Positions 1-64,000 of a stretch of 64,000 nucleotides of DNA are shown here, piece by piece. The position numbers were made by a program, and so were the translations under genes. Location of the stretch: the NCBI GenBank assembly GCA_951406725.2, contig OX597833.1:21514001-21578000 (forward strand). The letters run 5' to 3'. The number at the start of each line of letters is the position of its first letter. Positions within the stretch are counted from its first letter, which is position 1. The notes under the pieces are model-generated. The model was not told the origin of the DNA and did no database searches. It saw only the letters and a list, made by a program, of their open reading frames with translations. The DNA comes from Octopus vulgaris (taxonomy: Eukaryota).

Positions 1-672
1 ACACACAAACAAATACACACACACGTATATATATATGGCTATTTGTGACATCTATGGCTGAAAATTCACTGTTACTCTATATTTGGTTCACAGTGAAATT
101 CAGCTGGTATGTAGCGACGGGGCACCTGTCACTGATAACGCAGGGTACACTGAAACTACGTGATCTGGAAGTTCTGGCACCCGTACCAAACGGTTCTCGT
201 CTCTTAACGGTATAAGTGTGCTCTTAGCACCGTGCATCTGTTTTAGATGTGCTCTGCGAGCGAAGACCGCGGCCGTCAGCGTTGTAATAATGCATCCACA
301 TCGAGAAGGATATTAAAATGATCCCATATGTGTGTACGCGCACGCGTTCATGCGTTCATGCGTGCGTGCATGCGTACAAATATCACAAGATCAGACTGTT
401 AGGTGCTGTTATACCTCTTTGGTCACAAGGCGCTTTGCTTTGTTTTGGCTTTCGAATGATGCCATCCCGCTGGCAAGGCGAGCAGGCCACAATATATATA
501 TATATACAAATATATATGTTTAACTGTACCTATTTATGTACATGTAAAGGTGTATATACTATGCTTATGTATATATATATATCTGTATGAATGTATGGAT
601 ATATATTTATATATATTAAATTGTACATGTATCCTATTTCATGTATATATTTATATTTTGAAAGTACTTTAT

Positions 673-800
673 AATCTCTGACGAGGCCTATGGATATATA
701 TGAGTACCCCATTATTAACTGCCTACAACCTAAATATAATTGACAAGTATAGGCACAGAAAATTACTTTTTTCCATAGGCTGAAACAGCTGTAAGTGATT
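673..800 (+). ncRNA. Type I hammerhead-ribozyme-like motif (Penelope-type) with enlarged loop II
   Basis: CTGACGA (678-684); stem II GGCCTATGGA/TCCATAGGCT (685-694/772-781); GAAA (782-785); palindromic stem III ACAGCTGT; GUA triplet. Stem I (AATCT/AGTGATT) is imperfect. Confidence 0.55.
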
Positions 801-1163
801 TTAATGATTCTAACAATTTATATTAATGTTTTTTAATAACTATTTGTATTCTTATCTTAAATATATTGAATTTTATACTGTATATATGTATGTTAGTATG
901 GTTCTAGTTTTGTCAATTAGATAAGAAAACATTCTAATATCCTAAAGCTGATAAACCAACTAATGTGTTTCTCCATTTTCTTATTTGTAATATAAATTAA
1001 TGGTAAAAAATTTCTTTACTTTCACCCATTTAATACAATAAGTGAGTTTATTGCATTGCAATTAAAAACACTTATGTATTAATAATTTAAGTAGTATACC
1101 AACAGTATATTGGATGAGTATTATCCCTTAGTGGGTTGGATTCACAACCCCTAACTTATTTGG

Positions 1164-1206
<43 letters not shown>

Positions 1207-1795
1207 AAGAGCCCGCCTCTTACATAGATATATAAGTGTGAACAATTCTATGCACTACCCTGGATACATATGGTGTTTGTCTGGTATGTTGATTTTTCTT
1301 TCATTTTTATGTCTTGATTATGCTTGCACTGAAGATTAAAAAGTGCATTATGTGCCCTAATTATGAAATCATAGGATTTGCAGCTGAGTCTGTTTTTAAA
1401 AGGTTCGCTTCGAGAGTTGCATTCCCTCGCGTTCGGTAGAATGTGTTTTTTATGGTAGTTTTTTTTACTTTAAGAGTCCCTCCTAGCGTGAGGTATTTAT
1501 GTATAGTAATTCCCTTAATATAAATAATATATTTAAAGGAAATAATTAATAAATTTTCCCTTATGAGGTTTTTCACGCTAACTACTTGATATCCTATTTT
1601 TTTTATCCTATTTTAAAATTATATATATATATAGATAGATAGATAGGCAGATACATACATACATACATACATACATACATACATACATACATACATACAT
1701 ACATACATACATACGTACGTATGTATGTATGTATGTATGTATGTATGTATGTATGTATGTATGTATGTATGTATGTATGTATGTATGTATGTATG

Positions 1796-1842
<47 letters not shown>

Positions 1843-1899
1843 GCTGAAGGTGACCCGCTCTACGCGCGGGTAAGAGTGTGGGTGTTACTTTCTGTTGCT

Positions 1900-2217
1900 T
1901 CCTTTCAGCACGTAAAAGGCACCATCCGAACGTGGCCGATTGCAGCACCGCCTTGACTTGCTTCTGTGCCGGTGGCGCGTAAAAAGCACCAACCGATCGT
2001 TGCCACTGCGAGCCCCCTGGCACCAGTGCCGGCGGCACGAAAAAAGCACTCACTACACTCACAGAGTGGTTGGCGTTAGGAAGATCATCCACCTGTAGAA
2101 ACACTGCCAGATCAGACTGGAGCCTGGTGCAACCTCCTGGCTTCCGAGACCCCGGTCACACTGCCCAAACCGTGCTAGCACGGAAAACGGACGTTAAACG
2201 ATGATGATGATGATGAT
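1900..2217 (+). mobile_element. RTE-related SINE or non-autonomous retroposon 3' part with (GAT)n tail
   Basis: Internal repeats GCACGTAAAAAGCACC, motif GTGGTTGGCGTTAGGAAG, and the end ...GGACGTTAAACGATGATGATGAT. The family assignment is from recall. Confidence 0.5.
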
Positions 2218-3208
2218 TCTCTGTATTTGTTTCTCTCCCTTTCTCTCTCACTTTCCCACTCTCTTACTTTTCTTTTCTCTCGGACTCTCCCTCGCTTTCT
2301 CTTACTCTCTATCTTTATCTATCTCTCTCCCATTTATAAACAACAGAAGATCTTGAGTAAGTTGAGAAATAAAATATTTAGAAAGATCAATCAGAAATAT
2401 GAGGCAGTTGCAATGGAAAGGTCTGCTTCAAGGCAGACAGCAAAACGCTAACATTTAAAAGGGACAGACGAACTTGCGAGCTGAATAAAAATAATAAAAT
2501 ATTGGAAACCAAAGTTTGAAGGGATAGAATCTGAGGATAGTAGAGTCATTATGGCTGGCATTTGTTAACGACGGACAGCAACGTAGTGACAGTTTAACGG
2601 CTGGCGTAAAATTTTGAACTTGATGTAAAAGAAAATTCGTAAACACCAAGTTTTGAAGTGATTCTTTCTCACGACAGTAGACTCACCATGGCAAGCATTC
2701 AAAACTTCTTTATCATGGACGGCAACACATTGACGATTAAAAGGCTGGCGCAAATTTTTTAGCTTGATGTAACAGAGAATTCCTAAACACCCACTCCTAG
2801 AAATTTTAATCCCCTTCCAGCCCCATTTAGACCCCTTTTCACATTTTGGTTAATATAACCCGATTTCATTCGGGTCTACTGGGGCCACATTTTATAAGAT
2901 GAGGAATTTTGTCCTAGAGGTGACGCCTTTCATTTGAGGAACAAAATAGTTGTCATGCAAACTTGTCAGCACCTTTAACATAGGTGTGCATATTTTCAGC
3001 TGAATCGACCGACTACGTAATGCACACATTATATATATATGTGTGTATATATATATATGTGTGTGTGTGTGCACGCATTATATATACAAATGTATACAAA
3101 TGAGATATATATCTGTATAAATTAAATTAGAGATAAAACCACTAATAGGCAAATCAAACAGTGAAAAAACAAAAACATAAAAAAAGAAAATATAACATAG
3201 AAAATATA

Positions 3209-3998
3209 TCTATATATATAAAACTGTTGTTGTGTGAGTGTCTGTCCCCTTCGATTTAGATTCCTAACTACTCGCACATTTTGCGGTGCAGTTTAACCAA
3301 ATTCGGGTATCTTATAGTCGTGATTCATATCGAGCCCGTCTGGCTATTAGCGCGCGTCTACGATGAGTCGACGATTTTTAAATTAATTTAACATAATTTT
3401 TTATTCCATTTTTAATGCATTTTTTTGCTATAACTCTCTAAAAATGCTTATATAGTTATTTCCCTTACAAACCCGAGCAACGCCGGGCGATACTGCTAGT
3501 CTTTATATATAAAAGTAAGGTTGTGTGTCTGTCTCCTACGATTTAGATTCCTAACCACTCCCACATTTTGCGGTGCAGTGTAACCAAAACCGGGTATCTT
3601 ATAGTCGTGATTCATATCGAGCCCTTCTGGGTATTAGCGCGCGTCTACGATGAGTCTACGATTTAAAAAAAATTTACCATAATTTTTATTCCATTTTAAT
3701 GCATTTTTTGCTATTATATAAGGGAAGTAACTCTCTAAAAATGTCTACGATGAGTCAACGATTAAAAAAAAAATTACCATAATTTTTTATTCCATTTTAA
3801 TGCATTTTTCGCTATTATATAAGGGAAGTAACTCTCTTAAAATGTCTACGATGAGTCAACGATTTAAAAAAAAATTACTATCATTTTTTATTCCATTTTT
3901 AATGCATTTTTTGCTATTTTTTTTTGCTATAACTCACTAAAAATGCTTATATAGTTATTTCCCTTACAAACCCGAGCAACGCCGGGCGATACTGCTAG
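3209..3998 (+). mobile_element. Non-autonomous Helitron, head-to-tail dimer (3209-3499 and 3500-3998)
   Basis: Each unit starts TC(TATA...) and ends with the hairpin CCCGAGCAACGCCGGG plus CTAG. The whole array sits between A3208 and T3999 with no TSD. Unit 2 has about 3 internal ~100-bp repeats. Confidence 0.8.
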
Positions 3999-4142
3999 TA
4001 AAATATAAAATTGAAAACTTTAAATTATTTAAATTGAAAATAAAAATTATTAAATTATATTTATAATTTGTTTAAAAATATATATAACTATGAAAAAGTA
4101 TGAAAAAGTTTAATATACATAAATACAGATATATACACTTTG

Positions 4143-4380
4143 TATATATACATTATATATACATATTTATATATAGAACACACACACACACACATACATT
4201 ATATATACATATTTATATATAGAACACACACACACATACATTATATATACATATTTATATATAGAACACACACACACACACATACATTATATATACATAT
4301 TTATATATAGAACACACACACACACGCACATACATTATATATACATATTTATATATAGAACACACACACACACACACGCA
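4143..4380. repeat. ~40-bp minisatellite, about 5 copies
   Basis: Repeated ATACATTATATATACATATTTATATATAGAACACACAC units. Confidence 0.85.
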
Positions 4381-5739
4381 AGAATATCTGATTCATAATA
4401 TTTGTTCTCATGCTCGTGTGTTGTTTGTTGGTGACAGACATATACTTAAAAGAACGCCGCCGAAGTGATAGGAAGGTAGGAAACAGAGTCAGTGAAAAAG
4501 AAAGGAAATAGCGATAGTGACAGATACTTTAGATAACCGTAGTGGACTTCTGAAAGTTATGAAGAGGAGTAAGAGAGGGAAAGGAGGAAATAGGGTGAGT
4601 GAGGAAGATGGCCCCTAGCAACCACACCTTTTAAGATAGGGATTTGTAAGGTAGCCCACGCGCATCGTCACCTCATTCTACATGTCCCTGTAAATTTTGG
4701 AGCGAATCGGACGGGATGTAGTGGCATTGAAAGCGATCCAAGCGGTAAAAACGCAATTCAGTTTTATATAGAGAGATAGAGATATATATATATGTATAGA
4801 TATCTATATCTATATGTGTGTGCGCGCGCGCTTTATAGTGTGCTTTCCCTATGTCTCGTTTCTGTAGATTCGTAATTATGCCTTCAGCAAAAAATATGAG
4901 AAATATTATTTTCTAGTCAAAATATAAAAATTTGTAAAGCTACCTGAAATGGAGACCTGGAAGTTAAGGAACTGTTCGCACAAGCTTTCTCAGGGCCTTG
5001 TATGTGTGTGTAGCCTACTCATTTCTTCTTCAAATTTCAGCTCGCTTCTTGAATATAATTCTCTGGCATTTATACGCATGTGTAGGCTACATGCAGTTTG
5101 TTGTACCAATATTTCGCCTTCGGAGAGCAACTTCCTCTATCCGACCATGGTTGTCCATAACACACTCGATTCATTGCAGTAAGGGGACCTTGTGACACCA
5201 CCTTGTTTCGGCATGGTTTCGTCTCTTCAGTCGCAACTACTCTTGATTCAAAGAGAACGCGTGGATCTTGTTTATAGAATTGAGCGTGCAAAATATTACG
5301 TCCCCCGTAACTTAGCGGTTCGGCAAAAGAGACCGATAGAATAAGTACTAGGCTTACAAATAATAAGTCCTGGGGTCGATTTGCTCGACTAATAGCGGAG
5401 CTCCAGCATGGCCACAGTCAAATGACTGAAACAAGTAAAAGAGTAAAAGAGATATATATACATACATACGTACGTACATACCACGTGACCGACCAGATTA
5501 TCAGATGTTGTTACACATCGCTACTCATAAATCTCTTTTGTATTATTTTAGCCTTCTAATGACGCCACCCCGCCGGCAAGGTGAGCAGGCCAACATTTCC
5601 TCCCCACCCCCACCCGATCAAGAGGGGGAGTGGAGCAACGTGAAATGAAGTGTTTTGCTCAAGAACACAAGACGCTGCCCGGTCTGGGAATCGAACCCAC
5701 GATCTGTGAGTAAAATAGCCTAATCACTAGGCCACGGGC

Positions 5740-5794
5740 CTTCATATATGTACATGTGTATACATGTACTACATACATACGTACATGTATACAT

Positions 5795-5825
<31 letters not shown>

Positions 5826-6045
5826 ATGTGTGTGTGTGCACCCGCTTATACATAGATACATATATATGCATATATATGTATGTGTATATATATATATATA
5901 TAAATATATATATATACATGTATATATATATATATATACATGCATATATATATATGTATATATACATGTATATATGTGTATATATATATACACATGTATA
6001 TATTTGTATATACATGTATATATATATATATTATATATATATACA

Positions 6046-6077
<32 letters not shown>

Positions 6078-6107
6078 CATGTATATATATATATACGTGT
6101 ATATATA

Positions 6108-6154
<47 letters not shown>

Positions 6155-6326
6155 ATATATATATATACATACATATATATATATACATATATACATATAT
6201 ATGTATGTATGTATATAGGTATGTATGTGTAGGCGCACGCGCGCACTCACACTCACACACACACACACACACACACATACACACATACACACACACATGC
6301 ACGTACACATACACACACACACACGC
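5740..6326. repeat. Degenerate (TA)n/(CA)n microsatellite
   Basis: Seen directly in the sequence. Confidence 0.9.
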
Positions 6327-6849
6327 ATCTTTTGTCTGTCTGTTTCTCTCTTTCTCTTTTTCACTTTCTTCCTGGCAGCCGATCAGCCGAGAAATTTACT
6401 CTCGGCTGATCGGCTGCCAGCTACACTTTTCCCGCTGTCAACGCCGCTGTCTTAGTCGCCAGGACTTGTTCAACATTCTCCATTGTTCCGATACGGCGCT
6501 TTTCGCTAGCAAAAATGCCAAGAAGCCTAGAAACCACTGGCCCGTAGGTCATGGATTGTTTGACGTCACGTTTCAACTTGACACCCGATTATCAAACGAA
6601 ACTTGCAGAAACATCAATTGTATTGCTTGGACAACCGAATACAGCAATCGGTACGTAATATATTATTGACTTTAGTTGTCTTTTCACTGGGTTCTGATGC
6701 AGTGGGATGGACGTTTCTTTTCATCCCTCTGGAGTCGATAAAGTAATTAGCAGGAATATAATGGAACCTCTATTCAATTGTCTGTAACATACACATACAT
6801 ATATACACACACATACACGCACGCACGCATGCACGAAACATATACGTGC

Positions 6850-6885
<36 letters not shown>

Positions 6886-6992
6886 TTACAGCCATACAGA
6901 CGCATAAAAGAATTCGGTTTTGTGCCTCGTCAAAGGAAAATCATTAATAGCATTACAGTATCAATAATTATTCTTCTCGTTTCAATGTCTCA

Positions 6993-7118
<126 letters not shown>

Positions 7119-7677
7119 AATGCCCTGATGCAGTACCAGACGGTGGCTCTCATGGTTTCTGATCTTAGCTCATTGGAAGTATTATTATGTACATTGTTTT
7201 GTCTTGGTATAAAAGATGGGCTACAGCAAATATTCTGCTCAATACCACAGATTTACTTGTCAGTTGTTTGACCATAAACAGTTGAGCATGTCCCTTAGTG
7301 GCTGACAATATATGCATCTCTGATCATGAGCAGAAGTAGTGGGGGAGCATCATAGCGTTGTGCTGAGAGGAATTCTTTGAGTTTAGATAATTCACCTTTG
7401 GAAACATGGGTGTGTAGTTTAGCATCCTTGAACAATCCTTATTCAGGGGCCTTTTGAGCGGGATGGGCTACTCAATCTGAAGAAAATTTTAACTGAGCCC
7501 CCACCTCTAAAGTCATGCGCTGTTTATCTTGATGTGAGATCATCTTGTCACGCACATATGGTTGTGATGCATGTGCCTGTTGTACCCTTATCACACGGGT
7601 AGTCATGATGGGTATACTGGGCTTCGTATATTTTACCCCAGTGTCACTTTGATGGCATGCACTGCTCTCTCACTCAA
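7119..7677 (+). mobile_element. Non-autonomous repeat embedded in (TAA)n
   Basis: Flanked by (TAA)n on both sides. Its 3' ~350 bp recur at 23500-23848 with the same end ...CTCTCTCACTC-AATAAT. Confidence 0.65.
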
Positions 7678-7723
7678 TAATAATAATAATAATGATAATA
7701 ATAATAATAATGATAATAATAAT

Positions 7724-7756
<33 letters not shown>

Positions 7757-8145
7757 AATAATGGTCTCAAATTTGGGTAAAGGGTCAGACGTTTTTGAGG
7801 AGAGGCAGAATTCGATTACGTCAGCCCCAGGATGTTTCTGAAAATAAGTTGGTTAAGAAAAGAAGAGGAAAAAAATAAGAAAGACTGGAATCAGAGCTAT
7901 TCCTCACGCCATTCCATTTTATTTTTGTTTTAATTATAATCCAGGCCTACGGGAAATCGCTCCCATGTGTCACTTATTAATTGTCGCCCTCGAGTATTTT
8001 GCTGGAAGTCATGTTGTCACCCCTAACGTCATCAAAGATTTCGATTGTGCCTTGTATCAGGAACCTGCATAAGAACTTTCCTGCCTATGTACGCCATGTA
8101 CTCTATCCTTTTTTTTTATGTCATGGTTTGTAAGATTCTTGAGTA

Positions 8146-8673
8146 TGTAGTGACGCTACTGTGTAAATTTCGGCGCACATGCGCAGAATTGGATTACTTC
8201 CGGTTGGCCACCGGAAGTTTCCTCATGCGCATGCGCAGGAACTGCAACCTCAAAGCGTAACCACTAAATTGGTCTTTTCTGGCAGAGCAGCGCTAGCGAT
8301 CGGACGTGGCTCGACTTCTCTCAGGGAACAACCCTACGCACAGAGAAGCTCTCACTTCGAAGCGGGAACGAACACGTGGCTCGACTTCTCTCAGGGAACA
8401 ACCCTACGCACAGAGAAGCTCTCACTTCGAAGCGGGAACGAACACCGTATCTTCTTGACTCACACGGGTGAACATTGTAAACAGTCCTGTGAACTCGGCT
8501 GCCGGTTTCCCCACAAGAAATACATATGTATATGTTTTACCTGTGAACCGCAGAATAAACTACTATTCGTTGTTATTGAAGACAGCCTGACTTTGGTTCC
8601 GTTTCTTCAACTTGTATGTGACAAGATCAGACCAGACACCCATCCAGTGTTCCTGAACTCTCATCCTGTTACA
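8146..8673 (+). mobile_element. Solo LTR (Ty3/gypsy-like)
   Basis: TGTA...TACA termini, 4-bp TSD AGTA (8142-8145 and 8674-8677), AATAAA near 8554, and an internal 70-bp tandem duplication (8304-8373/8374-8443). Confidence 0.7.
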
Positions 8674-9083
8674 AGTATATAAAAAGAGCTTTGTTCAATT
8701 TATATGCTTTAAACTCTGGTTTGCCACCCAAGTTCAGTAATGTCGGTCAAATTGTTTCCTTCTCTATATTTAAAAGATGTACATCCATCTCTTGCATGAG
8801 AGTAGGACTTGGTATCGTTGTATTATGCAGCATGGTTTAACTAGTTTCCAACAGATATAGAGAACCTCCTTCTGGATGTTTCTAACCTTGATCCAGTTAA
8901 ACATCGAGGATATGACGGCTGGGGAGAGAGATAGGGGGGAAGAGAGAAAGGAGAGAGAGAGAGAGGAGAGAGAGATGGTGTGGGGGGAAGGTTGCACCAG
9001 CAACGGTGAGGAATGAAGTGGCCGCTTCTGCTTTGCACATGGGCAAAAGCAAGGCTTCGTCCAGGAGTGAAATTTATGGAAGA

Positions 9084-9425
9084 GAGAAGAAGAAGAAGAA
9101 GAAGAAGAAGAAGAAGAAGAAGAAGAAGAAGGAGAAGAAGAAGAAGAAGAAGAAGAAGAAGAAGAAGATGGAGGAGGGGTGAGGAGGAGGAGAGGGAGAG
9201 GGTAGGATGAGGAGGAGAGATAGAGAGGGTAGGGTGAGGAGGAGGAGAGTGAGGTGAGGAGGAGAAGAGTGAGGTGAGGAGGGGGAGAGTGAGGTGAGGA
9301 GGAGGAGGAGGAGGAGGAGGAGGGCGACGACGACGAGAAGGAGGAGATGATGGAGAAAAAGAAGAAGAAGAAGAAGAACAACAACAACAACAACAACAAC
9401 CACAACAACAACAAGGACGACGATG
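9084..9425. repeat. Compound (GAA)n/(GAG)n/(CAA)n purine-rich tract
   Basis: Seen directly in the sequence. Confidence 0.9.
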
Positions 9426-9747
9426 AGAGAAGTGGAAAAGAAGAAGAATTAGAATATTTATCTAAAGTAAAAACCGAAACTATTTTTACGTAGATATGAA
9501 TGTCATTGAGTGAAAAGAATGGAAGAAAAAATACATAAATTGATAAAAACATGAAATATAAATGCTTCTTTTTTCGGGCTTATCACCAGTCTAGAGTGTC
9601 GCCATTGCTGCTGCTGCTGCTGTTGTTGTTGTTGTTGTTGTTGTTGTTTCTTAATCATGTGACAGTACATTCCATCACTCGCATTTATAAGGCTTTTACA
9701 AACAACATCGTGCCAATATATATTTACACATGTACGCACAAACAAAT

Positions 9748-9963
<216 letters not shown>

Positions 9964-10341
9964 AAACACATATCTGTATGCATCTGTATATATACATATA
10001 TACAAAATACACACATGCGTATTTACATAACATTCGTGCATAATACGTATGCGAACAGGTTAACTATACATAATGCATAGACATATACTTACACCTTTTA
10101 TATATATATATATATATACTTACAGCATTTATATATATATATATATATATATAACATACATATATACATCCAACATACATGCATACATACATATATACAA
10201 ATATAAATATATATGCTTACATATATACATACTTAGAAACAGTGTTAAAAATATGCAAGATTGCCTCAAGATTAAAATGTGACATTATTAGAAACCAACT
10301 TCCTCAGAGAAAGAATTTTAAAAATCAAAAGCTGAAGAGAG

Positions 10342-10347
10342 CATACA

Positions 10348-10380
<33 letters not shown>

Positions 10381-10421
10381 GCATTCATACATACATACAT
10401 AAATTACATACATACATACAT

Positions 10422-10471
<50 letters not shown>

Positions 10472-11095
10472 GTACAGACACACAGACACACAGACAGACA
10501 GACTGACAGAAATACATACATACATGCATCAGTCATACATGCATACATACATACATACATACATACATTCGTACATACATATACATACATACACACACGC
10601 ATGCATACATACATACATACATACATATATACATATATACATACATACGTGCATGCATTCATTCATTTATTCATACATACACACACATTCATATATACAT
10701 ACATACATGCATTCAGTCATACATACATTTATTCATACATATATTCACACACACACACATACATACATACATACACACATACACACACATACATACATAC
10801 ATACATACATACGTACATACATACATACATACATACACACTCACACACGCACACATACATACATACACACATATATACATACATACACATACATACATAC
10901 ATACACACATACATACATACATACATACATACATACGTACATGCATACATACATACATACATACATACACACACACATACATACATAAATAAAAAAATAC
11001 ATACATACATACATACATACGTACATGCATACATACATACATACATACATACATACATACATACATACATACATACATACATACATACATACATA
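10342..11095. repeat. (TACA)n/(GACA)n microsatellite complex
   Basis: Seen directly in the sequence. Confidence 0.9.
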
Positions 11096-12104
11096 CTGAA
11101 CCAAATAAACTGTGAAGCCATTGATACCAAGATGCAATCGAAAATGTCGATTACGTCACATTTCTGTAAAAGGTATTACGTGCGTTATCAACAGCTTTTC
11201 CGCAATCTCACTTAGGCACAACCTTGGAAGCTGGATGCTGATACGAAAATAGTCTACAATGCCTTCCGTACAAAAGACAGTTCTGGGATATTCTAGTTTT
11301 CTTTGTTTTTGTTTTGCTCTCCTTTTACTTCTTTTTTCAGTTATTTGACTGCGACCATGCTGGAGCACCACCTTAAAATGTTTTTTTTTAGTCGAGCAAA
11401 TCGACCCCAGGACTTATTCTTTGTCAGCCTAGTACTTATTCTATCGGTCTCTTTTGCTGAACCGCTAGGTCATGGGGACGTAAACACACCAGCAAAGACC
11501 AGTGCAACAATCTTCACTCTTACAACTAAGGGTGGAACAAACGTCTTTGATTTTATAAAAAATTCAATGAGAATACTCCAAGAAGGTACTTTTCATGGAC
11601 TTTTGTTTATTTTGACATTAAATCTTCTATCATTTCTTCTACTAAGATCCAGCAGCTTCTTGCTCGTGTCTGCAACTGCTAGAAATATCAATGTAAGCAC
11701 CAAAGTCGACCTCAACAGAAATTGAACTCAGAACGTAAAGATGGCCAAAATGGTGGCTAACATTTTGCCCGGCGTACAAACGATTTTCCTGCTCGCCGCC
11801 TTAAAGATGACAGTAATATTGATATCTTGACTTCGTGGCCCGCTACATCGTATCATACTTTGAAAACATTTGCAATCCAAGAGTAGGAGATTGCTACCAA
11901 ATACCTAATTAACATAGAGACACAGTGAAACCTCTGGGGCCCCAAGATGCCAACGAAAATGTAGATTATGTCACGTTTCTGTGAAAGATATTACAAAAAC
12001 GTCATTATAAAAAGTGTAATCAAGGTACTACCTTCTTCCCATGCTGCACGACGTTGCTTCTAAAACAATATGGAGTACCGTTCGGGAGAAAAAAAAATCC
12101 TTCT

Positions 12105-12497
12105 CTCTCTCTTTTACTCTTTTACTTGTTTCAGTCATTTGACTGCGGCCATGCTGGAGCACCGCCTTTAGTCGAGCAAATCGACCCCAGGACTTATTCT
12201 TTGAAAACCTAATACTTATTCTATCGGTCTCTTTTGCCAAACCGCTAAGTTACGGGGACGCAAACACACCAGCATCGGTTGTCAAGCGATGTTGGGAGGA
12301 CAACACACACACACACACATATATATATACATATATACGACGGGCTTCTTTCGGTTTCCGTCTACCAAATCCACTCACAAGGCTTTGGTCGGCTCAAGGC
12401 CATAGTAGAAGACACTTGCCCAACGTACCATGTAGTGGGACTGAACCCGGAACCATGTGGTTGGTAAGCAAACTACTTACCACACAGCCACTCCTGT
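12105..12497 (-). mobile_element. tRNA-derived SINE family B (CORE-like), full-length copy
   Basis: On the minus strand the head is CAGGAGTGGCTGTGTGGTAAG...GGTTCAGTCCC, followed by CORE-like TTGGGCAAGTGTCTTCTACTAT, an internal microsatellite and the tail (GTAAAAGA)n. Partial copies occur at about 5297, 11322, 16160, 18845, 34415, 42505 and 52655. Confidence 0.85.
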
Positions 12498-12805
12498 CCT
12501 GGAAAAAAATACAGAGAAACTCGCTGTTACATACACAAACATCAACACAAGTAACATTGAAGGAACATTCTCATCAAAACTTCGGTCAAATGTAAACATA
12601 ACAGACTGGATATCGTTATTTGAAGCTGACAAGCAAAAGTATGTACCCTCATAGAGGTCAGATGCCCTACTGATGTGAATATCCCTTCAAAAGTCAAAGA
12701 CTCCGACTTCTATCACCCAAATTGTAAATTCACGTTTGTTCCAATAATTGGTGCACCTGAGGGGGGTTTTCTTTCTTTTTCTTTTCTTTGGTAAATACCT
12801 ACATG

Positions 12806-13116
12806 GTAGAGGCGCAATGGCCCAGTGGTTAGGGCAGCGGACTCGCGTTCGGAGGATCGCAGTTTCGATTCCCAGACCGGGCGTTGTGTGTGTTTATTGA
12901 GCGAAAACACCTAAAGCTCCACGAGGCTCCGGCAGGGAGGGGTTGGCGACCCCTGTTGTACTCTTTCGCCTCAACTTTCTCTCACTCTCTCTTCCTGTTT
13001 CTTGAGTAATGCTGCGATGGACTGGCGTCCCTTTCCAGCTGAGGGGAACACATACGCCACAGAAACCTGGAAACCGGGCCCATGACCCTGGCTAGGCTTG
13101 AAAAAGGCGCATAAAA
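12806..13116 (+). mobile_element. tRNA(Arg)-like-head SINE family C, body type 1
   Basis: Head GAGGCGCAATGGCCCAGTGGTTAGGGCAGCGGACTCGCG...TTCGATTCCC. 13-bp TSD AAATACCTA(C/A)ATG at 12793-12805 and 13117-13129. Confidence 0.8.
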
Positions 13117-13337
13117 AAATACCTAAATGACAATGTGGGTAAGTTAGGATTTTCAGAAAAAGAAATCAACAAAAACTCTTCTTGTGAATTTGGTCTTGCT
13201 ATCTGTATTTCATTGTATGCTTGTTAGACCTTTGTGTGTCTGTTAGAAACTAGTTCCTTCCTTACATGAAGATTCTGAATAATTAAAAATAGAAGAGAAC
13301 ATCTATACACACGCACAAACATACATACATACATACA

Positions 13338-13371
<34 letters not shown>

Positions 13372-14055
13372 CATTCATACATTCATACACACATACATAC
13401 ATCCGTACATACATACATCCATCCATCCATACATACATACATACATACATACATTCATTCATTCACACATACATACATACATACATACATACATACATAC
13501 ATACATACATACATACATACATACATACATAGCTCAAGGCTTTGACCTAATAGATACTGCATAGATATGCAGTCTACCATCTTAAACATAATCATCATCA
13601 TCATCATAATCATCATCATCACAATCATCACCACCATCACCACCGCGGCCACCACCACCACTATCATCATCATCACCATCATAGTGTGTAAGTTGTAGAT
13701 ATTGAAGAAATGAACTGAACTGAAAGTTAAAGAGCCGAGGCAGAAAAATAGAAGCACCGAACTGAAAGATTCACCTTATGTACTATCACATACACACGCA
13801 CATAACCATTTCTTCGATGTTATCACCACACGCTACTATAACCAATACAAGTCAATCTTAGCATCTAATATATCTTGGAAGGAGGACTTTGTTTCGGGTT
13901 TTTTTTTTTTGTTGTTTTGTGTTTTTTTTTTATTTTGGCGAAATAAAATATTTTTTGATAAAAGGATTTTCAAGAAATGATAAATAAATATGCGAAAAGG
14001 AGAATAGGCTTTAGAAGAGAACGGAAAGAATGAAAGGATCGCTTAATCGGTTCTT

Positions 14056-14059
<4 letters not shown>

Positions 14060-14117
<58 letters not shown>

Positions 14118-14155
14118 CCTATCTATCTATCTATCTCTATCTATCTATCTCTATC

Positions 14156-14214
<59 letters not shown>

Positions 14215-14220
14215 ATCTAC

Positions 14221-14262
<42 letters not shown>

Positions 14263-14278
14263 CTATCTATCTATCTCG

Positions 14279-14349
<71 letters not shown>
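14060..14349. repeat. (CT)n/(CTAT)n compound microsatellite
   Basis: Seen directly in the sequence. Confidence 0.9.
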
Positions 14350-14353
<4 letters not shown>

Positions 14354-14564
14354 GTTCTATTTTTATTTACATTTTTATTCCTTGCTTACCTATGAATGGC
14401 TATAGATGGATATGTGCATTTGCATGTGTGTGTGTGCGTGTGTGTATGTGTGTGTGTGCACGCGTGTGTGTGTGCACGCGTGTATGTGTGAAGGGAGCAT
14501 GGCCTAGTGGTTAGGCAGTGTTGCAATCACGATCGTGAGAGCGTTGTTTCGATCCCCGGACCGG

Positions 14565-14605
<41 letters not shown>

Positions 14606-14997
14606 TAGTAATAGAAAGATAACAGAATAATGAATGAGACCTCGATATTGTGTAAATAGAGGAATTTATCTGTAATATAATATGTGGCAATCATTCGTTT
14701 CCCATAATAAACTCCGAGTTTCGGATGTCGGGGCGCAAAACTGCTCCGGCATCTCGTCAGTTATCGAGTCAATCAGAAAATGCTGTGAAAATGACCGTTA
14801 AACAAAGGGAAATTACTATGTAATTGACCGTTATTAAGACAAAAGAGCTATTAGAACGACCGTTAAATAAGGGGAAAAAACCGAAGGGGGGAAAGTAAAA
14901 GAGATAGGAAGTAAAAATGCTCATAGAAATCGCGTATGCGCGCATATACATACATACATACACGTGCGCGCACGCGCATGCGTGTATATACATATGC

Positions 14998-15125
14998 ACG
15001 GGGGGTACCCAAAAGTAACCGGAAACGTTCTCTTTGGGACAAGCCCGTTGTAGTTCGGGCTTCCGCTGCCAGAAGGCACTTGATATGAACCTCAGGCATC
15101 AGCCTTCCGACCGGCGTCTTCGGGT
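14998..15125 (+). mobile_element. Left end of the same mariner family as 62988-63866
   Basis: GGGGGTACCCAAAAGTAACCGGAAACGTTCTCTTTGGGACAAGCCCGTTGTA is near-identical to the sequence from 62991 onward. Confidence 0.75.
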
Positions 15126-15273
15126 GGGGTGATGTCGTACTGCTATGTGGTGTGTCTTTGTTTTATATATAAACTGTTCTGGAATAAATATAGAGAAACT
15201 CGCTGTTATATGCACAAACATCAACACGCGTAATATTGGCGGAACATTCCCATCAAAACTCCTGTCAAATGTA

Positions 15274-15340
<67 letters not shown>

Positions 15341-15516
15341 ATGTATGTATGCCTATACAATGACACATGTAAATACACATACACACATACATATATACAT
15401 ATTTATGTACATAGATAAATGTACGTTTCTACATATATATGTATTTATAAGTCCACATGTAGCAATTTATTTATATTTGTGTTTATATATACGTATGTGA
15501 GTGCATGTTGTATATG

Positions 15517-15551
<35 letters not shown>

Positions 15552-15592
15552 GGGGGAAGGAGGGAGGGAAAGGAAAGAGATAGATAGATAGG

Positions 15593-15644
<52 letters not shown>

Positions 15645-16418
15645 ATGCATATATATATATATAAGCTCATACAAACACACAAACACACACGCACATGCAC
15701 ACACACACACATACACACACACACACAGAGTATGGAGCGAGAGGCAGAGGGGGGGAGGAGAGAAAGAGTGTGAAATACGGAATTTTTTCAGTGAACAGGT
15801 TGCGGTCTCAAAGCGATGAAAATATTTTGACAATTTAAATTCAAATGTTGAAGTGAATCCAACGGTTTTTGTGTGTTTCTTAAATGGCTTATAAACACTA
15901 TCCACGCTGCAATTGTTTTCGTTTCAGCACACGATCTCAGATCAGGTCACTTGCTATGAAAATACATCTGCGTAACATACAACATAAATTCTTGCTTTAT
16001 TTAAATTATCTCCCCTTCTAGATGATGTACCAATAATTAACAAAAGGTAAATAAGACCGACTCCAAATAAGAAGTGGGGGGTAATTTCTAGAATGAAGTT
16101 GAAATACCATTAATAATATTATAGTCATATTGCGTGGATATTGTAATATCGTAGTAATTTTTTTATCTTTTACCTGTTTCAATCATTAGACTACGGCCAT
16201 GCTGGGGCACCGCCTGGAAGAATTTTAGTAGAACGAGTCGATTCCAGCACTTAGTTTTCCAAAGCCTAGTACTTATTTTGTCGGTTCCATTTGCCGAACC
16301 GCTAAGTTATTCAAAGAATGTTATAATATTGTACTAATACAATAGTAATATTGTTGTATAGCAGTTATATAATCACCTTGCAATCTGTACTGAAGATACA
16401 AAGAATACCGAAACAGTG

Positions 16419-16490
16419 TCCTCTGTAGTATAGTGGTAAGTATCCCCGCCTGTCACGCGGGTGACCGGGGTTCGATTCCCCGCCGGGGAG
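16419..16490 (+). tRNA. tRNA-Asp(GTC)
   Basis: 72-nt cloverleaf TCCTCTGTAGTATAGTGGTAAGTATCCCCGCCTGTCACGCGGGTGACCGGGGTTCGATTCCCCGCCGGGGAG. The anticodon GTC is at 16452-16454. A and B boxes are intact. There is one T:C mismatch in the acceptor stem. Confidence 0.92.
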
Positions 16491-16496
16491 GTCCAG

Positions 16497-16506
16497 TTTT
16501 TTTTTT
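16497..16506 (+). terminator. Pol III oligo-T terminator of tRNA-Asp
   Basis: A T10 run lies 6 nt downstream of the tRNA 3' end. Confidence 0.75.
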
Positions 16507-17412
16507 AAAGGCGATGCTCCAGCATGGCCACAGTCAAATGATTGAAACAAGTAAAAGAGTAAAAGAGAGAGAGAGTCTGTTTGCAAGTATAGAGATTAAT
16601 AAATATGAAATTCATAAAGAAATGGTTTGTTTTTAAATAAATATTTTAAGTACAATATATTAGAAAATTTAAGAAAATTCAATGGTTTTATCTACACTGT
16701 TAAAAGCCTCGCAAGCTTCTCTCTCGTTTGTAAAAAGTAAATGACCCCTTCATAACAAATCTTCTGTCTAGAAGTAAAGGGTGCCACTTCTGACTGGGTG
16801 CTTTTTTGCGTAAGGATGTCGAGGCATGTGCAACTTATAAACGATAGTCAGAAAATAATGGAAAACCACCCTTTAGGTACGTTCTGGGCTCAAACGCGTA
16901 CACGCACACACAGACACACGCACACACGCATACACACACACACATACATACACACACACATACATATGTTAAAAACAGAAAATTTCCTGTATTTGAATTT
17001 CGATCGATTTTTCTGCCTCTTAACAAAGAGAAGAAAATGCATTTATTACATTTACCATCATTACTATTTCTAAACTATATGTAGTTCTCTCTCTTCCTCT
17101 CTCCCTCTCTCTTTCTATCGCTCTTCCCACCCTTGTTTTTGAAATTAAAACAATTAATTTTATCATCTAGACTTCTTTCCTGAACTGTTCAAATGTATAA
17201 TAAATAATGTAATGACCTAGCCCTTTGTTCTGAAGAATCATAAAATACCGAGACAGTCTGTCTACTGTTATACAGGGATTAGTCAATATTCATTACATGG
17301 AAAATATATTGTCTATAATTACTTTCTAATCCATAACAATTTGAAAAAAGAACTTTTCCACATGCTTCTTTCCTGCTTTCTCTTTAAGAAAACCGAAATA
17401 TTACAAGATTAC

Positions 17413-17460
<48 letters not shown>

Positions 17461-17625
17461 CTTAGAACCGGAAACTACATAGTAGTTAAACAAAGTGCCA
17501 TTTAGAGCAGCGCAACACGGAGAACTGCTAGAATTATCACTCCAATCACTGATAAGAATTTTATATTTTCTAAATTCATTTCTCACAGTGAAAATGTTTT
17601 CCACATTTCAGTGAGACAGAACTAC

Positions 17626-17750
<125 letters not shown>

Positions 17751-17773
17751 ATATGTATGTATGTATGTATGTG

Positions 17774-17818
<45 letters not shown>

Positions 17819-17890
17819 ATGTATATATATATTTATTTATGTATGTATGCATATGTATATATATATATATGTATGTGTGTGTATTGTATG

Positions 17891-17959
<69 letters not shown>

Positions 17960-18765
17960 GCATACATGTCAGGTCACTTTCGAGTGCTACTGGTAACATG
18001 TAACCTAGTACAACCTGTTGCATGGTCAGGCCGTCGGCGACTAAACCGGTAACTCCACCAAGCTTGCTTGGTGAGGAGGGTGTTTATTGGACACCCTGCG
18101 GGATGAAAAACAAAACCCGTCAAAGTGTGGAGGAACTCTTGAGAGTCAACGGCCATCCAATAAATGTGTAATTTTAAAATTTTTTTCTTAAGGTTGTATC
18201 ATGCGCGGGGACATAGAAATAATCGGACTGAATACCCGATCGCGCGGTTAAACCATTGGGAGTGAAAGACTCCTAGCCTTTGTTTGGGCATCCTCCTAGG
18301 AGAAGGTAACTCAGGTAACTGGGATAACTCCGACATAAAACCTGCGGTTCAGTGGTTACCGATGATGTTGACTTGTTCTTCTTTTCGGATTATGGCTGCT
18401 GTTGCTTAGTGAGTGGGATTGACTCAGTGCACAGCCTTTCCTCACTTTAAGAAAAATTTTCTTGCACAGGCATTGCACGATAACAACATTGTTAATGATT
18501 GTTGATGGTGCTGCGAGTCGCAAATGAATGGCTGGCTGTAGCCTTAAAAAGCAAATAAAAGTCACATTCGATAACAGCACCAATAACAGTTAAGCTTCGT
18601 GCAATGGCTATACTCGATAACGAGGGGGCTGCCATCATGTATGTATACATGTATGTATGTATGCATGTATGTATATGTATATGTATATGTATGTATATAT
18701 ATATCGTTCTTAAGCAAAAATGTTGTTAGCAGTGACTTCGAAGTCGCTCTCAACAATATTCTTGT

Positions 18766-18832
<67 letters not shown>

Positions 18833-19514
18833 TATATTCTTCTTTTTCTTTTTACTTGTTTCAGTCATTTGACTGCGGCCATGCTAGAGCACCGACTTTT
18901 AATTTTTAAAAAATCGACCCCATATATTTATATATATATATATATATTCACTGGTCCTCCCACCAAAACTTTCGGGCCTAGAGTAGAAAAGAATATATAT
19001 ATTTTATTCTTTACTTGAGCTGCGGCGATCCTAGGGCACCAGAATCAAGGGCTGAGTCGAACTGAGTACTTATTTTCTGCTTAGTACTTTAGTACTAATG
19101 TTATTGGTGACATTTTACATTTTCAAACTGTTAAAAATCTACTTATGTGGACGATTCAGATGGAATCATTTGCAACAACTATAGTCATTAAGTTGGTCAT
19201 TAAGCTGTTGGGTTAGTATAGGCGGTGGTTGTTTTTTGTAGTGTTGTTGATTTATTGGTATTGATTAGCACATAGTGGTGGTAGTGAGATCAAATTATAT
19301 GTGTATGTATGTATGTATGTATGTATGTATGTATGTATGTATGTATGTATGTATGTATGTATGTATGTACGTACGATTGTTTGCATGCATATTTGTATGT
19401 TTGTACGTATGTACGCAAGTATGTATGTATGTATGTTTGTTTGTTAGCAAGTTTGTATGTATGTATGTATGTATGCATGCATGTATGTATTGACAGACAG
19501 ACAGACAGACAGAC

Positions 19515-19601
<87 letters not shown>

Positions 19602-19661
19602 AAGAGAGAGAGGGACAAAGAGAATATTTGTGTTTGTGTACATTTTCTCGTAACAAAATGA

Positions 19662-19719
<58 letters not shown>

Positions 19720-19785
19720 CATGGCCACAGTTCATTAGCTGAAACTGGAAAAATCAAAAATCAAATATATATATATGTATGTATA

Positions 19786-20322
19786 TACGGGTACAGGACT
19801 CCACCAACGGTTCAAAAACAACATGAAATACGTAAACAACGAGAAAAAATGGAGAACAGAACAAGTAAACACAGAGAAAGGACCATTTATCAGTTGTCGG
19901 CTGTCTATCTACTCCCCACTTCGAGCATCCAACGAAAATATGAGTCTTCAAAGACAGTTGCTCCCATAAATTCTGTAACAGATTTTAGGATTTATGGCGG
20001 GTCAAAGTTGGGAACAAAAACATGACAGTGTAGTCATACAAGGAAACCGAACGAAAACAAAGACAGAATAGACTCCTTTCTCTGTGCTTATTTGTCTTGT
20101 TCTTCATTTTATCTAGCTGTTTACGTATTTAACTCATTTACTATAGGTTGTTTAATAGTTATTACTTAATTGAACGCCACGCATCCATTTCCATGTAGGT
20201 TTATCTTCACTTTTTTGATGCAACTCTTTTCTCTATACTGTTTTTTTCCTCCATCCTTCTGTAATTCCCTTTTTCTCCCAACCCTTATTCATCGTTTTCT
20301 ATCTATCTCCCTCTCTTTCCCC

Positions 20323-20353
<31 letters not shown>

Positions 20354-20439
20354 GTTGCTCACACGGGACCATCGTCCATCTTTCTTTTCTTCATGTTTCC
20401 ATCTTTATTTTCCTGCACGGGCGTTCAAAAGAACGGCCG

Positions 20440-20476
<37 letters not shown>

Positions 20477-20822
20477 CTTTTCTCTTTTCAAAACAATATT
20501 TATCACAGCGTTCACTATTTTCCTCTTGTTCTGGTCTAACGACCCTCCATATTTGTTTCCATTCGGGTTCCTTGTATGTTTCCACTGTTATGTTTTTGTT
20601 CCCAACTTTGACCCTCCATAAATCCTAAATTTTATTTTAGAATTTAAGGGAGCAACTGTCTTTGAAGACACATATTGTCGTTGAATGATCGAAATAAGGA
20701 ATAGATAGCCGACAATTGATCAAGGGTCCTTTCTCTGTGTTTACTTGTCCAGTTCTCCCTTTTTTTCTCGTTGTTTATGTATTTCATGTTGTTTGAACCG
20801 TTGGTGACGTCCTGCACCCATA
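19786..20822. repeat. Inverted pair of ~280-bp repeats (19786-20065 and 20548-20822), probably Penelope-like
   Basis: The two segments are diverged reverse complements; for example GGTCAAAGTTGGGAACAAAAACAT pairs with ATGTTTTTGTTCCCAACTTTGACC. Confidence 0.75.
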
Positions 20823-20831
20823 TATGCATGC

Positions 20832-20946
<115 letters not shown>

Positions 20947-22251
20947 TGTGTATATATGTATATATATATATATACTATTTAATATTCACTATTTAATTGA
21001 ACGCCACGCATCCATTTCCCAGTTTCTATATGTGTGTGTGTGTGTGTGTAGGTACCACAATATTTTTTTTAACTCGAAGTCGAGACAAAGAAAACAAATA
21101 AAGGCATGTTAATTTCACGCTCAGGAAATTGCAATAAGTCTTTGACGTTTCGAGCCTACGCTCTTCTCAGGAAAGGAAAGTTGAGGAGAGAGAAAAATAA
21201 AAAGGAAAGTTCAAGCGTGTCTCAATTACACAGTGACTGCATTCTGGAATGACTGGAAGAAGAAGAAATAGGTTTGAGGTGTGTGAGGTAAAAAAACAAC
21301 AGTGATATGGCATATGTGTGCGTGTGTGTGTGAGGAGGCACGTGTGTGTGTCTGTGTATGTGTTAGTGTGTCTTTGAAACTAATGTGTGTGTGTATTTTC
21401 TGTGTGTCTGAGCGTGTGTGCACACGAGTATGAGCATGCGTATGCGTTTGTGTGTGTGTGTATGTGTGTACGCGTGTGTGTGCGCGCGCGCGTGCGTGTG
21501 CGTGCGTGTGCGTGCGTGTGCGTGTGCGTGCGTGTGCATGTGCGTGCGTGTGCGTGCGTGTGCGTGCGTGTGCGTGTGCGTGTGTGTGTGTGTGCGTGCG
21601 TGTGCGTTTGTGTGTGAATCTCATTGTAGACGATGCAAACAGATATAAGCACCGATCAGTAAACCATCTTGTTGGCTGAAAACATAAACAAAGCCAACGC
21701 CTTTGTCTAGACTCAAAGTTCAGGTTACTTCTGCTGAGGAGGCAAAACATGTCGAAACACCGGTTTCCCAAAGTGCCGTGCAACAGTGAGACAAATGTAA
21801 TGAACACACTGTCGCCTTAAAATGGAAAAGTTATTCTCCTAAGACGAAACACTACAGCGCCCAGCATGTTTTGCATCTGATCCTGCGTAGAAGTCTTAAG
21901 AATAATTATGCCAATATTCAATCCGGAACTCGCTGTAGACAGCACTAACAACGATTGTCTGTGTGTGGGGGTGTCTTTCTCTCTCTCTCTTTCTCTCTCT
22001 CTCTCTTTCTCTGTGCGTGTGCACTTGCGTTTGTTTATGTATATATGTAAGCATGTATGTATGTACATCTAATATACATTACATATGCATGTATAATGTA
22101 TTATGCATTCAAATGATACATTAAAATATATATATATATATATATATATAATACAGCTATATATACATAAATATATATATATGTTTGCCCGTATATATAT
22201 ATATATACATACACATATGTATGTATATATGAATTATGCTGTATGTCTGTC

Positions 22252-22290
<39 letters not shown>

Positions 22291-22417
22291 TATGTATTTT
22301 ATATATAACATATATGAGAAATGTATGTCATATATTATATATATAAGTATATGTGTTTGTGTGTAGTATACATATATGACACGCACATACACACATACAC
22401 ATATATACATGCGCACG

Positions 22418-22456
<39 letters not shown>

Positions 22457-22568
22457 CAATTTGACTGCCGAATCCTTTAAAGAAAAATCTCGACTAGATT
22501 AACGTCTCATGATTTTGCTACACGTTTATGTTGTTGTCGTAGCAGCAGCTGTTGTTGTTGATGCTGTT

Positions 22569-22613
<45 letters not shown>

Positions 22614-22967
22614 TGTTGCTCTTCTGTTTCATTTCTTTCGTTTTTTTTTTTTCTCTGATTCATATAATTAATTATTTTATTGATTTTTAACGTTTGCCTT
22701 CCCTTTGCTTTATTTTTATTTTTATTTTTTATTTTTAATTTTAGTTTTTTTTTTAAATTTTCTGTTCTCTTTTATCTCTTGATGACATCCATCACTATCA
22801 TTGTCGTCGTCGCCACCACCGCCGCCACCACCACCACCATCACTAGCAGCATATCATCATCATCATCATCATAATCATTATCCTCATCTTCATCATCATC
22901 ATCATCATCGGTATTAGTCTCTTCATCGAAAATGACCACCCTTACCACCATTACCATCGTCATCAAC

Positions 22968-23015
<48 letters not shown>

Positions 23016-23499
23016 GTCATCATCTTCATCATCTTCATCATCATCATCATTATCCTCATCATCTTATTCACCATCGTCATCGTTCTCATCGCCACTATGA
23101 CCAGCATCAGTATCGTCTTCATCCCCTCATGATCAGTATCAAGGCCGCTTACATCATCCCACCGCTACCATCATTATCCATACTATCACTTTCTATCACC
23201 GTGACCCCCCCTCACCTGCATTATCACCATCACCATTTCTAACATCAACACCACCGCCTTGAAGACCACCCATACCATGTCGCTACCACCATCGCATCAT
23301 CAGCGCCGTTAGACATATCCTCCATTACCATCTTCGCCCACATCACTTCCATTATTAATGCCATCTGTGGTCACCACAACCATCAAAACCAACATCATCA
23401 CTGTGATCATCACAACCAGTGACGTCGTAATAATAGTAAAAGATCCCCAGCATGGCCGCGGCCTTCGGGCTAAAACATTTTTAAGGATTTAAGGATTTA

Positions 23500-23848
23500 A
23501 GAAGCAGTGGGAAGAGCATCATAGCCGTTTGTTGAGGGGGCTTCTTAGGGATTTGAACAATTCAACGTCCGGAAACATGGATGTTATTTCAACATCCTTC
23601 AACAACCCTTATTCAGAGACCTTTTGAGCAGGATGGGCTACTCGTCCGGAAGAAAATTTTAACTGGGCCCCCACCTGCAAAGTCATGCGTTGGTTATCTC
23701 GATATGAAGCTACCATGTCGCGTACATATGGTTGTGATGCATGTGCCTGGTGTAATCTTACTGGACGGGTAGACATGATGGGTATATTGGGATTCATATA
23801 TTTGTACCCCAACATAACTTTGATGGCATGCACTACTCTCTCACTCAA
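23500..23848 (+). mobile_element. 5'-truncated copy of the (TAA)n-associated element at 7119-7677
   Basis: Colinear similarity with the 7119-7677 copy, and the same 3' end running into (TAA)n. Confidence 0.65.
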
Positions 23849-23865
23849 TAATAATAATAATAATA

Positions 23866-23927
<62 letters not shown>

Positions 23928-23928
23928 T

Positions 23929-24457
23929 AAAGACGGAGAAGAAATACTAGTAGACTAATAGGTGTAAGTGTTCCAACTGATAAAAATATATCTGTCGAGG
24001 AATTTGACAAATTAAGTAAATATAAGGACCTGGGAATAGAAATGCAAAAGATGTGGCATCTTAAAGCGAGAACTGTTCCTGTTATTGTGGGTGCCCTTGG
24101 CATGATAAGAAAGGGATGTCAGAAACATCTAGATAATATCCCAGGAGAACCATGTCTCAAAGAAATCCAAAAGATTTTTCTGACAAGTACTGCACGCATC
24201 CTTAGAGAAATCATATCAATTTAAATGTATGTCGCTACCACCATCACCATCATCAGCACTGCTAGACATATCCTCTCACCCCTATCGTTACCATCATGTA
24301 TGACATGAAAATATTTCGCTACTGTCCCTGTCACATTCCCTCCCCAAGCTTTCAGTCATACAGTAACATCTCTTATCCTTCACTAGCCCCAGGACGCTGG
24401 GTGTGTCTCGGCGAGTAATTGTAACAAACATGCAAATTAAAAGTAAATAATAATAAT
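23929..24457 (+). mobile_element. R4/Dong-like non-LTR retrotransposon 3' fragment (restriction-like endonuclease and 3' UTR)
   Basis: Translation VSVPTDKNISVEEFDKLSKYKDLGIEMQKMWHLKARTVPVIVGALGMI...EIQKIFLTSTARILR fits an RLE C-terminus. The fragment is bounded by (TAA)n. Confidence 0.75.
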
Positions 24458-24666
24458 CCTTTTTACTATAGGCACAAGACCTGAAATTTAGGTGAGGGGG
24501 ATAGTCGATAACATCGACCCCAATGCGTAATTGATACTTAATTTGACCGCGAAAAGATGAAAGACGAAGTCGACCTCGGCGGAATTTGAACTCAGAACAT
24601 AGTTTGCAGACGAAATAATGCTAAGCATTTCGCCCGGCATACTAACGATTATGCCAGCCTACTGCC

Positions 24667-24728
<62 letters not shown>

Positions 24729-25156
24729 CCTTTTTACTGGAAGCACAAGGCCTCAAATTTTGGGGAAGGGATTAAGTCGATTACATCGACCCCACTGCGT
24801 AATTGGTACTTATTTAATCGACTCCGAAAGGATAAAAAGCAAAGTCGACCTCGGAGGAATTTGAACTCAGAACGCAGCGCCGAGCGAAATACCGCTAAAC
24901 ATTTCGCCCAGCGTGCTAACGATTCTGACAGCTCGTCGAATCCTTTCTTCTAAAGGCACAAGGCCTGAAATTTTGAGGGAAGCGGTAAGTCAATTACATT
25001 GACCCCCAGTGTTTCACTGCTACTTAATTTATCGACCCCGAAAGGATGAAAGGCAAAGTCAACCTTGGCAGAATTTTAATTCAGAACACAGAGATGGGCG
25101 AAATACCATTCAGCATTTTGTCCATTGCACTAACAATCCTGCCAGCTCACCACCTT
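24457..25156 (-). mobile_element. Three SINE family A copies interspersed with (TAA)n
   Basis: Repeated GAATTTGAACTCAGAAC and AAAGTCGACCTCGG (reverse-complement B-box region). Confidence 0.8.
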
Positions 25157-25160
25157 AATG

Positions 25161-25210
<50 letters not shown>

Positions 25211-25742
25211 CGCCTCCATCACTATCACCACTACCATCATCACCACCATTATGAAATACATATATTTCAATATGTCTGCCAAGTGACATAATATACAATT
25301 AATTTAATCATCATGTAGGAAGACACAGCGAGATAACTTACTGTTAAGTTATTGATAATGAAATAATGGCTGTTTATGATGTGTCTATTTCTATGTCTGT
25401 GTCTGCTTTTTGTATCAGTATGTGTGCGTGTGTGTGCATGCGTGTGTCAGTGTGTGTGTGTGTCTGTGTGGCTTGTATATGTGGAGGCGGCTGAATGGTT
25501 AAATGTGCTAGTGTTTAGGTGTCCTGTTTGTATGTGTGTGCATGTGTTTATATGTGTATGTGTTTATGTGCATGTGTGTAGCTGTGTGTGAGTGTGTACG
25601 TGTGTGTGTGTGTGTTTGTTTGCAGGCGTCCATGTGTTCACATGTGTACGTGTAGATTCGTGTACTCGCTTGTGTGTAAAGGTATATAACTTAGCTTCTG
25701 TGTGTTTGTGTGTGTATGTGTTTGTGTGCATGCTTATGTATG

Positions 25743-25790
<48 letters not shown>

Positions 25791-25814
25791 ATTGTATGTA
25801 ATGTTTTATTCGTT

Positions 25815-26041
25815 TATTCTTTTATTTGTTTCAGTCATTTGACTACGGCCATGCTGGAGCACCACCTTTAGTCGAGCAAATCGACCCCAGGACATATATT
25901 TTGTAAGCCTAGTACTTATTCTATCGAGTCTCTTTTGCCGAACCGCTAAGTTACGAGAACGTAAACGCACCAGCATCGGTTGTCAAGCGATGTTGGGGGG
26001 ACAAACACAGACGCACAAACATACATACATACATACATACA

Positions 26042-26118
<77 letters not shown>

Positions 26119-26866
26119 GATGGTTTTCTTTCAATTTCCATACACCAAATCCACTCACAAGACTTTGATCGGCCCCGAGACTATAGTAGAAACACTTGCC
26201 CACGCTGTGGGACTGAAGCCGGAACAACGTGGTTGGTTAGCAAGCTTCTTATTTCTTTATTGCCTACAAGGGGCTAAACATAGAGGGGACAAACAAGGAC
26301 AGACAAACGGATTAAGTCGATTATATCGACCCTAGTGCGTAACTAGTGAAGGCGCATGGCTCAGTGGTTAGAGCGTCGAGCTTACGATCGTGAGGTTGTG
26401 AGCTCGAATCCCGGACCGGGCTGCGTGTTGTGTTCTTGAGCAAGGCACTTTATTTCACGTTGCTCCAGTTCACTCAGCTGTAGAAATGAGTTGCGACGTC
26501 ACTGGTGCCAAGCTGTATCGACCTTTGTCTTTCCCTTGGATAACACTGGTGGTGTGGAGAGGGAGGCTGGTATGCATGGGCGACTGCTGGTCTTCCATAA
26601 ACAACCTTGCCCGGACTTGTGTCTAGGAGGGTAACTTTCTAGGTGCAATCCCATGGTCATTCATGACCGAAGGGGGTCTTTACCCTAGTGCGTAACTGGT
26701 ACTTAATTTATCGACCCCGAAAGGATGAAAGGCAAAGTCGACCTCGGCGGAATTTGAACTCAGAACGTGACGAAATACTAAGCATTTCGCTCGGCGTGGG
26801 TAACGTTTCTGCCAGCTCGCCACCTTTGTGGTAAGCAAACTTCTTACCACACAGCTACTCCCGCGC
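25815..26866 (-). mobile_element. SINE family B copy interrupted by SINE A (26251-26826, -), itself interrupted by SINE D
   Basis: The B head resumes at 26829. Degenerate TSD TGGT(T/A)AGCAA(G/A)CTTCTT. Confidence 0.8.
26348..26681 (+). mobile_element. tRNA-derived SINE family D, full length
   Basis: Head GAAGGCGCATGGCTCAGTGGTTAGAGCGTCGAGCTTACGA...TCGAATCCC. 19-bp TSD with 1 mismatch at 26329-26347 and 26682-26700. Another copy lies at about 61815-62073 (-). Confidence 0.85.
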
Positions 26867-27573
26867 TGTGTGTATGTGTGTGCGTGTAAGAGTCTTGATT
26901 TCTACATGTAAAAAGGGAGAAAACAATAAAATGCAATACATGTAAATTAAGTGTCAACTTTATAAATTGCTAACATATTGGCTTCCTACTCACGACATTC
27001 TGGGTTCGAACCACATCTACAACACGACTATAGGATAGCATTACTAGCGACAGAATCGCTAGAGCGTCGAACAAAATGATTTATCCGGCCGAGGTTAACT
27101 TTTTGCCATTCATACTTCCAAGGAAGATAAAATTAAGTTTTAGTGAAGTATTGAGCTCGATGTAACCATCCGCAAATTTAAGTAGGGATTCATAAGTTTG
27201 GTTCTTTTTAATCCCTCAATGAAATCGAGAACTCGTCCTCCTCCTCCTCGTTAAGTAGGCCTGGTGGTGTTGCAAGTTTTGTCGCCAACGGCCTAACCGT
27301 ACAACAGGTTTGCTATGGGGTTTGTAACCATAAGATGTTTCCGAGTATGCTGTTATGGAGTGATGACCATGCCTTGTACAGTTAAGGGCTGCAGTCTGGC
27401 AAGGCCACCTGTTGAGCCACTCCTGCCGGGGAAACGGCGTAGTCATAGGCTGCAGCATGGCGAATTGTGAAAAGGTAGCGAAAGATCTCAGCGGAGCCAA
27501 CGGTGTTTCTTACATCGATGCCGAGTGGAGGAAATGTAGAAGATCAACGGTCAAGATCATCAAACTCTAACAA

Positions 27574-27991
27574 TAAGGCGGCGAGCTGGCAGAAACGTTA
27601 GCGCGCTGGGCATAATGCTTAGCGGTATTTCATCTGCCGCTACGTTCTGAGTTCAAATTCCGCCGAGGTCGACTTTGCCTTTCATCCTTTCGGGGTCGAT
27701 AAATTAAGTACCAGTTACGCACTGGGGTCGATATAATCGACTTAATCCGTTTGTCTGTTCTTGTTTGTCCTCTCTGTGTTTAGCCCCTTGTGGGTAGTAA
27801 AGAAATAGGTATTTCGTCTGCAGCTATGTTCTGAGTTCAAATTCCGCCGAGGTCGACTTTGCCTTTCATCCTTTCGAGGTCGATAAATTAAGTACCAGTT
27901 ACGCACTGGGGTTGGTGTAATCGACTTAATCACTTTGTCTGTCTTTGTTTGTCCCCTCTATGTTTAGCTCCTTGTGGGCAATAAAGAAATA
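27574..27991 (+). mobile_element. Dimeric SINE family A
   Basis: Head GGCGGCGAGCTGGCAGAAACGTTAG, B box GAGTTCAAATTCC and two bodies, all inside a perfect 16-bp TSD CATCAAACTCTAACAA (27558-27573/27992-28007). Confidence 0.88.
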
Positions 27992-28549
27992 CATCAAACT
28001 CTAACAAGAGAGTAACTGCAACGCATCCATAGGAGTGGCGTCCATGGTTGTGTAATCAGCCAATGAAAGACTCGCTATGACTCCCGTTCCATATTCAAAT
28101 TCACAATAATGGAAGTGGAAGCTAAGTCGATTAGAACTTATTTTATCGACCCCAAAAGGAATGAAAGGCAAAGTTGACCTCGGCGGATTTTGAACTCAGA
28201 GCATAAAGAGCTGGAAGAAAAACCACTTAGCGTTTTATCCCGCATGCTAACGGTGCTGCCAGCTCACCGACTATAAATCCAACTCTGTTGGACTTTATTT
28301 TGTGGACCCCGAAAGGAATGAAAGGCAAGGTTGACCTCGGCGGATTTTGAACTCAGAACATAAAGAACTGGAAGAAAAACCACTTTAGCGTTTTGTCCCG
28401 CATGCTAACGGTGCTGCCAGCTCACCGACTTTAATATCATTATCTAATAATATTATCAGATACAATTTTATCAATAAATCAAACATAATATTGATTTTTA
28501 ATGGTTTTAATTTTTTATTGAGATTTTATATGAATTTAATATGGCCTTT

Positions 28550-29527
28550 TTATCTTTTATCCTTTAATTGCTTCTGTATCTGGATTGTGGCCATGCTGGA
28601 GCACCGCCTTCAAGAATTTTAGCTTCGACACCAATACCTATTTTTTAAAGTCTGTTATTTACTTTAACGATCCTTTAAGTGACCAAGGTGTAAACAAACC
28701 AACACCAGTTGTCGGGCATTGGGGACAGAAACACAAACATAAAGACACATGCACAAAAACACACATGTATGTGTGTTTGTATGTATGTATGTATGTATGT
28801 ATGTATGTATGTATGTATGTATGTATGTATGTATGTATGTATGTATGCATGTGTGTATGTATGTGTGTATGTATGTATTATGTATGTATGTATGTATGTA
28901 TTATGTATGTATGTATGCATGTATGTAAGTATGTGTGTGTGTATGTATGTATGTATGTATGTGTGTATGTATGTATGTATGTGTATGTATTATGTATGTA
29001 TGTATGTATGTATGTATGTATGTGTATGTATGTATTATGTATGTATGTATGTATGTATGTATGTGTGTGTATGTATGTATGTATGTATTATGTATGTATG
29101 TGTGTGTGTATGTATGTATGTATGTATGTATGTATGTATGTATGTATGTATGTATGTATGTATGTATGTATTATGTATGTATGCATGTGTGTGTATGTGT
29201 GTATGTATGTATGTATGTATGTATGTATGTATTGTATGTATGTATGTATGTATGTATGTATGTATGTATGTATGTATGTATGTATGTATGTATGTATGTA
29301 TGTATGTATGTATGTATGTATGTATGTATGTATGCATGTATGTATGCATATATCAACATGTATCAACAGGCTTCTTTCAGTTTTCTGTCTACCAAATCCA
29401 CTTTCAAATCTTTGGTCTGCCCGAGGCTATAGTAGAAGACACTTGCCCAAGGTGCCACGCAATGGGACTGAACCCAAGATCACATGGTTGGGAAGCAAAC
29501 TTCTAACCACACAGCCACGCCTGCGCT
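28550..29527 (-). mobile_element. SINE family B with ~580-bp internal (TATG)n expansion
   Basis: Tail at 28550-28740 and head at 29370-29527, with the microsatellite between them at its usual internal position. Confidence 0.75.
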
Positions 29528-30309
29528 TATTACGTTAATATTCTTAATTATTAATTCGATTTTCGTTTGTTTTGCATTTTTTCTCCCCTTTTTTTTTTGT
29601 TTCCAAAAAGATGTACTTGAAAGATTATTGAATTAAATTTCTTGATTCTTAATTTGAGAAAATTATTAGGTGTTTATGATCAGAGATAAAAAAGAAAGTG
29701 TGAAACGATCGGTTTATCAAAGAATTACGCCCCTTTGACATTAACGCCTCAGCTGTTTAAGGCAAGATTAAAAGTAAAGAACCAAATGCCGTTGAGGTGG
29801 AGGTCATCAATTTGCAAAAAAAAGTTACTGATGAGAATGAAAGCATTGGAGCATGAAGACTAACGAGACACTTTAGTGAAATAGAAAAATGAATGAAGAA
29901 GACTCGTGGGAGACGGAAGAGTGGGATAGATAGACAAAATGATTCCTTCTGCGACAAAATAAAGAAGCTTGAAAAGAAATAAAACCGATAGAAAGCATGC
30001 AAGAAAGGGAGAGCATAAATTAAATGGGAGGTGGTAGGTGGTGGTGGTGGTGGTGGTGGTGGTGGTGGTGGTGGTTTTGGTTGTCGTCGTCGTCGTTGTC
30101 GTCGTCGTCGTTGTCGTCGTGGGTAGAATTAAAAATGGAAGAAAAGAAAGCAAATGAAAGAAGCAATGAAAAAACAAAAATGGAAACGAAGGAAAAATTA
30201 AAGAAAAAGAAAGAGACAAAGGCTGAAATAAAAGTAAGACAAAATAGAAAGAACTTAGTAGAGAGAGAGAGAAAGGGAGAGAGAGGTGAAGATAGATAGA
30301 GAGGGAGGA

Positions 30310-30382
<73 letters not shown>

Positions 30383-30396
30383 GAGGGAGGGATGAT

Positions 30397-30451
<55 letters not shown>

Positions 30452-30489
30452 GGAGGGAGACAGACAGACAGATAGACAGACAGACAAAC

Positions 30490-30525
<36 letters not shown>

Positions 30526-30839
30526 GGACGGACGGACGGACAGATAGACGGACGGACGGATAGACAGACGGACAGATGGACAGACAAACAGACAGAGAGA
30601 GAGAGAGAGAGAGATGGGAGATTGGCTAACCGGAGAGAGGGGTTGGTGAAGGAGGATGTGGTTACTGGATTTGGGAATGGTTTCAGGATGGTCGTATGAC
30701 GAACAGAGACGCAAGATGAAAAACAAAGAAAAAAGAAACGATAAAACTGATTGTAAGCAAACAGAAAGAGAAAGAGAAGAGATATTAGTTGGTAGTTGAG
30801 TGATAATCTGATTCATCTTGTGCTTCAAGACTGACCGAA

Positions 30840-30906
30840 TTACCACTACAACTAATAATACTACTACTACTACTACTATTACTACTACTACTACTACTAC
30901 TACTAC

Positions 30907-30949
<43 letters not shown>

Positions 30950-31051
30950 GATGATGATGATGATGATGATGATGATGACGACGATGATTATGACGACGAC
31001 GATGATAACGACGACGACGACGTTGGTGGTGGTGGTGGTGGTGGTGGTGGT

Positions 31052-31103
<52 letters not shown>

Positions 31104-31104
31104 T
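30840..31104. repeat. Compound trinucleotide array (ACT)(AAT)(GAT)(GAC)(GGT)(GGC)
   Basis: Seen directly in the sequence. Confidence 0.95.
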
Positions 31105-31223
31105 GGCGGCGGCAGAGCGATGGCGGCGGCAGAGCGATGGCGGCGGCAGAGCGATGGCGGCGGCAGAGCGATGGCGGCGGCAGAGCGATGGCGGCGGCAG
31201 AGCGATGGCGGCGGCAGAGCGAT
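31105..31223. repeat. 17-bp minisatellite (GGCGGCGGCAGAGCGAT) x7
   Basis: Seen directly in the sequence. Confidence 0.9.
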
Positions 31224-31656
31224 GGCGGCGGCGGTGGCAGCGGCGGTGGCGGCGGTGGCAGCGGCGGTGGCGGCGGTGGTGTCGATGGCGGTGGTGTCGA
31301 CGGCGGTGATGCTGGTGTTGGGAACTGGAAGCCGCTCTCAGATCATCTTGTGCTGTGTCATGATGATTGGTGAAAACATGACGCAGAAGATAACATCCGG
31401 GTTAAGTACAACAGCTGACGCCACCTGTCAGTGCGTTACCGTTTGTGCTTGAAATTTCCTCTTGTGCTATCGAAAATAGACTTTTCTCTGATGTATGCAC
31501 TGTCCATGACCAATCATCGTAGAATAGAAAGTGAGCTTGCGATCAATTGAGCTCCCGGGAATCTGGTTTCGATTCCCAGTAGTAGACAATTTTCATTCTA
31601 CTTTTCTTCTTTCGTCGCTAACTTAATGTCGGTGTGGAAAGGACATAGATATCCTA

Positions 31657-32740
31657 TAGGAGCAGGCGTTGATGTGCGGTAAGAAGTTTGCTCCCCGGCG
31701 AGCTGGCGGCGAGCTGGCGGCGAGCTGGCGGCGAGCTGGCAGAAACGTTAGCACGTCGGGCGAAATGCTTAGCGGTATTTCGTCTGCCGTTACGTTCTGA
31801 GTTCAAATTCCACCGAGGTCGACTTTGCCTTTCATCCTTTCGGGGTCGATAAATTAAGTACCAGTTACGCACCGGGGTCGATATAATCGCCTTAATCCCT
31901 TTGTCTGTCCTTGCTTGTCCTCTCTATGTTTAGCCCCTTGTGGGCAATAAAGAAATAAGAAACGTTAGCACGCCGGGCGAAATGCTTAGCGGTATTTCGT
32001 CTGCGGCTACGTTCTGAGTTCAAATTCCGCCGAGGTCGACTCTGCCTTTCATCCTTTCGGTGTCAATTAAATAATTACCAGTTACGCACTGGGGTCCATA
32101 TAATCGACTTAATCTGTTTGTCTGTCCTTATTTGTCTTCTCTGTGTTTAGCCCCATGTGGGTAGTAAAGAAATAGGTATTTCGTCTGCCGTTATGTTCTG
32201 AGTTCAAATTCCGCCGAGGTCGACTTTGCCTTTCATCCTTTCGGGGTCGATAAAATAAGTACCAGCTACGCACTGGGGTGGATATAATCGACTTAATCCG
32301 TTTGTCTGTCCTTGTTTGTCCCCTCTATGTTTAGTCCCTTGTGGGCAATAGAGAAATAAGAAGTTTGCTCCCCAACACATGGCTCCGGAATCAATCACAT
32401 AGCGTGGCACGTTGAGCAAGTGTCTTTTGCTATAGCTTCGGGCCGACCAAAACCTTGCAAGAGGTTTTCATAGACAAAAACTGAAAGAAGCCCTCGCGCG
32501 AGCGCGTGCGTGTGTGTATATCTGTCTGTTTCTGTGACTGTGCCTGTGTTTGCCCCTACCACCGCTTGACAACCGCTACTGGTGTGTTTACGCCCCCGTA
32601 ATAGGGGTTCGGCAAAAGAGACTGATACAGTAAGTCCCCAGCTTTAAAAAAAAAGCACTAGGGTCTTTTCATTCGACTAAAATCCTTCAAAGCGGTGCCC
32701 CAGCATGGCCGCAGTCCAATGACTGAAACAAGTAAAAGAT
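31657..32740 (+). mobile_element. SINE family B interrupted by a trimeric SINE A array (31697-32356)
   Basis: Perfect 17-bp TSD TAAGAAGTTTGCTCCCC at 31680-31696 and 32357-32373. Confidence 0.85.
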
Positions 32741-33469
32741 GAACGCTCACTGTTAAGATAGTCCATTTAAAGCTTACATCTTCTCTCATGCTGCCGCATT
32801 ACAGCTATCTCGCTACTTCTCTTCTTATGAACACTGAAATCTAAACATTGATAGGATCCTATGGTTTGGGCAAACATTAAAGATATTAAGCTTGGAATGC
32901 TTCTATAGAGCTTTGGTCCATCAGCTGCAGGAAAGAAGTGAATGTTCAATGGCGTATTGATTATTCTTATGTTTGAGTAAATGTAATCTAGACGGTGAAA
33001 ATGTTCAAATGTATTGCCTAGTGTTAGTGAAATCTTGAACGAGACTTCTTTTTCAATGCACTATCCTAGCACGTTTGAAATATAACAGTTTGAAAACTAG
33101 TTTTCAAGCAGTGTTTGAATCATCCATGTTTTCTTGTTTGAAAAATAGTAGAATGGTAGTGTGTTCTTAACGTTTTTAAAAGTAAGTGGGATTTCCGAAT
33201 AGAAAACCACGAAATGTTCTAAGTTTATATCAAGCTCCATTACTTCTCAATAGCAGAATTATTCGGTTCTTGAATTCAACATAAGGTAATATAAGTTTCG
33301 CCCCTCTTACTAATTCATTCCAAAGTTTTAATAAACTTCTCAGCTATTAAATACTTCAGCGCTTACTGCTTCTCTTCTCATTTAAATATTACGAATTCTA
33401 TTTCATTTTTTTAAATACTTGTGTATCCTAGTGGTTACTTATTGTAAAGAAGGTCATTTTTAATTTTTA

Positions 33470-34130
33470 GATCAACATTGGCTGGATTAAAAGATTGAAT
33501 GTTAAATCAAAGAACAAGGGAAAGATGCATATTTATTTATTTGCTTACTCATCACAAAGATCTTAAATTTTATGACCTTTGTGGTGAGTATATATCATGA
33601 ATAGTGCTATGTCATCCTTATTTGAAATTGTCAGTATGACACACTATGAGACAAATAAATTAAACTAAATTTAAAATGTTTACGGAGTGACACATTTCTT
33701 ATATACTTGAAAATAATTCCAGTTAAAAAGACATTCAAGGAATGTGTGCTTTTCTTTTATTTTCTTTCTTCCTTTTCTTTACAGATCATAATGCTGGCTT
33801 AAGTGTTGTCCTTGTATTGCTTTCCCAGTCGTTCTTTCAAAGTCTCGAAAATATTTCGAGATTTAGCTTGAATTTTTAGTAGTAGGCTTATGGTACACGT
33901 CTTCGTAACTGGTCGTCGATCCAAAGCAGCAAGAATTTTTCAATTTTGTACGTAGATGATTACAGTTTCTCTCTTATTACTGCATGGCTTCTGGACCTTT
34001 TATTACGTTTGAAACCTTTGCTTTGTCCTTAATGAGACGGCTACAAGTTACATTTACTTTTTCCTCTCCATGCTGGTTAATTATTTAAATTTTAATCTTT
34101 AAAATATAATGTTTTTCTCGGTTTCTTGTC
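33470..34130 (-). pseudogene. Highly decayed Tigger/pogo-like transposase remnant
   Basis: Minus-strand frames give LLLWIDDQLRRRVP / IQAKSRNIFETLKER (CENP-B-type HTH) and SLIQPM (DDE_1 motif), with many stops and frameshifts. Confidence 0.5.
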
Positions 34131-36497
34131 CAGTGTACTGGTAGATGGAAAAATCTTCCTTTTGTAGGACCTTTTCTAGATAGTAAATCCTCAGAAGCTT
34201 CGAAGGTTATTGCAATATAAGAAGTGCTGGGGTATAAATGATACTGAGAGGAAACACAATGGCAATGCTGATCAGAGAGACGCTTACGCGCGAGGTATTT
34301 GAATCAGTGCTAGATCATAATGAATGTCGAGAGAAAATGCGTGTACAAGCACGTAACCATGAATGGCTGTAAATCAAATGGAATCTATGCCAGAGAGTGT
34401 TTGTCTATCTTCTATCTTTTATCTTTTGCTTGTTTCAATCATTAAACTGCGGCCACGCTGAAGCAACACCTTGAAGAATTTTAGTCGAATGAATCCACCT
34501 CCTACTATACTCAAGGCTATAATAAAAGACACTCACCCAAGGTGCCACGCAGTGGGATGGAACCCGGAACCATGTGGTTGGGAAGCAAACTTCTTACCAC
34601 ACAACCCCGCCTACACTTTACTTAAACATGATATCATAGTTTCATGTGATGGTGTACGAAAGTGCTCAAGAAATCCATATCAAACATACGAAACGGAGGG
34701 GTGCAAAAGAGAAAAGGCTGAGATGGTCAGAAAGGGTTCGCTAGTCATAGGTTTGCTCAATTAGGGCAAAGCACATTCGAAATGAGATAATTCGAGAACG
34801 TAGCGGAGTGAATGGTGTAACCTCAGAGTACCGAAAGCAGAAGTTCCGCTGCGCCGGACATATCGCAAAATTCCCTGACAATAGGTGGACCCGTGCAGTT
34901 GTTTAATAATATCTAATAGTATCGGCGATGAGAAGACGATCTGGTCAAGCAATTTAGGTCAAGGTGGAGAAGGATGAAGTAATCAAGACAAAATTGGAAG
35001 CGGATTATGACCAGCGTTGTATAACAGCATCTGATGGCTTGGTCGATACTGTGATTCTGGGATATGTTATTATACACACTCATATTCAGATTTACCACCA
35101 TTACTGTCTCAAGCTGGCTGCGGCTAAATACATTTTATGACAAGAATGTATTGATTATCTTTATTGCTCTTGATTTATTTTCTTTTGTATGTATGTGAAG
35201 TGCACGGTTGTATCAAGATGTATTTGACAACCGAGTCTCGTATTTTTCTTTTCATTTCTTCGTCTTAAAATACACTGGTGTCTCTTGTATTATCATAAAT
35301 TGTTTGCTTATAATCTTTATTTGTATATATAAACGTACTATCGTAGCACTCATCAATAGTGACGGATATAGGGAAATCCAATATCGGTTTCAAATTTTGG
35401 CACAAGGCCAGCATTTTCCGGTGAGTGGGGTAAGTCGATTACATTGACCCCAGTGCTCAACTGGTACTTATTTTATCGATCTCGAAAGGATGAAAGGCAA
35501 AGTCAACCGCGGCAGAATTTTTTAAAACACAGAGCGCAAAGGCGGACGAAACACGGAGCATTTGTGTTGTAACATAAAATAGTAAACGAATTAAATGGGG
35601 GAAGTAAAATATATTGATAAATACATATAATAGCGATTTCGTTTCGTTTCGCCTGGCTCTGAAGTATATTATGTTCTTTTAACACTATACGTTTTTAAAA
35701 AAATTTTCCCGGACGAATAGCCGCAGCTTCTGACGTTTCAACTACACGTGTACATTAAGCATGAGATATTGATAAAGCGCGCGCACACACAAATATCACG
35801 CACACATTTACATAAGTATGTCTGTGCACACACACATACATATACGCACACATTTACATATATATGTGTGGATACACACGCACACACATACATACATATA
35901 CATACATGTACACATATATATAAACGTACTATCGTAGCATTCATCAATAGTGACGGATATGGGGAAGTCCAATAACGGTTTCAAATTTTGGCACAAGGCC
36001 AGCAATTTCCGGTGAGTGGGGTAAGTCGATTACATTGACCCCTGTGCTCAACCGGTACTTATTTTATCGACCACGAAAGGATGAAAGGCAAAGTCAACCA
36101 CGGCAGAATTTGTTTGAACACTGAACGTAAAGACGGGCGAAATACCGCGGAGTATTTTTACCCGTTGTGCCAACGACTCTGCCAGCTCTACCAGCTCGCA
36201 GCCTTAGGGAAGTCCAACACTGAGTTGATGTTTTACGTGTGCATAAAAGCAAAACACAGATTTTGATAGGATGAGAATATCGTGACTTTGCTGCAGGGAG
36301 TTATGGAAACCCCTGCTTGGTGATATTTTTCTTTTGTTTCTATGTATACCTACAATATCAACTCAACATTCGACTTTCTTGCATATTATGCATGGTTACA
36401 TCAACCAGTACTGAATCATCCGAAACAGCTGTAAAGATAAGACTTGGTTACATCATGTAACTTGTATATGCAACCTTTTATATAAATATATACCTTA

Positions 36498-36535
<38 letters not shown>

Positions 36536-37429
36536 TATAGAGGGTCAAATAAACACTTCATTGAGGTTAGTGTTGGTCTGCTTCGGTAAGACTTATATTA
36601 TGTAGTAAACCCGATAAAAGGAATACAGTAGACTTGCGTGATGAATGGAAAATCTAACGTTTCGGACAGAGTCCTTCTTCGGGGTAAAATTGAAGTAAGC
36701 GAAATTAATGAGAGACAACTGAGCTTTACATATTCTAAATTAAAAGACAAACAGGCTACAACATATTTGTGTATGCATGTGTGTGTGCTTGTGTGTTGGG
36801 TGTCGGTATATATGCATGTATATATGTATATAAGTATCTAAGCATGTATGTAGGTATATATATGTATGTACGCATGACACATACAATATATGTGTGTATG
36901 TATGTATGTACGTACGAATGTATTCGAGAGAGAAAGAGAGGGAACAAATTAATTTTCATTGACTTAAATCAAAAACTAAAGCAAGGAGCCTTTTTGTTTT
37001 TCCTTCTTAAATTCAGAACTTCTAAAGAAAAAATAATTCTATCTTTAACAAACATTTTTTCTGTGTTAACCAATATACTTACTCTTTCATACCCACACAA
37101 CAACAACAGCAGCAACAACAACAACAACAAATACACACCACAAAGACACTCAGTCACACACAACCACAACAAACACATAAATTTAGTCTCTCCATTAATT
37201 TAGAAATCACAGTCCATTTTATTTATATTTCATATTTCATTTCCTCCCGTTCTAATTTAAAAGACGTCCATGTTGAAATGGTGTTTGTATTTTATAGCTT
37301 CCGGTAATTTTATTAAGATTTATTGTATGATCGCTAATTAATAACTTAAATTTCTTGAGTTTTTTTTTTAAGAAGTGGAAGGCGTAGTACTTGTCTCTTT
37401 CTTACTTTTTTTCTGTGATTTATTAAGAT

Positions 37430-37909
<480 letters not shown>

Positions 37910-38295
37910 ATGTATGGAATTTTTGTATGTAATGTATTTCTATATACTCGCTTAATTAAAACAAATGAAATTGTTAAATTACATATTTCAGTATCTTATT
38001 TATTTATTGAAATGTTATTTTGCAGGGAAAATGTCGTTATAGCTTGTGCTTCTACTGCTAATGCGGCGGCCGCCGCTGCCGCCGCAATCGCCAGCCCCGC
38101 TGCTGACGTATATTGTTCCTGTCCTTGTTCTTGACGTCCTTTTTCTTGTTCTTGCTCTTGTTTTTGTTGTTGTTTGGCCCTGATCAAACAGATCGAAGAC
38201 AATCCGTGTTTTTATCGTTGTTCTTTATTGCTTTGTTTATTTATTATTTTTTTAAAACAATATATTTCTATGATTTCATTGTATAATTTGACCTA

Positions 38296-40005
38296 CTGTA
38301 AAACCTCGAGTATAGTCCACCCTTGAGTATAAGACGCAGGGGATTTTTAGAGGGGGGGGCTATACCTCTGAAAAACCTAAACCTTGTGTATAATACGCAC
38401 CCCTTCTCTAACTTGAGTCAAGGAGGTCTATATAAACTCCTTGGTTTGTAAAAATGTATACAGTAACGTCCTTTATTATTATTGTATGTATAACATTATG
38501 CAAACGTATAGCTTTTTTGTGCATTTTGTTTGCAGAAAATAAAGAAATAACAGTAATAGCGTCAGTGAAAAATAAATATTAAGTAAATTGCCTTTACATA
38601 TTTATCACTATCAGTTACAAAAGCAAAAGCAAACACATTTATTCAAATCCTTCAAATTCAACGTCACATTCAGCATCAAATAACTGTTCCATTTGTTCCT
38701 CCGTAAATATGTCAACATCATTGTAGTGCAAATCTCAGTCATCGTCAGATTCATAGTCAACATCAGAAGATTCACTTTCATTTATTTCATCTTTCCATAC
38801 AACGTCATCCTGAGTACTATCCAGTGCAGACGATATACAACATTTGATAAAACTTTTCACTATAATCTGGGGATCAAGTTCATTCCATGCATACACGATC
38901 CATTTGCATATCAAAGTCAGGTCGGGAGTGCGAACCCTTCTACCTTTAGTGAATGACTTTTTTTCCAGTCGACATCCATTCAGTCCATAAATCACGCAAT
39001 TTGTTTTTAATCGGTTTGTCAATAGAGACATCTAATGGCTGCAATATGGAGGTCATACCCCCTGGAATGATAGCAACATCTGTTGTTTTGTGACATTTTT
39101 TTTTTAAATGCTTTAGTTTATCTTCACTTCTGTGGCATCTAAAAGCATCTAGTACAAGCAAGCTGTTGTGCTGTTTAATTGCTCCACCAGGACGATTTCC
39201 CTATACAGTGTCAATCCAATCCCTAAATAACTCATCATCCATCCAGCCTTTTTGTTGATATCTAACATTAAACCCTGTTGGAAATTCCACGATTTTGGGT
39301 GCTGTTTTACTTTTGAATATTATTATATAAGGTTTAAGTTTGATACCGTCAGCCATACAAGCTAACATGACGGTAAAACGACTTTTTTCATGGCCCGTGG
39401 TTTTAATTGTAATTGACAATGTACCACTGAAATCTATTGTGCTATCTGCAGGCATATCAAAAGTTAATGGGGTCTGGTCCGCATTACCAATCAAGGACAA
39501 TGGGTAATCCTTTTCCCGTTGCATTTTAATAATAAATTTTTGAAAGTTCATTAGCTTCACTTCAATATCAGCTGGTAACTTTTGTGAAATGTGGGTTCGC
39601 CTCCTAATTGACAAGTCATGCCTTGACAGAAAGTTACTGGCCCAGCTACGTGATGCTTTAAATTCTGACTCATTAAGTTTTATCTTTTTAGCAATGAGTT
39701 TTGCCTGTAGCATCAAATGTACTGCATTAATGGCTATTCCACTAAGTCTTCTTTTCTCTACCCATTCAAGCAAAATTTTTTGAAGCTCAGGATGTTTGGC
39801 TTTTCCCCACTTCTTGCCTTCTTTATCTTTGGCATCTGTTTAATTTCACCTTTATTTCTTCTCCATAACCTGACATTGCTTTCGTCAACATCAAATTTTC
39901 TTCCGGCGGCCCTATTACCATGCTCTTCAGCATATGATGCAACTTCAAGTTTAAACATAGCTGAATAAGATCTACGAGGCATTTTATGGGCATGTAATGT
40001 ATAAA
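38296..40005 (-). mobile_element. pogo-superfamily DNA transposon, one end truncated
   Basis: TA followed by TIR CTGTAAAACCTCGAGTATA at 38296. No matching TIR is seen at the other end, where an unrelated repeat begins at about 40010. Confidence 0.85.
38639..39982 (-). pseudogene. Frameshifted pogo transposase (Brinker-type DBD, CENP-B HTH, DDE_1)
   Basis: The motifs RRSYSAMFKLEVASYAEEHGNRAAGRKF, FKASRSWASNFLSRH, NADQTPLTFD, LVLDAFRCH and GGMTSILQPLDVS are split across 4 ORFs, followed by an acidic tail ending FEGFE*. Confidence 0.88.
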
Positions 40006-40155
40006 ATGGTGGCGTGGATTTCCACCTCGGCATCCGAAACCCGGAGTTTTATCATGGCTACCGAATAATTGTCACATATTACATTTACAGATAAATTCTT
40101 CTATTTACATAATATCGAGGTCTCTTTCATTCTTTTGTTGTCTTACCATTTTTAT

Positions 40156-40192
<37 letters not shown>

Positions 40193-40223
40193 ATATATAT
40201 ATATATATATATATATATGCATA

Positions 40224-40319
<96 letters not shown>

Positions 40320-40450
40320 TGTGTGTATGCATGTGTGTCTGTGTGTGTGTAGATATATATATTATGAAAATACGTATATGTATGTATACATACAAATATA
40401 TATAGAGAGAGATATAGATACATACATATATATATTATACACACGTGTGT

Positions 40451-40507
<57 letters not shown>

Positions 40508-40535
40508 TGCGTGCGTTGGTGCGTGCGTGCGTGCG

Positions 40536-40619
<84 letters not shown>

Positions 40620-41022
40620 AAGAGAGAGAGAGATGTAAATTTACGGGAATGTATAGTATTTCAACCAGCAATTATGATCTCCTGACTGTAATTTGCAGAA
40701 ACACATGTATGTCTTATAAACCATAAAATACCATATGTTTTCTGTATTTCATTAATACAATACATGTATGCCTACATGTGTACACATGTGTGTGTGTGTA
40801 TGTGTGTGAGTGTTTACGCTTGTGTGTTCGCGATTATTTTACTGTTAGTTTTGCAGCTTCTGTTAGTTGCAATTGTTTTTCATGTTTTTTTGTTTTTCTG
40901 TAGTTTTCATATGTGTGTGTGTGAGTGTGTGTGTGTGTGTGTATATGTGTGTGTGTATGTATTACTTTATTTATTTGATTTTGAGATATATATATCTCTT
41001 GTGCGCATACGATGAAACTGTA

Positions 41023-41089
<67 letters not shown>

Positions 41090-41455
41090 ATATATATAAC
41101 AAAACCAGAGAGATTGCTTATAGAATATTTTTACACCAGCTTACGTGCGTTTCATGAACAAAAATGATTATTAGTTATACAATTTGAATTCTATAAGCAA
41201 ATTATAATGTCAAACCTTCAGAGATGCATAACTTTTACTGAGATGTTAATAGATTATGGACAATGTTGCCATCACTGGCTAATTCTTGTTTTCTTGTAAC
41301 GGAATATTACGAAAGTTAAATTAAATTTATTTCAATTTTTCTTTCCATTTTATTCTGCATGAAAAGGGTGTCTTAAACGACCGAAACTTGTGCGTATTTC
41401 TTTTCTATTTTCCAAGATAAATTTCTCTATGCATTTTCGTCTTCTTCTTCTTACT

Positions 41456-41503
<48 letters not shown>

Positions 41504-41634
41504 GTGATACTTATATACTTACAGGTCTTCCTGTCAGACATTTGGGAATAGACGTGGAGTCCTAAACACTGGTTATTTGTATTTCAATTTCAATTTTAAA
41601 TCTCGCTAATAATAATAATAATAATAATAATTTG

Positions 41635-42075
41635 TTTTTTTACTACCCACAAGGGGCTAAACACAGAGGGGACAAACAAGGACAGACAAACGGATTAAGT
41701 CGATTATATTGACCCCAGTGCGTAACTGGTACTTAATTTATCGACCCCGAAAGGATGAAAGGGAATGTCGACCTCGGCGGAATTTGAACTCAGAACATAA
41801 CGGCAGCCGAAATACGGCTACGCATTTCGCCCGGCGTGCTAACATTTCTGCTAAATGATAATAATAATCCTTTCCACTAAAGGCTAAAGGCCTGAAAATT
41901 CTGGGGACTAGTCGATTATATTGACCCCAGTGTTTCACTGGTATCTAATTTATTGTCCCCGAAAATATGAGAGGCAAAGTCGACCTAGGCGAAATTTGAA
42001 CTCAGAACGTAGCGACGGGCGAAATACCGTTAAGCATACCGTCCAGCGTGCTAACGATTTTTGCCAGCTCGCCCA
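41635..42075 (-). mobile_element. Two SINE family A copies
   Basis: Reverse complement of the family A body and head. Confidence 0.8.
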
Positions 42076-42084
42076 CACCACCCA

Positions 42085-42500
42085 CTAAGGCAGTAAAAAA
42101 GTGTAAAACAAAAACCAAACTAGAAAGCTTGAAGGAAAAATTAAGACTGTGGCAAGAAAAACCATTTCATGAGCAATACTCCAAACGAGCTGGGGAGGCT
42201 GATGTAGATATGAGGAGAATCCATCACTGGCTGCAGAGTGTTGGCTTGAAAGCCGAAACAGATGTATTTAGCCTAGTAGCAGAAGGATCCAGTTACTGAT
42301 GGAGAGAATGTTCCCACCCTATGGATTTATGGGATACATACAACAGACAAATGAATGCTAACAGACCAGACATCGTCAACAAAGACCTAAGTTTAAAAAT
42401 ATGCATGTTAATTGATATGACAACAAATAAATGCTAACAGACCAGACATCGTCAACAAAGACCTAAGTTTAAAAATATGCATGTTAATTGATATGACAAC
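42085..42500 (+). pseudogene. R4/Dong-like LINE internal fragment
   Basis: WQEKPFHEQY...WLQSVGLKAETD and ANRPDIV.KD...CMLIDM motifs. The last ~70 bp are tandemly duplicated. Confidence 0.65.
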
Positions 42501-42864
42501 TTTAACAAAAATAAGTCCTGGGATCGATTTGTTCTACTAACACTCTTCAAGGCGATGCTCCAGCATGGCCACAGTCAAATGACTGAAACAAGTAAAAGAA
42601 TAACAAAATATAATACATACATTATATATATTTATCTATATATTTGCATGTGTGCATACATATATATATAGATATATATATAGAGAGAGATAGATATCTG
42701 TATGTATACATGTACATATATATACATACATACATATACATATATATATACATATATATATATATACACACATACATATACATATATATACATACATATA
42801 TATATATATATACATATATACATACATTTACATACATATATACATACATACATACTTATATATT

Positions 42865-42953
<89 letters not shown>

Positions 42954-44047
42954 GTGTGTGTGTGTGTGTCGTTAATTGATTCCAAGAGACACGACTTAAG
43001 TCAAATTAACTTGTCTCTAGGCTAGGCTAGGCCGAATTTACTTGTCTCTAGGCTAAACCGATAACAATCATTCCCAGTTCTGTACTTTATCTATGAATGC
43101 ATTTTCAATAATGCATGGTTAATAAAAACCTATTTTAAGCTTACAAACAAATAATTTTTATTTTTTTAATACAGCACAATAAAAAAAGTCATCTAAATTT
43201 ACGAATACAATTTGGCGCTATTTACCGTATATCGCCGACGCATTGTTTATGAATACGGTTTGCAATGAGACATAGAAAAATACAATCCTATTTTAAACTT
43301 AAAAAACGAATTCACTAATTATTATTATTTCGCAATAGTAAAAAAAAACTAAAATATTTAAATTTACCAATATGTACATACAATTTGGTACTTTCATGAT
43401 TTCATGATTTCGTTCACTAAGCTACACTACTTTATGCTGTTTATCTTAACATTTACTGTACGCATTTCAAAATGATCTTATTTGTTTTTATTTTTATTTA
43501 TTGTACGGTAACATGATTTTATGTGCTTTTAATAGTTTTCTAGTGATTTTACGAATTCAGTGTTTGTAGCGGAAATACGTAAAGTTGAGGAAAATTACTT
43601 AACTTGATTTCTGTTTTTCCAAGTACTATTTTTGAAAACTGACGTATAATCGGAAACGACTTAAATCGAAAAGACTTAAGCCTGTATATAATAATACTTT
43701 AATAACTTATACATACATGCATATACTCACACAAAACCGTATATATATATATTAGGTTTGGAGGTGATGTGCAGGTATTATATATTAGAAGAAATAAGGG
43801 ACTCAGAAATCTGGATGGTTTTATATTTACAGATTTTTATTAATATGTCACATGTTTTTATAAATCATATATTAGCGCTTGCATATACTCTAGTAGAATC
43901 TTCAGATACGCTCGGACTAGTTTCGAGATATTTGTCCCTTGTCAACGGGTGGTAACCACCAGGATGCGACGAAAGTGAAGGCTTCCTTGCAAATATATAA
44001 GAGTTTTTCTAGTGGCGTCAGCCACTGATTTCGAAAAACTGACAGTA

Positions 44048-44417
<370 letters not shown>

Positions 44418-44419
44418 AA

Positions 44420-44619
44420 AGGCGGCGAGCTGGCAGAAGCGTTGGCGCGCTGGGCGAAATGCTTAGCGATATTTCGTCTGTCGTTACGTTCTGAGTTCAA
44501 ATTCCGCCGAGGTCGACTTTGACTTTCATCCTTTCGGGGGTACGCACTGGGGTTGATGTAATCAACTTAATCCCTCTGTCTGTCCCCTCTAAGTTTAGCC
44601 CCTTGTGGGCAGTAAAGAA

Positions 44620-44621
<2 letters not shown>
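44420..44621 (+). mobile_element. SINE family A inserted in (TA)n
   Basis: Family A head and body are present. Confidence 0.8.
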
Positions 44622-44650
<29 letters not shown>

Positions 44651-44715
44651 CAGGCGTAGGAGTGGCTGTGTGGTAAGTAGCTCGCTTATGAACCACATGG
44701 TTCCAGGTTCAGTCT

Positions 44716-45135
44716 TCATTTTAGACTGAATAGTGACTGGTGACGAGACATGGGCTCTCTATAAAAATGTCAAGCGTCGAAGACAGTGAGTAGAGAAATG
44801 AGAAACACTGGCACTCCAGGCTAAAGAAGGTCATCACCCCCATAAGGTGTTATCTGTTTGGTGAGATATGAAAAGTTTAGTCCGCTTTAAACTTTTAAAC
44901 CCAAACCAAACACAAGTAGCTTGGTCGGCTTAAATCAGTGCTAGAAGAAAAAACGTCTTTGGTTTCAAGACGAAAGGTGTTCTTCCATCAGGATAATGTT
45001 CACCACATACAGCGAGGTTGACATTCCAAAGGCTGGAGCAGTTTGAATGAGGGACGATACCCCATTCACCATATTTACCGGACATTGTCCCCATCTGCTT
45101 ATCATTTATTCCGCAGTCTTGAAATTCATTTGAAT
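44716..45135 (+). pseudogene. Mariner transposase catalytic-domain remnant
   Basis: IVTGDETW, HQDN and [20 protein letters not shown] motifs, interrupted by stops. Confidence 0.8.
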
Positions 45136-45624
45136 CGCTAGCTTCTGCACGCATTTTTTTCTCTCCTTGTTTCTCTCCGTGTTTCTTTTCTGTGTAGGCT
45201 CGAAACGTAAAAGACTTGTTTTATTTATATTCCTGAGCGCCATACTAATACAATTGTTTGTTTGTACTCCACCTGCCTTCGTCTTTTGTTTATTTTCATA
45301 AAGATTCCCGTTATATATGTATATATATTTATATATATGTATATATATGTATGTACGTATGTATATATACATATATATACATATATATATACATATATAA
45401 ATATATATATTTATATATATAAATGTATCTATGCATATAAACATATATATATACATATGCATATATATAAATATATATATGCATATATACACATATATAT
45501 GTGTGTACATACATACATATAAATATATATATGCATATATACACATATATATGTGTGTATATACATATATATATACATACATACATATATACATATATAT
45601 ATACATACATACATATATATATAC

Positions 45625-45662
<38 letters not shown>

Positions 45663-45730
45663 ACATATATATACATACATATATATATACATACATATAT
45701 ACATACATATATACATACATATATACATAC

Positions 45731-45771
<41 letters not shown>

Positions 45772-46627
45772 TATATACATACATATATATATACATACAT
45801 ATATATATTAGAATGCATATATATATATATATATTAGAATATATATATATAAAATAAGGATATAATCATAAGAATGATTATGTCAATGGGGCTAGCGCAT
45901 AAATATGGCCGTATAGGTAACATCAATTTTTTGGCGTATATAATTATAAAAATATAATTATAGTTAGGGGCTACTGGAAATAACCAGCGCCTGCGCTAGA
46001 AGTAGATGTCAAATATCTACAATCCACTCAAAAATTTGTTCTATATATCTATATATAACATACATATCGTGTATATATATGCGTGTGCGTGTGTGTATGG
46101 TAAGCAAATACATATATACACGAGTGTACGCGAGTGTGCGCGCGTGTATGTACATGCGTGAGTTTGTTTTTGTGAGTAATATATACATACAGGTGTAAAC
46201 ACACACACATACACACACTCTCACACACACATAACTCACACACATACACACACACACTCACACACACATAACTCACACACACATACACACACACTCACAC
46301 ACACACACTCACTCACACACACACACACAACTCACACACACATACACACACACACACACTCACACATGCACACACTCACACATGCACACACACACACACA
46401 CATACACACACACACACACACACATTTGGCAACGTAGCAGTGATGCCAGTGTTACTGGTACAAGGAATCTGTTGTGACATATTCTATTCACAGAACAATA
46501 ATTTCACAAAATGTCATTATTTCTTCGTGGGAGAGAGGCGTGGTAGGAGCGGAGGAATGAGTAAACTTATATTTAGACTTGCATTCTTTCTTACAATTTC
46601 TACGTTTGTATATATATCTTCTGCATT

Positions 46628-47345
<718 letters not shown>

Positions 47346-47853
47346 CACTGGCAGTGGCAGCGTTTGTATTGGTATTATTGTTGCTTTTTACACCCAAGTC
47401 GTCTCTAGTTAAAGAAACCCACGTGATGTAAGGCATCTCAGGTTGTGACTATTACACATATCTTTCGTGTGTCTAATGTGTTTTTTCTTCATTTTTAAGA
47501 CACTGGAGCGAGGAGTAATCTGAGGGATATTTGGTTGCTATTTCTAGCAGGTCCAGCGTCATCATGTAAACTTCAGGGAGTGATATACCACTGGCCCTCA
47601 CTAGTTTTGTCCCCACATTTAAATTTGAAACACGTTGACGTGATTTTCAGATGTAAAGTAGCTAAGGGTGTGACCCAATATGGCACAATATGGGGGTAAC
47701 GAAAGGCGCAGAAACCTGCGCATTGTATGGTTTTACTGAGGTAGCTGGGTGAGATACTGTAAGGACTGACGGAAGGCGTTGAGATCTGTGCATCGTATAG
47801 TCATTGAAAACAAACGGAATACACCATGCTAGGCCTAAGAAACACACACACAC

Positions 47854-47903
<50 letters not shown>

Positions 47904-47950
47904 AACTTACTTGGAAATAGATGCGTGGCGTTCGATCATATCATAATATA

Positions 47951-47997
<47 letters not shown>

Positions 47998-48079
47998 TAT
48001 ATATATATGCACATATATATATATATATGCACATATATATATATATATATTTATGCACATATATATATATACATATATG

Positions 48080-48130
<51 letters not shown>

Positions 48131-48432
48131 ATGTACATGCCTACATATATATATATATGTGTATATATACATGTATATATACATATATGCATGTATATAT
48201 ATACGTATATACATGTCCTGCTTTTGTTACCACTTTAACCCTCCGCAAAAAATTCCAAATTTTAATTTGTTTTGCGGGAAGGATTGTTTTAACGTAGTCG
48301 CATCTTGTCCCTACCTTCGAAACGTGGAGTAGATATAACAGGGGACGACTGATGAATGTTTTTTTTTTATGTTGCATGTCTCGTTTCTCTATTTGTTTCT
48401 TTCGTTGTTCGAAAAAGGTTCGTTTTCCTTGC

Positions 48433-48483
<51 letters not shown>

Positions 48484-48715
48484 TGTATATGTATATGTGT
48501 ATATGTAAGTGTATATGTATATGTGTATATGTATATATGTATGTGTGTATATGTATATATGTTTATATATGTGAGTATGTAGTGATATAAGTATATGCAT
48601 GTGTATGTATGGGTATGTGTATCAGTGTATATTTACCTATAACTCTATCCCCCCTTTTTTTATATATATATATATTTTTTTTATATATATATTTTTATAT
48701 ATATATTTTTATATA

Positions 48716-49036
48716 CTCTTTACTCTTTTTACTCTTTTTACTTGTTTCAGTCATTTGACTGCGGCCATGCTGGAGCACCGCCTTTAGTCGAGCAAATCGA
48801 CCCCGGGACTTATTCTTTGTAAGCCCAGTACTTATTCTATCGGTCTCTTTTGCCGAACCGCTAAGTGACGGGGACGTAAACACACCAGCATCGGTTGTCA
48901 AGCAATGCTAGGGGGACAAACACAAACACACAGGCACACACACATACGCTTGCCCAAGATGCCACGCAGTGGGACTGAACCCGGAACCATGTGGTTGGTT
49001 AGCAAGCTACTTACCACACAGCCACTCCTGCGCCTA
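48716..49036 (-). mobile_element. SINE family B, internally deleted
   Basis: Tail and head match the 12105-12497 copy. Confidence 0.82.
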
Positions 49037-49306
49037 TATATATTTTTTTATATATATTTTTTAACTCCCCCTAGTATGATATTTTGCGCTATGCCTACCC
49101 CCAAAAAGTCCCCCACCACCACTCCTTTAAACCTGCCTAAATGTATAAATGCTAATACAATTCTTGTTAAATAGCTTCCTGAAGATTTCTCTTGAATGAA
49201 ACAGTACTAGTCCTGTAGAAGCTCCTTCTATATAATAAATTAATTTTACTCTGCTATGTATTGAGTACCTTACTTACTGTGGTTAACCCCGAATCAACCC
49301 GGGACC

Positions 49307-49360
<54 letters not shown>

Positions 49361-49525
49361 CGTGTTTGTGTCGACGCCCGCTTTGCGGCCACGTAGTTAC
49401 GCTTTCGGTCCAACTGCGTGGCATCTTGGGCAAGTGTCTTTTACTATAACCCCTGACCGACAAATGCCTTGTGAATCAGTTTGTCCATGGAAACAGTGTG
49501 GAGACCCGCCGTGTGTATGTGTTGT

Positions 49526-49579
<54 letters not shown>

Positions 49580-50924
49580 TCATATTTATTATACACTTTA
49601 TTTTAATCAAGTCAGTTCCTTGACAGTTTGAGTTTTGTCTGAGGATGCAAACGGTCTTTAAACGAGTTACAAATTTGCCTGAAGTTCCTGTGCCTCCACA
49701 CGTGAAACTCGGAGTAACAACAGAATCACTCGATTAGAATAGAATATATTATTAATCTCTATGGTATGGAATTCTCGTTTTTACTTTTGTTTGTTTGTTT
49801 GTTTGTTTTTTTTTTTGTCAATCAACACTAAGCAGATGTGTGTGTGTGTACTTGTGTCCGTGTTTTCCCCTCACCACCGATTGACAACTGGTGTTGGTTT
49901 ATTTACGTCCACTTAACACCGTGGTTCGGCGAAAAAAAAGCGCGTAAAATAAGTACCAGACTTATAAAAAAACGCGATTTGTTCGACTAAAACCCTTCAA
50001 GGCCATTTTCCAGCATGGCTTCTGTAGTTCAATGGCTGAGATAAGTAAATGACAAATGATAAAAGATTAATGTTATTTTTATTTATTTATTTATTTTTTT
50101 TAATCAATTTTCAGTCTTGAAAGAAGCCAAAATATATAATAAAAATAGAAACTGAAATGACAGTTATAAAGAGAAATTGGAAAGTAGTAAGAGGAATTGT
50201 CTAAAATAAAAAAACACTAACAACTAACTAGAAAACTGTTAATACGACAAGAGAATGTCATGGCTACAACGATGCGAAGAGAAGTCGAGAAGGCTGAACA
50301 AAGCAAAAGGAAAGAAAGACATGTCGTCAGATAAATTCGTTCGGTTTTTGTTTCCGTTTTTGTTTTTGTTTTTTGTTTTGTTTTGTTTTTGCATCAGCAA
50401 TTTGAACAAATCGGTCGATAATATATTGTAGTAGGCACGTGAAAGCAGTGTTACGAATAAATAAGCATTTGAATCAGTCCACTGCTGTTTGCCGTTGATA
50501 AGAATTCTCGCTTAAGGCAAATAGGTGTTTAGAAAAACACCAGCAGTCATTTCAAGGCGCCCCCTGGCTGAAGCGGTAAATGCATTTCTAGCTTCTTGGC
50601 TATCATCAGTACCGCGTACTGCAAGCGAGACAACCTTGAAAGGATTTTGGAAACCTTTGTTTCCTTATGGTAAACCAGTATCCCTCCCCCACCCACGAAA
50701 TTGCTGGCCTTGTGCCATAATTAGAAATGGATTCTTCATGGTTCAAAACGTTTTGTCAGTGTTCCACGAGATTGTCAAAGCCTTGGCGGTAGAAATCACT
50801 TTCTTGACCCGAAAATTTCATCGAGCCACGTTTTCAGCTCCACGTTGCTGTCTTCTTCTTCTTCTTCTTCTTCTTCTTCTTCTTCTCCTCCTCCTCCTTC
50901 TTCTTCTTCTTCGTCTTAGTCTTC

Positions 50925-51405
50925 TTCTTCCAATCAGGACTCACGCCATTAACCACAAAGAATAACCTCTAATTCGAGCCTACTCTAAGCTATTAAGAAC
51001 GCGTGTGGCAACTTGGAGATCCACCCTCCACACGCGATAGACTGGCGGTTGCACGGGTGCGAAAGCTACGTCGTTATCCTCATTCCGTAAACGGTGGCTT
51101 TTAACGGGTGGAGAGCTGAACCATCCTGGAGTACAAAGGATTCGCAATCTAGACTGGGGTCTGAAAGTTTTACCACACCATAGTGGGTTACACCATGGTT
51201 CCTCTGCTTTGTGGCAGAAGTAGGAAGAAAGAGTGAGGGGAAATTGTGGTGAAAGAGTACAGCGGGGTTCACCCACCCACGCGGGAGCCTCGTGGAGCTT
51301 AGGTGTTTTTGCTCAATAAACACTCACAATGCCCGGTCTGGGAATTGAAACCGCGTTCTTACGACCGCGAGTTCGCTGCCCTAACCACTGGGCCATTGAG
51401 CCTCC
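50925..51405 (-). mobile_element. SINE family C, body type 3, (GAA)n tail
   Basis: Same head as 12806 on the minus strand with a different body. Paralogous to 54010-54487. Confidence 0.8.
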
Positions 51406-52233
51406 ACCGTTGCTGTTGTTGAACGAAACACCAAGCAGACTGTTGGATAGCGACCAAAAAATAAAGTTAATAATCCAAAGGCGTTATATCAAGATGATAT
51501 GGTGGGAACTCGATGAGCGCTTTAACCAAAGCGGTTTAATATATTTTCTTGATATCAACAATTCTTTTTTCTTCTTGCAATATCACGATACAATCCAATT
51601 GTAATTTGTTTTCAAATTTAATAATATTAAGTCAGCTTGGAATCGTGTTATGCATAGAAATATCCTACAGTTTCTGTGTTTATAGTTATACCACAGCAGT
51701 AAGTTCAGCACAACAGCACGCCCGATGACAACAACCGTCATACGGCTCTCTCTCTCTCTCTCTCTCATTTAGAGTTCTTTTCTCACTATTTCCGTTTCCT
51801 TTTTAACCCTCGCATTAATTCTCTCCATTTCTCTCCTATCAATAAGTAAACCACTTCTACTCAGTAACTAACATTTATTTCAAATGCCATACTCTTTACA
51901 AGTGTCGCTATACAACGCTTGCGAAATTTTTCACTCCGTTAAGCCTGGCAGTTTCCTGTCGTCTTGCTTACGCGTTTTATATTTTCTTGTCTTTCGTCGA
52001 ATAAGAAAGTCTGGACTTTTTGTTTAAATAACTATCTTCTTGTTATTTTGCCGCTCGTTCTTCAAAATTGGTATAAGGATTAATGTCCATAAAATACAAT
52101 ATCTTCAATTTACTGGGGTCTGTTTCATCAAGTATATCCCTTTTCCTGAAATATATTGTCTTGTATCAAAACTAGAAATTAGCATAGACACCTGTGTATT
52201 ATACATAATGTAGATACATCGTGGAGATACATA

Positions 52234-52611
52234 GTAGAGGCGAAATGGCCCAGTGGTTAGGGTGGCGGACTCGCGGTCTTAGGATCACGGTTTCGATTCC
52301 AAGACCGGGCGTTGTGAGTGTTTATTGAGCGAAAACACCTAAAAGTTCTACGAGGTTCCAGCAGAGGGGGGGGGGGGTGAACCCTGCTGTACTCTTTCAC
52401 CACAACTTTCTTTCACTGTTTCTGTTGTACCTGTATTTCAAAGGGCCAGCTTCGTTACACTCTGTGTCAAGTTGAATCTCCCCGAGAACTACGTTAAGGG
52501 TACACTTGTCTGTAGAGTGCTCAGCCACTTGCATGTTAATTTCACGAGCAGGCTGTTCCGTTGATCAGATCAACTGGAACACTCGTCGTCGTAACCGACG
52601 GAGTGCCAAAA
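52234..52611 (+). mobile_element. SINE family C, body type 2
   Basis: Same head with a distinct 3' body. Flanking direct repeat TAGATACATCGTG at 52211-52223 and 52612-52624. Confidence 0.8.
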
Positions 52612-54009
52612 TAGATACATCGTGAAAAGCAAATTAACTTCCCTTTATCTTCTCTTTTTTTTACTTGCTTCCGTCATTAGACTGCGGCCATGCTGGGGCA
52701 CCGCCTTGAAGAATTTTTTGTCGAATTGATCGAATCCATTACTTTTTTTTCTGAAAGCCTGGTACTTATTCTATCGATCACTTTTGCCGAACAGCTACGT
52801 CACGGGGAACGTAAACACACCAGCACCGGAGGAGGGAGGAGGAGGGAGGAGGGAGGAAGGAGGGAGGAAGGAGGGAGGGAGGAGGGAGGGAGGAGGGAGG
52901 GAGGAGGGAGGGAGGAGGAGGAGAAGGGGGTAACGGAGGGTTGAGAAGGGAGAGGGGATGAAGAGGAGATGAAGAGGAGGGAGAAGCGGAGGAGGAGGAG
53001 GGGGCGGGAGCGTGAGGGGGATGGTAGAGGAGGAGGAGGAGGAGGAGGAGGAGTTGCGGTGGAAGAGGAGAAAACGAAGATGAAAAGAATAAGGCGGAGG
53101 AGAATGAGAAGGAGGGGAGGGAGGCGACGAGAAGATGGAAGAAGAAGAAGAAGAAGAGAGTTGATCACGGCGGGATTTGAACCTAGATCATTAAGAACCC
53201 GAACAAATACCATTTGGTATTTATGATGTTCTAACGTCTCTCACGATTTCACCGTCTTTGGACTTGAAGAATAATGCTTAGGAGAATCGATGGAGCGCCG
53301 GACAAAATTGCACAAAAATGCGTTGCAGTATATATTGTTACGATACTTTGCGTTTTATTGCTCTTGTCTTTCATTATCCTTGTGACAATAAAATAAATAT
53401 CGATAAGGGCCCAGAATCGATTACATCGACAAATATATTTCCACCAAATTTAAGGCCGCTTCCTTTTTATAAAAAATCGATATTTTATTAAAAAAAATCG
53501 TCCAATTCCTGCTGCGGTCGATATCTGTGTTTTTTTGTTTTGTTTTGTTTTTTCTTGGTGGGGGCGGGATATCATTCCAAGGTCGATAAAATAAAGTATC
53601 TCATCAAATATTGGAGTAGATTTAATCGACTGTGCCTTCATAAAAAGTGGGAATGGAGGAAGAAAGAAACAGAAGAAAGAAAGAAGCGCAGCGAGAAAAG
53701 GAAGAAAAGTGGAAAAGAACAGCAGGAGGAGGGGCGGAGGAGGAGGAGGAGGAGGAAGTGACAGCTTTTGGTTATGCCAGAAACTATCTACTACGATAAT
53801 AATCTTGTGTTTTTCTCCGTCGCAACATATGAATGAGAAAGGAAGGGGTGATGGCAAACTGGTAGTGGGAGCGTTTCAACTCCGTGCATGTGTGTGTATG
53901 TAAAAGAGAGGTGTATGTGTGTGTGTGTGTGCAATGGAAGTGGGATGGTGAACATTCAACGCTGACAAGAAAAATCAGCTCCACGTTGCTGTTATCTTCT
54001 TCTTCTTCT

Positions 54010-54487
54010 TCCAATCAGGACTCACGACTTTAGCCAAAAAGAATAATCTCTAATTCGAGCCTACTCTAAGCTACTAAGAACGCGTGTGGCCACTTGAAGA
54101 TCCACCAACCACACGATATACTGGCGGTTGCTTGGGCGCGAAAGCTACTTTGTTATCCTCATTCCGTAAACGATGGCTTTTACTGGGTGGGGAGCTGAAC
54201 CATCATGGGGTACAGAGGATTCGCAATCTAGACTAGGGTCTGAAAGTTTACCACACCATAGTGGGTTACACCATGGTACCTCTGCTTTGTGGCAGAAGTA
54301 GGAAGAAAGAGTGAGAGAAAGTTGTGGTGAAAGAGTACAGCGGCGTTCACCACCACACCCCGCCGGAGCCTCGTGGAGTTTAGGTATTTTTGCTCAAATA
54401 AACACTCACAATGCCCGGTCTGGGAATCGAAACCTCGTTCTTACGACCGCGAGTCCGCTGCCCTAACCACTGGGCCACTGCGCCTTC
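54010..54487 (-). mobile_element. SINE family C, body type 3, second copy
   Basis: Colinear with 50925-51405. Confidence 0.8.
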
Positions 54488-54509
54488 ACTGTTGTTGTCG
54501 TTGTAGAGA

Positions 54510-55130
54510 CGGCTGAGAGCTGGCAGAACATTTAGCACGCCGGACAAAATGCATAACAGCATTTCGTCCGTCTTTACGTTCTGAGTTTAAATTCCGCCAA
54601 GATCGACTTTGCCTTTCATCCTTTTGGTATCGATCAAATAAGTACCAGTTGAGTAATGGGATCGATATAATCGATTTGTCCCTCCCGCAAAACTTCAGGT
54701 TTGTGTCTTTAGTAGAAAGGATTATTAAGGCGGCGAGCTGGCAGAATCGTTAGCACGCCGGGCGAAATGCTTTGCGGTATTTCGTCGGTCGCTACGTTCT
54801 GAGTTCAAATTCCGCCGAGGTCGACTTTGCCTTTCATCCTTTCGGGGTCGATAAATTAAGTACCAGTTACGCACTGGGGTCGATATAATCGACTTAATCC
54901 GTTTGTATGTCCTTGTTTGTCCTCTCTGTGTTTAGCCCCTTGTGGGCAGTAAAGAAATAAGTATTTCATCCGTCTTTACGTTATGAGTTCAAATTGCCCT
55001 GAGGTCGACTTTACCTTTCACCTTTTTGGAGTCGATAAAATAGGTTCCAACAGAGCGCTAGGACTGAAGCAATCAACTAGCTAGTTGTCTCCCCACAAAA
55101 TTTCAAGCTTCCTGCCTATAACAGTAAGTA
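54510..55130 (+). mobile_element. Cluster of SINE family A copies
   Basis: Three family A bodies in tandem. Confidence 0.78.
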
Positions 55131-57111
55131 AAAGAAATTATTGTGGGGCGGGTGAATGGCCAATAGGTAACAGAATCAGTAGAGCAACCGGACAGATGCC
55201 TTGCGAGTAATTTATAATGTCTTTTCGGGTGCTAAGTTCAAATTTCATATACCACGACGCATCTCACCCGATGCTCTGACACTTCTGTTAATCCTCCACC
55301 GACTGATAAATCTGACTTCGGTGAGATTTGAACTCAGTGAGTCGAGAGCTGAAACATAAACCACAAGGTATTCTATACGACGCTTTACCTACTCAGTAAA
55401 TTGGCTGCTTTATTAGCAATTTTGATAAAACTAAATTCTGTAAATTATTCTCTTGATCCAGTCATCCAATGACTTAGCTAATATTCGAAACAAAGGCCAG
55501 TCACTTTACAGAAACTGTATTCAGTTCTTCTTATGGACGTGAAGCAAGTCGACAGATTGCCTCAACAAATTGTCGTCCTTCCAAAAGCAAAAATGGAAGT
55601 TCGATTTCCGCTTGATTACCACGACGGTATATTTGAGACTTCTGCGTGTTTTATGAGATCTGTTTTTTTATTACCCATGAAGGACCAACACAGAGGGACA
55701 TACATTACATTGGGGACATACAACAACTGTAATAAAATAAAATAAAATGAAACGTGTGATACAATGAAAGATGAAAAAATGTAAAAATGAAAATGGTGTT
55801 ACCTGCCCCATCGAGTAACATCACTTGCTTCCTTTCTCCTGCTCTCCATTATGTCTATGTTATACTTTTTTTTTTCAGTTCTTTGAAATCTATATTCCGT
55901 GGAAGCCTTTCCTTGTCCAAATCAACCTTCCACAGTTCCTAATCCCCGTTGTGCCTCTCTATTTCCATCTTATGCTGTTCTGTTAATAATATCACCACCT
56001 CGTTATTTTCGTCTTCATCCTCTACATAAACAAAAACCGAGTTTTCCCATTTGATTACCTTTTCAAACAGGTCATCATCATATACATGCAAAACAGGGAG
56101 GGGATATTTGTGAATCATTGTGTGTGTATGATCTTTTCTTTTTTTCTTCTTTTGTTTTTGTGTGGTCTTTTCTTTTGTTTTTGTGTTTTATGAGATCATC
56201 AATCGATATCTAAAATTACCCTCTCTAGCGAGTAGATCCGGACGGGGATGGGATTTTTTATTATTATCAAAGACCAGCAGTTGCCCTCGTTTCTCCATGC
56301 AACTAATGTAGCTTAAATGGAGCCCAAATGGACACGCTTCAGTTTAGGTTCTCCTTCGCAATTTGCAGGGGCTTCAAAATAATTTTAAAAAGAAAACTTG
56401 CATGATTTCAATGTTTTGTTAATCTTTTTGGCGTAATATCGTATTTGATGGCATATAAGACACACTTTTCAAATAAATTTCAAAAATATCGTCCCGGGTC
56501 TTACATGGGAAGTTAGACCTCTTAAAACTTATTTTCTGAATATGTGCTCCTGAAACTGAGGTGCGTCTAATAAGCCAGAGCATCTTTTGTGCCAGAAGAT
56601 ACGATAATTCATGGGGTGGACGTAGAACAGTCAGAATCCAAACAAGAACGAACCTATCTATTCTTAATAAGTTCTGGCAGATTCGAAAGTGGCCATTTGA
56701 TTGTTGTTGTCTTTTGTTTTCGGAGACACCTCCTCCTTTTAGATATGATGTGTTTTCATGAAACACGCGATTTATGGGTGTTAGGGGACTTTGGAACACC
56801 GCGATGTTTAGACTTCCTAATGTTTCTCTAAACCGGACCGGTGAAACTTAACAAGAGCACGAGCTCTTGTTTCATAGGAATCAGCAAAGAGATTATTTGC
56901 TCACGTGTGCTGATGTCTGCTGAACAGATAATAATTCATGAGGTACACACGGAACAGCGCGAATTCAAACAATGACGCATCTATTCATTTTCAATACGTT
57001 CAAACGTGAATACCTGATCGCTACTGTTCAACATCATCGAAGACCACCTCTTGTTTCAAGGTCTCCTTGCTCCGGTGTATCGTGTGTGTTACGAAAACAC
57101 ATCGTCTAAAG

Positions 57112-57322
57112 CAGTGATTCTTAACCGGGTTTCACATGACCCTTGGGGGTCCGTATATTTCTACAAGACAAAATATTTTAACAATTTTTTTTATACAACA
57201 CTTAATAATATTTAATTATAAAAAAATATGATTTAAACATTGAATTGATGGGAAGGGCCAGTAAAGTAAAATAGGAATCAAAGTGGTCCATAGGCAAAAA
57301 AAGGTGGGGCTTAGAAACATTG
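57112..57322. mobile_element. Possible hAT-like MITE
   Basis: Starts CAGTGATTCTTAACC and ends ...TTAGAAACATTG. The 8-bp flanks GTCTAAAG/GTCAAACG are imperfect. Confidence 0.4.
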
Positions 57323-57730
57323 GTCAAACGAGAGGAAGTGTTCTCCGATTATGAAAACAACAGCGATCTGATATTCTGATTCGAGTATGCTAAAACTTAA
57401 TAAGAAGGAATAGATACCTTATCTTTTGGTGTAATTTTGACCCTTTTGATGCACACACTGCTTTGGTATGTGTAGCCAAAAAGACCAAATTTCTTTTCTG
57501 TTGAGATACATCTACTGAAAGACGATCTCTGATGGGTATTTACACTTCAAAACCAACAATTCGCAACATTTGTTCTATCGGGGCGATGGATCGGGCCTCG
57601 AAGTCCTTTCAGCTTGTTATCACTTGAGCCTATAAATCGGCCTGAGTGTCTCAAGAGAGTTAACAAACAGCCTCCATGACTTGTATAGCTTATGACTTCG
57701 CCTATTATAAATCCGGCACTGCATAATATG

Positions 57731-57920
57731 CGAGGGGTGCTCAAAAGTTTTGGTAAAAGAAAGGGCTATCAGTTAATTATGATTTTATTCAATATATTCA
57801 CACACTTATTGCAGCAGTCCTTCAGTTTTTCTAAGCCTTGTAAAAGAACTCGGAAGGTTAGGCCTCCAAGCAGGCCTTTCACGACACCCTAAAAGCCAGG
57901 AAATTTTCAGCACCCCCTCG
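57731..57920. mobile_element. Mariner-type MITE
   Basis: TIRs CGAGGGGTGCTCAAAAGTTT / AAATTTTCAGCACCCCCTCG with TG/TA flanks. Confidence 0.75.
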
Positions 57921-58382
57921 TACAGGGTTATTAAAAACAAAAATAGCGTTGTAGTCTCATGATCTCCTTGAGTTATAGAGGGTTGCGACGGACTGTCAGA
58001 TGGGTGCAATGGAGTGACAGAAACGAAAGAGCATGCTTTTAATGATCATTTCTTAAGTATGTGTCGCAACGGTATCCGATTCTATTGAGCGGATCAACAA
58101 CATCACGATGATATGAGATCGTATTGGGTCCTGAGCGTGAAGCAGGATTTTCTTAATCGTTCGTTACTCCGCCTTCAACGAATGTGAGAAGTCATTGAAG
58201 ATCGTTCTTGAGAGGTTTAATAACTTCTTGAGAGGGGCTCAAAACTTTCTGAGTGAAGCCCCTTGTGGGCAGTAAAAGAAATATGGAACGAAAGAGCATC
58301 GGACTAAATGTGTTGCTGTATTTAGATTCAATTTTCTGCCAATCCTAAGTTCAAATCTTCAGTTTCGTCTTTCGTCTCATTA

Positions 58383-58738
58383 AAGGCGGCGAGCTGGCAG
58401 AATCGTTAGCACGCCGGGCGAAATACTTAGCGGTATTTCGTCTGCGGCTACGTTCTGAGTTCCAATTCCGCCGAGGTTTACTTTGCCTTTCATCCTTTCG
58501 GGGTCGATTAAATAAGTACCAGTTACGCACTGGGGTCGATGTAATCGACTCTATCCGTTTGTCTGTCCTTGTTTGTCCTCTCTGTGTTTGGCCCCTTGTG
58601 GGTTGTAAAGAAATAGGTATTTCGTCTGCCGCTACGTTCTGTGTTCAAATTCCGCTGAGGTCGACTTTGCCTTTCATCCTTTCGGGGTCGATTAAATAAG
58701 TACCAGTTACGCACTGGGGTCGATGTAATCGACTTAAC
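58383..58738 (+). mobile_element. Dimeric SINE family A
   Basis: Same AAAGAAATAGGTATTTCGTC junction as in 27574-27991. Confidence 0.82.
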
Positions 58739-58942
58739 TACTCCTGAGTAACAGTATAAAAACTGTACCTTCTGCTGAGCCATGTCATGCTAGTGTGACA
58801 AAGTAGGCTCATGAAATCAGTATCATCTCAAACTCAAATTCACAGCCTCCGCATCGAATCGTGGTTGGTGGAGAGAACATGCTGAGGTCTTCGTCCTGCA
58901 GAGAACTGAACATGTGTAATCCAATCCAGTCGATATAAAATA

Positions 58943-59128
58943 CCGTATTTATTCGTGTATATGTTGCAATATTTTCTACTTGATTTTAACTGAAAAGAAA
59001 AACTGGGGTTCAACTTATATATGGAGCAAAGGTAAAACTATGAAAGGGAAATTTTTTTTATCAAGATTTAACCTTAAATTAGGGGTGTGACTTATGCATG
59101 GGTGCGAGTTATACACGAGTAAATACGG
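58943..59128. mobile_element. pogo/Tc-type MITE
   Basis: TIRs CCGTATTTATTCGTGTATA / TATACACGAGTAAATACGG with a TA TSD on both sides. Confidence 0.82.
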
Positions 59129-59868
59129 TAAGTAACAGAAATTGGTTCAATCTACTGCAGTCTTTTTCCCCCACAAGGTTGTGATTGGGGTAGGGACAAA
59201 TAGGAGAAATCAATTTAAGCAAATCAGCGGGTAGCTAGCAATTGGTGGTAGTGGTGGCGCTGGTAGTTTTGTTATCCCTCAAATTCACTCTGATCGAGAA
59301 AAAAATCATTCAAGTCGTGATCTTTTTTTGTTTCTCTTTTCTAAGTGCGGAGAACCCAACATATGATCCAACATATTCTTTTCTAAGCCGGTAGGGTGTG
59401 ATTTAAAGAAAAATTGGCTGTTGTTTCTAGTAGGTGGAACGACCTTATATATGCTCCTTCGTTAGCTTGATGGGCACTGCTCTCTCTGCCAGGACTGTGA
59501 CATAGTTTCGATTTTTTTTTTGTAGCATATTTCACACACAAGTTAATCTCACCTTGGTAATATCTGTAACTTTTGTACAAAAGAAATAGGACTGGCGGCT
59601 CAACAGATTCACAAAAACTCGTATCCTTCGCTAAGTCTGTCAACAAACAGTTACAGCCAGAAAAATTACTATGTTGAATTTGAACTTAGAACTCTTTGTT
59701 TTATATATATATATATATATAAAGACCTAAGATTTATTATATATATGTGTGTGTGCGTGTGTGTTTGTACGTACATGTGTAGTTTTGTGTGTCTTAGACT
59801 CGTCCAAATTATATTAATAAAGTGATCCGCCAGAAATAATTACATTATATACGTTACGGATTAGCAAG

Positions 59869-59883
59869 GACTAAATTTCGCAG
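59869..59883 (+). promoter_or_regulatory. Candidate 3' splice acceptor upstream of the HORMA ORF
   Basis: GACTAAATTTCGCAG is a branch-point-like CTAA followed by TTTCGCAG, ending 24 nt before the ATG. The polypyrimidine tract is short. Confidence 0.35.
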
Positions 59884-59907
59884 ATTTGTTGCCGCGTTGG
59901 AATTAAC

Positions 59908-61071
59908 ATGGATGAACAGGCCCCTTGGTTTAAATTTGAGAACGCGAACAAAACCCTAGAAACCAAAAAATATCATCTTAACATTGAGGTTCCTGTCAAT
60001 CATGTTGGCGTTGTTTTATTGTCTGTCCTAGAAATGCTTTTGAATATGAGATCTGAAGGCAAACGCATCCTGTCTGAAAATACCGAGTATACTACATCAT
60101 TGAAAAAAGTGACTGAACAGAAAACAGTACCCCCTACTGCGTTTACCTACGAGGCAATTGCCAACCCCATTTTCTCGGCTGTTCTTAAATATATTGCCAA
60201 CGAGTTTAAAAGAAATATTCGGGACAGAAATGCCATCACTGAAGATAATATATATGTAAATTTCTATTTCCTCCTCCCTCACGAAGAAGTATTCGTTTGG
60301 GAAACTTGGGTTATTAAAGTGATTCTAAAACCTAAGACTCTTGCTGAAATTGAAGAGAATTTAAAAGAGTTGTCGAATTTGATCTTTCAACGCGTGTTAC
60401 CGCCTTTCCCGTTTACTTATCCACTTAAATCCTGCCCGAATACCTTTCAAACCAAACTTGATGAAGCTTGGCCATACTGTGTTTACTTTCGACAAGGCAA
60501 CAATGATCCTTCTGATCACTCTCTCACCTTGACTATAAACACTGAAAACGTGTATAAAGTCTTAAACATAGTCTTTGAGTGTATTCTATGTGTACGGACT
60601 GCAGCCAAGTTGATTCTTTCGGGTGAAAACGATTACAAATATGGCTCTAAATCTATTTGTAAAGAATATGTTCCGGATCTTGATATTTCTTATCACAGAA
60701 TACAATGTTCAGATCTCAAAAATTCATTAAAACTCCAGGCTGTCAACTGTCAAGTGTTTATAGAACTTCAGAAACCTTTATCGAAAGTTGTTACAGTTTT
60801 CATGAGTTTTTATCGGCTTCAAGAGACGGACAGTGGAAGTACAATTCGGAGTATCTGTGAAAAGTGGAAGATCGACTGTATAATCAAGGATTTAGAGAAC
60901 ATTACAACTAACATCAAAGACCAACTTGAGAAAGCGTTTAATTATATCGACCGCGCTAAATTTCCAAATTCGCTAAGAGTGCCCACAGATGTTAAATATG
61001 ACCAATTGCATAAACATTTTTTAACAACGCTAAACGCTTGTTCTCCGTACTTGTTCTATATTCATTTTTAG
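59908..61071 (+). CDS. Tandem double-HORMA, ATG101-like protein (387 aa, uninterrupted ORF)
   Basis: This is the only long, non-repetitive intact ORF in the window. Residues ~21-195 and ~203-387 each align by eye with ATG101 as I recall it. LNIEVPVNHVGVVLLSVLEMLLNMRSEGK and LTLTINTENVYKVLNIVFECILCVRTAAK match [35 protein letters not shown]..EFK and LDISYHRIQCSDL match IDFTYVRVSSEEL. VNFY and MSFY match LEFY. VWETWVIKV and ICEKWKID match PWEVWTVKV. TFQTKLDEAWPY and HFLTTLNACSPYLFYIHF match VFDTGLRDVQPYLYKISF. There is an in-frame TAA at 59872 upstream and AATAAA downstream. Confidence 0.85.
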   Translation: MDEQAPWFKFENANKTLETKKYHLNIEVPVNHVGVVLLSVLEMLLNMRSEGKRILSENTEYTTSLKKVTEQKTVPPTAFTYEAIANPIFSAVLKYIANEFKRNIRDRNAITEDNIYVNFYFLLPHEEVFVWETWVIKVILKPKTLAEIEENLKELSNLIFQRVLPPFPFTYPLKSCPNTFQTKLDEAWPYCVYFRQGNNDPSDHSLTLTINTENVYKVLNIVFECILCVRTAAKLILSGENDYKYGSKSICKEYVPDLDISYHRIQCSDLKNSLKLQAVNCQVFIELQKPLSKVVTVFMSFYRLQETDSGSTIRSICEKWKIDCIIKDLENITTNIKDQLEKAFNYIDRAKFPNSLRVPTDVKYDQLHKHFLTTLNACSPYLFYIHF

Positions 61072-61330
61072 ACATTTTCGAGGCGAAAAATAATTTTGAA
61101 ATGCTTCCTTCTGACTCGACTTCAAATTCAGGAAAAATGTTTTAGCCCTTTTTGTATAAAGATTAAAATTTTTAATTTTTAAAAGAAAATTTTTAAACAT
61201 TTTCTCGTTTAAAATATAAATGGCAGTGATTAAAATTTTTATTCTTCCGGTGATTTAAATCTATCCAATTATACCTCTGTAAGTACCCCAGCTCTTAAAT
61301 ATTATGCTAATCTAAAGCCAGCTCTTCACA

Positions 61331-61344
61331 AATAAATTAATAAA
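61331..61344 (+). promoter_or_regulatory. Tandem AATAAA polyadenylation signals of the HORMA gene
   Basis: AATAAA at 61331 and 61339, about 260 nt after the stop codon, followed by T-rich sequence. The AT-rich background makes chance matches possible. Confidence 0.45.
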
Positions 61345-61814
61345 TATATATTTATGATCGTCGTTTTTGTAACTTCATGTCCTACATCAGTATAACTATT
61401 AATTGGTAATATCCCTTTTACTATAACCGCATATCACATGTAACTACAGTGAAGCTCTTCAAATTCTAGGACTGTGTAGATTGTTCTATTAAGCCAAGGT
61501 AAGCAGACTGATCTTGTAACTGAAATTAGTCAAAGTGCTTCGAAGATGTCTCATTGCAGTGGGTATAATTTCTTCCACTAACATAAAATAACGAAACTAC
61601 AAATTTGTATATTCTATTGCCCAATCATAGCCTAACTTGTATTCATTTGGTTAAATGATTGGTTACGTACAAATGTTTGGACAAAATGCATTTCGAAACG
61701 TTTTAAACAGAGTTGCAAGTTCGGTTCTACTCCAAATCTGAAATTTTTTTTTTTCAAAATGGCAGAGGTTTTTCTGTCGAGAGTTTAGGTGTCTTGTGTT
61801 TGTGTGTATTGATA

Positions 61815-62073
61815 CCTAGAAAGTTACCCTCCCAGGCACAAGTCCGGGCAAGGTTGTTTATGGAAGACCAGCAGTCGCCTATGCATACCGGCCTCTCCTC
61901 TCCGTGCTACCAGTGTTATCCAAGGGAAAGGCAAAGGCTGATACAACTAGGCACCTGTGACATCGCAACTCATTTCTACAGCTGAGTGAACTGGAGCAAC
62001 GCGAAATAGTGTTTTGCTCAAGAACACAACACGCAGCTCGGTCCGGGATTCGAACTCACAACCTCACGATCGT
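61815..62073 (-). mobile_element. SINE family D, partial
   Basis: Reverse complement of about 26385-26645. Confidence 0.78.
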
Positions 62074-62139
62074 AATATATATAATTTCTCAATCTTCATC
62101 CAGGAGAGCTGAAATATCAGTCACAAGCATACTGTTGCA

Positions 62140-62362
62140 AACTCTAACTTTCGCAGGCCAGGAGGAGGTCAAAACAGAGTTCTTCGCTTTGAAACCAAAA
62201 GGTGTTTTACATTGATGGGATTAGAAAGCTTGTAAATAGATGGAAGAAAGTCATAGATAATCAGGGAAAGTACATTGATGATAAAATTTCAATTAAATAT
62301 AACATTTGACCACTTGTTTTCTTTATTCAAAATTCAGACAAAACTTATGGAATGACCTCAGA
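62140..62362 (+). mobile_element. Mariner 3' end remnant
   Basis: FFALKPK / FYIDGIRKLVNRWKKVIDNQGKYIDD followed by TIR-like CAAAACTTATGGAATGACCT. Confidence 0.65.
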
Positions 62363-62987
62363 TATATATATATATATATATATATATAGATATATATATA
62401 TATATATGAGAGATCAATAAGGAAAAGGAAGGATCAATAGATGGTTCATCAACTTTTAGAAATTATATTATGTCAACTTATTTATTTATCTATTTTCTAA
62501 AATGACAATTACAAGAATATACATACATGTATAACATTATGCTTTACATTTAAAATATATAAAGGTACCAGTAATTATTAAAATATAACATACAGGAATA
62601 CGCGAAAACAGAAGAGCACAACCACACACTTATGAACACGCACACTTACATGCATACACACACACACACACAGAGTAGATGGCACATACATAAGTAAACC
62701 CAAATCTACGCACATGCACACAGGCATAAGACTAGTTCTCAGACATACTGAAAGCACACATTGAAGAATGAGGATATGGCATTGACGACGACGTGAATAG
62801 CGACGAAAGGACTCTGACAGAAAACAAACAACCAATGGATAGTTAGCTGGTAAAATAAAGAAGTGGTATTGAACCAGTGCGTGTTTGTTGTTATTGGCGT
62901 AATGACCCTCCATAGATACAATATTCACATCAAGAATCTTGCATTTTAAATCCCGGGATTTAAAATGTCTTTTACGTTGTATATATA

Positions 62988-63866
62988 CGAGGGGGTACCC
63001 AAAGTAACCGGAAACGTTCTCTGTGGGACAAGCCCGTTGTACTTCAGGTTTCCACCGCTAAAAGTCACTTAATGCAATCCTCAGGCATCAGTCTACCGAA
63101 AGGCGTTGTCCCTTTAGGTGCGACTCTGTTTTGCAGTACTTCTACCCTGTTTGTCGATTTTTGCGATGGCTGAAACGAAGGAAGAGCGTGCTTCTGTGAA
63201 ATTCTGTTTTCTACTGGGGAAAACGGCGGTCGAAACAGTTGTCATGCTTCAAACAGCTTACAAGGACTCTGTCATAAGCAAAACACAAGTATACGAGTAG
63301 TTTCCACGCTTTAGGAATGGTTACTTGTCGATTGAAGACCAACCTCGTTCAGGGCGACCGCCGACCTCCCAAACGAATGAAAACGTCATAAAAATTCATG
63401 AAGTGATGTTGGAGAACCGTCATCGGACAATTCATGAACTTGTTGATATGGGTGGTGTGTCCTGGAGCTCATGCCAACGAATCTTGAGCGAGGAATTGCG
63501 AATGAAAAGAGATGCAGCAAAATTTGTGCTTCACTTGCTCTCGGAAGATCAAAAACAGTCACGACTGAATGCGTGTCGGGAACTGCTTCGAACAGTTGAA
63601 AGCTGATCTGGACCCTTCTTTCGAAAGTTATCGCTGGTGAGAAAAGCTGTGGCTAACGGAATTTGCAGATGTGCAAGAGGTGAAGAAAAAAAAATCGACG
63701 GAGGAGTTAAAAGGCATTACTTCACAAGAGTTCCAGGACTGCTTCGAACAGTGGATCGATACATTGCTCCAAATGGAGAATATTTTGAAAGTGATAAGAA
63801 TGTAAACATGTAAAACTAAATGAATAAAATATTGCAAAATTCCGGTTTCTTTTGGGTACCCCCTCG
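62988..63866 (+). mobile_element. Internally deleted mariner transposon
   Basis: TIRs CGAGGGGGTACCCAAAGTAACCGGAA / TTCCGGTTTCTTTTGGGTACCCCCTCG. Transposase remnants run from the ATG at 63166 (VKFCFLLGKTAVET, DQPRSGRP, FVLHLL, C-terminal GEYFE), with stops and the catalytic core deleted. Confidence 0.9.
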
Positions 63867-64000
63867 TGTGTATGTCTATATATATATATATAATTATTAT
63901 TATTATTATAGATACAGGGTAAAGAATTATTAATTTAATAATTAATAATTTTACCAAATAGTTCGGTATGGAAAAAAAAAACCATTATCAGTAGAAGCTT

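Follow-up and report, generated by a model that had tools for sequence, protein, structure and literature searches.

An intronless octopod gene predicted to encode two ATG101-type HORMA domains in a single chain

Positions 59908 to 61071 on the forward strand of a 64,000-nucleotide stretch of the Octopus vulgaris genome (the window: 21514001-21578000 of contig OX597833.1, here C20, in a 2.8-Gb assembly) hold an intronless open reading frame of 387 codons that runs from ATG to TAG with zero internal stops. For random 64-kb sequences of 36% GC, the longest frame free of stops had a mean length of 133 codons and a maximum of 202, and 0 of 100 trials reached 387. Other window ORFs of at least 100 aa are mostly microsatellite artefacts, together with one Tc5/DDE transposase fragment: a Tc5/pogo-type piece on the reverse strand at 39201-39713 that matches Pfam DDE_1 and HTH_Tnp_Tc5 above the cut-off. 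The frame had been described, in a sequence-only reading of this DNA, as intact within otherwise decayed repeat DNA. Its integrity stands and so do the repeats, those nearest the ORF being short microsatellites and interspersed repeats, but no tandem array (score at least 50) occurs between 56178 and 62362. Copies of abundant short interspersed repeats lie at 54370-55100, 58380-58800 and 61813-62060, where summed contig depth is very high in three of four runs. Some 5-6 kb past the window end is a 366-codon open frame (L014:5016-6116, reverse strand), which from its motifs we take to be a piece of a LINE reverse transcriptase.

The predicted protein is built of two diverged internal repeats, whose alignment covers 138 aa with 25% identity (E 2e-5). 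The first is an ATG101-like HORMA domain of about residues 20-195 (59965..60492), identified by Pfam, profile and fold comparison; the second, of about residues 204-387 (60517..61068), is likewise ATG101-like by fold comparison and by the Pfam stretch of its orthologues. Between them, the last strand of the first domain and the linker (residues 188-203; 60469..60516) have equal length in all three orthologues discussed below. Five pairs of motifs occur in the same order in both halves, and the linker itself reads RQGNNDPSD (aa 195-203).

The whole protein scores 27.4 bits against the Pfam ATG101 family (PF07855; gathering score 26.5), as compared with 33.6 bits for an orthologue from Logan and 40.8 bits for one from Argonauta, in two stretches in each case. 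A Pfam search half by half, the check proposed in the sequence-only reading, was partly informative: the octopus N-half alone scored 19.9 bits (E 7e-4), below the cut-off, and the octopus C-half alone gave no Pfam match. It is nonetheless the C-half that provides the best ATG101 stretch of both the Logan and the Argonauta proteins. When a profile of the three sequences was compared with the PDB all four matches were ATG101 chains, the best being human ATG101 (E 1e-5).

Structure predictions point the same way. The N-half, modelled with AlphaFold2 (pLDDT 57, pTM 0.62) and compared with 48,161 representative chains, is closest to yeast ATG101 (Z 13.7, rmsd 3.1, 132 residues aligned) and human ATG101 (Z 13.0, rmsd 2.6, 140 aligned), followed by Mad2 (Z 8.3) and ATG13 (Z 5.0 and 4.5). 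The full-length model, from a three-sequence alignment, is weaker (pLDDT 54, pTM 0.48) and does not fix how the domains are arranged; its residues 196-387 match human ATG101 (5c50_A) at Z 11.3 with rmsd 4.7 over 143 aligned residues, against 8.2 for the next family, and the top nine matches of the C-half are all ATG101 chains. In the ESM Atlas, the model of residues 200-387 pairs with a cluster of ATG101 proteins (TM 0.77), and among clusters of at least 50 members none matched the whole tandem (best TM 0.41). A prediction of the complex between the N-half and the C-half scored 0.00 in two runs and gave no answer, the alignment having gone unused and the partner fold being uncertain. A Ufm1 match in Pfam (E 0.012, below the cut-off) and kinesin fold matches (Z at most 6.8) were treated as chance. 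Models of modest confidence and sequence thus agree, and the prediction that both halves are ATG101-type HORMA domains is confirmed at that level.

One of the earlier suggestions is not supported in its original form. The protein had been proposed to mimic the ATG13-ATG101 pair, which can be taken to mean one ATG13-like and one ATG101-like half. None of the tandem proteins has an ATG13 Pfam match (PF10033), the two halves resemble each other more than they do canonical ATG101, and because both are ATG101-like in profile and fold the tandem is not an ATG13-ATG101 fusion.

Relative to human ATG101 (numbering from an alignment to 4WZG) several elements are missing. R32 is invariant in all eight aligned domains. 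The residues at positions 30-31, by contrast with the canonical L30/H31, are N-M, N-M, N-V, C-V, C-M and Y-F in the six tandem halves (in the octopus protein N46/M47 in the N-half and C228/V229 in the C-half), such that His31 is replaced by M, V or F in all six. None of the six halves has the W-x-F loop; in N-halves the β4-β5 loop is a short one, and in C-halves it is polar. The C-half stops at human residue 192-193, with neither the C-terminal helix nor Ser203 of the human protein, and the N-half reaches about human residue 198 before passing into the linker. On this evidence the tandem is without the parts that ATG101 uses for membrane docking. That it serves as a canonical ULK1-complex subunit is unlikely, because the WF finger, the C-terminal helix and the interface His are absent from both halves; with four defining features of canonical ATG101 failing, we do not annotate it as one.

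Contigs from four runs of four studies, whose run type is guessed or unrecorded, begin within a few tens of bases of each other upstream of the ATG, at 59842, 59853, 59858 and 59865, and each contig aligns there out to its own terminal base. One run (X1) has a contig, 59842-61843, that contains the whole ORF in one piece; a second (X9) has contigs 59853-61325, also with the whole ORF, and 61361-61843, the break falling at a short repeat beside an AATAAA signal. Cover in a third (X6) amounts to 59865-60070 plus a 37-base piece. Depth over the ORF is 12.9 in X1, 203.6 in X9 and 7-8 in the fourth run (X7), and in two upstream bins (58912-59195 and 59480-59763) it is 0 in X1, X6 and X7 and 2-3 in X9, although lack of cover proves nothing. 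There is no upstream ATG in 59800-59907. A splice acceptor considered at about 59883 was dropped, since the four contigs are colinear through the site. The contig starts give a weak hint, from runs of guessed or unrecorded type, of transcription into an unspliced mRNA, its 5′ UTR some 45-65 nt long (putatively 59842..59907), and the signals and contig ends suggest a 3′ UTR at 61072..61843, with AATAAA at 61331 and 61339, whose longer form enters an interspersed repeat near 61813-61843. Among 24 sequencing-run rows listed, 13 hold the stretch, none recorded as RNA; 11 rows with the same label have a share of 0.00, which does not prove absence.

The genome retains a canonical ATG101 gene elsewhere, and the tandem is, as had been supposed, a divergent, lineage-restricted paralogue beside it. 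Seven exons with GT-AG borders were recovered on C15 (15187080-15162320, reverse strand), encoding 190 aa with no stop. The introns follow residues 10, 22, 36, 63, 96, 134 and 190, all GT-AG, which gives at least 7 introns and at least 8 coding exons, several of them very short (30, 37 and 41 nt); a search of about 82 kb did not reveal the last exon. Canonical octopus ATG101 keeps both F-H-R at positions 30-32 and the W-x-F finger, and the tandem halves are 17-22% identical to it.

A second intronless gene, of 214 aa and a single ATG101-like domain, lies on the same contig as the tandem at a distance of about 14.8 Mb (C20:6739265-6739909, forward strand; Pfam 40.1 bits). It agrees at 213 of 214 residues with Octopus sinensis 'autophagy-related protein 101-like', and a relative in Logan is 76% identical. 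Like the tandem it is without the WF finger and H31, and its identity to the tandem halves is 14-18%. The residue at the position of human H26 is Glu in six of seven derived domains, this paralogue included, which is a hint of shared ancestry. It is possible that the single-domain protein is a sister of the tandem, or a partner for it.

A loose genome search returned one match each for the octopus and the Argonauta tandem proteins (the family search missed the tandem itself), and by profile there are no further tandem copies over the examined loci: only the three known ATG101-type genes matched. For ATG13 the only family match found in the genome is a large exon that covers much of the HORMA domain (C7 near 3569750; L020:1276-1845, reverse strand). 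This match was considered as an intronless partner paralogue and rejected, its AG and GT borders marking it as an internal exon. Three other HORMA-family matches, on C5 (L021), C26 (L022) and C3 (L024), are presumably HORMAD, REV7 and MAD2 exons, judging by their motifs; a fourth, on C3 (L023), is low-complexity DNA with stops and probably spurious.

Two orthologues share the two-domain layout. The unnamed Logan protein has 391 aa and is 61% identical to the octopus protein over its full length; Argonauta hians GAB1603255.1, a hypothetical protein, has 387 aa and is 38% identical. The layout, a total length of 387-391 aa and the length of the linker are thus constant in all three orthologue clusters. 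Further relatives of the tandem were absent from 1736 and 4823 candidates of 212-685 aa; among 1.84 billion representatives there are two tandem clusters, and 1181 candidates of 20-375 aa included two single-domain relatives. No squid, cuttlefish or nautilus is among the named relatives, in protein searches to which unannotated genomes are invisible.

The conservation of the frame is not that expected of neutral DNA. Of 1000 runs in which the ORF was evolved by simulated neutral substitution (without indels, and hence conservatively), 5 reached 80% identity with no stop in frame; at both 61% and 38% the number was 0 of 1000. Canonical ATG101 residues are over-represented in those columns that do not vary among the three orthologues, both in the N-half (19/57 against 20/118, p 0.02) and in the C-half (17/45 against 17/132, p 0.0007). 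Of the blocks scored, with limits set by the analyst, the 16-position linker block is best conserved (7/16 invariant), the β1-αA block of the N-half has 14/35 invariant positions, N46 and R48 included, and helix αC of the C-half is least conserved (3/23). Run X1 differs from the ORF at three sites, two synonymous and one non-synonymous, which are too few to use, and the contigs of run X7, labelled as another organism, span almost the whole ORF with about 9% DNA difference and four gaps. Comparison of the orthologues supports purifying constraint on a gene whose frame is intact.

How did such a gene arise? All seven canonical intron positions are intron-free in both tandem halves. That both halves and the single-domain paralogue span the parent's intron positions without introns implicates retroposition. 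No scar of it is evident: there is no A-run of at least 8 in 61072-62300 and one 11-mer flanking match, which may be chance, and for this reason wholesale intron loss has to be considered as an alternative. In a copy of great age, poly(A) and target-site remnants should have decayed. A search with one canonical exon turned up no younger processed copy. The halves resemble each other more than the parent in one direction of comparison: with a C-half profile, N-halves reach 28-46 bits and canonical ATG101 17.8, while with an N-half profile the C-halves reach 19-33 bits (best 33.5, others 19.7 and 19.1) and the canonical protein 19.3. In a domain tree the halves, on long branches, come together with support of 94/93 (not starred), with alternatives not rejected (p-AU 0.16), and at the same p-AU a common origin of tandem and single-domain paralogue is neither shown nor rejected. 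The halves have no DNA similarity beyond one 11-mer, and the duplication is accordingly old, neither recent nor artefactual. The tandem gene is best read as an old retrocopy that was internally duplicated, and the favoured, if unproven, order of events would be duplication of an already diverged copy.

Comparison with known systems places the protein close to ATG101 and apart from it. Each half has the open-type HORMA fold of ATG101 (human 4WZG, 5C50 and 5XUY; fission yeast 4YK8 chain A) with strands and helices in the same order, as well as the R32 equivalent, the FY and ExW motifs and the terminal PY-type strand, and the protein passes the Pfam cut-off. Canonical ATG101, in contrast, is a single HORMA domain of about 220 aa encoded by a gene with introns, whereas the tandem has two domains, is intronless and coexists with the canonical gene. 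The single-domain octopus paralogue and its O. sinensis counterpart resemble the tandem in being intronless, in the absence of WF and H31 and in Glu at the H26 position, but have one domain in 214 aa. As in the ATG13-ATG101 heterodimer two HORMA domains are held together; unlike it, the tandem is covalent, has two ATG101-type halves and is without the disordered tail of ATG13. The transient ATG101 homodimer also brings two ATG101 protomers into proximity (10.1101/2025.06.27.661946; PMC4034400), but the tandem differs from the human homodimer described there in being covalent and sequence-asymmetric and in being without the L/H pair and the C-terminal switch. Mad2, Rev7, HORMAD, p31comet and bacterial HORMA proteins share the fold (Z 5-8), with matches far weaker than those of ATG101, and their matched solved chains are single-HORMA. 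Closed HORMA conformers have a longer safety belt, of which there is no sign in the tandem: the chain ends at the β7 equivalent.

A conserved tandem-HORMA architecture is apparently undescribed in the literature searched, as the sequence-only reading had supposed. No description of a tandem HORMA protein was found, in a search that left most subscription papers and the supplements of genome papers outside, and the word 'tandem' does not occur in the accessible part of a HORMA review (PMC4657174). Among the matches read, 'two HORMA domains' means ATG13 plus ATG101. No fused form of ATG101 appears in the titles or abstract beginnings of the matches listed, nor do the listed papers on paralogues or molluscs mention ATG101; no literature was found on ATG101 in octopus, and the cephalopod matches listed are general papers on autophagy or starvation. 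The reviews consulted describe ATG101 as little beyond a single HORMA domain.

We suggest the following explanation, which we rate at a little under an even chance as a whole. In a lineage ancestral to Octopus and Argonauta, a spliced ATG101 mRNA would have undergone retroposition; the retrocopy would have lost its C-terminal helix, duplicated head to tail and fused by way of a short, fixed linker, to yield a single soluble chain with two open-type ATG101 HORMA domains. This chain would presumably no longer dock on membranes or pair with ATG13 in the usual way, and it is probably not a working subunit of the ULK1 complex, because canonical ATG101 has been retained for that job. Instead the halves may pack on each other, either face to face via the former His position, now hydrophobic, or, equally plausibly, edge to edge, with a β7-turn-β1 hairpin joining the two sheets. 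In a restricted tissue, such a packed pair could bind a new partner and serve constitutively as an adaptor for protein interaction. Retrogenes in general behave in a manner that would make germline the likeliest tissue. Two observations make the self-paired adaptor our preferred reading: a linker that is short, of fixed length and better conserved than any other block, and the change of the His to a hydrophobic residue. Poor conservation of αC in the C-half counts against a face-to-face intramolecular dimer; αC belongs to the canonical dimer face (PMC4657174). Among earlier readings of the locus that of a repurposed scaffold fits best.

A different role, unlikely in our estimation and yet deserving of weight, is that of a decoy or brake on the ULK1 complex, in which a remodelled interface would let one half go on binding ATG13 or canonical ATG101. 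The good conservation of the β1-αA block in the N-half would suit it, as would the presence in the genome of an ATG13 gene with its HORMA exon. Against this, both hot-spot positions are changed in the N-halves, identity to canonical ATG101 is low, and a decoy has no need of two domains. Competition for ATG13 had been among the first suggestions for this protein, and replacement of the His of the canonical dimer interface in all six halves weighs against it. Changing the L/H pair to Arg abolishes the binding of ATG13 as well as the homodimerisation of ATG101 (10.1101/2025.06.27.661946); the preprint numbers the pair L29/H30, and we infer its equivalence to L30/H31. A change of His to a hydrophobic residue differs from one to Arg, and some residual binding of ATG13 would be compatible with it.

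It is also conceivable, if improbable, that the two domains are independent, like beads on a string, and make no fixed contact with each other, the protein linking two partners as a bivalent adaptor. Divergence of the halves to 17-24% identity, each with its own invariant residues, and the low pTM of the full-length model are in keeping with such a molecule, but a linker that is short, conserved and of fixed length would be unusual for a passive tether.

We hold it improbable as well that the tandem is an ATG101 homodimer locked by its covalent link and serving as a kinase-independent template, which would speed the conversion of canonical ATG101 and with it the assembly of ATG9, ATG13 and ATG101. 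ATG101 does form homodimers: fly Atg101 self-associates (PMC4034400), and in human the homodimer activates autocatalytically, in connection with a refolding of the C-terminus (10.1101/2025.06.27.661946). The tandem moreover has two ATG101-type domains and is without the switchable C-terminal element. But the L/H pair that the human homodimer needs is altered, αC of the C-half is poorly conserved, and halves that occupy each other's interface would leave none free to template. Finally, that the locus is a non-functional processed pseudogene or an assembly artefact, as its intronless state, high divergence and the want of a holding run recorded as RNA might suggest, is scarcely credible given intact orthologues at 61% and 38% identity, neutral runs of which none stayed stop-free at those distances, single contigs from two other studies that span the whole ORF, and halves without DNA similarity beyond the 11-mer.

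A bolder proposal, which we regard as doubtful, is that the tandem is a covalently trapped ATG101-ATG101 dimer, possibly the first single-chain tandem HORMA, used by octopods as a tissue-specific, kinase-independent switch (template or sink) on the ULK1 complex. If true, the tandem and its single-domain sister would constitute an octopod-specific regulatory layer on autophagy initiation, and the protein would offer a crystallisable snapshot of an otherwise transient homodimer.

HORMA signalling works by the pairing of two separate chains, and the self-paired adaptor that we favour would represent the same fold hard-wired into a pair and taken off its core autophagy job. The tandem may furthermore help to show how the transient ATG101 homodimer is arranged and what it does; of its geometry the preprint gives only a docking model based on cross-links (10.1101/2025.06.27.661946). 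The reach of the finding is limited by the narrow known distribution of the gene. A small octopod-specific ATG101 family, comprising the canonical gene, a single-domain copy and a tandem copy, joins the genomic novelties of cephalopods.
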